A stretch of DNA of 64,000 nucleotides, taken from contig CAVSMA010000002.1 in assembly GCA_963728945.1 (NCBI GenBank), forward strand, positions 1,776,243 through 1,840,242. The letters are read 5' to 3'. The translations under genes and the position numbers were made by a program. The notes under the pieces are model-generated. The model saw nothing but the letters and a program-made list of their open reading frames with translations, did not search any database and was not told the origin of the DNA. How positions within the stretch are numbered: the stretch's first letter is position 1; every line of letters starts with the position of its first letter. Of this stretch, positions 1 to 64,000 are shown in pieces. This DNA comes from an uncultured Actinomycetota bacterium (GTDB lineage: Bacteria > Actinomycetota > Actinomycetes > Mycobacteriales > CADCTP01).

Positions 1-556
1 TGGCGGCCTGGATCCCGTCCCCCATCCCCGGCGCCAGCAGCACCAGCGTGGTGTCCGCGGTGGAGGCGACCTCCACCTCGGCCTGACCCACGCCCACGGT
101 CTCGACCAGCACCACGTCGCAGCCGGCCGCGTCCAGCACCCGCACCGCCTGCGGCGTCGCCGCGGCCAGCCCGCCGAGGTGCCCGCGGGAGGCCATCGAC
201 CGGATGAACACCCCGGAGTCGGTCGCGTGGTCCTGCATCCGCACCCGGTCGCCCAGCAGCGCCCCGCCGGAGAACGGCGAGGACGGGTCGACCGCGAGCA
301 CCCCGACCCGGTGCCCCTGCCCGCGCAGCGCCCGGACCAGCATCGAGGTCGATGTCGACTTGCCGACCCCGGGCGACCCGGTCAGCCCGATCACCCTGGC
401 CCGGCCGGTGTGCGGCGCGAGCGCGGCCGCGACCTCGCGCAGCGCCGGGGAGGCGTCCTCGACCAGCGAGATCAGCCGGGCGACCGAGCGCGGGTCGCCC
501 TCCCGGGCCCGCGCCACCAGCGTGCCGACGTCAGCGGCACGCCGGGTCGAGGTCAC
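1..556 (-). CDS. meaB: Methylmalonyl-CoA mutase-associated GTPase MeaB/ArgK (5' part; runs off window start)
   Basis: Minus-strand translation gives ARLISLVE, Walker A GLTGSPGVGKST, DPSSPFSGGALLGDRVRM and VETVGVGQ; lies next to thiolase and mce as in other actinomycetes. Confidence 0.9.
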   Translation of the reverse strand, partial: MTSTRRAADVGTLVARAREGDPRSVARLISLVEDASPALREVAAALAPHTGRARVIGLTGSPGVGKSTSTSMLVRALRGQGHRVGVLAVDPSSPFSGGALLGDRVRMQDHATDSGVFIRSMASRGHLGGLAAATPQAVRVLDAAGCDVVLVETVGVGQAEVEVASTADTTLVLLAPGMGDGIQAA

Positions 557-570
557 CCGCGAAAGGTAAC

Positions 571-1749
571 TCAGACCTTCAACAGCAGCGCGTCGCCCTG
601 GCCGCCGCCGCCGCACAGCGCCGCCGCGCCGAGGCCGCCGCCGCGCCGGCGCAGCTCGAACGCGAGGTGCAGCGCCAGCCGGGCGCCGCTCATCCCGATC
701 GGGTGGCCGAGCGCGATCGCGCCGCCGTTGACGTTGACGATCTCCGGCCCGATGCCGAGGTCGCGCATCGACTGGACGCCGACCGCCGCGAACGCCTCGT
801 TGATCTCGACCAGGTCGAGCGCGGAGACGTCGAGACCGGCCTTGCCGAGCGCCGTGCGGATCGCGTTCGACGGCTGCGAGTGCAGCGAGTTGTCCGGACC
901 GGCGACCGTGCCGTAGGCGCCGATCTCGGCCAGCACCGTGGCCCCGTGCCGCTCGGCCGCGGCCCGCGACATCACCACCACCGCGCAGGCGCCGTCGGAG
1001 ATCGGCGACGAGCTGCCGGCGGTGATCGTCCCGTCCGCGCCGAACGCCGGCTTCAACTTGGCCAGCACCTCGACCGTGGTGTCCGCGCGGATCCCCTCGT
1101 CCTCGCGGATCTCGACCGGGTCGCCGCGCCGCTGCGGGACCTGCACCGGCACGATCTCCTCGTCGAACAGCCCGTTCTTCTGCGCGGCCGCGGCCCGCTG
1201 GTGCGACCGGGCGGCGAACTCGTCCTGCTCGGTGCGGGTGATCCCGAGCCGCTCGCTGTACCGGTCGGTGGACTCGCCCATCGGGATGTGGTCGAAGGCG
1301 TCGACCAGCCCGTCGTAGGCCATCGAGTCGAGCATCTCCACCGCGCCGTACTTGTGGCCCTTGCGCAGGCCGGGCAGCACGTGTGGCGCGTTGGTCATCG
1401 ACTCCATGCCGCCGGCCACCACGACCTCGAACTCGCCGGCCCCGATGAGCTGGTCGGCCAGCGCGATCGCGTCCAGTCCGGACAGGCAGACCTTGTTGAC
1501 CAGCAGCGAGGGGACGCTCATCGGGATGCCGGCCTTGACCGCGGCCTGCCGCGCCGGCAGCTGCCCGGCGCCGGCCTGCAGCACCTGCCCGAGCACGACG
1601 TAGTCGACCTGGTCGCCGGTGATGCCGGCCCGCTCCAGCGCGGCCCTGACCGCGACCGCGCCGAGGTCGGTGCCGGAGAAGTCGCGCAGGCCGCCCAGCA
1701 GCTTGCCCATCGGCGTCCGCGCGCCGCCCACGATGACAGAACCCGGCAC
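571..1749 (-). CDS. Acetyl-CoA C-acetyltransferase (thiolase)
   Basis: GARTP, NKVCLSG catalytic Cys, [12 protein letters not shown] and CGGGGQG motifs; GGAGG upstream of GTG at 1749. Confidence 0.95.
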
Positions 1750-1827
1750 AGCAGGCCTCCTCACATCGGCGAGAGTCCTTTCCTGCACGGTACCGCCGGC
1801 CCGAAGACGTGGGTTACGGTCACGAAT

Positions 1828-2259
1828 GTGTTCCTGCGCATAGACCACGTCGGGGTCGCGGTGCCCGACCTGGACGAGGCGATCGCCTGGTACGGCGAGA
1901 CGTTCGGTCTGGCCAGCGTGCACGAGGAGGTCAACGAGGACCAGGGCGTCCGGGAAGCGATGCTCGCCGTCGGCGACGGCACGACGCGGATCCAGCTGCT
2001 GGCGCCGCTGCGGCCGGACTCGGCGATCGCGACGTTCCTCGACCGGCACGGCCCGGGCCTCCAGCAGGTCGCGTACACCGTCGAGGACGTCGAGGCCGTC
2101 GCGGAGACCCTGCGCGATCGCGGCCTCAGGGTGCTGTACGAACAGGCGCGCCGGGGCACCGCCGGCTCGCTGGTGAACTTCGTGCACCCCAAGGACGCCG
2201 GCGGCGTGCTGGTCGAGCTGGTCCAGCCGGCATCGGGGCCAGCTCCGTCACCGCACTGA
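1828..2259 (+). CDS. mce: Methylmalonyl-CoA epimerase
   Basis: [27 protein letters not shown] and [16 protein letters not shown]; divergent from the thiolase. Confidence 0.92.
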
Positions 2260-2328
2260 CCCGACGGCATCACCGCACCAGGATCTGCACCGCAACCGAC
2301 AGGCTCCGCGGAAGTGGTTGATGGAACG

Positions 2329-3333
2329 ATGGGACGTATGGACCGCCGCGAACAGCAGACCGAGCTCCTGCCCCTGCTGGAGGGGGCGACCACCTTCGAC
2401 GTCGTGCTGCGCGGCTACGACCGCCACCAGGTGCACGAGCACGTGGAGCGGCTGGAGGCCGACCTGCGCATCGCGGTGGCCGAACGGGACACCGTCGCGG
2501 CCAGGCTGACCGAGCTGGCCGGGCAGCTGGCGGCGGCCCACAACGAGATCGACGCGCTGCACGCCCGGCTCGGCCAGGTCACCACCACCGAACCGTCGCT
2601 CGAGGACGTGAGCGACCGGATCCGGAGCATGCTCGCGCTCGCCAAGGAAGAGGCAACGGAGATCCGCCGCAAGGCCGAGCAGGAGGCCGTCGACCTGCAG
2701 CACCGGTTCGAGCTGCTCAACTCCGAGCTGCAGGACAAGCTCAGCTCGGCCGACCGCAGCACCGCGGAGAAGCTCGCCGCCGCCGAGGGGCAGGCGGGGT
2801 CGCTGCTCGGCGAGGCGCAGCAGCGCGCGGCCGCGCTGGTCAGCGACGCCGAGGCCAGGGCAGCGGCGCTGGTCGCGGAGGCCGAGTCCCGGGCGGCCGA
2901 GACGATCGCCGCCGCCGAGGCGAAGTCGGCCTCGGTGAACCAGGAGGTCGCCCGGCTGACCGCGCAGGCCGACGAGCAGCGGCGGCTGGCGGACGAGGCG
3001 GCCGAGGCGAAGCGCACCCAGGCCAGCGAGGACTTCGAGATCACCCTGCGCAACCGGCGCAGCAAGGAGCTGGCGGCGGACGAGCAGCGCCGGGCCGACC
3101 TGGTCCGGGAGATCGACGAGCGGCGGGCGACGGCGGCGGCCGAGGCGAGCGAGCTCGTCGAGGCGGCCCGGGCGGAGGCGGACCGGCTCGTCGCGGAGGC
3201 GAAGCGGCGGGCCCAGGAGCTGGCCGACGTGCGGACCACCGTGCTCGGGCAGCTGTCCGCGGTGCGCGGCATCCTCGACCAGGTGCCGGCCGCCGCCGCG
3301 GCGTCGCTGGAGGAGTGGCCGGGTCGCGACTGA
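2329..3333 (+). CDS. DivIVA-like N-terminal domain / FilP-like coiled-coil protein
   Basis: FDVVLRGYDRHQV motif, long Ala/Glu heptad coiled coil and DFEITL motif shared with the protein at 4992. Confidence 0.75.
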   Translation: MGRMDRREQQTELLPLLEGATTFDVVLRGYDRHQVHEHVERLEADLRIAVAERDTVAARLTELAGQLAAAHNEIDALHARLGQVTTTEPSLEDVSDRIRSMLALAKEEATEIRRKAEQEAVDLQHRFELLNSELQDKLSSADRSTAEKLAAAEGQAGSLLGEAQQRAAALVSDAEARAAALVAEAESRAAETIAAAEAKSASVNQEVARLTAQADEQRRLADEAAEAKRTQASEDFEITLRNRRSKELAADEQRRADLVREIDERRATAAAEASELVEAARAEADRLVAEAKRRAQELADVRTTVLGQLSAVRGILDQVPAAAAASLEEWPGRD

Positions 3334-3427
3334 CTCCGCCGGTCGGAGGGTTTGAACCGGCCGGCACAGCGCACATACAAGGCGCCTGTCGGGCTGTTCG
3401 GGCTGGCCGTACGCTGCCCGCGAGTGG

Positions 3428-4963
3428 GTGAGCGGCGGGAGGTGCGCGGCGGTGGGCGAGCAACGACCCAGCAGGACCAGGGTCGACGGCACTGCCGACC
3501 CCGGCCCCGATCCGGCCGGTGAGCCGGCTGGCGACCGGGAGCAGGCGGGCGAGCGCGGGCGTCCCGGCGACGCCGCGCCGCGCGCCGCCGGAGCGCCGGC
3601 CGCCGGCGCCGGCTCGGCCGGAGAAGCCGCGGGTGGGGCGGACGGGGCCAGCGGCCACGGCGGCGCGGGCGGCCGCGAGGTCGAGGCGCGGCACGAGGTC
3701 GCGGCGGCGCGGGAGCGGGCGGCGCAGGCGCAGGAGCGGGCCGAGCGGGCCGCGGCGGAGGCCGCGGAGGCAACGGCGGCGGCCGAGGCGGCCGAGGCGG
3801 CGCTCGCCGCGGACTCCGGCCCGCCCGGCGAGGGGCTGGCCGACGTCCCGGGCGACGACCCGGTCGTCAACCCGGACGTCCGCGCCGAGGAGGCCGGGGT
3901 CGACGAGGAATACCCGCTCGGCCGCCCCGGCCGGCCGATGAACCGGCGGTCCCCGTTCCGGATCGGGTTCGCCGGCGCGGTCGGCGCCGGCTTCGCCTAC
4001 CTGCTCTACCAGGCCCTGGTCAGCGCCCGCGGGGTGCTGGTGCTCGTCATCGTCGCCGCCTTCCTGGCGATCGGCCTCAACCCGATCGTGTCCCGGCTGG
4101 AGCGCGCCGGCATGCGGCGCGGCGCCGCCGTCGCGATCGTGTTCGCCGGCCTGCTCGGCTTCTTCGCCCTGTTCGGCTACGCCGTGCTGCCGCCGGTGAT
4201 CAACCAGGTCGCGAACTTCGTCGACGCGGTGCCGAGCTACGTCAAGGACCTGCAGAACAACGCCACCATCCGGGACCTCGACCAGCGCTTCGGCCTCATC
4301 GACAAGTTGGACCAGTACGTGACGACCGGCGAGTTCGGCACCCGCATCGCCGGCAACGTCCTCTCGGTGACGCAGCAGGTTGCCGGCTTCGTGCTCAAGG
4401 CCCTGACCGTCCTGATCCTGACGCTCTACTTCCTCTCGTCGTTCAACTCGATCAAGCGCACCGCGTACCGGCTGGTGCCGCGCACCCGCCGGGCCCGGTT
4501 CAGCCTGATCAGCGACGAGGTGCTCAGCCGGGTCGGCGGGTACGTCGCCGGCGCGGTCGTGGTCGCCCTCATCGCCGGCGTCGCGTCGCTGATCTGGGTC
4601 AGCTCGCTCGGCATCCCGTACCCGCTGGCGCTCGCGCTGATCGTCACCCTCACCGACGTCATCCCGCTCATCGGGGCGACGATCGGCGCGGTGGTCGTGA
4701 CCACGGTGGCGTTCTTCGTCTCGGTGCCGGTCGGCATCTTCACCGGCCTGTTCTTCCTCGTCTACCAGCAGATCGAGAACTACTTGATCTACCCCCGGGT
4801 GATGAGCCGATCGGTGGACGTGAACCCGGCAGCCGCCATCGTGGGCGCGCTGATCGGCGGTACTCTTCTCGGGTTCGTGGGGGCGCTTCTGGCGGTGCCG
4901 GCGACGGCGGCGATACAGCTGATCCTGCGCGAGGTCCTGGTCCCACGGCAGGATGCACAGTGA
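3428..4963 (+). CDS. AI-2E (PerM) family transporter with low-complexity N-terminus (start uncertain)
   Basis: Multiple TM segments; IPLIGATIG, YQQIENYLIYPRVM and GALLAVP motifs. Confidence 0.88.
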   Translation: MSGGRCAAVGEQRPSRTRVDGTADPGPDPAGEPAGDREQAGERGRPGDAAPRAAGAPAAGAGSAGEAAGGADGASGHGGAGGREVEARHEVAAARERAAQAQERAERAAAEAAEATAAAEAAEAALAADSGPPGEGLADVPGDDPVVNPDVRAEEAGVDEEYPLGRPGRPMNRRSPFRIGFAGAVGAGFAYLLYQALVSARGVLVLVIVAAFLAIGLNPIVSRLERAGMRRGAAVAIVFAGLLGFFALFGYAVLPPVINQVANFVDAVPSYVKDLQNNATIRDLDQRFGLIDKLDQYVTTGEFGTRIAGNVLSVTQQVAGFVLKALTVLILTLYFLSSFNSIKRTAYRLVPRTRRARFSLISDEVLSRVGGYVAGAVVVALIAGVASLIWVSSLGIPYPLALALIVTLTDVIPLIGATIGAVVVTTVAFFVSVPVGIFTGLFFLVYQQIENYLIYPRVMSRSVDVNPAAAIVGALIGGTLLGFVGALLAVPATAAIQLILREVLVPRQDAQ

Positions 4964-4991
4964 CGACCGTTTGCAGGCAGGATGGATTGGG

Positions 4992-5972
4992 ATGTCCGAA
5001 CGCACGGACCTTGGCTACCTGAACGACCTCGGCGTCGACCACGGCTTCGACGTGGCGTTGCGCGGCTACGACCGCCGGCAGGTCGACGACTACCTGGCCG
5101 GCCTGGAGAGCCAGCTGGCCACGCTCCGGCACGAGCGCGAGTCGGCCGGCGACCGGGTCGGGATGCTCGAGCAGCGGCTGGAGGAGCTGCAGATCGAGCT
5201 GCAGACCGCCCAGCGCCGGGTCGAGGAGTTCGAGCCGTCGTACGCGGGCCTCGGCGCCCGGGTGGAGAACATCCTGCGCCTCGCCGAGGAGGAGGCGATA
5301 AGCCTGCGGGCCGAGGCGAGCGCGCACGGCGACCGGGTCAGGGCCAAGGCCGAGGACGACGCCAGGCGGATGCGCGCGGACGGCGAGCGGGAGGCGCGGG
5401 AGATCATCGCCGCCGCCGACCGCGAGGCGGGCCAGCGCCGGGCGGCCGCGCTGGCCGAGGCCGAGGCGATGCGGGCCGAGGCCGGCAAGGACGCCGCGGC
5501 GGTGCGGGCCGAGGCGGCCAGCGAGCTCGAGGAGGCGCGGGCCAAGGCGGCGCATGCGGCGAAGGACTTCGAGACCACGCTGTCCCGCCGCCGCGACCAG
5601 GCCGAGCAGGAGCTGTCCGCCCGGCTGGCCGAGGTGGAGCGGCGGCTGGCCGAGACCAACGAGGCGGCCGAGCAGGTCAAGCGGGACGCCGACGCGCACC
5701 GGGCGGACAGCGAGCGGCGGGCCAGCCAGATCCTCGAGGCGGCCAAGCGCGAGGCCGAGACACTGGTCAGCGAGGCGACCGGGAACGCGACCCGGCAGCG
5801 GTCCGAGGTCGAGCGCGAGCTGGCCACGCTGGTCCGCCGCCGGGACAGCGTGCAGGCGCAGCTGCAGAACGTCCGGGAGATGCTGGCGACGATGACCGGC
5901 GGTCCGGTCGGCAGTGCCGGGGAGGGCGAGGAGTCGCCGGCCGAGGAGCAGCAGCCGCCGAAGCCGGAGTGA
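4992..5972 (+). CDS. filP: FilP/AbpS-like intermediate-filament-like coiled-coil protein
   Basis: GFDVALRGYDRRQVD, EPSYAGLGARVENILRLAEEEA, DFETTLSRRR and RRDSVQAQLQNVREMLA match my recollection of Streptomyces FilP; same mce/thiolase/meaB neighbourhood. Confidence 0.85.
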   Translation: MSERTDLGYLNDLGVDHGFDVALRGYDRRQVDDYLAGLESQLATLRHERESAGDRVGMLEQRLEELQIELQTAQRRVEEFEPSYAGLGARVENILRLAEEEAISLRAEASAHGDRVRAKAEDDARRMRADGEREAREIIAAADREAGQRRAAALAEAEAMRAEAGKDAAAVRAEAASELEEARAKAAHAAKDFETTLSRRRDQAEQELSARLAEVERRLAETNEAAEQVKRDADAHRADSERRASQILEAAKREAETLVSEATGNATRQRSEVERELATLVRRRDSVQAQLQNVREMLATMTGGPVGSAGEGEESPAEEQQPPKPE

Positions 5973-5985
5973 CCAGCAGCGGGAC

Positions 5986-6945
5986 TCAGCCGGACAGCGT
6001 GCCCCGCGGGACGATCCCGTCCAGCTCGGCCAGGTCGTCCTCGTCCGGCTCCCACTCCCCCGCGGTCGCGTTCGCCCGCAGCTGGTCGGCGGAGGTGGCG
6101 CCGGCGATCACCGAGGCGACGGCCGGCTGGGCGGCGAGACCGCCGATCGCGACGTCGAGCATCGACAGCCCGCGGCGGTCCGCGTACGCCCGGAGGCCGT
6201 CGAGGACGTCCCAGGGCGCGCAGTCGTAGACGTCCCGGCGCCGGGCCGCGAGCCTGGTCCCGGGCATCGGCTCCTGGTCGCGGGTGTACTTGCCGGTGAG
6301 CAGGCCGTTGGCGAGCGGGTAGAACGGCAGCACGCCCACCCCGTACGCCTCGCAGGCGGGCACCAGCTCGGTCTCGGCCCGGCGGTCGAGCAGGCTGTAT
6401 TCGTTCTGCGCGCTGACGAACCGCACCGACCCGGCGGTGCTCGCCAGGTGGTCGGCCTGGCCGACCTGCCAGCCGGCGAGGTTGGACGAGCCGACGTAGC
6501 GCACCAGGCCGGCGGTGACCAGCTCGTCCAGCGCGGCGAGGGTCTCCTCGATCGGGGTGACGCCGTCCGGCTTGTGATACTGCAGCAGGTCGAGGTGGTC
6601 GGTCCGCAGCCGGCGCAGCGACGCCTCCACCGCGATCCGCACGTACCGCCGGGAGCCGCGGGCGCCCCAGTCCGGCCCGTTGGCGCCCTTCATGCTGCCG
6701 CCGAACTTGGTGGCCAGCACGAACCGCTCCCGATCGGCGCCGAGCACCTCGCCGAGGATCTCCTCCGACTCGCCAGGATGCGTGCCGTAGACGTCGGCCG
6801 TGTCCAGCAGGGTCACCCCGGCGTCGAGGGCGGCGTCGAGGGTCTTGCGGGTGACGGCCGCGTCCATCGACCGGCCGACGTTGTTCAGCCCGAGACCGAC
6901 GACGGAGACGACGAGCCCGGACCGGCCGAGCGGGCGGTAGCGCAC
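5986..6945 (-). CDS. Aldo/keto reductase
   Basis: LDTADVYG, LATKFG, SLRRLRTDHLDL, GSSN and QNEYSLL motifs. Confidence 0.93.
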   Translation of the reverse strand: MRYRPLGRSGLVVSVVGLGLNNVGRSMDAAVTRKTLDAALDAGVTLLDTADVYGTHPGESEEILGEVLGADRERFVLATKFGGSMKGANGPDWGARGSRRYVRIAVEASLRRLRTDHLDLLQYHKPDGVTPIEETLAALDELVTAGLVRYVGSSNLAGWQVGQADHLASTAGSVRFVSAQNEYSLLDRRAETELVPACEAYGVGVLPFYPLANGLLTGKYTRDQEPMPGTRLAARRRDVYDCAPWDVLDGLRAYADRRGLSMLDVAIGGLAAQPAVASVIAGATSADQLRANATAGEWEPDEDDLAELDGIVPRGTLSG

Positions 6946-6979
6946 GAGGTCACCCTATGCCGACACTCGGGGGCAGGCC

Positions 6980-7062
6980 CCGAGCACCCCCGGAGAGCGC
7001 CGGGGGCACGCCGCCGAGCACCCCCGGGCAGCCTCGACGGGCGAGGCGCCGAGCACCCCCGG
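6980..7062. repeat. Three copies of CCGAGCACCCCCGG at ~35-bp period in an intergenic region
   Basis: Copies at 6980, 7014 and 7049; degenerate CCGAGTGCTC at 7084. Confidence 0.75.
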
Positions 7063-7091
7063 GCAGGCGGCCTCGGCGGCACGCCGAGTGC

Positions 7092-7835
7092 TCAGACCGC
7101 GGTCTGGCCCCCGTCCACCACCAGCGTCTGGCCGGTCATGAACGACGACGCGTCGCTGGCCAGGAACACCGCCGGCCCGGCCATCTCCTCGGCCCTGGCC
7201 CACCGGCCCATCGGGATCGTCGCGGTGAGGCCGGCGTAGACCTCCTCGTTTTCCCAGAGCGTGCGGTTGAGGTCGGTGGCCGTCCAGCCCGGGCACAGCG
7301 CGTTCACCCGCACGCCCGTGCTGGCCCACTCGACCGCGAGCGTGCGGGTCAGCGAGATCAGCGCCGCCTTGGACGCGCCGTACTGCGCCATGGCCGGGGT
7401 GGCCGACAACCCGGCGACGCTGGCCACGTTGATCACCGAGCCGGTCCGCCGCTCCAGCAGGTGCGGCGCGGCGGCCTGCAGCACGTGCACGGCCGAGTCG
7501 ACGTTGAGCCGCATCACCTTCGTCCAGCCGGCGAAGCGCAGCTGCGGGAACGGCACCATCACGCCGTTGCCGCCGACGTTGTTGACGATCACGTCGAGCT
7601 GGCCGAGCCCCTCGATCGCGCCGGCGACCACCTCCTGCGCGGCCTGCTCGTCGGTGACGTCCCCGGGCAGCACGACCGCCGCCCCGACCTCGTCGGCCGT
7701 CTTCCGCAGCTGTTCGGCGCCGCGGCTGTTGACCGCGACCTTCGCCCCGGCACGGACGAACGCGGCAGCGATCGCGGCGCCGATGCCGCGGGAGGCGCCG
7801 GTGACCAGCGCGGTCTTCCAGGTGAGATCGAACAC
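7092..7835 (-). CDS. Short-chain dehydrogenase/reductase
   Basis: TGASRGIG, NNVG, YGASK and VDGG motifs. Confidence 0.93.
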   Translation of the reverse strand: MFDLTWKTALVTGASRGIGAAIAAAFVRAGAKVAVNSRGAEQLRKTADEVGAAVVLPGDVTDEQAAQEVVAGAIEGLGQLDVIVNNVGGNGVMVPFPQLRFAGWTKVMRLNVDSAVHVLQAAAPHLLERRTGSVINVASVAGLSATPAMAQYGASKAALISLTRTLAVEWASTGVRVNALCPGWTATDLNRTLWENEEVYAGLTATIPMGRWARAEEMAGPAVFLASDASSFMTGQTLVVDGGQTAV

Positions 7836-7868
7836 GGGCCGACCCTACCGAGGCGGGCCGCCGCGGCG

Positions 7869-8117
7869 TCAGTGGCGCGGGGCCGAGCGGGACCGCCGCA
7901 CCTTCGCCCCGCGCCGGTCGCGGGCGCGCCAGCAGGCGGTGTGCCAGTGCCGGCGCTCGCCGGCCTCAGGGTCGGCCGCCGGCCAGGCGACGACGTGCGG
8001 CGTCACCGGCCGGATCACCTGGTCGCAGCCCGGGCACCGGTACGGCTTGGTGCTCGTGCTGCCGGTGATCCGGCGGACCTGGTAGTCCTCCCCCCGCCAC
8101 TCCTCGACCGTGTCCAC
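7869..8117 (-). CDS. Small conserved actinobacterial Cys/His protein (Rv1322-like)
   Basis: KPYRCPGCDQVIR...HVVAWP...RRHWHTACW; this family normally lies between nucS and mce. Confidence 0.8.
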   Translation of the reverse strand: MDTVEEWRGEDYQVRRITGSTSTKPYRCPGCDQVIRPVTPHVVAWPAADPEAGERRHWHTACWRARDRRGAKVRRSRSAPRH

Positions 8118-8128
8118 CGCTGGCCAGG

Positions 8129-10498
8129 CTACGCCGTGGCGGCCGCCGTACCCTCCGCCGAACCGTCCACTGTGGAGCGTCCGGGCGGCAGCGAGATCGG
8201 CATCCGGCTGTGCCCGTGGTGGGCGCCGACGGCGGCGGCGTGGTAGTCCTCCAGCCGCGCCGCGAACTCGGCGTCCCGGTACGCACTGCCGTCCACGGTC
8301 TCGCCCTCGCGGCCCTCGATGACCGCCTCGACGTCGTCGCCGGTGAGCGTGCGGTGGATCTCCAGCGCGTGCGCCAGCGCCAGCACCTGGGCCCGGTTCT
8401 CGGTCAGCAGCGCCTCGACCCGGACCAGCAGGTCGCCGAGCTTGTCCTCGATCCGGTCGGCCAGCGCCCGGCGCAGCATCGCCTCCGGCTTCTCGCCCTC
8501 CCGCCGCCCGGCGCCGCCGGGGCTGCCGACCTGCAGCCGCTGCGCGGTCGAGTACGACGAGACGGTGGACCCCATCCCCCAGAACCCCTCCATGAACGAG
8601 GCCACCTGGGTCGCCGACTCCAGGTCCCCGGACACGCCGGACGACGAGTCGCCGTCGAAGAACATCCGCTCCCCGGCGAGCGAGGCGAGCGAGACGAGGA
8701 TGTCCGACTCGAACTCCGACCGCCAGCGGGTGAACTGGTCCTCCGGCGGGATGCTGGCCACCATGCCCAGGTAGTCGCTGCCCTTCTCGATGGTGGCCAG
8801 GTCGATCTCCATGTGCTGCCTGGTCCGGTACGCGACGATCGCGTGGCAGGCCTCGTGCACGGCGACCGCGTGCCGCTCCCGCTCGATGTACTCGACGTCC
8901 TCCGGCGGCCCGAGCTCCTTGAGCTGCTTGGCCTTGACCACGTCCGGCCAGGTGATCGTGTCCCGGCCGTCCCGGATCGCGGTGATCAGCGCCTCGTTCA
9001 CCAGGTCCTTGATCGTGGCGCCGGTCGCGTACGGGGTGATCGTGGCCAGCTTGTCCAGCTGCTCCGGGGTGATCTCGTGCGGAACCTTGTCGAAGTAGCC
9101 CTCGTAGGTGCGGATCCGGCCTGCCTTGCTCGGGTAGCCGACCTTGTAGATCCGGTCGATGCGGCCCGGCCGGAGCAGCGCCTCGTCCAGCGCCTCCGGC
9201 ATGTTGGTCGCCATCATCACGAGGATCCGGTACTTCGGCGGCGGCTTCGGCCGCATCCCGAGCGCCCGCCGGCCCCAGCGGTTGACCAGGCCGCGCGGCT
9301 TCTTCAACCCGGACAGCTCGGTGAGCAGGGCCTGCAGCGTGCCCATCCCGCCGCCGCCACCACCGCCGTTCATCCCGGCGCCGGCGATGAACGCGTCGGC
9401 GTACCCGTCCTGCATCGCGCTCCTGGCGAGCATCCAGCGGGTGTCCTCGGCCAGGTACGCGGCGCCGTGGCAGGAGGTGTTGAACGGGGTCATCCCGCGA
9501 CCGGTCGGGCCGCCCGGGCCGACCTGCGCGAGCGAGCCCCGGTTGCCCAGCGAGTCGGCCTCGTCGAAGAACACGATGACCCCGCCGTACCGGAGCGCGA
9601 GCCTGCGCAGCTTCCGGAACAGCGACTTGACCTTGAGGATGCCGACGCCGAAGAACATGTTGATGAACGCGCCGGGGTCGACGAACACGTACGGTTTGCC
9701 GGTCTCGCCGGCGACCGCCTCGGCCATCAGCGTCTTGCCGGTGCCGGGCGGGCCCCAGAGCAGGATGCCGCCGGGCACGTAGCCGCCCTTGGCCTCGATC
9801 TCGTCGGGCTTCTCCAGGTACATGATGTTCTCCCGGATCCGCTCGACCACGTGGTCCTGGCCCCACACGTCGGCGAACCGGGTCTTGATGTCGTCCGGGT
9901 AGTAGGTGTCGACGCCGCCGCGGGACAGCAGCCAGAACAGGCCGATGAACTGGAACGCGATGAAGAAGAACCCGAACGAGATCTGCAGGATCAGCGGCAG
10001 CGCCCGGTAGAACAGCGCCGGCGCCTGGAAGAGCGCCAGCACCGGCGACGTGTCCAGCGCCTTCGCGGCGACGACGGCGAACAGCGCGACCAGCAGGACG
10101 ACCTTGATCATGCGGGCCAGCCGGAACCGGGTCCAGTCCGACATCCGGCGGCGGGCAGCGCGGTCGACACCGCCGAACACCGTCTGGGACCAGAACCGGT
10201 GGTAGCGCGGCGACCGCTCCTCGATGAGGTAGTGGACCTGGCGCAGCAGCTCGAGTCCGGCCAGCCAGATCAGCCACTGCGAGTCGTGCAGCTGGATCCG
10301 GACCGAGTCGACGAACGGCAGCAGCGGGTTGTCGGCCATCGCCGCCCAGACGAGGATCAGCCACGCGACGGCGAACAGCAGCAGCAGGCGGATCCGGTTC
10401 CACAACGGCATCGAGGGCCGGGTCGGCGGCGGCGGCGCGTGTGGCGGCTCGTCCGGGGCGGACAGACCCTCCGGCGGGTGGGCGACCGGTGCCGTCAT
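8129..10498 (-). CDS. Membrane-anchored FtsH-like AAA+ ATPase / M41 metalloprotease (non-canonical)
   Basis: N-terminal TM segments; Walker A GPPGTGKT; Walker B FFDEAD; SRH ATNMPEALDEALLRPGRIDR; HEACH zinc motif; SGVSGDL; ATGA overlap with upstream gene. Confidence 0.88.
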   Translation of the reverse strand: MTAPVAHPPEGLSAPDEPPHAPPPPTRPSMPLWNRIRLLLLFAVAWLILVWAAMADNPLLPFVDSVRIQLHDSQWLIWLAGLELLRQVHYLIEERSPRYHRFWSQTVFGGVDRAARRRMSDWTRFRLARMIKVVLLVALFAVVAAKALDTSPVLALFQAPALFYRALPLILQISFGFFFIAFQFIGLFWLLSRGGVDTYYPDDIKTRFADVWGQDHVVERIRENIMYLEKPDEIEAKGGYVPGGILLWGPPGTGKTLMAEAVAGETGKPYVFVDPGAFINMFFGVGILKVKSLFRKLRRLALRYGGVIVFFDEADSLGNRGSLAQVGPGGPTGRGMTPFNTSCHGAAYLAEDTRWMLARSAMQDGYADAFIAGAGMNGGGGGGGMGTLQALLTELSGLKKPRGLVNRWGRRALGMRPKPPPKYRILVMMATNMPEALDEALLRPGRIDRIYKVGYPSKAGRIRTYEGYFDKVPHEITPEQLDKLATITPYATGATIKDLVNEALITAIRDGRDTITWPDVVKAKQLKELGPPEDVEYIERERHAVAVHEACHAIVAYRTRQHMEIDLATIEKGSDYLGMVASIPPEDQFTRWRSEFESDILVSLASLAGERMFFDGDSSSGVSGDLESATQVASFMEGFWGMGSTVSSYSTAQRLQVGSPGGAGRREGEKPEAMLRRALADRIEDKLGDLLVRVEALLTENRAQVLALAHALEIHRTLTGDDVEAVIEGREGETVDGSAYRDAEFAARLEDYHAAAVGAHHGHSRMPISLPPGRSTVDGSAEGTAAATA

Positions 10499-11160
10499 GG
10501 TTTCTCCCGGATGGTGAACGAGGACACCACGTTCTCGATCTCGCCGTGGCGGTCCTTGTAGCAAGTGGTCGAGCAGCGGACGAGCAGCAGGTAGACCTTG
10601 CTGGCGTCGTCGTTGAGGTAGCCGGTCTGGTCCATCATCTGCGGCGGCCCGCCGCCAAGGCTGTAGCGGAACACGGTGTGCACGCCGCGGACGCCGTCAC
10701 CGGGGGTGAGCACGTCGTCGGCCAGCAGGCCGAAGCCGGTCAGCTGCGGGTTCGGGTTGTTCTGCCGGGCGGTCGGCGACACCGGGAAGAAGAAGTCACG
10801 CAGCCCGTCCAGGGACAGCCCGCCGCGGGAGGCCTGCGGCACCTGCTGCACGCTGACCAGCACCGCCGGCTCGGGCGCCGACGACCCGAACAGGTGCAGC
10901 GCGGACGGCGTGTCAGCCGCGTCGTACCCCTCCAGCCAGAGCCCGCGCGAGCTCGCGTCCTCGGCCGGGTCGAGGCCGATCGCGTTGTCGAGGTCCTTCT
11001 GGTCGATCGAGTGCCAGCTGGCCGGGATCTTCACGTACATGTGGTCGGCGGAGTTCTTCACGTACGTGTAGCGAGGGGCACCGCAGCCGGCGAGAAGCGC
11101 CGCGGCGAGCAGGACCAGACCGGCGACCGCCGGACCCTCCCGGAACCGCAGCCACCTCAT
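10495..11160 (-). CDS. Putative lipoprotein of unknown function
   Basis: Signal peptide ending LLAGC (lipobox); GGAGG RBS; stop overlaps the FtsH-like start. Confidence 0.75.
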   Translation of the reverse strand: MRWLRFREGPAVAGLVLLAAALLAGCGAPRYTYVKNSADHMYVKIPASWHSIDQKDLDNAIGLDPAEDASSRGLWLEGYDAADTPSALHLFGSSAPEPAVLVSVQQVPQASRGGLSLDGLRDFFFPVSPTARQNNPNPQLTGFGLLADDVLTPGDGVRGVHTVFRYSLGGGPPQMMDQTGYLNDDASKVYLLLVRCSTTCYKDRHGEIENVVSSFTIREKP

Positions 11161-11202
11161 CAGTCCTCCACCTGACGGAGTCGTCAGGTTGAGTGTGCGT
11201 CA

Positions 11203-11228
11203 CAAAGGGTCCTGATGGGCACCCTTTG
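11203..11228 (-). terminator. Hairpin downstream of the aldehyde dehydrogenase
   Basis: CAAAGGGT...ACCCTTTG inverted repeat; second hairpin CCTGACG-GAGT-CGTCAGG at 11171-11188. Confidence 0.4.
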
Positions 11229-11241
11229 GGTCCCCCAGACG

Positions 11242-12734
11242 TTAGGACTGCCCGCGCCGGCGCCTCGGCGCCCGCCCGTAGGCGGCTCGCAGCACGATCC
11301 CCAACACCCGCATCGACCAGGGCTTCCGGTCGAACCGGGTGACGTCGATCGGGGCCCGGAAGCGCGGCCGGCTGATCGCCTTGGCCCGGGCGAACTCGCG
11401 CAGCCCGTCGTCACCGTGGACCCGCCCGAAGCCGGACTCGCCCACCCCGCCGAACGGCAGCGCGCCGACCCCGGCGTAGGACAGCACGGAGTTGACGCTG
11501 GTCATCCCGGACCGGATCCGCCGGGCGATCGCCTCGCCGCCGGAGCGGGCGAACACCGCCGCGCCGAGGCCGTACGCGGACGCGTTCGCCTTCTCGACCG
11601 CCTCGTCCACGTCCGCGACCCTGGTCACGGTCAGCGTCGGGCCGAAAGTCTCCTCCCGGACCGCGGCCGCGTCCTCGGGCACGTCGACCAGCACGGTCGG
11701 GTACGCGTACGGCGGGCGCACCGAGTCGGCACCGCCGACCACCGCGCGGCCGCCACGGGCCAGCGCGTCGGTCACGTGCCGGCGGATCACCTCCAGCTGG
11801 GCCGGCATGGTGGCCGGGCCGTACGCGGCGCCGGGCCGCAGCGTCCGGGCCCGCTCGGCCAGCGCGGCGACGAACTCGTCGTAGACCTCGTCGACCGCGT
11901 AGACCCGCTCGATGCCGATGCAGGTCTGGCCCGCGTTGGCCATCCCGCCCCAGGCCGCCGCGTCCGCCGCGGCCCGCACGTCCGCGTCCGCGGCGACGAT
12001 CATCGCGTCCTTGCCGCCGCACTCGAGCAGCACGGGCGTGAGCGTCTCCGCGCACGCCGCCATGATCTTCTTGGCGGTCGCGGTCGAGCCGGTGAACGCC
12101 AGCTTGTCCACACCGGACCGGCACAACGCCGCGCCGGTCGGCCCGGCGCCGGTGACCAGCGCGAGCACCGGCTGCTCCGGGACCACCGAGGCGAAGCTGT
12201 CGACCAGCCACCGGCCGACCGCCGGGGTGTATTCCGACGGCTTGAACACGACCGCGTTCCCGGCCGCCAGCGCGTACACGATCGAGCCGAGCGGGGTGAA
12301 CACGGGGTAGTTCCACGGGCCGATCACGCCGACCACCCCGTACGGCTGGTATTCCAGGGTCGCGGCCAGGTTGGCGACCAGCAGGCCGGGCCTGACCCGG
12401 CGCGGGCCGAGCACCCGCTCGGCGTTGCGCGGCGCCCAGTGCAGGTGCTCGATCGCGGTCGCCAGCTCGATCACCGCGTCGTCGACCGGCTTGCCGCCCT
12501 CCCGGTGGATCAGCTCGGCGAGCTCGGTGGTCCGGGTGGCAAGCGGCGGCCCGCCAGGCGCGCGAGCCGCTCGGCGCGGCCGGAGAACCCGAGCCCGGCC
12601 CACCACTCCGCCGCCGGGCGGGCCCGCGCGACGGCGGCCCGCACGTCCGCGTCGGAGTGCACCGGGAAGGTGCCGACCGGCTGCCCGGTCGCCGGGTCGA
12701 GCGACTGGAACGTCTGGTTCTGCACCGTGGTCAC
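11242..12734 (-). pseudogene. Aldehyde dehydrogenase, frameshifted near 12540-12560 (real or assembly error)
   Basis: N-terminus (FQSLDPATG) in one frame; PWNYP, KPSE, FTGST, LECGGK, GQTC and ETFGP in another. Confidence 0.85.
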
Positions 12735-14309
12735 GGGGCGGCTCCTGTCAACGCGGGCGTGGCGCCGGCGCGGCCGCGGATCAGGTCGGCGGCGCGCTCG
12801 GCGATCGCGATCGTGGGGGCGTTGGTGTTGCCGCGGGGCACCGTCGGCATCACCGCCGCGTCGGCGACCCGAAGGCCGGCGATGCCGTGCACGCGCAGCT
12901 CGGCGTCGACCACCGGGCCGATCGCGCAGGTGCCGACCGGGTGATACAGGGTCTCGGTACCGGCCCGGGCCGCCGCCACCGGGTCGGCCAGCGCGGCCAC
13001 TCCGTACGGCGCCCGGATCAGCCCCGCCAGCGGGCCGGTCGCGGCGATCCGGTGGGCCAGCTCGATCCCGGCGGTCATGGCCGCCAGGTCGGCCCCGGCC
13101 GCGTCGGTGAAGTAGCCGGCCTCGATCCGGGGCCGCCAGCGCGGGTCGGCCGAACGGAGCGTGAGCCGGCCGCGGCTGCGCCGTCCACCAGCGGGGCGAT
13201 CGTCACATCGGCCACGGCACCTACCGGCCGTGGTAGGCGACGATCACCGGCATCGCCAGCAGCTGCAGGTCGGGGGCCGGCCCCGGGACCGTGCGGACGA
13301 ACCCGCCGACCTCGGCCACGTTGGAAGTCAGCGGGCCGCGGTGGCCGGCCAGCCAGCGCAGCACGTTCGCCGGCGTCTCGGCGTCGCGCAGGTCGGCCAC
13401 CCCGGTGGTGAACCAGTTCAGCGGCACGGTGGGGTGGTCCTGCAGGCCCTCCCCCACCGGCAGGTCGGCGAGCACCTCGATGCCGAGCGCGCGCAGCCGC
13501 GCGGCCGGGCCGATCCCGGACAGCATCAGCAGCTGCGGGCTGCCGATCGCGCCGGCGGCCAGCACCACCTCGCGCCGGGCGGTCGCGCTGGCCGCCTCGC
13601 CGCGCACCGTGTACGCGACCCCGGTGGCCCGGCCGCGCTCCACCAGCACCCCGGCCACCTGGGCGTCGGTGCGCACGGTGAGGTTGGGCCGGCGCAGCGC
13701 CGGGCGCAGGTAGCCGTCGGCCGCCGACCAGCGCCGGCCGCCGCGCTGGGTCACCTGGTAGGCGCCGACGCCGTCCTGGGCCGCACCGTTGAAGTCGGGG
13801 TTGGCCGGCAGCCCGGCCGCCGCCGCGGAGCCGAGGAACGCCTCCGCCAGCGGGTGCCGGCGGCGCAGGTCCTCCACCCGCTGCGGGCCGCCGGTGGCGT
13901 GGAACGGGCCGGCGCCGCGGGCGTTGTCCTCGGCCCGCAGGAAGTACGGCAGCAGGTCGGCCCAGGACCAGCCGGGCACGCCCCAGCCGTCGTAGTCGGC
14001 CGGGTTGCCGCGGATGTAGATCATCGCGTTGATCGACGAGCTGCCGCCCAGGGTCTTGCCGCGTGGCCAGCACAGCTGCCGCCCGGCCAGCTCCGGCTCC
14101 GGCTCGGTGCGCAGGTCCCAGTCCCGCTCGGTGCCGAAGAGCTGGTAGAACGCCGCCGGCAGCCGGACCTCGACCGGGTCGTCGGGCGGCCCGGCCTCCA
14201 ACAGCAGCACGCTGGTGCCCGGGTCCTCGGAGAGCCGGGCGGCCAGCACGCACCCGGCGCTGCCCGCTCCGACGACCACGACGTCGTAGTCCGGGGTCAT
14301 ACCAGTCAT
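12731..14309 (-). pseudogene. GMC oxidoreductase (choline dehydrogenase-like), frameshifted near 13180-13225
   Basis: GAGSAG, RGKTLGGSSSINAM, GSPQLLMLSGIG and LQDH in one frame; C-terminal YHPVGTC and GNTNAPTIAIAERAAD in another. Confidence 0.85.
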
Positions 14310-14325
14310 GTTACCCGTGGGTAAC
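14310..14325. promoter_or_regulatory. Palindromic candidate operator GTTACCC-GT-GGGTAAC
   Basis: Perfect 7-bp inverted repeat abutting the GMC start in a divergent intergenic region. Confidence 0.55.
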
Positions 14326-14404
14326 GGTGCTCGGACATCGTTCGGCCGTACGGACGAGCGGGTAGAACTAGGGACACGACCCCACCGCCCCGAAGGAGGC
14401 CCGG

Positions 14405-15121
14405 ATGACCAGCGACACCGACGCGCAGACGCGCCGGATACCCGGCCGCGGCGCGACCCGGATCGCCGGCGAGATCCGCCGCGGCGTGGTCGGCAGCGTG
14501 GTCGGCGTGGCGGTCGTGCTGCTCGTCGCGCTGCTGGCGCTGTTCGGGCTGGCCCGGCTGACGCACTGGCCGTTCGGCAGCGAGGAGCGCGACCGCAGCG
14601 GTCCGGCGGTGCTCACCGCCATGCGCGACCTGTCCGAATACCACGCGGCGACCGGGCAGTATCAGGTGGTCATCGACATCCAGCAGGACGCCAAGTTCCT
14701 GCCGGACATCATCAAGGGCAAGCGGACGATCTTCCTCGCGATCGGCTCGGTCGACTCGTACGTGGACTTCCGCAAGCTCGGCGACGACGCGGTGTCGGTG
14801 TCGCCGGACCGGAAGTCTGTCACGATCACGCTGCCGCGGGCGCAGCTGTCCAAGCCGAACGTCGACCCCGACCAGAGCCGGGTGCTCAACCAGGACCTGG
14901 GCGTGATCGACCGGCTCGGCAACCTGTTCTCCGACCAGCCCAACCCGCAGAACCAGCAGATGTACCAGGTGGCCGAGCAGCGGCTGGCCGACGCGGCCAG
15001 GCAGGTCGGGCTGCAGAAACGGGCCGAGGACAACACCAGGGCGACACTCGACAAGCTCATGCGCTCGCTCGGGTTCACCACGGTCGACATCACGTTCGTG
15101 AACCCGGCCGCCGGAGGCTGA
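14405..15121 (+). CDS. DUF4230-like membrane-anchored protein
   Basis: One TM segment; GSVDSYVDF and VTITLPRAQLSKPNVD pattern; GAAGGAGG RBS. Confidence 0.75.
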   Translation: MTSDTDAQTRRIPGRGATRIAGEIRRGVVGSVVGVAVVLLVALLALFGLARLTHWPFGSEERDRSGPAVLTAMRDLSEYHAATGQYQVVIDIQQDAKFLPDIIKGKRTIFLAIGSVDSYVDFRKLGDDAVSVSPDRKSVTITLPRAQLSKPNVDPDQSRVLNQDLGVIDRLGNLFSDQPNPQNQQMYQVAEQRLADAARQVGLQKRAEDNTRATLDKLMRSLGFTTVDITFVNPAAGG

Positions 15122-15151
15122 ACCGGTGCGCGCCGGGTAACTTCAGCGACC

Positions 15152-16995
15152 GTGGCGAGCGCGGTGTTCGAGGTCTGCGAACGGTACGTGACGGGACAAG
15201 CGGCCCTCGACCCGGTGTGGGGGACGATGCGCGGGGTCGCCGGCGCCGCCGGGGTGTCCACCGACTACGGGCCCGAGGGCATCCGCGCCCGCGCCGACCT
15301 GGCCCGCGCCACCCTCGCCGAACTCGACGCCCTCTCCCCCGACCGTGAGCAGGCGCCGGGCACCACCGCCGCCGCGGGGGCCGGCGCCGCGGGCGGCTCC
15401 GGCGCCGCCCCGGGCGGCTCCGGCGTCCCGGGCGGGACCATTCCGGGCGGGACCGGCTCCGCGGGCGGGACCGCCGGGGGCGGGACCGGCGCCCCGGGCG
15501 GGACCATCGCGGGCGGGTCCGGCTCCGCGGGCGGGACCGCGGCGGGCGGCTCGCAGGCGGCGCGGGACGAGGCGGCGGCCAGGTTCCTGCGCGGCCGGCT
15601 GCGGGCCGAGCTCGCCGCGGTCGAGATCGGCGAACCGCTGCGTGCCCTGCGCGCACCGTTCGGCCTGCTCGGCACCGTCCGGGACAGCATCGACCTGATG
15701 CCGAAGGGCAGCGCCGACGACTGGGCCGCGGTCGCCGCCCGGCTGGCCGCGGTCCCGGAGATGCTGGCGTCCTGGCGGGACGCGCTCACCCTCGGCCTCG
15801 ACCGCCGCCTGCCCACCGCCCGCCGGCAGGCGTCGAGGCCGCCCGCCAGGCCGACCGGTACACCGAGGGCGCCACCCACGCCCCGGTCGTCACCGCCTAC
15901 GGGACGGCCCGCTCGCCCCGGCCCTGGCCGCCGGCGCCTGGACGCGCACGCCGCGTACGCGGACATGGCCGACTGGCTGCGCCGGGTGTACGCGCCGCAG
16001 GGCCGCGGAGGCCGACGGCGTCGGTCCGGAGCGGCACGAGGTCGCCCGCCGGCTCGTGCTCGGCGCCGACCTCGACCCGGTCGAGTCGTACGAGTGGGCC
16101 TGGGCCGAGCTGCACCGGATCGAGGACGAGCTGGCCGCCGAGGCCGAGCGGGTCGCTCCGGGCGCCGGCATCGAGGCGGCCACCGCGCTGCTGGACGAGA
16201 CCGACGTGGTCGACGGCGCCGAGGCGTACCGGGCCTGGCTGCAGGCGCAGCACGACGCGGCGATCGAGCGGCTCGACGGCGTGCACTTCGACATCGCGCC
16301 GCAGCTGCGCACGGTCGACGCGACGCTCGCGGTCGGCTCCAGCTCGGGCTCGGCGTACTACACCCGCCGGACGAGGCGTTCACCCGGCCCGGCCGGACCT
16401 GGTGGCCGCTCGGCGACCGGGACCGGTTCGCGGTCTGGGCCGAGCAGACCACGGTCTTCCACGAGGGCGTGCCCGGCCATCACCTGCAGCTCGGCCAGGC
16501 CAGGGTGATGGGCGAGGCGCTGTCCCGGCACCAGCGGCTCGGCGGCGTGCCCGGCCACTCCGAGGGCTGGGCGCTGTACGCGGAGCGGCTGGCCGACGAG
16601 CTCGGCTGGTTCGACACGCCCGGCCGCCGGCTGGGCATGCTCAAGGGCTCGGCGCTGCGGGCGGCCCGGGTGGTCATCGACATCGGCCTGCACCTGGACC
16701 TGCCGCTGCCGCCGGCCGAGGCGGACCGGCACGGCCCGCGGTGGACGTTCGAGGTGGCGACCGAGGTGCTGCGCGACCGGGGCCGGATCGCCGCGCACCG
16801 GCTGCACCCCGAGGTGGTGCGCTACTGCGGCTGGCCCGCCCAGGCCACCGCGTACAAGCTCGGCGAGCGCGCCTGGCTGGCCGCCCGGGACGAGGCGCGC
16901 ACCCGGCTCGGGGCCGGGTTCGACCTCAAGCGCTGGCACACCGCCGCCTCGGCTCGGCCGGAGCTCGGCGAGGCGCGTTGCGGACCGCCTCCTGA
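15152..16995 (+). pseudogene. DUF885 family protein with Gly-rich insertion and several frameshifts
   Basis: FHEGVPGHHLQ, SEGWALYAE, RAARVVIDIGLH, QATAYKLGER and FDLKRWH; middle part lies in another frame (16056-16370); 3' end uncertain. Confidence 0.8.
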
Positions 16996-17004
16996 CGCCC
17001 GGGC

Positions 17005-17664
17005 TCAGAACAGCCGGCTGCTCGGGTCGTCCACGCCGCGCAGGGCGTCGTAGTCGAGCGTGACGCAGGCGATCCCGCGGTCGGCGGCGAGCACCCTGGC
17101 CTGCGGCGTGATCGCCTGCGCCGCGAAGATCCCGCGCACCGGCGCCAGCACCGGGTCCCGGTTGAGCAGCTCGAGGTAGCGGGTGAGCTGCTCGACCCCG
17201 TCGATCTCGCCGCGGCGCTTGATCTCGACCGCGACCGCCCCGCCGGCGGCGTCCCGGCAGAGGATGTCGACCGGTCCGATCGCGGTCGGGTGCTCCCGGC
17301 GCACCAGCCGGTAGCCGGCGCCGAGCGTCTGGATCTGCTCGGCCAGCAGCCGCTGCAGCTCGGCCTCCACGCCGTCCTTGACCAGGCCCGGGTCGGCGCC
17401 CAGCTCGTGCGAGGAGTCGTGCAGCACCTCGTCCAGCATGATGATCAGCTTCTCGCCGGCCTTGTTGGTGACCGTCCACTGGTCACCGTCGTCGCGGAGG
17501 CTGCACGGCGGACTCATCCAGTTCAACGGCTTGTACGCCCGGTCGTCGGCGTGCACCGACACCGACCCGTCGGCCTTGACCAGCAGCAGTCGCGGCGCCA
17601 TCGGCAGGTGCGCGGTCAACCGCCCGACGTAGTCCACGCTGCACCGTGCGACGACCAACCTCAC
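17005..17664 (-). CDS. nucS: Mismatch-specific endonuclease NucS/EndoMS
   Basis: [35 protein letters not shown] and [18 protein letters not shown]. Confidence 0.96.
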
Positions 17665-17764
17665 GGCCGGACACGCTACACAGCGATGGCGTGGATCCCG
17701 AGCTGTTGCCATCAACGCCATCGCGCCCGGTGCTCGAAGCACCGCCGCAACCGCGCGCCGGTGT

Positions 17765-17877
17765 GCGTCAGCCGGGGGCGTCAGGCCCGGGCGTCAGGCC
17801 GGGGGCGTCAGGCCGGGGGCGTCAGCCGGCCGGGGGCGTCAGGCCGGGGGCGTCAGGCCGGGGGCGTCAGGCCGGGG
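17765..17877. repeat. Tandem repeat of ~14 bp (GCGTCAGGCCGGGG), about 8 copies
   Basis: GCGTCA recurs at 17765, 17778, 17791, 17805, 17819, 17836, 17850 and 17864; the unit is the STAS gene's last codons plus stop. Confidence 0.9.
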
Positions 17878-18193
17878 TGAGGCGCGGCGGTGGCTCGACG
17901 GTGATCACGCGGTCGAGGCGGGCGAGCCGCAGCAGCCGGGCCACCCGGGTCGGGGCGTCGCGCAGGACCAGCTCGCGGCCGGTCAGCCGGGCCCGCCGGT
18001 GCGCGCCGGCCAGCACGCCGAGACCGGTCGCGTCGAGCAGCTCGATGCCGCTCAGGTCGACCACGAGCCGGCCCGAGCCGGCGGCGAGCACGGCGTGCAA
18101 GGTGTCCCGGACCTCGCCGGCCGAACGGCCGTCGAGCCGGCCGCTGAGCAGGACAGTGTCCCCGACGCCCGTCCGCTGAACGGTCACGTGCAT
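17867..18193 (-). CDS. STAS domain protein (anti-sigma factor antagonist-like)
   Basis: LSGRLD, LVVDLSGIELLDATGLGVL; GGAGGAG RBS. Confidence 0.85.
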   Translation of the reverse strand: MHVTVQRTGVGDTVLLSGRLDGRSAGEVRDTLHAVLAAGSGRLVVDLSGIELLDATGLGVLAGAHRRARLTGRELVLRDAPTRVARLLRLARLDRVITVEPPPRLTPA

Positions 18194-18369
18194 GGCGTCT
18201 CCTCCCCCGACAGTGCGCCGCCGTACAGGAGACCTCGTGCGCGGCGCCGGAGATGTCCATCCGGCGAAACCGTCACCAGATCGTCACCTACCGTGGCCTG
18301 CTCCGCGGCGGCCGAACCGAGCACCGGTCGCCGTACGGTGCGAGACTGGACGGCGTGCCCGTCGACGGC

Positions 18370-18708
18370 GTGAACAGCACGCACTTCGCGGTCGGCCCGG
18401 TGGTGGCGATCGTGGTCGTCGCCGCGCTCGCGATGCTGAGCAAGTGGATCTTCGGCTCCGGCCGGCACCGCACCGCGAGTCGCTCGGTGGTGCCGCCCGG
18501 GGTGCAGGTCGACACCGGCCTGCTGCGCCCGGTCGCCGACCTGCCGGACCGGCCGGCCGCCGCCGCGCTGCGGGCGGTGCTGTCCGACGCCGGGATCCGC
18601 TCCACCATCGGCATCCGCCGGGACGGCCGGGTGCAGGTGCTGGTCTTCCCGGACGACGAGGAGCGGGCCCGCAAGCTGGTCCCGCCCGGTCCGGTGGCCC
18701 CTGGCTAG
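18370..18708 (+). CDS. Hypothetical single-TM membrane protein (start uncertain)
   Basis: Hydrophobic VVAIVVVAALAML followed by LSDAGIRST and VLVFPDDEERARKL; GC3-rich frame. Confidence 0.6.
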   Translation: MNSTHFAVGPVVAIVVVAALAMLSKWIFGSGRHRTASRSVVPPGVQVDTGLLRPVADLPDRPAAAALRAVLSDAGIRSTIGIRRDGRVQVLVFPDDEERARKLVPPGPVAPG

Positions 18709-18735
18709 TGCCCCGCGGGACACTAGTCTCGGGCC

Positions 18736-19338
18736 ATGGCCGTCCACCTGACCCGCATCTACACCCGCACCGGCGACGCCGGCACGACCGCGCTCGGCGA
18801 CACGAGCCGGGTGCGCAAGACCGACCCGCGGCTGGTGGCATACGCGGACGTCGACGAGGCGAACTCCGCCATCGGGGTGGCGCTCGCGCTCGGCCGGCTC
18901 GACCCGCCGATCGCCGAGGTGCTCCGCTCGGTGCAGAACGACCTGTTCGACGTCGGCGCCGACCTGTGCGTGCCGGTCGCCGACAACCCCGGCTCGGGGT
19001 CTGGGGTGTCCCCAGAAGACCTGGGTGCGCCGCTGCGGGTGACCGACGCGCAGGTCGAGCGGCTGGAGCGGGCGTGTGACGAGTTCAACGAGGGCCTGCG
19101 CAAGCTGGACAGCTTCCTGCTGCCCGGCGGGACCCCCGGCGCCGCCCTGCTGCACCAGGCCCGGACCGTCGTCCGCCGAGCGGAGCGCAGCGCCTGGGCA
19201 CTGCTCGAAGCCGACCCGGACCGGACCGCGCCGGTGCCGGCGCGCTACCTCAACCGGCTCTCGGACCTGCTGTTCATCCTGGCCCGGGCGGCCAACCCGG
19301 ACGGCGACGTGCTGTGGACGCCGGGCGCGAACCGGTAG
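18736..19338 (+). CDS. PduO-type cob(I)alamin adenosyltransferase
   Basis: IYTRTGDAG, DEANS, FLLPGG, RTVVRRAER and YLNRLSDLLF. Confidence 0.95.
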   Translation: MAVHLTRIYTRTGDAGTTALGDTSRVRKTDPRLVAYADVDEANSAIGVALALGRLDPPIAEVLRSVQNDLFDVGADLCVPVADNPGSGSGVSPEDLGAPLRVTDAQVERLERACDEFNEGLRKLDSFLLPGGTPGAALLHQARTVVRRAERSAWALLEADPDRTAPVPARYLNRLSDLLFILARAANPDGDVLWTPGANR

Positions 19339-19785
19339 CTAACTCGCGGCGTAGCCGGGAACCGTGAATCCCGGGGGCGCCGACTCCAGCCAGGACAGGA
19401 AACCCGTCACCGCGCCGGCGCTCATGGCGACCTGCACCGGACCGGCGTCGTTCTGGCACTCCACGATCACCGCACCCGCCTGCACCGCCCAGGACTCCGC
19501 ACCGGACGGCTGCCGCCGGCCGATCACCTGCAGCTCGCGGCGGGACAGTGTCCGGGCCGGCTTCACGGTCAGCGCGAACAGCCGGTACCACTGGAGGTCC
19601 TCGCCGGTGTAGCGGCCGACGCCGAGCGCCCAGCCACCGCCGATCCGGCCGAACCGGGTGCGCAGGCTCATGTCGATCGACCCGGCCGGGCGCAGCAGCA
19701 CCCGCCTGCGCAGCGCCAGGACCACCAGCACGAGGCCGACGGCGGCCACCGCGACGGCGATGGCCACGACGACCTCCACCGCCAT
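19339..19785 (-). CDS. DUF2550 family membrane protein
   Basis: N-terminal TM; GWALGVGRY, LQWYRLF and GFLSWLESAPPG; usual neighbour downstream of atpC. Confidence 0.85.
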   Translation of the reverse strand: MAVEVVVAIAVAVAAVGLVLVVLALRRRVLLRPAGSIDMSLRTRFGRIGGGWALGVGRYTGEDLQWYRLFALTVKPARTLSRRELQVIGRRQPSGAESWAVQAGAVIVECQNDAGPVQVAMSAGAVTGFLSWLESAPPGFTVPGYAAS

Positions 19786-19790
19786 GGCGG

Positions 19791-20183
19791 CTACACGGTC
19801 TGGCCGGCGGCGCGGAGTCGGGACATCGCCCGGCCCGCCGCGGCCGCGGCCTCGTCGTCGTCCTCGCCGGCTGACCGGGCCCGCTCCAGCGCCTGCTGGG
19901 CCCGGGCGACGTCGATCTCGTCGGACCGCTCGGCCAGCTCGGCGAGCACGGAGACGCCCTCCTCGGTGACCGACAGGAACCCGCCGTGCACCGCGAAGAC
20001 CAGCTCCTCGCCGGCCTCCTCCTGGATACGGACGATCCCGCCCGTGGCGAGCTCGCCGAGCAGCGGCGCGTGGCCGGGCAGCACGCCGAGCTCGCCCTCC
20101 GTGGTGCGGGCGATGACCATCGTGGCGTCGCCGGACCACAGCAGGCGCTCGACGGACACGAGCTCGACGTGCACGGTTGCCAC
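19791..20183 (-). CDS. atpC: ATP synthase epsilon subunit
   Basis: [24 protein letters not shown] and GGFLSV. Confidence 0.96.
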
Positions 20184-20217
20184 GCGGGATCTCCTTCGCC
20201 GGCCGGAGGTCCCCTGA

Positions 20218-20223
20218 AGTCTA
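20218..20223 (-). promoter_or_regulatory. Candidate -10 (TAGACT) upstream of the detached atpC
   Basis: TANNNT hexamer ~35 nt upstream of the atpC start, followed by an AAGGAG RBS. Confidence 0.4.
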
Positions 20224-20325
20224 GCGAGGCCGGTTCGGCCGTCCGGAACCGGACTCCGCAGGTCGGCGCCGGTGCCGGAACCGGGCCGCGCCGGGCCGCC
20301 GAGCTCCGACGCGTACCGTGATCGC

Positions 20326-20907
20326 GTGTCTCACCGACCGTACGTGCTGCTGAGCGCGGCGGTCTCGCTGGACGGCACACTCGACGACCGGTCGCCGCGC
20401 CGGTTGATCCTGTCCGGGCCGGAGGATCTCGACGCCGTAGACGAGTTGCGAGCCGGCTGCGACGCGATCCTCGTCGGCGCCGGCACGGTCCGCGCCGACG
20501 ACCCGCGGCTGCTGGTCCGGTCCGGCCGCCGGCGCGCGGACCGGGTCTCCCGCGGGTTGCCGCCGTCACCCGTCCGGGTGGTGCTGACCCGCAGCCGCGA
20601 GCTCGACCCCGGTGCGGCGGTGTTCGCCGGCGGGCCGGCGCCGCTGCTGCTCGGCGGCGACCTGCCCGACGTGCTCGCCGGACTCGCGGACCGGGGCGTG
20701 CGCCGGCTGCTGGTGGAGGGCGGCGCCGGCGTCCTCACCGCGCTGCTGTCCGCCGGCCTGGCCGACGAGCTGCGGCTGGCGGTCGCCCCGGTCTTCGTCG
20801 GCGATCCCGCCGCCCCCCGCCTGCTCGGCCCACCCGCCACCGGTCGACGGCGGCTGCTCGGGGCGGAGGCGGTCGGCGACACGGCGGTGCTGCGCTATGC
20901 GCTCTGA
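20326..20907 (+). CDS. RibD C-terminal (reductase/DHFR-fold) domain protein
   Basis: [31 protein letters not shown] and LLVEGG. Confidence 0.88.
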
Positions 20908-21355
20908 CCGGTGCCCGGAGGCCCTCGACGCCGCCCTGCTCGCCGAGGCGGTCGAGCTGTCCCGGCTCAGCCCGCCGAGCCCGGCCGCGTACGCGGTGGG
21001 CGCGGTCGTCGTCGGGGCCGGGCCGGGCGCACCGCGCTCGGTCGGCTGGTCCCGCCGGGACGACCCGCTCGACCACGCCGAGGAGGTCGCGCTCGCGGCG
21101 TTCCCCGGCGACCCGGCCGGCGGCACGCTCTACAGCTCGCTGGAACCGTGCTCGCGCCGCCGCTCCCGCCGGCAGACCTGCACCGAGCTGATCCTCGCGG
21201 CGGGCATCGCCCGGGTGGTGTTCGCGCTGCGGGAGCCGCCGCTGTTCGCCGACTGCGACGGGGCCGAGCTGCTCGCCGGTGCCGGCGTCGAGGTGGTCGA
21301 GCTGCCGGCGCTGGCCGCGGCGGTCCGGGCCGTCAACGCCCACCTGCTGTGCTAG
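20897..21355 (+). CDS. Zn-dependent deaminase (RibD N-terminal / dCMP deaminase-like)
   Basis: HAE and YSSLEPC(x8)C motifs; overlaps the reductase stop. Confidence 0.85.
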   Translation: MRSDRCPEALDAALLAEAVELSRLSPPSPAAYAVGAVVVGAGPGAPRSVGWSRRDDPLDHAEEVALAAFPGDPAGGTLYSSLEPCSRRRSRRQTCTELILAAGIARVVFALREPPLFADCDGAELLAGAGVEVVELPALAAAVRAVNAHLLC

Positions 21356-21435
21356 TGCAGACCCGCCCCGGCACCGTCCGAACGCGACGGAGCGGCCGGT
21401 CCACTGTGGACCGGGCCGCTCCGTAGGGCTGATTC

Positions 21436-23816
<2,381 letters not shown>

Positions 23817-23818
23817 CG

Positions 23819-25486
23819 TCAGCTCCGGCGCTCGCCCGCCGCGGAGACCTGCGGCTGGCGGTAACGGGTCACCTTCTCCTGCCCGACCTCGTCGGCCTCC
23901 ATCGCCTCGACCTCGGGCTCGTTGACGATCAGCTGCTTGCCCTCCGAGGTCTGGTATTGGTGCTTGAACTGCTCGATGGCCCGCTTGAGCGCCTCGACCG
24001 TGTCGTCCTCCAGCTTGCCGGTCTGCAGGATCGCGTCGTAGATGCCGGCGTGGTTGTGGCCGACGTAGTCCAGGAACTCCCGCTCGAACTTGCGGATCTC
24101 GCTGACCGGGACGACGTCGAGCTCGCCGCTGGTGCCGGCCCAGATCGACACGACCTGCCGCTCCACCGGGAACGGCGAGTATTGCGGCTGCTTGAGCAGC
24201 TCGACCAGCCGTGACCCGCGGGCCAGCTGGTCCTGGGAGGCCTGGTCGAGGTCGGAACCGAACGCCGAGAACGCCTCGAGCTCGCGGTATTGCGCGAGGT
24301 TGAGCCGCAGCGAGCCGGCGACGGTCCGCATCGCCCGCAGCTGCGCGTTGCCGCCGACCCGGGAGACCGAGACGCCGACGTTGATGGCCGGGCGGACACC
24401 GGCGTTGAACAGCCCGGTCTCCAGGAAGATCTGGCCGTCGGTGATCGAGATGACGTTGGTCGGGATGTATGCCGAGATGTCGTTGCCGCGCGTCTCGATG
24501 ATCGGGAAGCCGGTCATCGAGCCGCCGCCGAGGTCGTCGGAGAGCTTGGCGCACCGCTCGAGCAGCCGGGAGTGCAGGTAGAACACGTCGCCCGGGTAGG
24601 CCTCGCGGCCCGGCGGCCGGCGCAGCAGCAGCGAGATCGCCCGGTAGGCCTCGGCCTGCTTGGACAGGTCGTCGAAGACGATCAGCACGTGCTTGCCGCT
24701 GTACATCCAGTGCTGGCCGATGGCCGAGCCGGTGTACGGAGCCAGGTATTTGAAGCCGGAGGCGTCCGAGGCGGGGGCGGCGACGATCGTGGTGTAGTCC
24801 ATCGCACCCTTCTCCTCGAGCGTCGCGCGCAGCGCGGCGATCGTGGAGCCCTTCTGCCCGATCGCGACGTAGATGCAGCGCACCTGCTGCTTCGGGTCGC
24901 CGCTGGCCCAGTTGGCCTTCTGGTTGAGGATCGTGTCGATCGCGATCGTCGTCTTGCCGGTCTGCCGGTCGCCGATGATCAGCTGGCGCTGGCCGCGGCC
25001 GATCGCGGTCATCGCGTCGATCGCCTTGATGCCGGTCTGCAGCGGCTCCTTCACCGGCTGCCGCTGCACCACGCTCGGCGCCTGCAGCTCCAGCGGCCGG
25101 CGGGCCTCCTCCCGGATCTCCCCGAGCCCGTCGATCGGCTGCCCCAACGGGTCGATCACCCGGCCGAGGAAGCCGTCGCCGACCGGCACCGAGAGGATGT
25201 CGCCGGTGCGGCGCACGGTCTGGCCCTCGTCGATGCCCTGCTGGTCGCCGAGGATGACCACGCCGATCTCGCGGACGTCCAGGGTCTGGGCAAGGCCCAG
25301 CGTGCCGTCCTCGAACCGGAGCAGCTCGTTGGTCATCGCCGAGGGCAGGCCCTCGACGCGGGCGATGCCGTCACCGGTCTCGGCGACCGTGCCGACCTCC
25401 TCGCGGGAGACCTCCGGCGAGTAGGACGCGACGTAGTCGTCCAGCGCGGCGCGGATCTCGTCCGCGGAGATCGTCAGCTCAGCCAT
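23819..25486 (-). CDS. atpA: ATP synthase alpha subunit
   Basis: GDRQTGKT and [21 protein letters not shown]. Confidence 0.99.
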
Positions 25487-25565
25487 TGCCTGCACCCCTG
25501 CATTCGCTGTTCGTCAATGGTCCCAGTGTCCATGCCGGTCCGGAAGGCGCGCATCACGGCGACCC

Positions 25566-26393
25566 CTACCCGGTCATCCGGTGCCGGATCGCGTCCAGCC
25601 GGGACGCCACGCTGCCGTCGATGACCTCGTCGTTCACCCGGACGACCAGGCCGCCGAGCAGCGCCGGGTCGACCGTGACCTGCAGCGAGATCTGCCGCCC
25701 GTAGACCCGGGCCAGGGCCGCGGCGAGCCGGCGCTCCTGCTGGTCGGTCAGCGCCGCGGGCGCGGTCACGTACGCCACGTACCGCTCGCGGCGGGCGGCC
25801 GCGAGCTCGACCAGCTCCGTCACCGCCCGCTCGAGGCCGTGCCCGCGCGGGGCCCGGACGGCGTGCTCGAGCAGCTGCCGGGTCGTGCCGTCGACCCGCT
25901 CACCGACCAGCCGGTCCAGCAGGCCGACCTTGCGGTCGGTCGGTGCCAGCGGGTCCTCCAGCGCGAGCAGCAGGCGCGGCTCGCCGTCGAGGATCCGGCC
26001 GAACCGGAACAGCTGGTCCTCGACGTCGTCGAGGGTGCCGGCGCGCTCGGCGATGCCGAGCACGGCCCGGCGGCTGAGCGCCTGCACGGCGTCGGCCAGG
26101 TCGCCGGGACGGGACCAGCGCTCGCGCACCAGCGGCCGGAGCAGCTCAAGGGCCTGCGCGTCGAGTTGGCTGCCGAGCAGGCGGTCGAACAGGGCCTGCC
26201 GGCGGTCCGGGTCGGCCGAGGGGTCGGCCAGCGCGCGGCGCAGGCCGGCCTCGCGGTCGAGCAGCTCGGTCACCGCGAACAGCTGGTCGGCCAGCGGGCC
26301 GAGCTGATCAGCGCGCGAGCGGTCGATGATGCCGTCGAGGGCGTCGATCCCGGCGGCCAGGGTCTCCCGGCTGGCCGCCCCGGGACCGGTCAT
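25566..26393 (-). CDS. atpH: ATP synthase delta subunit (actinobacterial long form)
   Basis: LRRALADP, RWS and VDPALLGGLVVRVNDEVIDGSV; TGATG overlap with atpF. Confidence 0.95.
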   Translation of the reverse strand: MTGPGAASRETLAAGIDALDGIIDRSRADQLGPLADQLFAVTELLDREAGLRRALADPSADPDRRQALFDRLLGSQLDAQALELLRPLVRERWSRPGDLADAVQALSRRAVLGIAERAGTLDDVEDQLFRFGRILDGEPRLLLALEDPLAPTDRKVGLLDRLVGERVDGTTRQLLEHAVRAPRGHGLERAVTELVELAAARRERYVAYVTAPAALTDQQERRLAAALARVYGRQISLQVTVDPALLGGLVVRVNDEVIDGSVASRLDAIRHRMTG

Positions 26394-27481
26394 CACCGGC
26401 GGCGGCGGGAACGCCCGCCGCCCCCGGGGCCGCCGGAGCCGTCCTGCCCCGAACCACCGGACCCGCCCGCCGAACCACCGGACCCGCCCGCCGAACCACC
26501 GGACCCGCCCGCCGAACCACCGGACCCGCCGGGGGCCGAGCGGCCCGAATCCGACGCGCCGCCACCGGACCCGCCGGACCCGCCGGCCGCGCCGAGGCCG
26601 GAGCCGCCGGCGTTGGTCGCGCCGGCACCGGAGCCGCCGGAGCTGGGGCCGGGCGGGAACCCGGTCTGGCCCGCGCCGGTCGGCCCACCACCTGGTCCGA
26701 CACCGCCGTCCGAGCCACCGCCACCAGGACCACCGCTCGACGCCCCGCCGCTCGACGTCCCACCGCCGGCCGGGCTGCCGGGGGTGTCGCCGGTCGACGT
26801 GGCGCCCGACGTGCCACCGCCGGCTGAACCGCCGTCCGTGCCGCCGCCGTCCCTCGTGCCGCCGCCGTCCCTCGTGCCGCCGCCGTCCCTGCCGGCGGCC
26901 CCGGTCGTCGCGCCGCCGGCACCGACGCCGGCCGGAACGGACTGGGACATGCCGTCGAGATCGTCGAGGAACCGGTCGATCGTCCGCTGCCGCGCCGGGT
27001 CGTCGGCGAGCGTCTCGCCCACGATCCGCTCGGCCAGCCCGGTGGCCAGCGAGCCGATCTCCCCGCGCAGCTCCCGCACGACCTGCTGCCGCTGCATGGT
27101 CAGCTGTTCCTCGCCGCGGGCGACGATCCGGGCCGACTCCTCCTGCGCGGTGGTCCGCATCTCCTCGATGATCCGCTGGCCCTCGGCCCTGGCGTTGTCC
27201 CGGATCTGCGCCGCCTCGGTGCGCGCCTCGGACAGTTGCTGGCGGTATTCGGTCAGCAGCCGCTGCGCGTCGGCCTGCGCTTCCTCGGCCCGCTTGATGC
27301 CGCCTTCGATCGCGTCGCGGCGGACCTGGAAGGTCGCCTCCATCCGCGGCCAGGCGTACTTCATCAGCACGAAGACCACGATGCCGAACGTGAGCAGGCC
27401 GATGATCAGCTCGCCGCCGGCGGGGATGACCGGGTTGGGACCGGACTCTTCGGCCGGTACCGCTAGGTGGAGCGGCAGCAT
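26393..27481 (-). CDS. atpF: ATP synthase b subunit with long Gly/Ser-rich C-terminal extension
   Basis: NPVIP, TM helix, RRDAIEGG, YRQQLSEARTEA and LAERIVGE...DRFLDDL, then ~185 aa low-complexity tail. Confidence 0.92.
   Translation of the reverse strand: MLPLHLAVPAEESGPNPVIPAGGELIIGLLTFGIVVFVLMKYAWPRMEATFQVRRDAIEGGIKRAEEAQADAQRLLTEYRQQLSEARTEAAQIRDNARAEGQRIIEEMRTTAQEESARIVARGEEQLTMQRQQVVRELRGEIGSLATGLAERIVGETLADDPARQRTIDRFLDDLDGMSQSVPAGVGAGGATTGAAGRDGGGTRDGGGTRDGGGTDGGSAGGGTSGATSTGDTPGSPAGGGTSSGGASSGGPGGGGSDGGVGPGGGPTGAGQTGFPPGPSSGGSGAGATNAGGSGLGAAGGSGGSGGGASDSGRSAPGGSGGSAGGSGGSAGGSGGSAGGSGGSGQDGSGGPGGGGRSRRRR
26449..26530. repeat. 21-bp tandem repeat (CCGAACCACCGGACCCGCCCG, ~4 copies) encoding GGSGGSA in the atpF tail
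   Basis: Units start at 26449, 26470, 26491 and 26512. Confidence 0.9.
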
Positions 27482-27506
27482 CGCGGGACTCCCTCGCGCC
27501 GGTTGG

Positions 27507-27731
27507 TCAGGTGATGATGAACGGGACCACGAAGCCCAGGATCGCCAGCGCCTCGGACAGCGCGAAGCCGAGGAACAGGTAGGTCCTGGTCAGTGTGGCC
27601 GACTCGGGCTGCCGGGCGGTGGCCTGGATGTATGCGGCGAACACGATGCCGACGCCGATACCGGGGCCGATGGCCGACAGGCCGTATCCGACGGTCCCGA
27701 TGTTGCCACTCAGTTCAGCGAGAACGGACAC
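27507..27731 (-). CDS. atpE: ATP synthase c subunit
   Basis: GLSAIGPGIGVG, ARQPE and FALSEAL (H+-carrying Glu). Confidence 0.97.
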   Translation of the reverse strand: MSVLAELSGNIGTVGYGLSAIGPGIGVGIVFAAYIQATARQPESATLTRTYLFLGFALSEALAILGFVVPFIIT

Positions 27732-27798
27732 GGATGGGTCTCCTCCTTGAGGTCGCGTGAGCCCCGCTCACGCGGACGGACGGGGCGAGGCGGCGGCC

Positions 27799-28620
27799 TC
27801 AGTGCGCCTCCTCCATGGCGCCGGCTATGTACGCCGAGGTGAGGACCACGAAGACGTACGCCTGCAGCACCTGGACCAGCAGTTCGAAGAACGTCATGAC
27901 GACCGACATCGCGAACGACACCGGTGCGAAGATCACCGAGAAGTTCCCGACGGTGAACAGGTAGACGGTGCCGGCCGCGAAGATCGCCAGCAGCAGGTGC
28001 CCGGCGAGCATGTTGGCGAACAGCCGGACCGAGAGCGTGAACGGGCGGAACACGAACGTCGAGGCGAACTCGATGGGCGTGACCAGCACGTAGAGCGGCT
28101 TGGGCACGCCGGCGGGGAACAGGTTGTTCTTGAAGTACGGCCCGACGCCCTGCTGCCGGATGCCGACCCAGTTGAACAGGACGTAGGTGATCGTGGCCAG
28201 CACCACGGGGAACGCGAACCGCCCCGTCGGCGGGATCTGCGCAAAGGGGATGATCCCCATGATGTTGTTGATCACGATGAAGAAGAACAGCGAGGCCAGG
28301 TAGGGCGCGAACCGCAGTCCCTCGGTGCCGATGACCTCGCGCGCGACGCCGTCGCGGATGATCGAGTAGCCCGACTCCGCGAAGTATTGCCGCTTGCCCG
28401 GGACCAGCTGCATGTTGCGGGTGGCCGCGATGAAGAACCACACCATCACCGCGGTCGCGATCCACAGGATCACGGTGATCCGGGTGATCGCGAAGTGCAC
28501 CCCGAACAGGTCGAAGGTCGCCAGCGGCTTGGGGAAGAACTCGAGAACGCTGGGTGCGCAGAAGCCGGGGTCGTTAGGCGGGCACTCCGAGGCGAGGACG
28601 ACGCTTGCGCTCACGGGCAC
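27799..28620 (-). CDS. atpB: ATP synthase a subunit
   Basis: RPFTLSVRLFANMLAGH and LQAYVFVVLTSAYI. Confidence 0.98.
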   Translation of the reverse strand: MPVSASVVLASECPPNDPGFCAPSVLEFFPKPLATFDLFGVHFAITRITVILWIATAVMVWFFIAATRNMQLVPGKRQYFAESGYSIIRDGVAREVIGTEGLRFAPYLASLFFFIVINNIMGIIPFAQIPPTGRFAFPVVLATITYVLFNWVGIRQQGVGPYFKNNLFPAGVPKPLYVLVTPIEFASTFVFRPFTLSVRLFANMLAGHLLLAIFAAGTVYLFTVGNFSVIFAPVSFAMSVVMTFFELLVQVLQAYVFVVLTSAYIAGAMEEAH

Positions 28621-28665
28621 TCCCCTCTCACTCGGTCCGGCGGTGCTTGTGACCCTGGGTGCCGA

Positions 28666-28878
28666 TCACCCGGCCTTGCCGTACTTGACGACGACCAGGT
28701 AGATCGCCGTGGCCAGGCCGACGAGGACACCGATCGCCTTCACGAACGTGGTATCCAGCCAGAGATCGATCAACCATCCGATCCCGCCCCAGACGACCAC
28801 ACCGGCGAACAGCGTCCCGACGACGGCCCAGCCTTCGTCTGCACCGGACATACCTGAGGGCTGACGTCCGTCGGTCAT
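28666..28878 (-). CDS. AtpZ/AtpI-family small membrane protein
   Basis: GWAVVGTLFAGVVVWGGIGWLIDLWL pattern; 2 TM; directly upstream of atpB. Confidence 0.8.
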   Translation of the reverse strand: MTDGRQPSGMSGADEGWAVVGTLFAGVVVWGGIGWLIDLWLDTTFVKAIGVLVGLATAIYLVVVKYGKAG

Positions 28879-28964
28879 GGCAGGCGTACGTTATCAGCCG
28901 GCATCCCGCCGCCCGGGACCCGCCCCCCGCCAACATTCGGCAAAGGATCTGGGATAATGCCCGG

Positions 28965-29555
28965 TCAGCGAGGCGGCGGATCGACGTAGTAGAGCTGGGC
29001 CGTCCAGACCCGGCGGGCGTGTACGACGGTCCAGGCGACCGTCCCGATCGCGATCGCCAGCCCGAACGGCTTCCGGTCCACCCACGGCTCGTCGCGCAGC
29101 GCCACCAGCAGCACGCCGAGCAGCCCGATCTTGAGTACGTACGTGCCGAGCGCGACCGGCAGCGTGAGCGAGTCGGACACCCGCCCGGCCGCCGCGACCG
29201 CGTACGCGCCGACCGAGAAGAAGGCGGCGACGATCGCGAGCCCGGCCAGCACCCAGACTGCGCCCCGGCCGTCGCGCAGCAGCCAGGTGAGCGGGACGCC
29301 GACGACCGCGAGCACACCGGTGGTGAGCAGCCCGTACCTGACGTGGGACAGGTCCCAACCCACGGGGGGCACGCCCCCCGTGTTCCCCCCGGTCCGGGGA
29401 GCCGCCACGGGTGAGCCCGCCGTGGCCGAACCGACCGTCCGTTCCCCTGTCCCGGATGCGGGCGCGGGCGAACCGACCGTCCCCTCCCCGGCATCCGGAC
29501 ACGCCGGGCGACCGTCGGCGGGAGCGTCCCCCGGCTCCTCCGGCGGCGCGGTCAT
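28965..29555 (-). CDS. ATP synthase protein I-like membrane protein
   Basis: Four TM segments, TYVLKIGLL and C-terminal LYYVDP; extended repetitive N-terminus. Confidence 0.75.
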   Translation of the reverse strand: MTAPPEEPGDAPADGRPACPDAGEGTVGSPAPASGTGERTVGSATAGSPVAAPRTGGNTGGVPPVGWDLSHVRYGLLTTGVLAVVGVPLTWLLRDGRGAVWVLAGLAIVAAFFSVGAYAVAAAGRVSDSLTLPVALGTYVLKIGLLGVLLVALRDEPWVDRKPFGLAIAIGTVAWTVVHARRVWTAQLYYVDPPPR

Positions 29556-30670
29556 GGCACCCGCCTGGACGCGCGCAGCCGCGGCACGCTGGACAGCACG
29601 ATCGCGATCGCGGCCAGCGCCGCGACCACCGACAGCACCCGCAGCGGGTCATCGATGATCGACATCGCGACCCCGCCGAAGGCCAGCAGCGCCGACCAGA
29701 AGTAGATCAGCAGCACGGCCCGGCGCTGGGTGTGCCCGATCTCCAGCAGCCGGTGGTGCAGGTGCAGCTTGTCCGGCGAGAACGGCGACCGCCCGGCCTT
29801 GACCCGCCGGACCACCGCCATGACCAGGTCGACCAGCGGGACCGCCAGCACCACCAGCGGCAGCAGGAACGGCAGGTACATCGGCAGCGTGTCGGTCGCC
29901 GAGGTCGCGAACTGCTGCGAGTCGGCGGTGCTGGACGCCGTCACCGCGGACGCGGCCAGGGTCAGCCCGATGAGCATCGAGCCGGAGTCACCCATGAAGA
30001 TCCGGGCCGGCGAGAAGTTGTGCGGCAGGAAGCCGAGGCATGCCCCGGCCAGCACGGCGGTGAGCAGCGACGGCGCGAACGCGACGTCGCCGTAGCCCTC
30101 CCGGGCCAGGTGATAGGAGTAGGCGAAGAAGGCCAGCGCGGAGATCGCGGACACGCCGGCGGCCAGCCCGTCCAGCCCGTCGATGAAGTTGATCGCGTTG
30201 ATCGTGAGCAGGCAGATCACCACGGTCAGGCCGACCGAGTCGTTGCGGGCGAACGACAGCGTGCCGATGTTGCCGAACGGGACGTAGAGCACCAGCAGCT
30301 GCACGCCGAGCAGCACCATCACGCCGGCCGCGAACACCTGTCCGGCCAGCTTGGTCAGCGAGTCGAGCTCCCAGCGGTCGTCGACCACGCCGAGCAGGCA
30401 GATGATCCCGCCGGCGACGAGCAGCGCGGTCGTCTCCGAGCCGGTGTCGTACGTGCGGCGCAGCGTCGGCATGAGGTGCGCGACGAGCAGCGCCACCGCC
30501 ATGCCGCCGAACATCGCGACCCCGCCGAGCCGCGGGGTCGGGATCGCGTGCACGTCCCGGTCGCGCGGGCGGGCAACCGCCCCCCAGCGCCGGGCCACCA
30601 CCCGCACCACGGGGGTGAGCAGGAACGTCACCGCCGCCGCGATGCAGCAGACCAGCGCGTACTCGCGCAT
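29552..30670 (-). CDS. rfe: Undecaprenyl-phosphate GlcNAc-1-phosphate transferase (WecA/Rfe, MraY family)
   Basis: PRLGG, NAINFIDGLDGL, IFMGDSG and DKLHLHHRL. Confidence 0.93.
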   Translation of the reverse strand: MREYALVCCIAAAVTFLLTPVVRVVARRWGAVARPRDRDVHAIPTPRLGGVAMFGGMAVALLVAHLMPTLRRTYDTGSETTALLVAGGIICLLGVVDDRWELDSLTKLAGQVFAAGVMVLLGVQLLVLYVPFGNIGTLSFARNDSVGLTVVICLLTINAINFIDGLDGLAAGVSAISALAFFAYSYHLAREGYGDVAFAPSLLTAVLAGACLGFLPHNFSPARIFMGDSGSMLIGLTLAASAVTASSTADSQQFATSATDTLPMYLPFLLPLVVLAVPLVDLVMAVVRRVKAGRSPFSPDKLHLHHRLLEIGHTQRRAVLLIYFWSALLAFGGVAMSIIDDPLRVLSVVAALAAIAIVLSSVPRLRASRRVP

Positions 30671-30679
30671 CCGTGAAGG

Positions 30680-31942
30680 CTAGCCCCGCGGGTACGCCGG
30701 GTGGGCGTGGACGAGCGCGTCCACGCCCGCGGCGATCTCGGCCGTCGCCTCCGGGTCCCGCACCGCGCGGCCGATCAGCGCCGCGATCTCCTTGGCGTCG
30801 CCCTCGGTCATGCCCTGGGTGGTGATCGCCGGGGTGCCGACCCGGATGCCGGAGGCGGTCATCGGCGGCTGGGGGTCGTACGGGATCGCGTTCTTGTTCA
30901 GCGTGATCCGGGCGGCGTCGCAGCGGGCCTCCGCCTCCTTGCCGGTCACGCCGGCGCCGCGCAGGTCGATGAGCGCCAGGTGGGTGTCGGTGCCGCCGGA
31001 GACCGGCCGCATGCCCTCGGCCGCCAGCCCCGCGGCCAGCGCCTGCGCGTTGGCGATGACCTGCCGCGCGTAGGTCTGGTACGCCGGCTGCATGGCCTCC
31101 TTGAGCGCCACCGCCTTGGCCGCCACCGAGTGCATCAGCGGGCCGCCCTGGGTGAACGGGAAGACCGCCTTGTCGATCGCCTTCGCCATGTCTTCCCGGC
31201 AGACGATCATGCCGCCGCGCGGGCCGCGCAGCACCTTGTGCGTGGTGAAGGTGACGACGTCCGCGTACGGCACCGGGGACGGGATCGCCTTGCCGGCGAC
31301 CAGGCCGATGAAGTGGGCCGCGTCGACCACGAGCTTGGCGTCGACCTCGTCGGCGATGCTGCGGAAGGCGGCGAAGTCGATCAGTCGCGGGTAGGCCGTG
31401 GCGCCGCAGATGATCATCTTCGGCCGGTGCTCCCGGGCCAGGTCGCGCACCTCGTCGTAGTCGATCAGCTCGGAGTCCTCGCGCACGCCGTAGGACACCA
31501 TCGTGAACCACTTGCCGGAGAAGTTGACCTTGGAGCCGTGCGTCAGGTGGCCGCCGTGGGGCAGCGACATCGCGAGCACCGTGTCGCCGGGCTGGCAGAT
31601 CGCCGCGTATGCCGCGAGGTTCGCGCTGGCGCCCGAGTGCGGCTGCAGGTTGGCGTGCTCGGCGCCGAACAGCTCCTTGGCCCGGGCGATGCCGATCTCC
31701 TCGGCCTGGTCGACGACCTGGCAACCACCGTAGTAACGGCGGCCCGGGTATCCCTCGGCATACTTGTTCGACAGCGTCGAGCCGAGCGCGGCCAGCACCG
31801 CGGGCGAGGTGAAGTTTTCGCTGGCGATCAGTTGCAGGCCGCTGCGCAGCCGGTCAAGCTCGCCGAGCACCACGCCGGCGATCTCGGGATCCTCCGCCTG
31901 CAGAGCATCGAAATCGGGCCCCCAGAAGGGCGTGCTGCTCAT
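30680..31942 (-). CDS. glyA: Serine hydroxymethyltransferase
   Basis: LIASENF, NKYAEGYPGRRYYGG and TTHKVLRGPRGG. Confidence 0.98.
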   Translation of the reverse strand: MSSTPFWGPDFDALQAEDPEIAGVVLGELDRLRSGLQLIASENFTSPAVLAALGSTLSNKYAEGYPGRRYYGGCQVVDQAEEIGIARAKELFGAEHANLQPHSGASANLAAYAAICQPGDTVLAMSLPHGGHLTHGSKVNFSGKWFTMVSYGVREDSELIDYDEVRDLAREHRPKMIICGATAYPRLIDFAAFRSIADEVDAKLVVDAAHFIGLVAGKAIPSPVPYADVVTFTTHKVLRGPRGGMIVCREDMAKAIDKAVFPFTQGGPLMHSVAAKAVALKEAMQPAYQTYARQVIANAQALAAGLAAEGMRPVSGGTDTHLALIDLRGAGVTGKEAEARCDAARITLNKNAIPYDPQPPMTASGIRVGTPAITTQGMTEGDAKEIAALIGRAVRDPEATAEIAAGVDALVHAHPAYPRG

Positions 31943-32637
31943 CGGACGACTCCTCGCGCGGTTCGGTGGCGGCTCCACTGTAGGGCCCGGACGACACCGG
32001 GGACCCTATCCCGGCGGCCCCGGCGAGCCGGCGCCGGTCCCGCGACGGCGTCCAGCAGGAACTCGACCCAGAGCGCCGTCTGGCCCACCATGTCCCGCTG
32101 CGCCGGGTCGTTGTCGGTCGGGTCGTCCAGGTCGTAGGCATCGGAGACGTACGGCATGCCGGGTCGCAGCCGCTGCTCGCGCAGCGTGCTGGCCCGGTCG
32201 ACCAGCGCCCGCAGCCGCTGGCCGGCGGAGCGGGCGGGCAGGTCGTCCGCCGGGATGGCCTCGGTCAGCCGGACCAGCTCGCCGAGGGTGAAGGCGCGGT
32301 GCCGGGAGGCCAGCTGGAACCGCCACACCGCCCGGACGTGCTCGGCGGTCGACCCGATGAGCAGGTCGGCGCCGGCCACCGCCTCCGGGGTCAGCCGGGT
32401 GGACCGGGCGGCGGCCACGTCGGCCGGGGGGACGCCGGCCCGGCGCAGCGCGTCGGCCGTGCCCGGCTCGACCGGCCGGTCGGGGCTGGCCCAGGTGCCG
32501 GCGCTGGCCACCACGATCTCCGCGCCGGCCGCCGCGCCCAGCCTGGCCCGCAGGCCGGCCCGCAGCAGCAGCGCCGCCGCGGGCGAACGGCAGACGTTCG
32601 CGGTGCAGACGCAGAGGACGTGTGCTGGGTCGCCCAT
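31939..32637 (-). CDS. Low-molecular-weight phosphatase / arsenate reductase family protein
   Basis: CTANVCRS P-loop, FTLGEL and DLDDP; ATGA overlap with glyA. Confidence 0.85.
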   Translation of the reverse strand: MGDPAHVLCVCTANVCRSPAAALLLRAGLRARLGAAAGAEIVVASAGTWASPDRPVEPGTADALRRAGVPPADVAAARSTRLTPEAVAGADLLIGSTAEHVRAVWRFQLASRHRAFTLGELVRLTEAIPADDLPARSAGQRLRALVDRASTLREQRLRPGMPYVSDAYDLDDPTDNDPAQRDMVGQTALWVEFLLDAVAGPAPARRGRRDRVPGVVRALQWSRHRTARGVVR

Positions 32638-32658
32638 CGGCTCAGGTTACGTCGGAAA

Positions 32659-33324
32659 TTACCTGGCCTGCCGGGGTCGGCCGCCCTCCTCCAGCTCCGG
32701 CACGACCTCCTGCAGCTGGCGCAGCGACACCTTGCCCCGCCGCAGCAGCACCGGCGTCGGCCCGGTCACGTCGACGATCGTGGACGGCGACGGGTCGATG
32801 CACGGGCCGCCGTCGAGGTAGACCGCGACCGCGTAGCCGAGCTGTTCCTGGGCGTCCTTGGCGGACAGCGGCACCCGGGTGCCGGTCCGGTTCGCGCCGG
32901 ACACGGCCAGCGGGCCGGTGCGGGCCAGCAGCTCCAGCGCGACCGGGTGCATCGGCATCCGGATCGACACGGCGCCGCGGTCGTCGCCGAGATCCCAGGC
33001 CAGCGACGGGGCGTGCTCGATCACGAGGGTCAGCGGCCCCGGCCAGAACGCCTCGACCAGCGCCCGCACCTCCGGCTGGACCAGCAGCGTCAGCCCGTCG
33101 AGGCCGGACCAGGAGCCGACCATGACCGGGATCGGCAGGTCCCGGCCGCGGCCCTTGCTGGCTGCCAGCGCGTCCACCGCGGCCGGCTGGAACGCGTCCG
33201 CGGCCAGCCCGTACGAGGCGTCCACCGGCATGACCACCAGCTCGCCGCGCCGGATCGAGTCGACCGCGGTGTCCAGCCCCTCCGCCCGCTCGACCGGATC
33301 CGCACAGTCGAAGGTCAGCGACAC
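32659..33324 (-). CDS. tsaC: Resident L-threonylcarbamoyladenylate synthase (Sua5/TsaC) with divergent active-site motifs
   Basis: KGRGRDLP, FWPGPLT, IRMP and PSTIVD present; PVDASYG replaces PTDTVYG and SGAN replaces SSAN. Confidence 0.88.
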   Translation of the reverse strand: MSLTFDCADPVERAEGLDTAVDSIRRGELVVMPVDASYGLAADAFQPAAVDALAASKGRGRDLPIPVMVGSWSGLDGLTLLVQPEVRALVEAFWPGPLTLVIEHAPSLAWDLGDDRGAVSIRMPMHPVALELLARTGPLAVSGANRTGTRVPLSAKDAQEQLGYAVAVYLDGGPCIDPSPSTIVDVTGPTPVLLRRGKVSLRQLQEVVPELEEGGRPRQAR

Positions 33325-33387
33325 GGCGTCTCCCTTGATCGTCGGGGGAAGCGGACGCCGTCCAGCCAGCTGGTCAAGGCAGACGCC

Positions 33388-34380
33388 TCAGAACGACTCG
33401 ATCGACAGGGAGGTGGTGGCCTCGGGCGGGAGGTCGGCGCCGGCGGCCAGGTAGTCCCAGGCCGCCAGGCCGATCATGGCGCCGTTGTCGGTCGACCAGC
33501 GCAGCGGCGGCAGGCTCAGCCGGACCCCGGCCTGCGCGCACAGCTCGCCGGCCGCCGCCCGCAGCTGCGGGCTGGCCGCCACCCCGCCGACGATGACCAG
33601 GCACTCGGACGGCTGCTCGGCCAGCGCCCGGCGGCACTTGGCCACCAGCACCTCGAGCACCGCGGCGACGAAGCTCGCGGCCACGTCGGCCGGCGGCGCG
33701 TCCGGGTTGGCCGCGAGGAACCGCTCGACCGCGGACTTCAGCCCGGAGAACGAGAAGTTCAGCCCGTCGGTGAGCATCGGCCGCGGGAACGGGAACACCG
33801 GGTTACCGGTCGCGGCGAGCTTGTCGACCACCGGGCCGCCGGGATAGCCGAGGTCGAGCATCCGGGCGACCTTGTCGTAGGCCTCCCCCACCGAGTCGTC
33901 CACGGTGGAGCCGAGCAGCGTGATCGTCCCGGCATCGGTCATCCGGGCCAGGAACGTGTGCCCACCGGAGACCAGCAGGATGGTCGCCGGGTAGTCGACC
34001 CGGCGCTCCTCCAGGTCAGCGCTGCGCAGGTGGCCGCGCAGGTGGTTGATGCCGAGCACCGGCACGCCCCAGCCCTGGCCGAGGGCGGCCGCGGTGCTCA
34101 CGCCGACCATCAGCGAGCCGATCAGCCCCGGACCGCGGGTCACCCCGATCGCGCGCAGCGTCCGCGGGTCGACGCCGGAGTCGTCGAGCACCATCCGTAC
34201 GGTCGGCAGGATCTTGTCCACGTGCGCCCGGGACGCCATCTCCGGGTACACGCCGCCGTACCGGTTGTGCAGCGCGACCTGGGACGCGGTCGACGCGGCG
34301 ACGACCGTGCCGTCCTTGTCGACGAGCGCGACCGAGGTGTCGTCACAGGACGTCTCGATACCGAGCACGAGTTCCGTCAT
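33388..34380 (-). CDS. tsaD: tRNA N6-adenosine threonylcarbamoyltransferase TsaD (cassette copy)
   Basis: LGIETSCDDT, PEMASRAH, GPGLIGSL, NHLRGH, LLVSGGHT, GEAYDKVAR, GYPGGP, FSFSGLK and DNGAMIG. Confidence 0.95.
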   Translation of the reverse strand: MTELVLGIETSCDDTSVALVDKDGTVVAASTASQVALHNRYGGVYPEMASRAHVDKILPTVRMVLDDSGVDPRTLRAIGVTRGPGLIGSLMVGVSTAAALGQGWGVPVLGINHLRGHLRSADLEERRVDYPATILLVSGGHTFLARMTDAGTITLLGSTVDDSVGEAYDKVARMLDLGYPGGPVVDKLAATGNPVFPFPRPMLTDGLNFSFSGLKSAVERFLAANPDAPPADVAASFVAAVLEVLVAKCRRALAEQPSECLVIVGGVAASPQLRAAAGELCAQAGVRLSLPPLRWSTDNGAMIGLAAWDYLAAGADLPPEATTSLSIESF

Positions 34381-34967
34381 GCCAGCACCTTCGCGATCTG
34401 GTCGGCGGGGACGGCGCCGACCCGCTCGACCGCCGGGTTCGGCAGGTTGCAGTTCACCAGCGTGGACGGGACGGTCGCCCGCACCCCACCGTCCAGGGCC
34501 AGGTCCGGTTCGCCGTCGAGCTGGTCGAGCACCTGCCGCATCGACTCGGGCGTCTCCTGGGCGTGCAGGTTGGCGCTGGTGACGAGCAACGGGCCGACCG
34601 CGCGCAGCACCTCGAGCAGCAGCGGGTCGTCCGGGATGCGTACGGCGATCTCGTCCCGGTCGGTCAGCCACTCCGGCGCGGTCCGCTGGTCGAGGCCCAG
34701 CGCGAGGGTGAGCGGCCCGGGCGAGAACGCGGCCAGCAGCCGCTTGGCCGGCCCGGTCACGTCGGCACCCAGCTCCTCGGCCTGGTCCGGCGACGCCACC
34801 ATGATCGGCAGGTTGCGGGACAGCGGCCGGCGCTTCATTGCGAACAGCCGCGGCAGCGCGTCCGCGCCGTGCACCGGGTGCACGGCCAGCCCATACACGG
34901 TGTCGGTCGGCAGCAGCACGATGCCGCCGCCGCACAGCGTCTCGACGACGCGCTCGGCGTCAGTCAT
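34377..34967 (-). CDS. tsaC: Second L-threonylcarbamoyladenylate synthase (TsaC/YrdC, 196 aa)
   Basis: PTDTVYGL, KRRP, PGPLT, VRIP, TSAN and PSTLV: full K-x-R...S-x-N tetrad; ATGA overlap with tsaD. Confidence 0.93.
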   Translation of the reverse strand: MTDAERVVETLCGGGIVLLPTDTVYGLAVHPVHGADALPRLFAMKRRPLSRNLPIMVASPDQAEELGADVTGPAKRLLAAFSPGPLTLALGLDQRTAPEWLTDRDEIAVRIPDDPLLLEVLRAVGPLLVTSANLHAQETPESMRQVLDQLDGEPDLALDGGVRATVPSTLVNCNLPNPAVERVGAVPADQIAKVLA

Positions 34968-35622
34968 CGGTCCCTCCGAACAGCGGGGACTGCTCGGTGA
35001 GCGGCGTCGCGGCGCGCTCCCGGGTCGGGTCGACGGTCGGGCGCCCGGCCGTCACCCAGCGCAGGACGCGTACGTCCGGGCCGGCGATGCCGGAATCCTT
35101 GACCAGCACGCCGGGCAGCAAGCCGGGAAGCAGGTCGGCGACCTCGCCGCGGAAGTCGCCGGCCAGCACGACCTCCGGCCCGCTCACCAGCCGCAGCACC
35201 TCGGCCAGCGGCCCGTGCCGGTAGGTGGCGGCGCCGGCGGCGAACCAGCCCGCGTACGCCCGGCCGGCGCCGGCGTTGCGCAGGCAGAGCACCGGCACCG
35301 CCGGGCCGGCCTGCGCGGCCATCAGCTCCAGCGAGTTCGCGGTGGCGACGCCGGCGCCGAGGGCGAACGCGAGCCCGTTGCCGTACGCCACGCCGGTGCG
35401 GACCGCGGTGAGGTTGCCCGGCCCGACGTCCACGGCGATGCGGGTGACGTCGGCGAACGACCGGCCGGCGTCCGCCAGCAGCCCGCCGACCAGCCCGGGC
35501 AGGTCCCGCTGCGCCGGCGGCACCCCGACCAGCGCGCGGCTGGCCAGCACGTCGGTGTCGTCCTCGGTGGCGAGCGCGGCGGCGAAGGTGGCGGTGGAGG
35601 TCTCCAGGGCCAGCGTGAGCAT
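34960..35622 (-). CDS. tsaB: TsaB (YeaZ)-like dimerisation subunit, divergent
   Basis: LALETST, IAVDVGPGNLTAVRTG (cf. GPGSFTGLRIG), GLAFAL and NSLE; overlaps both neighbours. Confidence 0.85.
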   Translation of the reverse strand: MLTLALETSTATFAAALATEDDTDVLASRALVGVPPAQRDLPGLVGGLLADAGRSFADVTRIAVDVGPGNLTAVRTGVAYGNGLAFALGAGVATANSLELMAAQAGPAVPVLCLRNAGAGRAYAGWFAAGAATYRHGPLAEVLRLVSGPEVVLAGDFRGEVADLLPGLLPGVLVKDSGIAGPDVRVLRWVTAGRPTVDPTRERAATPLTEQSPLFGGTDD

Positions 35623-36113
35623 CAGGCGGCCTCGGCCAGCAGCGCGGTCTCGATCGCCTCCGGCACGCCGGACCAGCGGGCGCCGTGTCCGGTGATCGTG
35701 ATCGTCCGCTGCTGCTCGTCGTCCGGATCGGCGGTCAGCGTGACCGCGAGGTGCTCGGGCAGCTCGCTTTCGACCAGCCCGCCCCACTCGACCAGCGTCA
35801 CCGACTCGGCCAGGTGCTCCGCCAGGCCGAGGTCGCGGAACTCGGCCACGCCGGTCAGCCGGTAGGTGTCGATGTGCAGCACCGGCACCCGGCCGCCGGC
35901 GTAGAACTGGGCCAGCATGAACGTCGGGCTGGTCACCTGGTCGGCCGAGCCGAGCGCGGCCGCCGCCCCCGCCACGAACGTGGTCTTGCCGGCGGCCAGC
36001 TCGCCGTGCAGCAGGACGACGTCTCCGGCCCGGAGCTGCCCGGCGACCGCGGCCGCGACGGCGGCAGTGCGCGCTGGTGACTCCGCGCCCACGCGGATGC
36101 TGTCAGTAGTCAT
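35622..36113 (-). CDS. tsaE: TsaE (YjeE) ATPase
   Basis: LHGELAAGKTT, VTSPTF, HIDTYRL and LVEWG; TGATG overlap with tsaB. Confidence 0.93.
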   Translation of the reverse strand: MTTDSIRVGAESPARTAAVAAAVAGQLRAGDVVLLHGELAAGKTTFVAGAAAALGSADQVTSPTFMLAQFYAGGRVPVLHIDTYRLTGVAEFRDLGLAEHLAESVTLVEWGGLVESELPEHLAVTLTADPDDEQQRTITITGHGARWSGVPEAIETALLAEAA

Positions 36114-36144
36114 TTCCCGGCTCTCGCTGCGTTCCGAAGGTCCG

Positions 36145-36164
36145 AGGATACGACCAGGTCTCGA
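36145..36164 (-). promoter_or_regulatory. Candidate tsaE promoter: TCGAGA-N8-TATCCT
   Basis: TANNNT -10 ~32 nt upstream of the tsaE ATG, with a TCGAG element 8 nt upstream (SARP-like spacing); no clear second repeat. Confidence 0.3.
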
Positions 36165-36261
36165 AACGGTTGCCCTAAGGGGCACTTCTGGCCCCGGCAC
36201 CAACTTATCGGCCTTCCGGAGCGTCCCACTGTCGACGGATTTTCTCGGGTTGGGGAGAGTC

Positions 36262-36990
36262 ATGACCGGATCCGTACGGGTCGGGGTGCTCGGGCCGCTG
36301 TCCGTGGAGGTCGATGGCCGGGCGCACGAGGCGCCGCGCGCCGAGGTGGTCCGAGGACTGCTCGGCGTGCTGCTGCTGGCCGGCCGGGAGCCGCTGTCCG
36401 TGGAGCGGCTCATCCCGTTGGTGTGGGACGACCGGGCCGGGCACACCCGGCCCGCGTCGGTGCACGTCGCGGTCACGAGACTGCGCGGCTGGCTGGACGA
36501 GGCCGGGCTGGCCGCCGAGCTGCGCCGGGAGGGCTGCGGCTACCGGCTGGCGCACGAGTTCGACCTCGACCTCGACCGGGTCAGCGAGCACGGTACGGCC
36601 GAGGAGCCGGCGGCCGACCGGTGCCTGCGGCTGGCGGCCGCGCTCGCCCGCTACCGCGGGCCGGTGCTGGCCGACGTGGTCCGGCTCGGCCGGTCCGATC
36701 CGCTGGTGATCGGGGCCGAGCGGCTGGTGCTGCGGCGCTGCCTGGAGCTGGCCGACGTGGCCGAGGCGACCGGGCGGCCGGAGCTCGGCGTCGGGCCGCT
36801 GGAGACCTACGCGTCGTGTGACCCGTACGAGGAGATGGTGCAGGCGCGGCTGGTCGAGCTGCTCGCCGAGGCCGGGCGCCCGGAGACGGCCCGGCGGCGA
36901 TACGAGCAGGCCAGGGCGCTGCTGGCGGCGGAGCTCGGCGTCCCGCCCTGCCCGCGGCTGCGCCGGGCCGGCGGCAAGGTTGCCGCCTAG
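36262..36990 (+). CDS. Small SARP/AfsR-family transcriptional activator (winged HTH + BTAD)
   Basis: VGVLGPLSV, LLGVLLL, LIPLVW, VHVAVTRLR, GYRL, ALARYRGPVLAD, DPYEE and LAAELGVPP. Confidence 0.88.
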   Translation: MTGSVRVGVLGPLSVEVDGRAHEAPRAEVVRGLLGVLLLAGREPLSVERLIPLVWDDRAGHTRPASVHVAVTRLRGWLDEAGLAAELRREGCGYRLAHEFDLDLDRVSEHGTAEEPAADRCLRLAAALARYRGPVLADVVRLGRSDPLVIGAERLVLRRCLELADVAEATGRPELGVGPLETYASCDPYEEMVQARLVELLAEAGRPETARRRYEQARALLAAELGVPPCPRLRRAGGKVAA

Positions 36991-37844
36991 GTCACCCCTA
37001 CCGGCCGCCGCCCGGGCCGGTCCGCCGGCCGCCGCGCGGTGGTGAAGCGCGGCCGGCCGGCCAGGTCGGGGTGGTCACGCACCTCGGCCCAGTGCCGGAA
37101 CACCGCCGGCACCGACTCGCCCTGCACGTCCGCGTGCTCGACCGCGACCAGTCCGCCGGGCTTGAGCAGCCGGGCCGCGGCCCGCTCGACCGCCCGCACG
37201 GCGACCAGCCCGTCCTCGCCGCCCCACAGCGCCGCCGGCGGGTCGTGCTCGGCCACCTCGCGCTCGATCCGCGCCCCGACCGGAATGTACGGCGGGTTCG
37301 CGGTGACCAGGTCGACCGTGCCGGCCAGGTCGGCGAGCAGGGTGGGGTCGGCCACGTCGCCCCGGTGCAGCGCGACCGGCAGGCCGGTCGCCGCCACGTT
37401 GCGGGCCGCCCAGGCCAGCGCGTGCTCCTCCAACTCGGCCGCGTGCACGGTGACGTCGGCCGCCTCGTCGGCGAGGGCGAGCGCGATCGCGGCCGAGCCC
37501 GCGCACAGGTCGACGACCACGTCACCGGGCCGGAGCCGGGCCAGCGCCCAGTCGACCAGCACCTCGGTCTCCGGCCGGGGCACGAACACGCCGGGGCCGA
37601 CGGCGAGGTCGAGCCGCCGGAACCCGGCCACCCCGGTCAGGTGCTGCAGCGGCACCCTGGCCGCCCGCTGCTCGACCAGCTCGGCGTAGCGGCCGGCGGC
37701 CTCGGCCGGCAGCCGGTCCAGGAGCACCAGCCGGGACCGGGACAGCCCGAGCGCGTGCGCGGCCAGCTCCTCGGCGTCGTGCCGGGGGCTGGCCACCCCC
37801 GCGGCGGCCAGCGTGGCCGCCGCCGCCTCAATCTCCGGCAGCAC
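36987..37844 (-). CDS. prmC: Release factor glutamine methyltransferase
   Basis: [21 protein letters not shown] and NPPY. Confidence 0.95.
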
Positions 37845-38895
37845 CAAGCAACGCTTCCGTGTCGGCCTTCTGCAGGGCCGCGATGACGTCGTCGAGGTTG
37901 CCGTCGAGCACCTGGTCGAGGTTGTAGGCCTTGTAGCCGACCCGGTGATCGGAGATCCGGTTCTCCGGGAAGTTGTACGTGCGGACCCGCTCGCTGCGGT
38001 CGACCGTGCGGACCTGGGAGCGGCGGGCGTCGGACGCCTCCTTGTCCGCCTCCTCCTGCGCCAGCGCGAGCAGCCGGGCGCGCAGCACCCGCAGGCCGGC
38101 CTCCCGGTTCTGCAGCTGGCTCTTCTCGTTCTGCATCGACACGACGGTGCCGGTCGGGACGTGGGTGATCCGGACCGCCGAGTCGGTGGTGTTGACGCTC
38201 TGCCCGCCGGGCCCGGACGAACGGTAGACGTCGATGCGCAGGTCGGCCGGGTCGATCTGGACGTCGACCTCCTCCGCCTCGGGCAGCACGAGCACGCCCG
38301 CGGCGCTGGTGTGGATGCGCCCCTGCGACTCGGTCGCCGGCACCCGCTGCACCCGGTGCACACCGCCCTCGTACTTGAGCTGGCGCCACACACCGGCGTC
38401 CGACCGGCCGCGGACCGCCACCGTCACGTCCTTGTAGCCGCCGAGGTCGGACTGCTCGGCGTCGAGGATCTCGGTCTTCCAGCCCTGCCGCTCGGCGTGG
38501 CGCAGGTACATCCGGAGCAGGTCGCCGGCGAACAGCGCCGACTCCTCGCCGCCCTCGCCGGCCTTGATCTGCAGGATCACGTCCTTGCCGTCGTTGGGGT
38601 CGCGCGGCACCAGCAGCTCGCGCAGCTTGTCCTGCAGCGCGCCCTCGCGGGTGGCCAGCTCGGTCGCCTCCGCGGCGAACGACTGGTCCTCGCCGGCCAG
38701 CTCGCGGGCCGTGGCCAGGTCGCCCTGGGTGGTCTCGAGCTGGTGCGCGGTCTCCGCGATCCGGGACAGCTCCGCGTACCGGCGGCCGAGCCGGCGGGCC
38801 AGCGCCTGGTCGGCGTGCACGGACGGGTCGGCGAGCTTGCGCTCCAGCTCGGCGTGCTCGGCCAGCAGCGCGGGCAGGCTCTCCGGGGTGGTCAT
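37828..38895 (-). CDS. prfA: Peptide chain release factor 1
   Basis: [26 protein letters not shown] and RTYNFPENR. Confidence 0.98.
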
Positions 38896-38914
38896 CGTGG
38901 TCTCCTGACAACGA

Positions 38915-38947
38915 ACGACGCCCACCCCGCGATGGGGTGGGCGTCGT
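38915..38947 (-). terminator. Intrinsic-terminator-like hairpin after rpmE
   Basis: 14-bp perfect stem ACGACGCCCACCCC/GGGGTGGGCGTCGT with 5-nt loop. Confidence 0.75.
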
Positions 38948-38955
38948 GGGAGGCG

Positions 38956-39177
38956 CTACTTGCCGGCGCGCTCGCGCTTGCCGTACCGCTGCTCGAACCG
39001 GGCGACGCGGCCGCCGGTGTCGAGGATCTTCTGCTTGCCGGTGTAGAACGGGTGGCACTGCGAGCACACGTCGGCGTGGATCACGCCGTTCGGCGCGGTG
39101 CTGCGGGTCTGGAACGTGTTCCCGCAGGAGCAGGTCACCGTCGTCTCGACGTAGTCAGGGTGGATTCCGGGCTTCAC
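38956..39177 (-). CDS. rpmE: 50S ribosomal protein L31 (Zn-binding, type A)
   Basis: [23 protein letters not shown] and GGRVARF. Confidence 0.97.
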
Positions 39178-39202
39178 GAATGGGTCCTCTCGTTGGCGGC
39201 CG

Positions 39203-39358
39203 CCGGGTCGCACCCCTGGAGCCTGCCCCCGTCGGTGCGTGTGCCTTGGGGGGCTGGCCCCCGCTGGCGCGTGTGCCTTGGGGGCTGGCCCCCCCGCTGG
39301 CGCGCGCGCCTTGGGGGGTTAACGGGGGGCTGGCCCCCCGTTGGTGCGTGAACCGGAG
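39203..39358 (-). ncRNA. L31 ribosomal-protein leader-like structure with repeat-expanded loop
   Basis: CCGGTTCACGCACC ... GGTGCGACCCGG arms resemble the actinobacterial rpmE leader; ~130 nt of G/C-run repeats between them. Confidence 0.5.
39237..39342. repeat. Imperfect ~32-bp tandem repeats (GCGTGTGCCTTGGGGG..CTGGCCCCC..GCTGG) plus G-run hairpin
   Basis: Units start at ~39237, 39269 and 39302. Confidence 0.8.
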
Positions 39359-39402
39359 CCGAGGTCGTGACCAGTGTGCCAGACCGGCACACCGACGTTC
39401 TC

Positions 39403-39428
39403 AACGGCGGCGGGCAGGATGGCATTCC
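39403..39428 (-). promoter_or_regulatory. SigR/SigH-type promoter GGAAT-N18-GTT upstream of rpmE
   Basis: Minus strand reads GGAAT-gccatcctgcccgccgcc-GTT; a second TGG-CACACT -10-like element lies at 39373-39381. Confidence 0.7.
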
Positions 39429-39521
39429 CAACCGGCACCCGCCGGCGACGGCCGTTCTGACCGGCGCCGACGGGTCCTGAACCGGATGGGTCCGCCGCCT
39501 TCGGCGGGCGGGGCCCCCGGC

Positions 39522-41876
39522 CTAATCCTGTCCGGGGGTGGACTTGGCGATCTGCATGAGGAACTCGACGTTGGTCCGGCTCTGCTTCAACCGGTCCAGC
39601 AGCAGGTCGATCGCCTGCTCCGGGTCGAGCGCGTTGAGCACCCGCCGCAGCTTGTGCACGATCGCCAGCTCCTCCGGTGCCAGCAGGATCTCCTCCTTGC
39701 GGGTGCCGGACGCGATGACGTCCACCGCCGGGAAGACCCGCTTGTTCGCGATCTTGCGGGAGAGCACGAGCTCGGCGTTGCCGGTGCCCTTGAACTCCTC
39801 GAAGATCACCGTGTCCATGGTCGACCCGGTCTCGATCAGCGCGGTCGCCAGGATCGTCAGCGAGCCGCCGTTCTCGATGTTGCGGGCCGCACCGAGGAAC
39901 CGCTTCGGTGGGTAGAGCGCGGTCGAGTCGACGCCACCGGACAGGATCCGGCCGGACGCCGGCGCCGCCAGGTTGTACGCCCGGCCGAGCCTGGTGATGT
40001 TGTCCAGCAGCACGACCACGTCGTGGCCGAGCTCGACCAGCCGCTTCGCCCGCTCGATCGACAGCTCCGCGACCGTGGTGTGGTCCGTCGGCGGCCGGTC
40101 GAACGTGCTCGCGATCACCTCGCCCTTCACCGCGCGCTGCATGTCGGTGACCTCCTCCGGCCGCTCGTCCACGAGGACGACCATGAGGTGGCACTCCGGG
40201 TTGTTGGTGGTGATCGCGTTGGCGATGGCCTGCAGGATCATCGTCTTGCCGGCCTTCGGCGGGCTGACGATCAGCGCCCGCTGGCCCTTGCCGATCGGCA
40301 CGATCAGGTCGATCACCCGCGCGGTGAGCAGGTGCGGCTCGGTCTCCAGCCGGAGCCGGTCCTGCGGGTAGAGCGGGGTCAGCTTCATGAACTCGGGGCG
40401 GGTCTTCGCCTGCTCCGGGTCCAGCCCGTTGACCGTGTCCAGCCGGACCAGCGCGTTGTACTTGTCCCGCCGCTCGCCCTCGCGCGGCTGCCGCACCGCG
40501 CCGGTGATCGCGTCACCGCGGCGCAGGCCGTGCCGGCGCACCTGGGCCAGCGAGACGTACACGTCGTTGGGGCCGGTCAGGTAGCCGGAGGTCCGCACGA
40601 ACGCGTAGTTGTCCAGGATGTCGAGGATGCCGGCCACCGGCAGCAGCACGTCGTCCTCGGAGATGACCGGCTCGCCCTGGTCGGCGAAGCGGTCGCCGCC
40701 GGAGCGGTTGCGCCGGTTGCGGTCGCGGAACCGGCCGCGCCGCCGGCTGCCGCGGCCCTCGAACTCGTCGTCGTCGTCCCGGTTGCCGCGGTTGTCGCGG
40801 TCACCCCGGTCGTTGCGGTCACCCCGCTCGTTGCGGTTGTCGCCGCCGCTGGCCGCCCGCTGGTCGGAACGGTCGCCCCGGTCGTTGCGGTCACCCCGCT
40901 CACCCCGGTCACGGTCGCCACGGTCGCCGCGGTCGGCACGGTCGCCCCGGTCGTTGCGGTCGTTGCGGTCGTTGCGGTCGTTGCGGTCCCGGTCGCGGCG
41001 GGGGCCGCGGTCGCCGTCCGCGCGGTCGATGTCCGAGCGGTCCCCGGCCGGGCGGTCCCTCGTCGGGCGGTCGCCGGCCGAGCGGTCCCCGGCCGAGCGG
41101 TCGCCGGCCGAGCGGTCGCCCGCCGGGCGGTCGCCGGCCGAACGGTCGCCCGCCGGGCGGTCGCCGTCGGCGCTCCGGTCCCGGCCGCCGCGCTCGTCGG
41201 TGCGGTCCTGGTCGGGACGGTCCTGGTCGCCGCGCTCGTCGGTGCGGTCGCGACCCTGCCCGTCGCGAGGGCCCCGCTCGCGCTCCCGCCGGCTCGGCCG
41301 GTCGGTCGCCGCCGCGGTGTCGGACGGCGCGCCGTCGGTCCGCGCCGAGCGCGGCTCCCGGGTGGGCGCCGTCACCGACGCGGTCGCGCTGATCGCGGTC
41401 AGCGCCGCGCTCGGCCCGCCGTCGGTCCGGCCGGAGTCGGCCTGCGTGTCGGCGGTGACGGAGCTTCCGGCCGGCGCCTCGGCGCTCGCCGGGCTGCCCG
41501 CGGGCCGGCTCGCACCGCGGCGCTGCCGGGTGCGGGTCGGGGGCGCCGCGTCGGAGCCGGTCGGGCCGGCCGCCGGCGGGGCGGACGTGGTCGCTTCGGG
41601 CGTGCCGAGCGGGAGCTGGTCCTGCCCGGGCGTAGACCCCTGACCAGCGCCGTTGCCGCTCTGCTTGGCCTGGATGGCCGCTACCAGCTCACCCTTGCGC
41701 ATGCGGCCGGTGCCGGTGATCCCGAGCGAGGTGGCGAGGCTCTGCAGCTCGGGCAGCAGCATGCCGGACAGCCCGGCGGCACGCCGGCGCGGGCGGGTCT
41801 CGGCGGGAGCGGCGGTCTGGTCGGACTCGGGGGTCCGGCCGGCGCCCTCGGTCAGGTAGTCCGTGGTGTCACTCAC
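39522..41876 (-). CDS. rho: Transcription termination factor Rho with long actinobacterial N-terminal insertion
   Basis: MLLPELQ...MRKGEL, GILDILDNYAFVR, PPKAGKT and FEEFKGTGN; Asp/Arg/Gly-rich insert. Confidence 0.97.
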   Translation of the reverse strand: MSDTTDYLTEGAGRTPESDQTAAPAETRPRRRAAGLSGMLLPELQSLATSLGITGTGRMRKGELVAAIQAKQSGNGAGQGSTPGQDQLPLGTPEATTSAPPAAGPTGSDAAPPTRTRQRRGASRPAGSPASAEAPAGSSVTADTQADSGRTDGGPSAALTAISATASVTAPTREPRSARTDGAPSDTAAATDRPSRRERERGPRDGQGRDRTDERGDQDRPDQDRTDERGGRDRSADGDRPAGDRSAGDRPAGDRSAGDRSAGDRSAGDRPTRDRPAGDRSDIDRADGDRGPRRDRDRNDRNDRNDRNDRGDRADRGDRGDRDRGERGDRNDRGDRSDQRAASGGDNRNERGDRNDRGDRDNRGNRDDDDEFEGRGSRRRGRFRDRNRRNRSGGDRFADQGEPVISEDDVLLPVAGILDILDNYAFVRTSGYLTGPNDVYVSLAQVRRHGLRRGDAITGAVRQPREGERRDKYNALVRLDTVNGLDPEQAKTRPEFMKLTPLYPQDRLRLETEPHLLTARVIDLIVPIGKGQRALIVSPPKAGKTMILQAIANAITTNNPECHLMVVLVDERPEEVTDMQRAVKGEVIASTFDRPPTDHTTVAELSIERAKRLVELGHDVVVLLDNITRLGRAYNLAAPASGRILSGGVDSTALYPPKRFLGAARNIENGGSLTILATALIETGSTMDTVIFEEFKGTGNAELVLSRKIANKRVFPAVDVIASGTRKEEILLAPEELAIVHKLRRVLNALDPEQAIDLLLDRLKQSRTNVEFLMQIAKSTPGQD

Positions 41877-42181
41877 GGTGTGTGTCCCTTCGTCGGCCGG
41901 GATCAACCCACGGCCGGGGTCGAGCTACCGGCCGTTCCGGCCGGTGAACGGTCCGCCTCGCGGCGGACGGTGTGGCAGCCTCGCTGGAGCGCCGCGGAGC
42001 GACTTGCTAGCTCCGTGAGAGACGGGACAGCGAGGCCTCGTGCAGGGGTGCACCAGTGTTTCGGTGCGGCGAACCAGAGACCCCGCCGAGAGCGCACCCT
42101 CGGGCGGCTGGTGATGCGAAGCCTAACGGTGTGCCGCCAGAGGGGCAACAACAACCCCCACCAGCGTGTTCCCCGCCGCCA

Positions 42182-43117
42182 TCACCCGGCCAACCCGAGC
42201 AGCTCGGCGCCGCCGGCGTCGACGGCGAGCACCTCCACCGACCAGCCGCGCGGCGCGTACGAGCTGAGGTCGTCGGCCTGGCCGGCGAAGGCCAGCACCG
42301 ATGGGCCGGCGCCGGAGACCACCGCCGGCACGCCGTCGGCCCGCAGCGCGTCGATCAGCCCGGCGGTCTTGACCTGCGACGGCGCCCGGTACTGCTGGTG
42401 CAGCCGGTCCTCGGTGGCGGCCAGCAGCAGGCCAGGATCGGCGGCCAGCGCGTGCACGAGCAGCGCCGACCGGGCCGCGTTGCCGGCGGCGTCGGCGTGC
42501 GGCACGGTCTCCGGCAGCAGCTTGCGGGCCTTGGCCGTCGACGAGCTGGTCGTCGGCACGAACACCACCGGCCGCAACGCCGGGCTGACCGGCAGCCGCA
42601 CCGCGTGGGCCGGACCGTCGGCCGGCGTCCAGGCCAGGGTGAGCCCGCCGAGCAGGCAGGCCGCGACGTTGTCCGGGTGCCCCTCCAGCTCCGCCGCGAG
42701 CGCCAGCAGCGCGTCGTCGTCGAGCGTGTCGGCGCCGCCGAGCACCAGAGCGCGGGCCGCGGTGAGCCCGGCCACGATGGCGGCCGCGGACGAGCCGAGG
42801 CCGCGGCTGTGCGGGATCCGGTTCGCGCAGACCACTTCCAGGCCGCGGGGCTGGCCGCCGAGCGCGTCGAAGCCGGCGTGCAGGGCCCGCACGACCAGGT
42901 GCCGGCGGGTACGCGGGACGGTGTCCGCCCCCTCCCCGGCCACGTCGACGAACAGGCCCTCGTCGGCCACCCGGACCACCACGTCGTCGTACAGGCTCAG
43001 GGCGAGGCCGAGGGCGTCGAAACCGGGGCCGAGGTTGGCGCTGGTCGCGGGCACGCGTACGCGCACCGGCGCGGCCCGGAACGCCACCCGGGACGCTCGC
43101 GCCACCCCTCTCGCCAC
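42182..43117 (-). CDS. thrB: Homoserine kinase
   Basis: PATSANLGPGFD, PHSRGLGSSAA, EGHPDN and SGAGP. Confidence 0.97.
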   Translation of the reverse strand: MARGVARASRVAFRAAPVRVRVPATSANLGPGFDALGLALSLYDDVVVRVADEGLFVDVAGEGADTVPRTRRHLVVRALHAGFDALGGQPRGLEVVCANRIPHSRGLGSSAAAIVAGLTAARALVLGGADTLDDDALLALAAELEGHPDNVAACLLGGLTLAWTPADGPAHAVRLPVSPALRPVVFVPTTSSSTAKARKLLPETVPHADAAGNAARSALLVHALAADPGLLLAATEDRLHQQYRAPSQVKTAGLIDALRADGVPAVVSGAGPSVLAFAGQADDLSSYAPRGWSVEVLAVDAGGAELLGLAG

Positions 43118-43190
43118 GCCAGCAATCTAGGGCATGTCGCCCAACCCGGCGGCGCGCCGACGGCATCCACCGCGGGTCGAGTGACACCTC

Positions 43191-44246
<1,056 letters not shown>

Positions 44247-44340
44247 CCGGAAAGCGTAGCCGCGGCAGGGGGCCGGCGGCGGGCCGTCGGTGGATGCGGA
44301 CACCGTCGCCGGCGCCGCCAGACCGTGCGGAGACGGGCAC

Positions 44341-45612
44341 CTAGGCTTGCTCGACCCGCATCACCGAGGTGACCTCCCGAACGGCGGGCAGCGAGCGGAG
44401 GTCGTCGACGGTGGCCGCGAGGGCGGCGTCCGGCGCGGTGTGGGTGACGAGCACCAGCGTGGCGTCGTCACCGCGGCCGGCCTGGCGGACGGTCGAGATG
44501 CTCACCTCGCGCGCCGCGAACGCCTGCGCGACCGACGCCAGCACGCCCGGCCGGTCGAGCACGTCGAGCGAGATGTGGTAGCGGGTCGCGCTCTCCCCCA
44601 CCGCCCGCACCCGCAGGTCGGCGTACGCCGACTCGCCCGCGCCGCGGCCGCCGGACAACCGGTTGCGGGCCACCGCCACCACGTCGCCGAGCACCGCGGA
44701 CGCGGTCGGCGCCCCGCCGGCGCCCCGGCCGTAGAACATCAGCTGCCCCGCGGCGTCGGCCTCGACGTACACGGCGTTGAACGCGTCGCCGACCCCGGCC
44801 AGCGGGTGGCTGCGCGGAATCATCGCCGGGTGCACGCGGACCCCGACCGAGCCGTCCGACAGGTCCCGGTCGCAGATCGCCAGCAGCTTGACCGTGCAGC
44901 CCATCGCCTTCGCCGAGGCAACGTCGGCCGAGGTCACCCCGGAGATGCCCTCCCGGTGCACGTCCGCCGCGCTGACCCTGGTGTGGAAGGCCAGCCCGGC
45001 CAGGATCGCCGCCTTGGCCGCGGCGTCGAACCCGTCGATGTCCGAGGTCGGGTCGGCCTCCGCGTAGCCGAGCGCGGTCGCCTCGGCCAGCGCCTCCGCG
45101 AACCCGGTGCCGGTCGCGTCCATCTGGGACAGCACGAAGTTCGTGGTGCCGTTGACGATCCCGAGCACCCGGGTGATCCGGTCGCCGGCCAGCGACTCGC
45201 GCAGCGGCCGCAGCAGCGGGATCGCGCCGGCCACCGACGCCTCGTAGTAGAGGTCGACGCCGGAGTCCCGGGCCGTCGCGTGCAGGGTCGCGCCGTCCTC
45301 GGCCAGCAGCGCCTTGTTCGCGGTGACCACCGACTTGCCGGTCTTCATCGCCGACAGCAGCAGCGTGCGGGCCGGCTCGATGCCGCCGATCACCTCGATC
45401 ACCACGTCCACGTCCGGCCGCTCGACCAGCGCCTCGGCGTCGGTGGTGAGCAACTCCGCCGACACGCCGGGATGCCGGGCCGGCCGGCGTACCGCGATCC
45501 CGACCAGCTCCAGCGGCGCGCCGATGCGGGCGGCGAGGTCGCCGGCCTGCTCCTCCAGCAGGCGGACCACCTCGGTCCCGACGGTGCCGCAGCCGAGCAG
45601 CGCGATCCTCAC
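44341..45612 (-). CDS. hom: Homoserine dehydrogenase (with C-terminal ACT domain)
   Basis: [37 protein letters not shown] and DRPGVLA. Confidence 0.97.
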
Positions 45613-45776
45613 CGGCGCCGCCGGAAGATCACGCCGAACACCAGCCAGACCACGACCACGCCGGCCACCAGCGTGGCCACGATCGAGCCGCCGCCCTCGC
45701 CGGTCGCCGCCAGCAGCAGGACCAGCACCGCGAGCACCACGATCAGCCAGGTGCTGGTCTTCGTCTTCCCGGCCAT
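45609..45776 (-). CDS. 55-aa two-TM membrane microprotein between lysA and hom
   Basis: TGATG overlap with lysA stop and GTGA overlap with hom start; two hydrophobic helices and RRRR tail. Confidence 0.65.
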   Translation of the reverse strand: MAGKTKTSTWLIVVLAVLVLLLAATGEGGGSIVATLVAGVVVVWLVFGVIFRRRR

Positions 45777-47158
45777 CAGGGCACGTCCAGCCGCAGCAGG
45801 TCCTCGACGGTCTCCCGCCGGACGACGACACGGGCCGCGCCGTCGCCGACCGCGACCACCGGCGGGCGCGGCTGGTGGTTGTAGTTGCTCGCCAGCGACC
45901 GGCAGTATGCCCCGGTCGCGGCCACCGCGAGCAGGTCGCCGGGGACCAGGTCGGCCGGCAGCCAGGTGTCCCGGACCACGATGTCGCCGCTCTCGCAGTG
46001 CTTGCCGACCACCCGGCACAGCACCGGCGGCACCTCGCTGACCCGGGAGGCGAGCACGCAGGTGTACTGCGCGTCGTACAGGGCGGTGCGGATGTTGTCG
46101 CTCATCCCGCCGTCCACCGAGACGTACCGGCGGTGCGGGGTGTCCTTGACCGTGCCCACCTCGTACAGGGTGATCGAGGCCGGCCCGGCGATGGCCCGTC
46201 CCGGCTCCACCGCGAGCCGCGGCTCGGCCAGCCCGGCCGCCGCGCACTCCCTGGCGACGATCGCCCGCATCGAGGCGGCCAGCGCCGGCACGTCCATCGG
46301 CGTGTCCGCGGCGGTGTACGCGATGCCGAAGCCACCGCCGAGGTCAAGGTACGGCGGGGTCGCGCCGAGCTCGTCCCGCAGCCGGGCCAGCAGCGCGACC
46401 GCCCGGTGCGCCGAGACCTCGAAGCCGGAGGTGTCGAAGATCTGCGAGCCGATGTGCGAGTGCACGCCGACCAGGTCCAGCGAGGAGTGGTTGAGCACGC
46501 GGCGGCACGCCTCGAACGCGTCCCCGCCGGCGACCGAGAAGCCGAACTTCTGGTCCTCGTGCGCGGTGGCGATGAACTCGTGGGTGTGCGCCTCGACGCC
46601 GACGGTGGCCCGGACGAGCACCGGCTGGCGCAGCCCACGCTCCTCGGCCAGCCAGGCCAGCCGGGCGATCTCGGCGAACGAGTCGACCACGATCCGGCCG
46701 ACCCCGGCGTCGAGCGCCTGCTCGATCTCGGCCACGGACTTGTTGTTGCCGTGGAAGGCGATCCGGTCCGGCGGCACCTCGGCCCGCAGGGCCGCGGCCA
46801 GCTCGCCCCCCGAGCAGACGTCGAGGCCGAGGCCCTCCTCGACGATCCAGCGCAGCGAGGTGAGGCTGCAGAACGCCTTCGCCGCGTAGTGCACGTCGGC
46901 GCCGGCGAACGCCTGCACGAAGTCGCGGCAGCGGGACCGGAAGTCGGCCTCGTCGAGCAGGTACGCCGGGGTGCCGAACTCGGTCGCCAGGTCACGGACA
47001 TCGACCCCGCCGAGCACCAGCGCGCCGGACTCGTCCCGGGTGGCGGTGGCCGGCCAGACCGCGGCGGCCAGTGTCCCGGGGTCGGCCGGCGGGACCAGCA
47101 GCGCCGACGGCGGCTCGGTGACGTCGGCGTGCAGGGCGCCGGCCTCGTGCGTCCTCAC
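45776..47158 (-). CDS. lysA: Diaminopimelate decarboxylase
   Basis: [24 protein letters not shown] and HCESGD. Confidence 0.97.
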
Positions 47159-47159
47159 G

Positions 47160-48815
47160 TCACATCCGGTCGGGCGCGGAGACGCCGATCAGGCCGAGGC
47201 CGTTCTCCAGCACGATCCGGGTCGCCTCGCACAGCGCCAGCCGGGCGTGCACCAGGTCCGGTCCGGGCGAGTCCTCGTGCTCGCTCGGCAGCACCCGGCA
47301 GGCGTCGTAGAACCGGTGGTAGGTGCCGGCCAGCTCCTCCAGGTAACGGGCGACCCGGTGCGGCGCCCGCAGCTCGGCCGCCGCCGCGACCACCCGCGGG
47401 AACTCGCCCAGCGCCCGCAGCAGGTCGCCCTCCCGCTCGTGCGAGAGCAGCCCGTAGTCGACCTCGGCCGGCGGCGGCACGCTGACCCCCAGCTCGCGGG
47501 CGTTGCGGCCGAGCGAGGCCAGCCGGGCATGCGCGTACTGGACGTAGAAGACCGGGTTGTCGTTGGTCCGCGCCGCCCACAGCTCGACGTCGATGTCGAT
47601 CGGCGAGTCCATCGACCAGCGGACCAGCGCGTACCGCAGCGCGTCGGTGCCGATCAGCGCGATCGCCTCGTCGAGCGTGACCAGGTTGCCGGCCCGCTTG
47701 CTCATCCGGCCGCCGTGCAGCGACACCAGCTGGCCGATGATGATCTCGACGGTCTCGTCCGGATCGTCCCCGAAGCACGACGCGATCGCCCGCATCCGAC
47801 CGACATAGCCGTGGTGGTCGGCGCCGAGCAGCACGATCGCCCGGTCCGCCCCGCGCCGCCGCTTGTCCAGGTAGTAGGCGCAGTCGGCGTCGAAGTAGGT
47901 CGGCCGGCCGTCGGACCGGACCAGCACCCGGTCCTTGTCGTCGCCGAACTCGCTCGTCCGCAGCCAGACCGCGCCGTCGGCCTCGAAGACGTGCCCCTGC
48001 TCGCGCAGCCGGATGACGGCCTCGGCGATCTCCCCACTCGTGTGCAAGGTGGCCTCGGAGAAGAAGACGTCGAACTCGGCGCCGAAATCGGCCAGCGACC
48101 GCTTGATCGACTCGAGCATCAGGGCGACGCCCTCGGTGCGGAAGACCTCCGTCCGCTTCTCCTCCGGCTGGTCCAGCACGCCGGGGTTGGCGGCGACCAC
48201 CGCGGAAGCGATCTCGCGGATGTAGTCGCCGTCGTAGCCGTTGTCCGGGGTCGGCTGCCCGGCCGCCGCCGCCACCAGCGACGCGGCGAACCGGTCGATC
48301 TGGGCTCCGGCGTCGTTGAAGTAGTACTCCCGGGTGACCTGGGCGCCGCTCGCGGTCAGCAGCCGGGCCAGCGAGTCGCCGGTCGCGGCCCACCGGGCAT
48401 GCGCCAGGTGCAGCGGCCCGGTCGGGTTGGCCGAGACGTACTCGAGGTTGAGGTGGCGGCCGGCGTTCACCTCGCTCCGCCCGTACGCCGGGCCGGCCTC
48501 GAGGACCGTGCGGACCAGCCCGGCCAGCGCGTCCTTGGCCAGCGTGACGTTGAGGAAGCCGGGGCCGGCGACGTCGACGGTGGCCACGCCCGGGTGCTCC
48601 CGCAGCCGGGCGGCGACCAGCTCGGCGACCTCCCGCGGCGGCCGGCCGGCCGGCTTGGCCAGCCGCAGCGCCACGTTGGTGGCGTAGTCGCCGTGCTCGC
48701 GTGACTTCGGGCGCTCGACGACCGCGCTGTCCGGGACGGATACAGCCAGGTCACCGGCGTCCACGGCGGCGCGGACGGCAGCCAGCACCGCGGCGGCGAG
48801 CTCCTCGGGGGTCAC
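47160..48815 (-). CDS. argS: Arginine--tRNA ligase
   Basis: [25 protein letters not shown] and YVQYAHAR. Confidence 0.98.
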
Positions 48816-48967
48816 CCGGACAATGCTACTGAGCCCGCCCGCGCGACCTCACAGTGCTTCAGGGCGTGCCCGGGCGCCGTCCGCACCGCGGACGATCCCG
48901 GGACACGCCCAAAGCCTGCGCCCGTACCATGTGGCCCGTCGTTGACCCTCAGAGCGAGAGCGCCCGG

Positions 48968-49705
48968 ATGCCGCCGAAGAAGAAGACCACGCCCGGCAAG
49001 AGCAGTCCGTCGCCGCGGGCGGCCAGCGGGGGTGGCCGGTCCGGGCGCAGGCCTCCGCCGCCGATCACCACCGGCCGGCCGAAGCCGTGGGGCCTGATCG
49101 CGCTCACCGTGGTCGTGGTGGTCTTCGCCGGCCTCGTCATCGGGTACGCGGTGGTCAAGATCAACAAGTCCAACCAGAACAGCCCGGAGGCCAAGGCCGA
49201 GGACGCGAAGGCGATCCCGGGCATCGTGCTGAAGGACTTCCCGAGCCGCAACCACGTGCAGGGCGTCGTCAACTACACCGACAGCCCGCCGTTCGGCGGC
49301 GACCACGACCCGACCTGGGCCGACTGCAACGGCACCGTGTATCCGTCCGAGCTCCGCAAGGAGAACGCGGTGCACATGCTGGAACACGGCGCGGTCTGGA
49401 TCACGTACAAGCCGGGGCTGGCCGCCGACCAGGTCGACGCGCTGAAGCAGAAGGTCTCGGGTGTCGGCTACATGGCGCTGAGCCCATACCCGGGGCTGAA
49501 GTCGAACGTCTCGCTGCAGTCCTGGGGCCACCAGCTGTTCGTCGACAACGCGACCGACTCCCGGGTCGACCGGTTCATCAACGACCTGCGGCTGAACTCC
49601 GCGGTGACCCCGGAGTTCGGCGCGACCTGCACCAACCCCGACTTCAAGGCCAACCCGTCGCCGCCGGACCCGTCCGGAGCGGCCGCGCCGTCGGCGAGCG
49701 GGTGA
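48968..49705 (+). CDS. DUF3105 domain membrane-anchored protein
   Basis: TM segment, then PPFGGDH, VHMLEHGAVWITY and PEFGATC. Confidence 0.85.
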   Translation: MPPKKKTTPGKSSPSPRAASGGGRSGRRPPPPITTGRPKPWGLIALTVVVVVFAGLVIGYAVVKINKSNQNSPEAKAEDAKAIPGIVLKDFPSRNHVQGVVNYTDSPPFGGDHDPTWADCNGTVYPSELRKENAVHMLEHGAVWITYKPGLAADQVDALKQKVSGVGYMALSPYPGLKSNVSLQSWGHQLFVDNATDSRVDRFINDLRLNSAVTPEFGATCTNPDFKANPSPPDPSGAAAPSASG

Positions 49706-49750
49706 CCTAGGTCCCGAGCCGGCCGGACCCGGAAGGGGGAGACTGAACGC

Positions 49751-50416
49751 GTGGCGACTCTGGAGCAGCACCCGGACACCGCTGAGGTCGACTACGACTC
49801 CCGCCGGCCACGGTGGCTCCTCGTCGCGCTCGGCGTGATCTGCGCCGTCGCGCTGCTCGGTGCCGGTGCGGCGCTGACCGTCGTCACCGGCATCGGGACC
49901 GACCGGCCGCCCGCCGTCGACTCGGTCGACGCCGGGTTCGCCCGGGACATGGCCACCCACCACGACCAGGCCGTGCAGATGGCCCAGGTGGTGCGGGACA
50001 ACAGCACGGACCCGGCGGTACGGCTGCTCGCGTTCGACATCGAGACCGGGCAACTCGCCCAGATCGGCCAGATGCGCGGCTGGCTCGAGTCATGGGGGCA
50101 GACCGGCCAGTCCGACCTCGCGCAGATGTCCTGGATGGATCACACGGTCGCGCCCGGCCAGCTGATGCCGGGAATGGCGACCCAGGCCGAGCTGGCCAAG
50201 CTGCGCGGCCTGCGCGGCAAGGCGATGGACGTCTACTTCCTGCAGCTGATGATCCGCCACCACGAGGGCGGCCTCCCGATGGCGCAGTACGGCGCCGACC
50301 ATGCCGCGGAGCCGTACGTCCGGACGATGGCCGCCGCGATCGCCACCGCGCAGCAGAACGAGGTCGTGACGATGGAGCAGATGCTGCGCGAACGGGGCGC
50401 GCGCCCGCTCAGCTGA
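49751..50416 (+). CDS. DUF305 domain protein
   Basis: DAGFARDMATHHDQAVQM, MPGMAT and FLQLMIRHHEGG. Confidence 0.9.
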   Translation: MATLEQHPDTAEVDYDSRRPRWLLVALGVICAVALLGAGAALTVVTGIGTDRPPAVDSVDAGFARDMATHHDQAVQMAQVVRDNSTDPAVRLLAFDIETGQLAQIGQMRGWLESWGQTGQSDLAQMSWMDHTVAPGQLMPGMATQAELAKLRGLRGKAMDVYFLQLMIRHHEGGLPMAQYGADHAAEPYVRTMAAAIATAQQNEVVTMEQMLRERGARPLS

Positions 50417-50798
50417 CCTGGTCCTGGTCCGCCAGCCGCCGGACCGCGTCGACGACGTCGTCCGGGTCGAACGGCTTGATCACGTAGTCGTCGGCGCCGG
50501 CCTCCGCGCCCTGCTCCAGGTCCGCCGGCCGGGTCCGCGCGCTGATCAACACGATCCGGGCCCGCCGCGTCAGCGGGTCGGACCGCAGCCGGCGGGCGGT
50601 GGTCATGCCGTCCAGCCCCGGCATCATCACGTCCAGCGTCACCACGTCCGGGTCGACCTCGCGCGCCTTCTCCAGCGCGTCCAGCCCGTCCACCGCCTCG
50701 TGCACCTCGAAGCCCTCCAGCTCGAGGTTGATCACGAGCAGCTGGCGGATGACGGCCTCGTCGTCGACGACCAGCACCCGAGGCGGTCGCTCCGGCAC
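50409..50798 (-). CDS. Single-domain response regulator (receiver only)
   Basis: VLVVDD, LDVMMP and KPFD. Confidence 0.88.
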   Translation of the reverse strand: MPERPPRVLVVDDEAVIRQLLVINLELEGFEVHEAVDGLDALEKAREVDPDVVTLDVMMPGLDGMTTARRLRSDPLTRRARIVLISARTRPADLEQGAEAGADDYVIKPFDPDDVVDAVRRLADQDQVS

Positions 50799-50865
50799 GC
50801 CGTCACCGTACCGGGCCGCGACGCGGTCCGTGGTCGTCTCCCTGGTAACCTTTCCGGGTCGCTGA

Positions 50866-50937
50866 GCCCCCGTAGCTCAGGGGATAGAGCACCGCCCTCC
50901 GGAGGCGGGTGCGCAGGTTCGAATCCTGCCGGGGGCA
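50866..50937 (+). tRNA. tRNA-Arg(CCG)
   Basis: Cloverleaf GCCCCCG/CGGGGGC acceptor stem, anticodon CCG at 50899-50901, GGTTCGAATCC T-arm; no encoded CCA. Confidence 0.97.
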
Positions 50938-51096
50938 CCGGCTGTGACCAGCACGTGTGACGTTGCGTAGCAGCCGCTCGGGCCCGAAATGCCTGTTCCA
51001 TGGAGCGAGTCGAGGGATGAACCCGTTCCACGACGGAGATCAACCTTGCGGGCGCTCCTCGCCAGCGGGCGTTGATGTCGGGACTACTCTGCTTCC

Positions 51097-51531
51097 GTGA
51101 CCGCTGAAGCCCACCAGGGTGAGCCGCGCTGGCCGGCGCGCACACCAGCTGGCGTGAGGGCCGCGCTGACCGGGGAGAGTCGCGCGGAGTTCGAGCGCGA
51201 CTACCGCGACGCCATGGACCGCGCGAGCTCCGACTTCGACCTCACCCCGGTGCAGGAACTGGTCGAGCGCTGGTGGCGAATCGCCGTCTCCTCCCAGGAC
51301 GGCGCGGCCCACGAGCGGATGCTCGCGGCCGTCGCTGCGCTCAGGGAGGGCCGTCCGGTCTCCAACACGCCCTGGCGCCAGGTACGCAGCGACCTCGGGC
51401 GTAGGCGCTCCACGAGCGTGCGCTCTGCTGTGGCGGGTGCCAGTGACGCGGACGACGACGTTGCCGCGCTTGGGTCGGTGTCGACGATACGGTGGTCTGT
51501 GTGCGCATCCGATGGCCTGACCTGCCGGTAG
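51097..51531 (+). CDS. DUF6247-like small protein (3' part possibly read-through)
   Basis: TPAGVRAAL...EFERDYRDAM...DLTPVQELVERWWRIA pattern. Confidence 0.6.
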   Translation: MTAEAHQGEPRWPARTPAGVRAALTGESRAEFERDYRDAMDRASSDFDLTPVQELVERWWRIAVSSQDGAAHERMLAAVAALREGRPVSNTPWRQVRSDLGRRRSTSVRSAVAGASDADDDVAALGSVSTIRWSVCASDGLTCR

Positions 51532-51648
51532 GGGCCTTGGCAGGCCCCTACGCGACGTCCCAGTGGTAGTTGGTGTCCCACCGCCAGGAGGCCCATACCG
51601 CGGCACCAAGGAGGATGGCTCCGAACAGGACGGGACCTGCTCTTGGGC

Positions 51649-52143
51649 TCACGCTTGCTGTTGGGCGGGAACGGTTTCACGGTCAGGGATGGTGGCCATG
51701 GTCGCCGACGGTGCGGTGCGGGGCCAGGTCCAGGCGTACCGCACGATGAGGGCGATAAGGATCAATTCCAGTACGACGCCAAGGCCGTAGAAGTACAGCC
51801 AGAACCCGCCCGCCACGTTGAATGCCGTGACGGGGACGTAGAGCGCGGCCACGATGAGGTTCGTGATGCGGTTCACCCTGGCCGGCAGCGTCATCGACAG
51901 CACGACCATGAAGATCGGGACGGCCACGAGGGTCAGCGCCGTGGTCGAAAAAGTCTGAGAGAGGTCGAACTCGAAGACCCGGCCGTCGAGGATGTCTTCG
52001 ATGATGCCGGGCGTGAAGAAGCCGAGAATGTCCACGTAGGCGTACAGGAACATGAAGCTTGTCCACGCTGCGGCGAGCTTGGCTCTCACCGGGATCCGCT
52101 GGTCTTCCAGTGGGGCGGTGGTGGGTTGACGTGTTCTCATCAT
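51649..52143 (-). CDS. DUF6326-like membrane protein
   Basis: KLAAAWTSFMFLYAYVDI, PARVNRITN and YAWTWP. Confidence 0.75.
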   Translation of the reverse strand: MMRTRQPTTAPLEDQRIPVRAKLAAAWTSFMFLYAYVDILGFFTPGIIEDILDGRVFEFDLSQTFSTTALTLVAVPIFMVVLSMTLPARVNRITNLIVAALYVPVTAFNVAGGFWLYFYGLGVVLELILIALIVRYAWTWPRTAPSATMATIPDRETVPAQQQA

Positions 52144-52301
52144 GGGCTCCGTAGTTGTGGCGAGGATCGGTAAGTCCACGCTCGCTGAGCCCGGCGGCGG
52201 GCGCCTCGGCCCGGAGGCCGGGATTCGCCTGGCCGATGGCATGGTCTTCTCTCGTTCTTTCGGCGGGTACGCCGAGGCGCGCCGGTTCCTAGGCTGGAGC
52301 C

Positions 52302-53442
52302 GTGGTCACTGTCCGGCGCTCCATCTGGCATGAGCCGCGGCCTGCTGACGCCCCACCCATCGGTCGGCTCGACTGGCTGCTGGTGGGCGTGTTCGCGGCC
52401 GCCGCCTTGGTCGAAGGCATCGTTCGGCCGGGCTTGGCCTGGCGACCTCTTGTGACGGTGCTCGCCCTGGCGCTGATTCCTACCCTGCTCTGGCGGCGGG
52501 GCCGCCCCCTGATGGCGGTCCTGGTCGGGTGGGGCGTCGCCGGGCTGCTCTCGGTCCTCCAGCTGACTGCGCACGCCGGGGACCTCGGCCTCTATTCCAT
52601 GACGGCCATCCTGATCCTGCTCTACTCCCTGGTGCGGTGGGGCTCGGGACCGGAGATGGTCTTGGGGACGGCGTTCGTGACGGTCGTCGTCGCGCTGGGG
52701 ATGTACGTCTCCTCCGCGGACTGGGCCGAGGTCTTCGGCGGGAGCGTCCTCTTGCTGTTGTTCGTCGCCCTCGCGGCGGTGTTCCGCTACCGCGCGGACC
52801 TCTGGCATCGCCAACAGCGCGAGATCCGCAATCAGGAGCGGGTGTGGCTGGCTCGCGAGCTGCACGACACCGTGGCCCACCACGTCTCGGCCATCGCGGT
52901 GCAGGCCCAGGCCGGTGGCGTGGTCGCCGGCATCGAGCCCGAGAAGGCTGCCGAGGTCCTGGCCGCGATCGAGTCTGAAGCGTCGCGAACCCTGGCGGAG
53001 ATGAGATCCATGGTGCGGGTGCTGCGAGAGGAGGAAGCCGTCGCCTACTCACCGCAGCCGGGGTGTCGCGGACCTGCCTGCTCTGGCGCGCGCCGACGCG
53101 ACGCCCACCGTCGAGGTCTCGCTGGACGGTTCGTTAACCCGGCTGGCACGACCCGTGGACGCCGCGCTCTACCGGCTCGCGCAGGAGTCGCTGACCAACG
53201 CCGTACGGCACGCGCGGACCGCGACCCGCGTCGGGATCGACGTACGCCGGGAAGGCGACGCCGTCAGGCTGCGTGTCAGCGACGATGGACAAACCGAGCC
53301 GGGGCCAGCCCCGGAGCCTGGGTTCGGCCTGCTGGGCATGGCCGAACGCGCCCAGCTCCTCGGCGGATCGCTCTCCGCGGGGCCGGGGCCCGAGGGTGGC
53401 TGGGTGGTCGAGGCCGTGCTGCCGGTGGAGGCGCTGGCATGA
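52302..53442 (+). pseudogene. NarL-type sensor histidine kinase, frameshifted at a G-run near 53060
   Basis: TM segments and LARELHDTVAH in frame 1; YRLAQESLTNAVRHA, DDG and GFGLLGMAER in another frame. Confidence 0.85.
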
Positions 53443-54095
53443 GCATCCGTGTTGTCGTAGCCGACGACCAGGACTTGGTCCGGACCGGCCTGGTGATGAT
53501 CCTCGGCGCGCAACCCGACCTCGACGTCGTGGGGGAGGCAGCAGACGGGCTCGCAGCGCTCGACCTGGCGACCCGGCTGCGTCCCGATGTCCTCCTCGTC
53601 GACATCCGGATGCCCGGGCTCGACGGCGTCGAGGTGACCCGGCGCCTGGCCGGGCCAGACGTGACGGACCCGATGGCGGTCGTCGTGATCACCACCTTCG
53701 ACCTCGATGAGTACGTACTCGGCGCCCTACGCGCCGGCGCCCGCGGCTTCCTGCTCAAAGACGCCGGGCCGGAGCTCCTCGTGCAGGCCATCCACGCGGC
53801 GGCCAACGGGGACGCGCTGATCGCCCCCAACGTCACCCGCCGGCTGCTGGCGACCTTCGCCGACCAGGCGCCGGTGGTACCGGTCCAACCCATCGACCCG
53901 CTCACCGAGCGCGAGGAGGAGGTGCTCGCGCTGGTGGCACGGGGCCGGACCAACGCCGAGATCGCCACCGAGCTCTTCGTCGGCCTGAGCACGGTCAAGA
54001 CCCACATCGCATCGTTGATGACCAAGCTCGGCGCCCGCAACCGCGTCGAGATCGCGATGTGGGCATACGACACCAGACGCGGGAGAGCCGATTAG
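53439..54095 (+). CDS. LuxR/NarL-family response regulator
   Basis: VADDQ, DIRMP, GFLLK, LTEREEEVL and TVKTH; ATGA overlap with the kinase. Confidence 0.93.
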   Translation: MSIRVVVADDQDLVRTGLVMILGAQPDLDVVGEAADGLAALDLATRLRPDVLLVDIRMPGLDGVEVTRRLAGPDVTDPMAVVVITTFDLDEYVLGALRAGARGFLLKDAGPELLVQAIHAAANGDALIAPNVTRRLLATFADQAPVVPVQPIDPLTEREEEVLALVARGRTNAEIATELFVGLSTVKTHIASLMTKLGARNRVEIAMWAYDTRRGRAD

Positions 54096-54290
54096 TGGGT
54101 ACTGATCGCAGCGTAGGTCCGTGGCGGTGGATAGCCCAGCGATGAGTGCGGCCGGTCGTGGTTGTACTCCTCCTTCCAGTCGCCGATGGCGACCTTGGCG
54201 TGGGTCAGGGACCAGAACAGATGGATGTTGAGGCATTCGCCGCGCAGGCGATCGTTGAAGGACTCGATAAAGGAGTTGCGCCAGGCGGCA
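54092..54290 (-). mobile_element. IS3-family transposase C-terminal (integrase core) remnant
   Basis: IESFNDRLRGECLN...WKEEYNHDRPHSSLGY; 5' part absent. Confidence 0.85.
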
Positions 54291-55154
54291 TACATAAACA
54301 AGTACACCAATTGAGTCGCGCCACTCTTCGCCGTGACCCAGCGCCCGGTCGTCGCGGGCGTCGGACAGCGATGGAGGACCGTACTTCGGGGTCGCAGGGT
54401 TTAGAAACGGACCTACAGATGCTGCGAAGGACCTCGAGATTGGCCTCGTACAGGCGGTTGAGCAGATGCACCGACCGGGTGCTGGTGACCCTGGAGCACG
54501 CTCTTGAGTGACGTCGTGCCAGAGGTGGTAAGCGCCTGGTTGTCGCTGCCTCGCCGGATCTACCTCGACACCTCGACGCTTCAAAAACCTCTGTTCCGGC
54601 TCTGCCGCTGATGCTGCCCTCATGCCTTCAGCCGGACCTACGCGCGTAACCCGCAGATCCAAGACGTCAAGGCATTGATTGGCCTCCTTGCCTGCCTTGG
54701 GGCGAGTTGATGGCGGAGGAGGGCGACGACGTACCCGACTGGGCGAAGCGCTTCGCGGACCGGTTGAGCCGAGACGGGCTCCTCACTGCAGAGGCTGGCA
54801 GTCGTCAGGTGCGGCAAAGTCTGAACGATCTCAACCAGCGGCTGCGCTATGTGCTCGGCGAGTACGACGAACCATCGGAGTCCAAGCCTGTGCGGTAGAA
54901 CGGCCGTCGCCGCCTCAGTGGCGAAGGTAGACGAACTCACGGCGGCTATCTCAGACTCGACGTACGGCGGTGGCCTGGCCAGGCTGTCGTCGAGGTGCCT
55001 GGCGGGGTTGCTCTCACTGCGGCTGCCCGCGGTCGTTCTGGCGTGGCTCTCACATGGCGTGCGCCTCGCCGGGCACGCGTTGTTCACCGCGAGGTACACG
55101 GCCAGCGCGGTCATCGCGGCCAGGGCGAGGCCGAGGACGATCACGGCTAGCTGG

Positions 55155-55760
55155 TACCCCGCCGCGGCCGAACCGGCCTCGCCGATCCGGTCGCTCCCTC
55201 CGGCGCCGGTGCGGGAGCTCGGGATGCAACGGCTGCGCTTCGCGGCGAAGCTGCTCGCGGCGGCCGGCTACCCCGGCTGGGTGGTCCTCTTCGACGAGGT
55301 CGAGCTCATCGGGCGCTACTCCCTGCAGCAGCGGGCGAAGTCGTACGCCGAGCTCGCTCGCTGGGTCCGCGGCGAGCACGGGGCGCCAGGGCTACCGATC
55401 GCGGCGGTGCTGGCGATGACCGACGACTTCGAGGCCGCGGTGCTGTCCGACAAGAACGACAGGGAGCTGGTGCCGGCCCGGGTCCGCGCCAAAGAGACGA
55501 GCGAGGCGGGCGAGCTCGCGGCGAGGGCGGAGACCGGCATGCGCATCATCGAGGCCGACATGACCCTGCTCACCCCGCCGGACGCGGCCGAGCTGGACGC
55601 CGCGTATGCCCGCTTGAAGGAGCTACACGGCGTCGCCTTCGGCTGGGCACCCCCGGACGTGCCCGGGCTGGAGCGCCTGGGCGCCACCCGGATGCGGCAG
55701 TACGTACGGGCGTGGATCAACGAATGGGACCTCGTCCGGCTGGACCCGGACGCGGCAGCC
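55155..55760 (+). pseudogene. C-terminal fragment of a BrxD/DUF2791-like P-loop ATPase
   Basis: GWVVLFDEVELIGRYS..QRAKSYAEL and MRQYVRAWINEWDL; no Walker A, no clear start. Confidence 0.6.
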
Positions 55761-55789
55761 AGCACCGCGTCGGCGGCATCTGCGGCGAC

Positions 55790-56150
55790 GCTGCTGCAGG
55801 CCCGAGTCGGCAGCGACGAGCTGGTGGCAGTCCGGCACGTCCTGCCCGTCGCGGAGCACCTCGCCGGCGGCGGCGAACGCGTCCACGACCGCCGGATCGA
55901 ACTGCCGCCCGCGTCGCGCGCGTGCCACCTCGACGGCGGCCTGCACACCCTCCGCCCGGTGATCGACCTCGACGACGTCGGCCACGTGCCACAACCGCAC
56001 CGCCAGTGCGATCTCCTCGCCACCGACACCGGCCGGCACACCGTGCCGGTCCCACCGGGTGAAGAACTGACGCAGCGGGATAACCACCTCCGGCCCCAGA
56101 CCGAGCTGCGCGGCCATCGCCGAGGTCGTGGCGCAGTGCGCATGCGTTCC
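55790..56150 (-). pseudogene. Internal fragment of an HD-GYP/LuxR-type regulator
   Basis: HC...LGLGPEV...FTRWD, ADVVEV and RRGRQFDPAVVDAF. Confidence 0.65.
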
Positions 56151-56239
56151 CCGTACGACGCCCTTACCACCGGTCACGCCCAGCGTCGAGGATGTCAGCC
56201 CGTCACGGAGACGGGGAGAAGGGCACGTCCCTGCTGCGG

Positions 56240-56527
56240 CTAATACCGTCGGTCTTCGCGACGCGCCTTGCGGCGCCGATGACGTCGCATCACGCCAAGT
56301 CCGATCCACACGACCGCACCGATCAACGCGGTCACGAGGGTCAAGAGCCACAACGGCCAGGCGAAGCTCCAGAACAGAAACTGGATCGTCACCCGCTCGG
56401 TGTTCTGGAACATGAAGACGAGCAGCAGCCCGATCCCGACGAGTGAGGCGATCGCCCCGGCGCCCAGCCGGGCCCGTCTTCCTTCCGCCGTACCAGTGAT
56501 GTTGTCACCAGGACTAGGTTGGACCAT
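56240..56527 (-). CDS. LapA-family small membrane protein
   Basis: LLLVFMFQNTERVTIQFLFWSFAWPLW; basic C-terminus. Confidence 0.75.
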   Translation of the reverse strand: MVQPSPGDNITGTAEGRRARLGAGAIASLVGIGLLLVFMFQNTERVTIQFLFWSFAWPLWLLTLVTALIGAVVWIGLGVMRRHRRRKARREDRRY

Positions 56528-57091
56528 GGCTCTTCCTCCCTGTGCGCCAGTCCCGCCCGGTTCCCGTGCTCGGCCGTGGTCTCCTTGCCGTCCACCCGAG
56601 CACATCGGGAACCATCACGGTCTCACGCGATGTGCCCGCTCGCGTTCGGGAAGCCAGCCGATCCTGGGCGGTGGTGGACGCCATCCCGTTCGTGCGCGGA
56701 CCTTTGCCCTCACTTACGTTCACACCCCTGCGCCGACCCGACACCACCTACCCGCCGAAATCACCCAGGGCGTATCTCTCAACTGGCGGTGGATGCCGAC
56801 GGCGTCCAGGCGGCGTCCGGCAAGGCGGAGGAGGAGCCGATACCGGGGTTGTATCGGCGACGACGACAATGCCGCCGGTCCTCGTCTGGGCGTCGCCGGC
56901 GCCGCCAGGCAGTTGAGAGACACGCCCTAGGGGAGAAATGCCGCTGCGGTCTCGTTACGGCTCAGATCGGCCAGCCTCCGGTCCACAGCGTGCAGGACCG
57001 CGTGGACGCAGCTCGACGAGACTGGCATCCCGCTGAGCGCCGAGGTCGTAGACACGACCCAGCGGACCGCGCAGCGCCGACTCGCGGTGGG

Positions 57092-57478
57092 TCAGGCCAG
57101 AGCGGCAAGCACCCGGTCGAGCCGGGAGGCGGCCTCGTCCGCGACCGGCGCGAGCGCGGACAGCCCGGTGAGCTGCACCATGACCTGCGGGTCGAGCGCC
57201 TCGACGACGGTGCCGCCGGCGCCGGCGCGGACGACGACGTTGCAGGGCAGCAGCAGTCCGATGCTGCGGTCGACGCCCAGCGCGCTGTACGCCAGCGGCG
57301 GGTTGCAGGCGCCGAGGATCACGTAGTCCTCGACGTCGGCGCCGAGCTTCTCCCGCATGGTGGCGGTCACGTCGATCTCGGTGAGCACGCCGAAGCCCTC
57401 GTCCTTGAGCGCTCCACGCACCTTCGCAACCGCCTGCTCGAACGGCACGTCGAGGGTGATCGCCTTGCCGAAGCTCAT
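57092..57478 (-). CDS. DUF302 domain protein
   Basis: GFGVLTEIDV, ILGACNP and IGLLLPCNVVVR. Confidence 0.92.
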   Translation of the reverse strand: MSFGKAITLDVPFEQAVAKVRGALKDEGFGVLTEIDVTATMREKLGADVEDYVILGACNPPLAYSALGVDRSIGLLLPCNVVVRAGAGGTVVEALDPQVMVQLTGLSALAPVADEAASRLDRVLAALA

Positions 57479-57508
57479 CGTTCGGTCCTCCTGCCGACGG
57501 GACGGGCG

Positions 57509-57871
57509 CTACGCGGTCCGGGCGGTGACCTGCCGGCGCACGTCGTCCATGTCGAGGTCGCGCACCGCCTGGATGACCTGCTCCAGCGCGCGGGCGGGCA
57601 GGGCGCCGGGCTGGGAGAACACGAGGATGCCGTCGCGGAACGCCATCAGCGTCGGGATGCTGCTGATCTGCGCGGCCGCGGCCAGCTCCTGCTGGTCCTC
57701 GGTGTCGATCTTCCCGAACGTGATGTCCGGGTGCTGGGCGCTCGCCGCCTCGTACACCGGGGCGAACATCCGGCACGGCCCGCACCAGGAGGCCCACCAG
57801 TCGACGAGGGTGATGCCCTCGCGGACGACCGTGGTCTCGAACGAGTCCTTCGTCAGCTTGACTGTCGCCAT
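57509..57871 (-). CDS. Thioredoxin
   Basis: WASWCGPC, SIPTL and FSQPGALP. Confidence 0.95.
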   Translation of the reverse strand: MATVKLTKDSFETTVVREGITLVDWWASWCGPCRMFAPVYEAASAQHPDITFGKIDTEDQQELAAAAQISSIPTLMAFRDGILVFSQPGALPARALEQVIQAVRDLDMDDVRRQVTARTA

Positions 57872-57898
57872 CTCATCCTCACTCACCGTCATGAAAGC

Positions 57899-57914
57899 AT
57901 ACCCGTCGGGGTAT
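57899..57914. promoter_or_regulatory. CsoR-family operator ATACCC-GTCG-GGGTAT
   Basis: TACCC-N4-GGGTA palindrome, one of four copies in the cluster. Confidence 0.8.
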
Positions 57915-57916
57915 CG

Positions 57917-57942
57917 AACGCCTCGAGCTGTCCCGGCATTCC
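57917..57942 (-). promoter_or_regulatory. SigR/SigH-type promoter GGAAT-N18-GTT upstream of thioredoxin
   Basis: Minus strand reads GGAAT-gccgggacagctcgaggc-GTT. Confidence 0.75.
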
Positions 57943-57978
57943 CCGCCCCGGCACGAGCCGCCATCGGCAACGATGCCG

Positions 57979-57994
57979 ATACCCCGGGGGGTAC
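57979..57994. promoter_or_regulatory. CsoR-family operator ATACCC-CGGG-GGGTAC
   Basis: TACCC-N4-GGGTA palindrome. Confidence 0.8.
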
Positions 57995-58035
57995 TTGCCA
58001 GCAACGCGCGGCCACTCTACGGTGACGAGGAACGA

Positions 58036-58051
58036 ATACCCGCCCGGGTAT
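58036..58051. promoter_or_regulatory. CsoR-family operator ATACCC-GCCC-GGGTAT
   Basis: TACCC-N4-GGGTA palindrome upstream of the MBL-fold gene. Confidence 0.8.
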
Positions 58052-58112
58052 CACTCGCCACGCGCGGTCCGGGCGCCGCTTTCGCCGCACAGGACAGGAG
58101 ACGCTGTTCCCG

Positions 58113-59489
58113 ATGTTCGAGATCGTCCCGATCGACACGCCAACCCTGGGTGACCGGTCCTACCTCGTCCACGACGGCCGCGTCGCCTTCGTCGTCGACC
58201 CCCAGCGCGACGTCGACCGCGTGCTCGACCTCGTCGAGCGGCACGGCGTGCGGATCCGGCACGTGTTCGAGACGCACGTCCACAACGACTACGTCACCGG
58301 CGGCCGCGCGCTGGCGACGGCCACCGGCGCGGCCTACCACCTCAACGCCGCCGACCCGGTGACCTTCGACCGGGTGCCGGTCTCCGACGGGGACATGATC
58401 GAGGTCTCCCCGGTGCTGTCGGTCGCGGTGCTCGCCACTCCCGGCCACACCCACACGCACCTGTCCTACGCGCTGATCGCCGACGGCGAGCACGTCGGCG
58501 TCTTCACCGGCGGGTCCCTTCTTTACGGGTCGACCGGCCGGCCGGACCTGCTCGGCGCCGACCACACCGACGCACTGGTGCACGCGCAATATCGTTCCGC
58601 CCACCGGCTCGCGGCCGAGCTGCCGGACGAGGCGGCGGTGTTCCCGACCCACGGCTTCGGCAGCTTCTGCTCGGCTACGCAGTCCTTGGGCGCCTCGTCG
58701 ACGATCGGCGCCGAGAAACGGACCAACCCCGCGCTCGTCCTCGACGAGGAGCAGTTCGTCGCCACCCTGCTCGCCGGCCTGGATGCCTACCCTGCCTACT
58801 ACGCGCACATGGGTCCGACCAACCTGGCCGCGCCGAACTGCGCGCCCGACCTGTCGCTGCCGGCGCTGGCCGACGCCGGCGAGCTGCGCCGGCGGATCGC
58901 GGCCGGGGACTGGGTGATCGACCTGCGTACCCGGACCGCGTTCGCGGCCGGCCACCTCGTCGGCACGCTCAACATCGGCCTGGACGAGCAGTTCGCCACC
59001 TATCTCGGCTGGATCATCCCCTGGGGCACGCCGCTCACGCTGCTCGCCGAGACCCCGGAACAGGTCACCGAGGCCCAGCGCGAGCTCGTCCGGATCGGGA
59101 TCGACCGACCGGCCGCGGCCGCGACCGGGACGCCGGACCAGTGGGCGGGCGACGCCTCGCTCGGCCGCCTCGACCGCGGCACCTTCGTCGAGCTGGCACG
59201 GGCCCGGCCGCGGCGGGACGTCGTCGTGCTCGACGTCCGGCGAGCTCTCGAGTGGACCGACTCACACATCGACGGCGCGGTGCACATCCCGCTGCACGAG
59301 CTGCCGGGCCGCGTCGGGGACGTCCCGGACGGCGAGGTCTGGGTGCACTGCGCCGCCGGCTACCGCGCCTCCATCGCGGCGTCGATCCTCGCTTCGCACG
59401 GCCGTACCGTCGTCGTGGTCGACGACGACTACGAGAAGGCGGCCGCCACCGGCGTCGATCTCGCGTACGTCGAGGGGGTGGCGGCGTGA
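58113..59489 (+). CDS. MBL-fold hydrolase with two rhodanese domains (persulfide dioxygenase/CstB-like)
   Basis: ETHVHNDY, TPGHT, GRPDL, PTHGFGSFC and C-terminal HCAAGYRA. Confidence 0.88.
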   Translation: MFEIVPIDTPTLGDRSYLVHDGRVAFVVDPQRDVDRVLDLVERHGVRIRHVFETHVHNDYVTGGRALATATGAAYHLNAADPVTFDRVPVSDGDMIEVSPVLSVAVLATPGHTHTHLSYALIADGEHVGVFTGGSLLYGSTGRPDLLGADHTDALVHAQYRSAHRLAAELPDEAAVFPTHGFGSFCSATQSLGASSTIGAEKRTNPALVLDEEQFVATLLAGLDAYPAYYAHMGPTNLAAPNCAPDLSLPALADAGELRRRIAAGDWVIDLRTRTAFAAGHLVGTLNIGLDEQFATYLGWIIPWGTPLTLLAETPEQVTEAQRELVRIGIDRPAAAATGTPDQWAGDASLGRLDRGTFVELARARPRRDVVVLDVRRALEWTDSHIDGAVHIPLHELPGRVGDVPDGEVWVHCAAGYRASIAASILASHGRTVVVVDDDYEKAAATGVDLAYVEGVAA

Positions 59490-59491
59490 GC

Positions 59492-59857
59492 ATGGCCGCC
59501 ACGGTCAGGAACCTGTTCAGCAAGCCGTACGACAAGGTCGGCGCCGTCGAGGCCGCGGAGCTGGTCGAGGCCGGCGCGGTGCTGCTCGACGTGCGGGAGC
59601 CGCGCGAGTGGCGAGCCGGGCACGCGCCGAGGGCCAGGCACATCCCACTCGGCGACCTCGACCGCAGGGCGGTCGAGCTGCCGGCCGGGCGCCGGATCGT
59701 CACGGTCTGCCGGTCCGGGGCCCGCTCCGCGCGCGCCGCGGCGATCCTCGCCCGGCACGGCCATCAGGTGTCCAACCTCGGCGGCGGGATGCACGCCTGG
59801 GCCCGTGCCGACCTGCCCGTCGTGGCCAGGGGCGGCCGGCCGGGCCGGATCAGCTGA
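59492..59857 (+). CDS. Single-domain rhodanese (sulfurtransferase)
   Basis: LLDVREPREW, HIPL, CRSGARS and LGGGMHAW. Confidence 0.92.
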   Translation: MAATVRNLFSKPYDKVGAVEAAELVEAGAVLLDVREPREWRAGHAPRARHIPLGDLDRRAVELPAGRRIVTVCRSGARSARAAAILARHGHQVSNLGGGMHAWARADLPVVARGGRPGRIS

Positions 59858-59864
59858 TCCCGGC

Positions 59865-60749
59865 ATGCTGGCCGTCGCGATCCCGGTCGGGCTGCTCATC
59901 GGCCTGGCGCTAGGCGCGCTGGGCGGCGGAGGGTCGATCCTCACCGTCCCGGCGCTGGTCTACCTGCTCGACCAGGCGCCGCACGCCGCGACCACGGGGT
60001 CGCTGCTGATCGTCGGGACGGCCGCACTCGTCGGCATGGTCGTGCACCGGCGAGCCGGGCGGGTGCGGGTCGGGCCCGGGCTCGTCTTCGCCGGGCTCGG
60101 CCTGGCCGGCTCGTACGTCGGCAGCAGGCTGTCGGCCGCTGTCGACCCGCACGTGCTGCTCACCGCGTTCGCCACGGTGATGCTCGCCGCCGCGGCGGCG
60201 CTACGGCACCGCGGCGGTGCGCGTCGCCCCGCCGCCGGCGCACCGCCGCCGCCCCGGACGGTCGACCGGCTCGCCCGCGCCCGGGCACACCACCCCACCG
60301 CCGCCCTCGCCGGGGGACCCGCGACGGCCGGCACGACCTGCCCGCTGCCGTCCGTGACCCCGCGGATCACCACCTGCCGCGCGGTCACGATCGTCGCTGC
60401 GGCCACCGCCGTCGGCCTGCTGACCGGATTCTTCGGCGTGGGCGGCGGGTTCGTCATCGTGCCCGCACTCGTGCTCGTCCTCGGCTTCGACATGCCGGCC
60501 GCGGTCGGGACCTCCCTGTTGGTCATCGCCGTCACCAGCGCCGCCGCCCTCGCCGCCCGGCTCACTGGCCAACCGGACCTCGACTGGCCGCTGGTCGGGC
60601 TGTTCACCGCGACCGCGATCGCCGGGTCGATCGCCGGCAACCGGCTGGCGTCGAAGGTCGACGAGTCCACGCTGCGGGGCGCGTTCGTCGTGTTGCTGCT
60701 CGCCGTCGCCGTGTACACCGGGGCCCGGTCGATCCCGTACCTGCTCTGA
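59865..60749 (+). CDS. TauE/SafE family sulfite exporter
   Basis: GALGGGGSILTVPAL, GFFGVGGGFVIVPAL and AVGTSL. Confidence 0.92.
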   Translation: MLAVAIPVGLLIGLALGALGGGGSILTVPALVYLLDQAPHAATTGSLLIVGTAALVGMVVHRRAGRVRVGPGLVFAGLGLAGSYVGSRLSAAVDPHVLLTAFATVMLAAAAALRHRGGARRPAAGAPPPPRTVDRLARARAHHPTAALAGGPATAGTTCPLPSVTPRITTCRAVTIVAAATAVGLLTGFFGVGGGFVIVPALVLVLGFDMPAAVGTSLLVIAVTSAAALAARLTGQPDLDWPLVGLFTATAIAGSIAGNRLASKVDESTLRGAFVVLLLAVAVYTGARSIPYLL

Positions 60750-60787
60750 CGCCCGGACACGGTCCCGCGTACAACGCGTCGTGAAGA

Positions 60788-60801
60788 TACCCCCGGGGGT
60801 A
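60788..60801. promoter_or_regulatory. CsoR-family operator TACCCCCGGGGGTA
   Basis: Perfect 14-bp palindrome ~30 nt upstream of the regulator gene. Confidence 0.8.
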
Positions 60802-60829
60802 GAGTGTCGACCAGGCGAAGGAGGGCTGC

Positions 60830-61099
60830 ATGCAGGTGGACGAGGGCGCGACGGTCGACGTGATCAAGCGGCTGCGCCGGGCCGAGGGGCAGATCCGCGG
60901 CGTGATCGCGATGCTGGAGAGCGGCCGGGACTGCGCCGACGTGGTGACGCAGCTGGCCGCGGTCTCCCGCGCGCTCGACCGGGCCGGGTTCAAGGTCATC
61001 GCCAGCGGCCTGCAACAGTGCATCACCGCCGCCGAGGACGGTGAGGACCAGACCGGAAATCTGGAGCGGATGGAGAAGCTGTTCCTCTCCCTCGCATAA
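60830..61099 (+). CDS. CsoR/RcnR-family repressor (two Cys, no Cu-ligand His)
   Basis: RLRRAEGQIRG, DCADVVTQLAAV, GLQQC and EKLFLSLA; AAGGAGG RBS. Confidence 0.92.
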   Translation: MQVDEGATVDVIKRLRRAEGQIRGVIAMLESGRDCADVVTQLAAVSRALDRAGFKVIASGLQQCITAAEDGEDQTGNLERMEKLFLSLA

Positions 61100-61191
61100 C
61101 GTCCGCCGGTGGGCCCCTCGTGGGTGCTGGCACGGCTGCGAACGTCGGTCCCGCACCGCCATCCTTACGGTGCGGTCTGCTTGTGCCGCCG

Positions 61192-61585
61192 TCAGTAGCC
61201 GAGGGCGCGGCCTCCGTCGACCAGGAGACGCTGGCCGGTGACGAAGCCGGCGCCGTCCGAGGCGAGGAAACTCACCGCGTGCGCAACATCCTCGGGCGTA
61301 CCCATGCGGCCGACCGGTACCGAGGCCAGGTACGCGTCGACAGTGCCCGCGGGCACGTCCGCGTGCCGCTCGACCGGGATGAACCCGGGTGCGACCGCGT
61401 TGACGGTGATGCCGAACGGTGCCAGCTCGCGGGCCCAGCTGCGGGTAAGACCAATCTGGGCGTTCTTCGCGACCGCATAGGCCGACCGGCCCCGGCGGCG
61501 GCCGATCGGCGACCTCTGAGTCGACCTGGATGATGCGACCGAACCGATCCGCCTGCATCGCTGGCAGCACCGCGCGGCCCAGCAG
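61192..61585 (-). pseudogene. SDR oxidoreductase C-terminal remnant (truncated, frameshifted)
   Basis: YAVAKNAQIGLTRSWARE, NAVAPG and VTGQRLLVDGG; no N-terminal Rossmann motif. Confidence 0.7.
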
Positions 61586-61703
61586 CACAGGGCTACTCAC
61601 CAGAGCCACCCGCGGCCGCGATCTCCCCATGGGCAGGATCGTCCCACCACCGGCCCGCCACCGTGTCCACCGAGGGATCCTCGTCAGACCCCGCCAGCTC
61701 CCC

Positions 61704-62093
61704 TTACGACACCTCGCCCCAGGTGCCCGGCGGGTGTCGGGGAACGGCGAGGTCGGCGACAACGCCGTAGTGGTCGCTGGCCCACACCCCTCCGACCGGC
61801 CGGCCGAGCAGCCGGTCACAACGCAGCACCTGCAGCAGGACGTCGCGCCGACCGCGCGTCGCCAACACGCCACCGGTGCCGTCCTCGCTCGCCGAGGAGG
61901 ACGGCGTCACCTGGCAGCCCGGGCCGAGCAGTTGCTCCACGTCCCCGACGCGGACCTCCTGCAGCGCGACCACGTCCGCACCGAGGCGGCCCAGTACGTC
62001 CTTGATGAGCAGGCTGCGTCGCTCCCAGTCCGGGTTCGCCGGCCCCAACACGTTCAGCGTCACGCAACGCAGGCGCGGGATCATCTCAGGCAC
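61704..62093 (-). pseudogene. Endonuclease/exonuclease/phosphatase family remnant (internally deleted)
   Basis: TLNV, DVVALQEV and terminal ASDHYGVVADL in only 129 aa. Confidence 0.6.
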
Positions 62094-62312
62094 CCTGAAG
62101 AACTGCCCTCACCACAGCACCTCATGCCCAAGTGCGGCATGCGCGGATACTCAGGTAGATCTCCGCCGCCCCTGGTCCCCCAAGAACGAGAGGTCCGCGA
62201 CGCCTTCCGCACCGGCTCCAGCCCCGGCTGTGATGCCGGGGGCGTCAGGAATGCTGCCCGGCCGGCTCACGGCCTGTCGCCGGGCAAGCGCGCGGCTGGG
62301 GGCCAGGCGTCC

Positions 62313-62687
62313 TCAGCCGGCCGGGTGGTCGACCAGCGTGGCCACCGGTTGCCCCGCCTCGACGAGATAGGTCGAGAGCATTCGACCCGTCCCGGGACCC
62401 ACGTCCAGCGCGTTGTGCGGCGTGCGGGGCGGGATGAGGAATCCGTCGCCGGCGTTCAGCGTGAGCGTGGGCCGGCCCTCGATCATCATCCGGACGGTGC
62501 CGGCGACGATGTAGCCCACCTCCTCCCCGGGATGGATGTGCCAGCCGGACTCGACGCCGGCCGGGATCTCGGTGAGCACCTGGACGATGTCCCGGCCCGG
62601 GATGGAGGAGCCGCTGTGCTGGATCTCGGTGCGCTTCAACCGTCCGGTCAGCCCGTCCACCGGCTGGTGCGCGTGCTCGGGTGTCAT
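62313..62687 (-). CDS. Cupin domain protein
   Basis: SGWHIHPGEE and GDGFLIPPRTPHNA. Confidence 0.9.
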   Translation of the reverse strand: MTPEHAHQPVDGLTGRLKRTEIQHSGSSIPGRDIVQVLTEIPAGVESGWHIHPGEEVGYIVAGTVRMMIEGRPTLTLNAGDGFLIPPRTPHNALDVGPGTGRMLSTYLVEAGQPVATLVDHPAG

Positions 62688-62715
62688 GCGTGTCCGTCCC
62701 TGTCCCTGGCCGGGC

Positions 62716-63441
62716 TCAGGTCACCGAGTCGAGCGCCTGCCGGATCACCCCGGTCACAGCCTGCGGCTGGCTGATCATCACGACGTGGGACGCGTCGACC
62801 TCGGTGATCGTCGCTCCGGCCCGCTCGGCCATCCGGCGCACCACGTCGCTGCCGGCGGCCTTGTCGCCGGTGGCCACCACCGCCCAGGACGGCAGCCGCT
62901 TCCAGGCCGGCGTCCCGTTCGGCTCGGTGAATCCGAACGCGGAGACCGGGCGTTGGGTAGCCGCCATCACCGCGGCCTCCTCCTCCGGCACGTCGGCGGC
63001 GAAGGCGTCGTGGAACTTCGCCGGGTCGATCGCGAACTCCACTGCCGTCTCCGACCCCTGGCCGGTCGGGTACTGCAGCTGGACCAGCGCGGTCATCAGC
63101 ACGCTGTCGCGCGAGTCGCCCTCGATGTCCTGCAGGACCTCGCCCTCGTCCGGGGCGAAGGCAGCGACGTAGACCAGCCCGACGACGTTGTCCACCTGCG
63201 CCGCGGCGTTCGTGATGACGGCCCCGCCGTACGAGTGGCCGACCGCGAGCACCGGCCCGGGGATCTGCCGGAGTGCGCTCGTCACGTACGCGGTGTCGAT
63301 GGCGATGCCGCGCAGCGGGTTGGAGACCGCCTGGACCTTCACCCCCGCGGCCCGCAGCTGCCGGACCACGTCGTTCCACCCGGAGCTGTCGGCGAACGCG
63401 CCGTGCACGAGAGCGACGGTCGGGGCGCTGGTGTCGGTCAT
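62716..63441 (-). CDS. Alpha/beta hydrolase
   Basis: VHGAFAD, GHSYGG nucleophile elbow and ASHVVMISQP. Confidence 0.92.
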   Translation of the reverse strand: MTDTSAPTVALVHGAFADSSGWNDVVRQLRAAGVKVQAVSNPLRGIAIDTAYVTSALRQIPGPVLAVGHSYGGAVITNAAAQVDNVVGLVYVAAFAPDEGEVLQDIEGDSRDSVLMTALVQLQYPTGQGSETAVEFAIDPAKFHDAFAADVPEEEAAVMAATQRPVSAFGFTEPNGTPAWKRLPSWAVVATGDKAAGSDVVRRMAERAGATITEVDASHVVMISQPQAVTGVIRQALDSVT

Positions 63442-63781
63442 GGAAGCTGCCTCCTGTGGGCCGTGAGCGGGTGTGGGCCCGTGTCGACCGGGCGACGGGG
63501 TGGGCCGTCGACGCTGCCGTCACTGCGGCGACGCCGGCCGCGGACGGGCGTCCAGCGATGTCGGCTCGTCTCTGGCACCTCACCGTACGGTGCGCTGCCG
63601 GAGTACGCCCGCCGACACCGAAATCTCCGCGGGCGGCAGCTACGGCGTCCTGTACACGGTCGCCGGGTTCTGCGCCGTCCTGGGGGCGTTCGCCATCCTG
63701 CCCGTGCGACGGGTCAGGTGAACAGCGACAGCTGGGCGGCCCGTCGGCGTGGATGGGCCGCCCAGCTGAAGGTGAGAGCGG

Positions 63782-64000
63782 TCAGGCGACGGCGACCGCC
63801 TCACGGGTCGAGCCGGACCGCGCGTCGAGGGCGGCGAGTCCCGCGGCCCGGAAGCCCTTGACCGTCAGGTAGACGCCGACGGAGAACTCGAACACGGCCA
63901 CTGGGAGGCCGAACAGGAAGCCCGCCGCGGAGACCTGGCCCCAGGCGCCGAGGATCGTCGCGACGTCCGACAGCAGGATGAGGGGCCCACCGACGAGGCC
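63782..64000 (-). CDS. DUF4386-like membrane protein (3' end; runs off window)
   Basis: GLVGGPLILL...LPVAVFEFSVGVYLTVKGF. Confidence 0.65.
   Translation of the reverse strand, partial: GLVGGPLILLSDVATILGAWGQVSAAGFLFGLPVAVFEFSVGVYLTVKGFRAAGLAALDARSGSTREAVAVA

Follow-up and report, generated by a model that had tools for sequence, protein, structure and literature searches.

The prfA-prmC-linked tsaC of this actinobacterium, hereafter the resident, has lost residues of its active site and is kept beside a second, tetrad-bearing TsaC that belongs to a tsaE-tsaB-tsaC-tsaD module (Table 1). Both lie in the window, i.e., the whole stretch of 64,000 nucleotides that was analysed. We lean toward reading the resident as a TsaC derivative with a remodelled pocket and little or no catalytic activity, serving a role other than TC-AMP synthesis, since the loss of residues is accompanied by retention under purifying selection, with invariant threonine-pocket residues (R122, S181 and R195) and a link to tsaD. 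TsaC, an enzyme of the universal t6A synthesis pathway, is treated as having a single job and is known by its KRSN tetrad. The locus amounts to a natural experiment, in which another gene supplies catalysis and the old TsaC drops the tetrad yet persists. Conservation of the resident after takeover by a foreign operon suggests a second job.

The first-pass annotation had proposed that the resident lost ligand-contacting residues which the cassette copy keeps, and reading of the ORFs confirmed it. The resident has P33-V-D-A-S-Y-G39 and A140-V-S-G-A-N145, whereas the module TsaC, 34% identical to it across 189 aa, has P20-T-D-T-V-Y-G26 and V129-T-S-A-N133 with the tetrad in place (K45-x-R47, T130-S131-x-N133). 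The PTxT motif of the resident is altered by T34V, T36A and V37S (codons GTG at 33225-33223, GCC at 33219-33217 and TCG at 33216-33214, respectively) and S143G breaks the KxR/SxN tetrad. Equally correct was the claim that KGR, R-x-P and PST are retained in a full-length ORF (K57-G-R59, R122-M-P124 and P180-S-T182, with the frame open). S142, the Ser/Thr signature residue preceding SxN, is also kept. Position 63 is Met in 27 of the 30 tetrad-intact orthologs vs. only 1 of the 34 tetrad-broken ones. A36 aligns with Thr35 of Pa-Sua5, which forms a hydrogen bond with L-threonine (PMC6004061); for the L-threonine contacts T35/R121/S181/R195 of that enzyme, the alignment gives A36, R122, S181 and R195 in the resident (PMC6004061). 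H67 is Sua5-specific, with Leu at the equivalent position in intact relatives. A complete K-x-R...S-x-N tetrad is the literature criterion for a functional TsaC/Sua5 (PMC4615747, PMC6004061, PMC10321239), and the resident, with K57, R59 and N145 present, lacks it through Gly143. The tetrad is an essential ATP-binding element (PMC6004061), and mutagenesis has shown K50 and R52 to be indispensable (PMC2685093). The backbone amide of the Ser helps to hold bicarbonate in Pa-Sua5 (PMC6004061). Passages from the literature contained no report on mutagenesis of the tetrad Ser itself, no Sua5 tetrad mutants were found in passages of PMC3695523, and no paper came to light for the T. maritima TsaC2 structures of 2025 (9d3h and others), from which the role of the tetrad Ser might be learnt.

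A Pfam search matched the resident to PF01300 only (147.2 bits) and found no SUA5 domain in it, so the protein is TsaC-type and the Sua5 label given to it earlier has to be dropped. Its predicted fold is intact (pLDDT 87.7; TM 0.90 to P. abyssi Sua5, 6f89), and in a quick tree it falls in the actinobacterial TsaC clade (71 rows, SH-aLRT 95). The YciO-type genes of seven relatives (PTDSC[FY]AL, IRxL, SSTLLLPG), for which R-x-L in place of K-x-R and STLLLPG were the motifs tested, form a separate group (SH-aLRT 99). The TIGR00057 score of the resident is 162.7 bits, against a cut-off of 123.2. This equivalog labels it L-threonylcarbamoyladenylate synthase (EC 2.7.7.87), an activity that it has probably lost, while surveys filtered by the tetrad discard proteins of its type.

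Table 1. Features of the locus (coordinates in the window).
Feature	Position	Strand	Remarks
Low-molecular-weight phosphatase gene (31939-32637) and glyA (30680-31978)	30680..32637	-	Conserved synteny downstream of resident
Resident single-domain TsaC	32659..33324	-	221 aa, GTG start; prfA-prmC-linked ortholog
Resident codon G143 (GGC), replacing tetrad Ser	32896..32898	-	AGC in every module-free relative read
Resident codon L63 (CTG), phosphate loop after KGR	33136..33138	-	
Resident codons V34-D35-A36-S37 (of PVDASYG)	33214..33225	-	Codons read directly
Spacer between tsaD and resident, 63 nt	33325..33387	-	AAGGGAGA, ribosome-binding-site-like motif 5 nt before GTG
Module tsaD, the genome's only TsaD	33388..34380	-	ATG overlaps module tsaC stop (ATGA)
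Module TsaC, presumed working TC-AMP synthase	34377..34967	-	196 aa, intact tetrad, PTDTVYG
Module tsaB, the genome's only TsaB, divergent	34960..35622	-	
Module tsaE, the genome's only TsaE	35622..36113	-	Stop overlaps tsaB start (TGATG)
SARP-type regulator (Trans_reg_C + BTAD)	35917..36990	+	Divergent from module; same prmC-tsaC slot in relatives
prfA (37828-38925) and prmC (36987-37856)	36987..38925	-	Conserved synteny upstream of resident tsaC

All four t6A families, the TsaD metal site and the TsaC tetrad are present in the module (33388-36113). The NCBIfam scores exceed the cut-offs in every case (TIGR03723, 369.4; TIGR03725, 80.1; TIGR00150, 94.3; TIGR00057, 139.4). TsaB reaches 46.7 bits against PF00814, where canonical relatives have 82-94 bits. 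The HxxH...D residues of TsaD (H113, H117, D298) are invariant in 17 TsaDs, and K45, R47, S131 and N133 are invariant across 15 aligned module TsaCs. Searching the genome for t6A genes (5.35 Mb, 90.65% complete) led to just two PF01300 genes and a single copy each of TsaD, TsaB and TsaE, all at this locus. The module is the organism's t6A machinery, with no other copy. Comparison with a genome of the same genus (G002), where the native order is UDG-tsaE-x-tsaB-rimI-tsaD-x-ECF sigma, showed by blastn and a four-protein tblastn that UDG, x, rimI (75% identity) and the sigma factor are left at C4:834500-839000, while tsaE, tsaB and tsaD are deleted. The cassette had been regarded as an addition to the pathway of the resident; as it holds the only tsaD, tsaB and tsaE of the genome, it is rather a replacement.

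Module TsaD is only 46-47% identical to the TsaD of G002 and G008 (same genus) and G013 (same family), whose glyA, wecA and prfA counterparts in G002 and G008 are 87-90% identical; with module TsaDs from other phyla it shares 56-94% identity (median 68%). Overall, the module proteins are 43-47% identical to the native counterparts, with TsaB not alignable. The module was found in several phyla, and tsaE-tsaB-tsaC-tsaD is colinear in 71 of 80 loci, which were picked by similarity to the module. Other module genomes were checked as well, 5 for TsaD/TsaB and 10 for PF01300: module TsaD and TsaB are the sole copies in all five, and module TsaC is the sole PF01300 gene in three of four non-actinobacterial genomes (Caulobacter ginsengisoli, an Acidobacteriota MAG and Celeribacter). 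The module does not differ from the flanks in G+C or GC3, so that its base composition carries no trace of transfer. Literature searches, judged by listings and abstracts, turned up no account of a tsaEBCD operon or of horizontal transfer of one, and no paper on Rv1301.

The state of the tetrad follows the presence of a second TsaC. The sample is modest, with 41 genomes of relatives and the 80 loci mentioned above, and the kin in it are not independent. Among the 41 genomes, the tetrad is broken by replacement of S143 in all eight that bear the module (own included) and intact in all 26 that carry a single TsaC, a contrast greater than chance would give. It is also broken in 25/25 module-adjacent residents of other actinobacteria, where the substitutions vary (S to G, A or M; N to K or S; K to R; R to V, Q, G or C), and a check that was fixed in advance of reading the sequences showed it broken in two of three further genomes with a second Sua5-type copy and in none of seven single-copy genomes. 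Tetrad-broken clades sit at at least five separate places in the resident clade of the quick tree. In our lineage the change maps to the branch of operon gain, in agreement with the earlier proposal that the resident changed after the arrival of the cassette. G040 is an exception, in that its resident is unaltered despite a second copy of Sua5 type. In G048, a module genome, the resident retains KGR and TSAN but is split across two frames, whether as a pseudogene or through a long-read error. Three module-free genomes (G008, G013, G015) carry PTDT changes, and in each another tetrad-bearing TsaC-type gene adjoins. The first-pass annotation had named the same substitutions in cassette-free relatives with a single tsaC as contrary to its reading; owing to the second copy, these three genomes are not such cases. 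T36A and V37S recur in group A, G008 and G013, while G015 has V37S with T34A; V37S, a two-nucleotide change, is also present in Actinomycetospora and L103. The PTDASYG of G008 may stem from convergence or from short-tract recombination within the family, for which segment identities were compared with the neighbouring paralog. Tetrad-less TsaC-like genes are built into some modules (L065, L096, L116).

Purifying selection on the resident is evident from pairwise dN/dS (NG86 only, here and below), which is 0.27-0.36 within the core clade vs. 0.53-0.91 across the gain branch, and within the clade resembles that of prmC and the phosphatase gene. A branch fit gave a stem dN of 0.026+0.064, compared to 0-0.03 in five control genes, and tip values of 0.26-0.40. 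In Actinomycetospora, the resident has a median of 0.17 (66 pairs) and module TsaC 0.16. The earlier idea of relaxed selection after the arrival of the module holds in part; ongoing decay is contradicted by these values, including that of the independent lineage. Intact orthologs have 69 positions with a conservation of at least 90%. Tetrad-broken ones retain 49 of them, with R122, S181 and R195 at 100%, and the other 20 are relaxed, among them K57, R59, G60, M63, S142, S143, N145 and P150, from the two phosphate loops, as well as T34 and T36 of PTxT. Positive selection on the stem burst was considered and rejected: in a McDonald-Kreitman-like table fixed N:S is 27:4 vs. 83:39 pooled, which is marginal (p = 0.04), and wecA and prfA show a strong non-synonymous excess too.

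This actinobacterium inherited the resident vertically, as its prfA-prmC-linked TsaC, and the gene is translationally or transcriptionally coupled to tsaD. From the tsaD stop to the GTG there are 63 nt, exactly as had been noted, and the AAGGGAGA-like ribosome-binding site before the resident is conserved. Elsewhere, the junction is a TGATG stop/start overlap (G003, G009) or a 1-nt gap (G001), so the idea of a fifth gene of the operon holds as far as linkage to tsaD is concerned; the supply of another adenylate that came with it is unlikely. A consensus scan of 31800-37200 gave no terminator-like or promoter sites, its promoter part being uninformative in an actinobacterium of 73% G+C, and RNA-library contigs bridge the tsaD-resident junction in three runs, which is weak evidence. 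The phosphatase gene starts 21 nt past the resident stop, prfA-prmC-tsaC synteny was seen in 13 relatives, and the same arrangement and residues occur in seven other genomes, on contigs up to 1.1 Mb. The true start of the SARP-type regulator is probably downstream of 35917.

Genome comparison shows that an ancestor of the clade took up the complete module beside the resident, after which native tsaE, tsaB and tsaD were deleted and TC-AMP synthesis passed to module TsaC. The resident, freed of that job, then lost the tetrad Ser, Met63 and both PTxT threonines, as is seen in its sequence. We infer that these changes abolish or strongly cut TC-AMP synthesis, from the published essentiality of the tetrad and from its invariance where the gene is the only TsaC. 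The gene was kept all the same, with its full length, intact predicted fold, purifying selection, invariant R122/S181/R195 and tie to tsaD, and its pocket would still bind a threonine-like ligand and/or RNA. The role so preserved may be one that ancestral TsaC had besides TC-AMP synthesis, possibly as an accessory of the t6A machinery. Phenotypes of yrdC hint at a second TsaC role (prfA1 suppressor, ribosome maturation; PMC2685093).

The main competing view is that the resident is a working, redundant TC-AMP synthase, lowered in efficiency by S143G, T36A and T34V, so that two TsaCs feed one TsaBDE. To judge from its sequence, it could still make TC-AMP at a useful rate, as the exchange of Ser for Gly leaves in place the backbone amide that helps to hold bicarbonate, and K57, R59 and N145 remain. 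R122, S181 and R195 are present too, the TIGR00057 cut-off is exceeded, purifying selection is ongoing, the gene shares an operon with tsaD, and TsaC enzymes are promiscuous and robust (PMC7430679). However, we find this view unlikely, considering that the tetrad Ser never varies, either in the 26 single-copy relatives or among the 15 aligned module TsaCs, that M63 and the post-SxN loop are altered as well, and that two active variants in one genome are described as rare and unstable (PMC10321239). Moreover, other lineages in a like situation also lost K, R or N, which shows that TC-AMP synthesis by the resident copy is dispensable. An even less probable option, raised by the first-pass annotation, is that the resident switched its amino-acid specificity and, as a fifth catalytic gene, feeds a different carbamoyl-adenylate to TsaD. 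The pocket is indeed remodelled and not abandoned, with T36A/V37S recurrent and R122, S181 and R195 kept, and the gene is coupled to tsaD, but the recurrent losses strike the ATP/PPi tetrad and loop (K, R, S, N, M63), a site required for any adenylate formation, and leave R122, S181 and R195 of the threonine pocket invariant. The tetrad substitutions differ by lineage, which is unlike convergence on one new chemistry. In addition, TsaD takes TC-AMP and hnC-AMP only, and TsaC requires a beta-hydroxy amino acid (PMC7430679).

That the resident is simply on its way to loss, under relaxed selection and with no function left, appears very improbable to us. The active-site residues did go after a functional replacement came, the native gene is absent in the three non-actinobacterial genomes with module TsaC as sole family member, and the G048 resident is split in two frames; yet the gene is full length wherever it was read whole, its dN/dS (in Actinomycetospora as here) equals that of neighbouring housekeeping genes, the 49 conserved positions are held in at least five lineages, and conservation extends to the ribosome-binding site and the stop/start overlap. 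We give practically no weight to an artefact, i.e., a chimeric metagenome bin or miscalled bases behind the odd motifs or the juxtaposition. The genome is metagenome-assembled, judging by the names of near relatives, but PVDASYG with SGAN is found in six other genomes of the genus (G009 has PVDASYG with SAAN), and contigs from four other public runs span these codons at ~98% identity, with no codon difference among the differences listed. Codon errors, which had been envisaged earlier, are refuted by these genomes and independent runs, as is a chimera by the arrangement seen in the seven other genomes.

Extending our reading of the resident as a crippled but retained TsaC, we tentatively propose, with somewhat less than even confidence, that the prfA-prmC-linked TsaC of actinobacteria has a TC-AMP-independent second function, the tetrad being lost, at least five times independently, whenever another synthase (the tsaEBCD module or a Sua5-type copy) was present. 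Where the module is present, the protein would serve the t6A system as a fifth component, one without catalysis that binds a ligand or tRNA, and its history would be a recurrent and recent re-run of the step from TsaC to YciO. A fifth component would fit the tetrad-less TsaC-like genes that are part of some modules, and the second role would not be universal, since module genomes outside the actinobacteria have no native gene left. If true, these data point to a second role of TsaC, offer young and datable models for the origin of the YciO type, and indicate that a complete t6A pathway moves between phyla as one four-gene operon, displacing the native genes.

Compared to known systems, the resident is like single-domain TsaC (YrdC/RimN; E. 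coli TsaC, 1hru/2mx1; the TsaC-like domain of P. abyssi Sua5, 6f87/6f89) in its PF01300 fold, in S142, K57-x-R59, N145, R122, S181 and R195, in prfA-prmC-tsaC synteny and in its clade with intact actinobacterial TsaCs. It differs by the tetrad Gly, Ala at Pa Thr35, Val at the first PTxT Thr and the second family member in the genome. With YciO, a TsaC paralog that lacks the tetrad and whose function is presumably RNA-related (PMC4615747, PMC2685093, bioRxiv 10.1101/2024.07.01.601547), it shares a situation and not descent: PF01300 without a complete KRSN tetrad beside a working TsaC, most other pocket residues being kept. Unlike YciO, it lies outside the YciO clade and is one of several recent, separately arisen derivatives of the TsaC ortholog. 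The PF01300 network tables (bioRxiv 10.1101/2024.07.01.601547) might already contain these proteins. In the eroding Sua5 of Archaeoglobi, substrate-contacting residues are likewise under replacement (Pichard-Kostuch et al., 2023, PMC10321239); there, however, erosion affects the SUA5 domain and the linker of a protein that stays the sole TC-AMP synthase, whereas in the resident the tetrad is struck and another enzyme is present. That survey is blind to the tetrad-less class, because sequences without the tetrad were discarded (PMC10321239). The M. tuberculosis alr-groEL1 operon (tsaE-tsaB-rimI-tsaD, PMC5335608) has tsaE, tsaB and tsaD clustered and co-oriented as in the module, but the module, a unit shared across phyla, has tsaC in the place that rimI takes in this canonical actinobacterial operon. 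Finally, TsaN (a TsaD-TsaC-SUA5-TcdA fusion, PDB 8ide, PMC10484737) links TC-AMP synthase and transferase as this locus does, although TsaN is a fusion of giant viruses and some bacteria, while the locus has separate overlapping genes and an extra degenerate TsaC.

The tsaE-tsaB-tsaC-tsaD module is a xenologous replacement of the t6A pathway in this bacterium. Its own genome (5.35 Mb, 6 contigs, 90.65% complete) has two PF01300 genes and one gene each for TsaD, TsaB and TsaE, all of them at this locus. The same-genus genome G002 has its canonical genes arranged as UDG-tsaE-x-tsaB-rimI-tsaD-x-ECF sigma, ~700 kb away from tsaC. The syntenic site of the own genome (contig C4:834500-839000, locus L160) retains UDG, x, the sigma factor and rimI (75% identity), and lacks tsaE, tsaB, tsaD and one further G002 gene of unknown kind. 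When the G002 proteins were searched against the own genome, TsaD (46.6%) and TsaE (43.5%) matched module genes only and TsaB gave nothing except a paralogous match; between the two genomes, the flanking glyA, wecA and prfA show 87-90% identity. In G+C and GC3 the module matches its flanks. What the first-pass annotation called a cassette was thus no mere addition, the module holding the genome's only TsaD, TsaB and TsaE and native tsaE, tsaB and tsaD being gone from the syntenic site.

The replacement of t6A genes by this mobile four-gene module extends to other genomes. Searching one genome per species, at least 597 stretches matched the pattern and 555 of them encode relatives of the module TsaC. 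Among the best 80 of these 555 loci, tsaD follows tsaC in 78 (a contig edge ends the other two), tsaE is present in 77, tsaB in 75, and all four genes are colinear in 71; their TsaDs are 56-94% identical to that of the window (median 68%). By record title, the hosts of these 80 include actinobacteria (Pseudonocardiales, Actinomycetospora, Catenuloplanes, Actinoplanes, Labedaea, Streptosporangiaceae), Pyrinomonadaceae and other Acidobacteriota, Caulobacter ginsengisoli, Celeribacter, Yoonia, Rhizobiaceae, Lewinella, Flavobacterium and Chromatiaceae. Module TsaD and TsaB were sole copies in 5/5 module genomes tested. C. ginsengisoli, an Acidobacteriota MAG and Celeribacter have no PF01300 gene other than the module tsaC, whose product is thus presumed to be a working TC-AMP synthase. 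K45, R47, T130, S131 and N133 are invariant in 15/15 aligned module TsaCs, which form one clade separate from the residents in a quick tree (28 rows, SH-aLRT 100). In some modules, from a Labedaea, an Actinomycetota and a Flavobacterium MAG, tsaB and tsaC are separated by an additional PF01300 gene that lacks the tetrad, and the Flavobacterium operon has another family member ahead of tsaE, three in total.

The minus-strand order is prfA, prmC, a divergent plus-strand regulator, tsaE, tsaB, tsaC, tsaD, resident tsaC, phosphatase, glyA, a wecA-like gene and the atp operon. All junctions within the module overlap (TGATG, 8 nt, ATGA). From the tsaD stop to the resident start there are 63 nt, with a AAGGGAGA motif ahead of the start; the corresponding distance in relatives is -1 nt (TGATG overlap; G003 and G009), 1 nt (G001), 67 nt (G004) or 146 nt (G012). 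No terminator-like site was found between tsaD and the resident. The resident is therefore operon-linked to tsaD. Contigs ~98% identical to the locus occur in four rhizosphere metatranscriptome runs and bridge the tsaD-resident junction in three (X15 33194-34347, X16 33264-34275, X17 32833-33563), which hints at co-transcription, a contig not being a transcript and DNA carry-over being possible. The differences listed between these contigs and the window include no change at codons 34, 36, 37 and 143. The first base of the resident start codon (33324) gives GTG in the window and TTG in the contigs of 4/4 runs, as in G012 and G004; the codon is variable, yet always a usual bacterial start. In G002, G013 and G015, too, a homolog of the SARP-type regulator lies between prmC and tsaC. 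As listed, its ORF overlaps tsaE by ~200 nt, so the real start is probably further downstream.

Coordinates of the features at the locus and of related genes in compared loci (L-numbers); unprefixed positions are those of the window
Feature	Position	Strand	Remarks
atpF-like ORF	26393-27481	-	ATP synthase b subunit region; ~200-aa Gly/Ser/Thr-rich tail with GGSGGSAGGS-like repeats
glyA	30680-31978	-	start overlapped 40 nt by phosphatase ORF as listed
low-molecular-weight phosphatase ORF	31939-32637	-	232 aa; Pfam domain at residues 7-123 only
resident tsaC	32659-33324	-	GTG start, 221 aa
tsaD	34380-33388	-	module
module tsaC	34377-34967	-	196 aa; PTDTVYG and VTSAN
tsaB	35622-34960	-	module
tsaE	36113-35622	-	module
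SARP-type regulator (Trans_reg_C and BTAD)	35917-36990	+	between prmC and module, divergent from tsaE
rimI-like GNAT gene	L160:1709-2422	-	remnant of native t6A operon, between UDG-family gene and ECF sigma factor
extra tetrad-less PF01300 gene	L065:5376-5972		Labedaea MAG
extra tetrad-less PF01300 gene	L096:4698-5300		Actinomycetota MAG
extra tetrad-less PF01300 gene	L116:5213-5938		Flavobacterium MAG
another PF01300 gene	L116:3525-4094		ahead of tsaE
third TsaC-type paralog	L039:2978-3544	-	PTETG[YH]LL, TATSLNRS
third TsaC-type paralog	L041:6775-7422	-	PTETG[YH]LL, TATSLNRS
third TsaC-type paralog	L049:8115-8684	+	PTETG[YH]LL, TATSLNRS

The retained native TsaC has lost tetrad and PTxT residues. 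As the first-pass annotation had read it, the resident has P33-V-D-A-S-Y-G39 and A140-V-S-G-A-N145 and keeps K57-G-R59, R122-M-P124 and P180-S-T182. It is 34% identical to the module TsaC across 189 aa. PF01300 is the sole Pfam match of both proteins (147.2 bits for the resident, 131.4 for the module TsaC) and neither has a SUA5 domain in Pfam, thus both are TsaC-type; both also exceed the 123.2-bit cut-off of the NCBIfam equivalog TIGR00057 (162.7 and 139.4 bits). Residue roles were assigned by alignment to Pyrococcus abyssi Sua5 and from the contacts published for its structure (PMC6004061), which back the role that had been proposed for the altered residues. A36 takes the position of Thr35, which H-bonds L-threonine (PMC6004061), and G143 that of Ser143 in the tetrad K56xR58/S143xN145; the remaining threonine/bicarbonate contacts are kept (R122, S181, R195). 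T34V and V37S require two nucleotide changes apiece. Structure prediction gave a confident model (pLDDT 87.7), which superposes on P. abyssi Sua5 with a TM of 0.90 and an rmsd of 1.7 Å.

A resident ortholog was found in 40 of 41 genomes (own plus 40 relatives), and not in G010, which is 62% complete. The module adjoins the resident in eight (G000, the own genome, with G001, G003, G004, G006, G009, G011 and G012); 8/8 have lost the tetrad Ser, with Gly in its place in seven and Ala in G009, and PVDASYG occurs in 7/7 with the N-terminus read. A single TsaC-type gene, in some cases with a tetrad-less YciO-type gene, is present in 26/41, one of them (G022) an unpublished genome, and all 26 have KxR, SSAN (TSSAN in G014) and PTDT(V/L)YG. 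Six module-free genomes have another TsaC/Sua5-type gene. In G008, G013 and G015 this is a third, tetrad-intact TsaC type, adjacent and divergent to residents that keep the tetrad and read PTDASYG, PADASYG and PADTSYG, respectively. The best solved relative of this paralog is T. maritima TsaC2, and its hosts have a canonical tsaD elsewhere. A Sua5-type copy, located elsewhere in the genome, accompanies residents reading RxG...AAN (G031) and LxG...TAR (G025); G040 has a Sua5-type copy along with an unaltered resident. Outside the genus, the tetrad is broken in 25/25 module-adjacent residents via different substitutions: TGAN in Actinomycetospora, SAAN in Catenuloplanes, RxV with TAAN in Actinoplanes, SMAN or LMAN in Pseudonocardiales, SMAS in Labedaea, and SSAK or SSAS with RxQ, RxG, RxC or KxV in Streptosporangiaceae. 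Loci L099 and L175 add two broken residents. In the module-bearing actinobacterial MAG G048, the resident retains KGR and TSAN but runs in two separate frames (L177, L171; same place as L060:4190-4811), which marks a pseudogene or else an indel error in a long-read assembly. Broken residents fall at no fewer than five separate places within the resident clade (71 rows, SH-aLRT 95; quick tree). Tetrad loss in the resident recurs where a second TC-AMP synthase exists, with G040, G008, G013 and G015 keeping the tetrad.

When 26 non-redundant intact and 13 non-redundant broken orthologs were compared, 69 positions showed at least 90% conservation across the intact sequences; the broken ones kept 49 of these, among them P33, Y38, G39, R122, P124, S181 and R195 (100% each). 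The other 20 are relaxed and include K57 (62% kept), R59 (54%), S143 (31%), N145 (54%), G60, M63, S142, P150, T34 and T36; Met63 is found in 27/30 intact vs 1/34 broken sequences. Residue loss thus concentrates at the nucleotide/pyrophosphate site and within a section of the PTxT strand; the fold is conserved, and so is the remainder of the amino-acid pocket. Twenty-three positions split the core clade (module-bearing genomes of the own genus) from all module-free relatives read, including 34, 41, 56, 65, 68, 120, 121, 143 and 149-153. V37S is recurrent (core clade, G008, G013, G015, Actinomycetospora, L103).

Decay of the resident under relaxed selection had been offered as one explanation, and the dN/dS check speaks against ongoing decay. 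NG86 pairwise values in the core clade are 0.27-0.36, except four lower pairs among G000, G012, G001, G004 and G003 (G004-G003, 0.20), vs 0.29-0.40 for prmC and 0.14-0.43 for the phosphatase gene; resident values among G002, G005, G007 and G008 are 0.21-0.34. In Actinomycetospora the median across 66 pairs from 12 genomes is 0.17 for the TGAN resident, next to 0.16 for module TsaC, 0.21 for TsaD, 0.17 for prfA and 0.25 for prmC. Pairs across the branch where the module was acquired reach 0.53-0.91 vs 0.15-0.51 in controls. Module genomes are monophyletic in the glyA and wecA species tree, and a least-squares fit on it places resident dN of 0.026 and 0.064 on two stem branches, vs 0-0.03 per branch (summed ≤0.030) for five control genes, dS on these short branches being too noisy for claiming omega >1; the resident's tip values are 0.26-0.40. 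The resident's table of fixed vs polymorphic changes (27:4 vs 103:128) gives p = 0.04 only, against pooled controls, and wecA and prfA have similar excesses. High values across the gain branch with low values within the clade indicate an amino-acid burst about the time of acquisition, followed by normal purifying selection, which continues to act on the resident.

ATP binding and activity are described as requiring the tetrad (PMC6004061), and mutagenesis showed K50 and R52 to be essential (PMC2685093). On this basis we infer that the resident has lost meaningful TC-AMP synthesis and is retained in a different role. Residual activity is possible, because Gly keeps the backbone and no report of a tetrad-Ser mutant was found in the literature searched. 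The alternative that the resident supplies a different carbamoyl-adenylate is disfavoured, as it is the adenylation site that degenerates and TsaD is reported to accept TC- and hnC-AMP only (PMC7430679). Leads to a second role are the binding of tRNA and double-stranded RNA by TsaC (PMC2685093, PMC6004061), the tetrad-less genes within modules, and the link with prfA: resident tsaC is universally tied to prfA-prmC in the genomes examined, and a yrdC mutation was obtainable only in a prfA1 background (PMC2685093).

Neither displacement of native genes by a tsaEBCD module nor repeated loss of the tetrad from retained TsaC orthologs turned up in the open literature searched (listings and abstracts). 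A large family survey excluded tetrad-less sequences and termed two co-occurring variants rare and unstable (PMC10321239). By descent the resident is a TsaC, but it lacks the intact tetrad by which a TC-AMP synthase is recognized. Thiaville et al. counted YciO as a tetrad-less TsaC paralog (PMC4615747); the resident is alike in situation, but lies outside the YciO clade in the quick tree.

Follow-up and report, generated by a model that had tools for sequence, protein, structure and literature searches.

A horizontally spread operon has very probably replaced, as a xenologue, the whole pathway for t6A37, a universal and essential tRNA modification, in this genome. The operon, tsaE-tsaB-tsaC-tsaD, lies in the window, the whole 64,000-nucleotide stretch of DNA that was analyzed (Table 1). 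Xenologous replacement of the native pathway was one of the roles offered in an earlier note on this DNA, and it is the one that the evidence backs.

Table 1. Features of the cassette locus and its flanks, in window positions
Feature	Positions	Strand	Description
tsaE	35622-36113	minus	163 aa; ATPase subunit, first gene of the operon; PF02367 (110.9 bits)
tsaB	34960-35622	minus	220 aa; TsaD-like partner subunit; PF00814
cassette tsaC	34377-34967	minus	196 aa; single-domain TC-AMP synthase; PF01300
tsaD	33388-34380	minus	330 aa; catalytic transferase; PF00814
SARP gene	36262-36990	plus	242 aa; SARP-type, putative winged helix + BTAD
prmC	36987-37844	minus	native flank, upstream; TIGR03534 (224.5 bits)
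resident tsaC	32659-33324	minus	221 aa; prmC-linked, native; PF01300
phosphotyrosine phosphatase-like gene, low-molecular-weight	31939-32637	minus	native flank, downstream; PF01451
glyA (serine hydroxymethyltransferase)	30680-31978	minus	native flank, downstream; PF00464 (509 bits)
tsaE-SARP intergenic region	36114-36261		148 bp, divergent

The host of the four-gene tsa operon is a soil actinobacterium. At the junctions of the operon, tsaE and tsaB meet in a TGATG with a 1-nt overlap, tsaB and the cassette tsaC overlap by 8 nt, and the cassette tsaC and tsaD overlap in an ATGA. The stops of the SARP gene and prmC have a CTAG in common (36987-36990), and the gene frames of the locus are backed by a codon-position GC plot. 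All coordinates and junctions that the earlier note gave for the operon, the divergent SARP gene, and the prmC and second tsaC flanks hold, and the gene order bears out its observation that tsaC occupies the slot held by rimI in the canonical operon.

Each of the four proteins passes the NCBIfam equivalog cut-off of the corresponding standard enzyme: TsaE (TIGR00150, 94.2 bits against 60.1), TsaB (TIGR03725, 80.1 against 69.3), cassette TsaC (TIGR00057, 139.4 against 123.2), and TsaD (TIGR03723, 369.6 against 296.1). TsaD proteins have a metal-binding HxxxH motif and the Asp of a DNGAM motif. In the window TsaD these read INHLRGHL and TDNGAMI; both line up with their counterparts in E. coli TsaD (4ydu) and are identical among cassette copies of three phyla. 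The Walker A (GxxGxGKT), SPTF, HxDxYR, and EW motifs of TsaE align with B. subtilis TsaE (5np9), and PTDTVYG, KxR (KRR), and SAN of cassette TsaC align with Sua5 (2eqa and 6f89). The catalytic KRSN (KxR...SxN) tetrad, described as a filter for TsaC/Sua5 membership (PMC10321239, PMC4615747), is complete in 61 of 61 distinct cassette TsaC copies. The cassette has the same four protein families as the bacterial t6A system of E. coli, B. subtilis, and T. maritima (PDB 4ydu, 5np9, and 6n9a), with the motifs of TsaD, TsaE, and TsaC conserved, but it differs in being encoded by a single operon with translational coupling of all four genes and in having a TsaD that falls in a clade of three phyla, not in the vertical lineage of the host.

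Profile searches of the genome (assembly 90.65% complete) matched PF00814 only at the window tsaD and tsaB, PF02367 only at the window tsaE, and PF01300 only at the two window tsaC genes. From family membership and because this is the only set present, we infer that the cassette produces t6A; its four genes are likely to be the organism's only working t6A37 machinery. By analogy with their families, cassette TsaC would convert threonine, bicarbonate, and ATP to threonylcarbamoyl-AMP, and TsaD with TsaB, reset by the ATPase TsaE, would then place this threonylcarbamoyl group on A37 of tRNAs that decode ANN codons.

The earlier note had suggested searching the whole genome for a canonical alr locus. 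We found this locus, with rimI and its neighbors kept and tsaE, tsaB, and tsaD gone. The same-genus relatives G002 and G005 have tsaE and tsaD at an alr-linked locus, to which tsaB and rimI were also mapped in G002. The native locus of the window genome (C4:834001-842000) is collinear with the alr...tsaE-lipoprotein-tsaB-rimI-tsaD locus of G002 at 75-85% DNA identity, except for three gene-sized gaps that remove tsaE, tsaB, tsaD, and one open reading frame. A second t6A set in unassembled DNA is conceivable at 90.65% completeness but is made less likely by the emptied native locus. The actinobacterial alr-tsaE-tsaB-rimI-tsaD(-groESL1) operon has been described in M. tuberculosis (PMC5335608). 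The cassette has the tsaE-tsaB-X-tsaD order in common with the operon as described there, but X is tsaC instead of rimI, and the cassette lies near prmC instead of alr. With its TsaD also outside the canonical clade, the window cassette is not a member of the canonical alr-linked operons.

Cassette TsaD has ~47% identity with canonical TsaD from relatives in the genus and 56-78% identity with TsaD from operons of this four-gene order in other Actinomycetota, Alphaproteobacteria, and Bacteroidota. Within the genus (g1), 8 of 13 genomes have cassette-type TsaD at 88-100% identity, and the other 5 stand at ~47-49%. A survey of 401 genomes of the order gave a TsaD match in 390; among the matches listed, no genome beyond these 8 exceeded 53% TsaD identity, and matches beyond those listed are weaker. 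Cassette-type TsaD proteins from three phyla group in a single clade (SH-aLRT 100; FastTree agrees) on a long branch of 1.2 changes per site, and canonical actinobacterial TsaD, same-genus relatives included, forms a separate clade (SH-aLRT 99). The AU test, for a group chosen once the tree was known, rejects joining the genus's cassette TsaD to the clade of canonical actinobacterial TsaD (delta lnL 57.9, p 0.0037). Together with the pattern of TsaD identity, the trees and this test uphold the earlier note's view of the cassette as acquired. The cassette TsaD is sister to that of Actinomycetospora with an SH-aLRT of only 87. A flank-gene tree unites the cassette-bearing genomes in a single clade inside the genus (SH-aLRT 99), and the genus appears to have taken up the cassette once.

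We also considered whether the native genes were relocated and then diverged fast, with no horizontal transfer. This would agree with the presence of one set per genome and with the GC content of the cassette, which is the same as that of the flanks and carries no foreign signature. However, TsaD is ~47% identical to canonical TsaD of the same genus against 70-78% to TsaD of other families, when genes of the flanks keep 76-91% identity between genomes of the genus. As to single flank genes, prmC is 81-85% identical in cassette-free genomes of the genus, and the phosphatase-like gene and glyA are syntenic in all relatives mapped. Moreover, rimI was left behind, and a tsaC of different lineage is in its slot. 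Relocation without transfer is thus extremely improbable and is effectively refuted by the TsaD tree and the AU test. The earlier note had described simple relocation as a case in which the genome has no further copies of tsaE, tsaB, and tsaD and in which the genes group with vertically inherited orthologues; the first part is what we found, but the second fails because the cassette genes group apart from those orthologues.

In the history that we infer for the xenologous replacement, an ancestor of one subclade of the genus would have taken up the operon from another actinomycete lineage. It would have inserted in the prfA-prmC-tsaC-glyA neighborhood, where the native tsaC lay on one side and a SARP gene already present on the other. 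The native tsaE, tsaB, and tsaD would then have been deleted at the alr locus, leaving rimI, and the native tsaC would have lost its tetrad serine while being kept under purifying selection.

A search with TsaD found 80 loci, 59 of them with TsaD of at least 55% identity. In 54 of these 59, the gene directly upstream of tsaD is tsaC, and 43 of the 59 were found to have the complete E-B-C-D order. Many cassette carriers are metagenome bins, in which misbinning is possible; the complete 8.2-Mb Runella chromosome and the complete Actinomycetospora genome show the same cassette pattern as the bins. We propose that the operon is a self-contained unit, named here the "EBCD cassette," that moves by horizontal transfer among Actinomycetota, Alphaproteobacteria, and Bacteroidota. 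For the TsaC/Sua5 family, replacement of an endogenous copy that is lost after horizontal transfer has been reported, and the two variants rarely coexist (PMC10321239). As in the cases described there, a xenologue came in and the endogenous function was lost. Those cases concern tsaC/sua5 alone, whereas the cassette tsaC moves in a single operon together with tsaE, tsaB, and tsaD, and the endogenous tsaC is kept with a broken tetrad.

The resident tsaC has an intact reading frame and scores 162.7 bits against TIGR00057, above the cut-off. However, its tetrad is KRGN, the Gly aligning with the Ser of SAN in Sua5 (6f89), and it has PVDASYG where PTDTVYG is expected. All eight cassette genomes of the genus have KR(G/A)N in this gene, and 22 of 22 cassette-free relatives have KRSN; in other cassette-bearing actinomycetes, only 1 of 23 resident TsaC copies has KRSN. 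The resident gene is under purifying selection (dN/dS ~0.35). The earlier note had called tsaC duplicated. There are indeed two tsaC genes in the window, but at only ~35% identity they are a native gene and a xenologue, not products of a recent duplication, and the missing KRSN serine speaks against the resident gene as a functional duplicate. YciO is described as a TsaC paralogue that does not have the KRSN tetrad (PMC4615747), and the resident protein resembles it, as described, in being a conserved Sua5/YrdC-family protein with an incomplete tetrad. By position and by similarity (76% identity to the G002 copy), however, it is probably the orthologue of the true prmC-linked TsaC and not a protein of the YciO lineage.

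It is very unlikely that the cassette makes a variant modification, with another amino acid or another target, instead of standard t6A. That the cassette encodes a TsaC different from the native one, that the EBCD TsaD clade is deeply divergent, and that the resident tsaC is retained under purifying selection would all suit such a role. Against this, all four proteins exceed the equivalog cut-offs and their catalytic motifs are canonical. Cassette TsaC is the sole Sua5/YrdC protein in 2 of 5 genomes checked, and in the genomes G406 and G408 the cassette supplies the only TsaC and TsaD, so it must supply the universal t6A there.

SARP regulators, such as ActII-ORF4, DnrI, and AfsR, usually control specialized metabolism. 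Like them, the window protein is small, combines a putative N-terminal winged helix with a BTAD domain, and is encoded divergently from the neighboring operon; unlike them, it neighbors housekeeping translation genes rather than a biosynthetic gene cluster. Its BTAD match exceeds the Pfam cut-off (58.4 against 22.1 bits), but its winged-helix match falls below (Trans_reg_C, 23.7 against 26.2 bits), and NCBIfam SARP matches are weak. In the seven other genomes of the genus that carry the cassette, the protein is 84-96% identical, and its gene evolves under purifying selection (dN/dS ~0.25). At the same site the cassette-free G002 has a 57% identical homologue, divergent from tsaC; in other genomes of the genus that have no cassette, the site is empty or holds different genes. 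The SARP gene is missing at 78 of 78 cassette-survey loci outside the genus. It was probably resident at the site before the cassette and is outside the import. The earlier note had given the cassette its own SARP activator; instead, SARP and cassette occur together only in this genus, at 2 of the 80 loci found with TsaD, both of this genus.

The earlier note had also favored an inducible second t6A-like system, equipped with a SARP of its own, that would act as a backup or protect against an inhibitor of the t6A pathway. Here the SARP gene does adjoin an acquired cassette, and one genome found, that of Actinomadura scrupuli, has canonical and cassette sets together, its canonical TsaD having degenerate motifs. 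However, the window genome has no second tsaE, tsaB, or tsaD, its native genes having been deleted, and 9 of 10 other cassette genomes checked have no other TsaD or TsaB. The SARP gene is probably older at the site than the cassette, and it does not travel with the cassette. An inducible module is therefore highly improbable, and its backup form is contradicted by the copy counts. Within the replacement that we favor, a broader and improbable reading is that the EBCD cassette, as a mobile and self-contained form of an essential pathway and no neutral passenger, ousts native t6A genes repeatedly in three phyla for an advantage, is wired to a SARP here, and leaves native TsaC to be recycled. If so, one advantage could be that the cassette proteins escape a toxin, antibiotic, or phage factor directed against canonical TsaC/TsaBDE; the SARP wiring in this genus would tie translation fidelity to a developmental or specialized-metabolism signal; and displaced native TsaC would recurrently be recycled to a noncatalytic, YciO-like function.

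As to that wiring, SARPs bind direct heptamer repeats ~11 nt apart at a target promoter. It is possible, though doubtful, that the SARP activates the divergent tsaE promoter and that in this subclade the t6A operon, along with tsaC-phosphatase-glyA downstream, has been SARP dependent since the cassette landed beside the regulator. The divergent SARP/tsaE pair is present in all eight cassette-bearing genomes of the genus, 128-158 bp apart, and an alignment of 36114-36261 shows long blocks conserved within this subclade; these points and the constraint on the SARP gene are consistent with activation, as is the finding of no sigma-70-like promoter match in 36114-36261. The region also has paired units 11 nt apart, as does the G002 SARP-tsaC gap (GTTGTCA and GTTCTCA). 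However, all of these repeats are short and picked by eye, the region 36114-36261 has two short CGAGG-like units only (36143-36149 and 36154-36160) and no demonstrated TCGAGXX-type repeats, and the window and G002 intergenic regions do not align convincingly. The 78 loci without the SARP, the differing gene content at the site in other cassette-free genomes, and the usual role of SARPs also count against activation. The sequence of 36114-36261 is absent from other cassette loci and has no Rfam match. It is unique in the genome, and its fold z-score is -0.34.

Few tRNA modifications are truly universal, and t6A is one of them; its machinery in bacteria, a four-protein system, is usually regarded as vertically inherited. 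From sequence comparison we find that the four overlapping genes tsaE-tsaB-tsaC-tsaD of the window (the cassette) are a horizontally spread, self-contained operon predicted to serve t6A synthesis, by which the native pathway has evidently been replaced in this subclade. The gene layout was read from a codon-position GC plot and an ORF listing. The anatomy described in the earlier note was found in full: the TGATG junction, the 8-nt overlap, the ATGA, the 148-bp gap and the shared CTAG. Alignment to solved structures showed the expected motifs HxxxH and DNGAM in TsaD, Walker A, SPTF and HxDxYR in TsaE, and TDTVYG, KxR and SAN in the cassette TsaC. The GC composition of the cassette carries no foreign signature. 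As called here, with predicted starts for prmC and glyA, prfA and prmC overlap by 17 nt (window 37828-37844) and the phosphatase-like gene and glyA by 40 nt (window 31939-31978).

Features of the cassette region and of the other loci compared with it
Feature	Position	Strand	Basis or remark
prfA	37828-38925	-	ORF listing
prmC	36987-37844	-	ORF listing
SARP-type regulator, 242 aa	36262-36990	+	clear BTAD domain; winged-helix match sub-threshold (Pfam)
tsaE	35622-36113	-	Pfam and NCBIfam; above equivalog cut-off
tsaB	34960-35622	-	Pfam and NCBIfam; above equivalog cut-off
cassette tsaC, 196 aa	34377-34967	-	Pfam and NCBIfam; above equivalog cut-off
tsaD	33388-34380	-	Pfam and NCBIfam; above equivalog cut-off
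resident tsaC, 221 aa	32659-33324	-	63-nt spacer from tsaD
phosphatase-like gene, then glyA	beyond resident tsaC	-	ORF listing
native locus, window's genome	C4:834001-842000		
tandem repeat in place of native tsaB	C4:836637-836856 (L040 2637-2856)		
canonical TsaD match, G007	G007:C6:775154-776120		
canonical TsaD, Actinomadura scrupuli (L148)	G404:C1:279364-280218		
third Sua5/YrdC type, G008	L176 2891-3565		divergent from tsaC
third Sua5/YrdC type, G013	L175 11718-12437		

In the assembly to which the window belongs (5.35 Mb in 6 contigs, completeness 90.65%), the TsaD/TsaB family has two matches, the TsaE family one and the Sua5/YrdC family two, all of them genes of the window. The earlier note had named a canonical alr-linked set as the thing to look for in the whole genome; its locus is present, with rimI and without tsaE, tsaB and tsaD. 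A canonical alr-to-groEL1 operon has been described in M. tuberculosis (PMC5335608). In G002, a cassette-free member of the genus, the canonical order is alr, hydrolase, tsaE, a lipoprotein gene on the opposite strand, tsaB, rimI and tsaD. The native locus of the window's genome, on another contig (C4), aligns collinearly with that of G002 in DNA blocks of 75-85% identity, interrupted by three gaps, all of them in the window's genome. At the first, tsaD and an adjacent 263-aa ORF are gone and the flanks are directly joined; at the second, between rimI and the lipoprotein gene, the place of tsaB is now taken by 4.7 tandem copies of a GC-rich 47-nt repeat; at the third, tsaE is gone and its flanks are directly joined. 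The alr, hydrolase, uracil-DNA glycosylase, lipoprotein and GNAT acetyltransferase (rimI) genes are kept. Thus, the cassette is without rimI because rimI stayed at the emptied locus. With the locus emptied, it is also unlikely that a canonical set lies hidden in the 9% that is unassembled. In G007, another cassette-free member of the genus, the canonical TsaD match is split in two (residues 3-147 and 153-316), which may reflect a frameshift or a misassembly.

Eight of the 13 genomes of the genus (group A) have the cassette TsaD at 88-100% identity and no other TsaD. The TsaD of the remaining five (group B) is about 47-49% identical to that of the window, as distant as the TsaD of other families in the order. 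Flank genes are 76-91% identical between the two groups, and a tree built from prfA, prmC, the phosphatase gene and glyA, with four group A genomes in it, grouped these four in a single clade inside the genus (SH-aLRT 99). Across the order, 390 of 401 sampled genomes, six of them unpublished, had a TsaD match, and outside group A none exceeded 53% among the matches listed. A search of 5.8 billion proteins returned many TsaD sequences at 70-78%, labelled Labedaea, Actinomycetospora, Micromonosporaceae and others. We built a FastTree phylogeny of 141 distinct TsaD sequences from 173 matches (after removal of those shorter than 280 aa or interrupted by stops, and with duplicates merged; one row is from the unpublished genome G022) and an IQ-TREE phylogeny of 59 rows that we selected from that set. 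Cassette-type TsaD of three phyla formed one clade in both trees (SH-aLRT 100 in IQ-TREE), and canonical actinobacterial TsaD, including that of group B, formed a separate clade in both (99). The canonical TsaD of the Rhodobacteraceae family and of the Spirosomaceae family each formed a clade of its own. Uniting the cassette TsaD of the genus with the clade of canonical actinobacterial sequences was rejected by an AU test (delta lnL 57.9, p 0.0037, for a group named after the tree had been seen). Trees and test thus place the cassette TsaD outside that clade, in agreement with the earlier claim that the cassette was acquired.

With one genome scanned per species, 80 loci were found, and the window's proteins were mapped onto each; two of these, from the window's genus, are apparent duplicates of two group A assemblies and are not counted as extra genomes. 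TsaD identity was at least 55% at 59 loci (31 Actinomycetota, 21 Pseudomonadota and 7 Bacteroidota). At 54 of the 59, tsaC lies directly upstream of tsaD, and the complete E-B-C-D order was detected at 43; the other 16 are cut by contig ends, have the E-B and C-D pairs apart, or include a member missed by tblastn. Below 55%, tsaC lies upstream of tsaD at one of 21 loci, a Caulobacterales bin at 50%. A similar neighbourhood recurs around the cassette: it is about 5.5 kb from prfA-prmC in three Rhodobacteraceae bins (alphaproteobacteria; L102, L104 and L110), and in many actinomycetes it lies within the series prfA-prmC-tsaC-cassette-glyA. One bin (L119) has the window's order, prfA-prmC-cassette-tsaC, without the SARP.

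The cassette had been put forward as a possible backup or extra module. This did not fit what we found: its genes replace rather than supplement, being the only copies here, and nine of ten further carriers in which the TsaD/TsaB family was counted have the cassette's pair only, among them two complete sequences, an Actinomycetospora genome and a Runella chromosome of 8.2 Mb. The sole genome of the ten with both pairs is that of Actinomadura scrupuli; its canonical TsaD, on a long branch and with altered conserved motifs (MSDEHS, DEAVGEVFAK and GFPEGA), looks as though it is decaying. Five carriers have one TsaE above threshold per genome, each within the cassette. The cassette TsaC is the only Sua5/YrdC member in two of these five, both alphaproteobacteria, and there the cassette makes up the entire pathway. 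Among 41 genomes from the same family as one alphaproteobacterial carrier, 38 were matched, with the cassette type in the carrier only and the other 37 at 42-49%; among 41 from the family to which the Runella carrier belongs, 39 were matched and two had the cassette type.

The KRSN tetrad has been used to define active TsaC/Sua5 and to tell it apart from YciO (PMC4615747, PMC10321239). It is present in all 61 distinct cassette TsaC sequences and in none of the eight group A resident copies (seven KRGN, one KRAN). All 22 resident copies of cassette-free relatives retain it, these being drawn from the best 30 loci returned, with ten further matching genomes outside the count and G022 unpublished. 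Among 23 distinct resident copies at other cassette-bearing actinomycete loci, one has KRSN and the remaining 22 have various substitutions in the tetrad. The window's resident TsaC also reads PVDASYG in place of the family's PTDTVYG. By these residues, the resident gene is no longer a canonical TsaC. A crude NG86 estimate (10 pairs of 5 genomes) gave a median dN/dS of about 0.35, close to the 0.31 of prmC, by which resident tsaC is still under purifying selection. The resident gene is 76% identical to the G002 copy and only 56-59% to Actinomycetospora copies; it is therefore native, and we rejected the idea of its import along with the cassette. A caution for annotation follows: in carrier genomes, the gene that owes the name tsaC to its adjacency to prmC probably does not encode the active enzyme. 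The pattern suggests a possible route to YciO-like non-catalytic paralogues.

All eight group A genomes have the SARP (84-100% identity), divergent from tsaE across a gap of 128-158 bp in which large blocks are conserved. The earlier note took it for the cassette's own activator. However, we found no SARP-like match within about 9 kb of the cassette at the other 78 loci, and in G002, which lacks the cassette, the corresponding site is occupied by a homologue of 57% identity that is divergent from tsaC. The SARP is thus outside the mobile unit. These gene orders are most economically explained if the SARP was already resident and the cassette came in between it and tsaC; the SARP-cassette link is a local accident of that insertion. 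The SARP may drive the operon: the arrangement is conserved, a scan of 33200-37100 for sigma-70 promoters and terminators gave no hits, and two CGAGG-like units lie 11 nt apart. A repeat finder returned only trivial 6-mers from the tsaE-SARP intergenic region, and no further copies of this region, as of a possible SARP regulon, were found in the genome or at cassette loci outside the genus. Alignment of the window's tsaE-SARP gap with the tsaC-SARP gap of G002 gave no convincing homology. The tsaE leader folds as unstructured RNA (z-score -0.34), and an Rfam scan covering 32000-39500 gave no match at E values up to 1. Different genes occupy the prmC-tsaC interval in cassette-free genomes other than G002: a PNPOx-like gene in G007, a third Sua5/YrdC type in G008, and in G013 the same type ahead of a 674-aa SARP that has an NB-ARC domain. 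This third type is divergent from tsaC in both genomes; its tetrad is of the KRSN type (TSLN), and its identity to the cassette TsaC is 31-38%.

For tsaC/sua5 alone, there is a description of horizontal transfer in which the endogenous gene was lost (PMC10321239). In a review of t6A enzymes (PMC9654439), the words "operon," "gene cluster" and "horizontal" do not occur. We did not find the operon and its displacement pattern described in literature on t6A/tsa gene transfer or on SARP with tsaD, although supplementary tables might list such clusters. Here the whole t6A pathway acts as a transferable operon, with native genes replaced in unrelated lineages. Stages of replacement are visible as both sets with a decaying native TsaD, as clean deletion scars, and as a native TsaC with a broken active site. 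This is a natural experiment in how co-adapted essential complexes get swapped.

Contigs from four rhizosphere metatranscriptome runs match window 32500-38000 fully at 95-99% identity; single contigs span tsaB-tsaE-SARP and others tsaD-tsaC. Because these matches are contigs, they tell only that close relatives occur in such samples, not transcription, strand or transcript ends. DNA contigs of soil, root and rhizosphere metagenomes contain 57-63% of the words sampled from the same interval.
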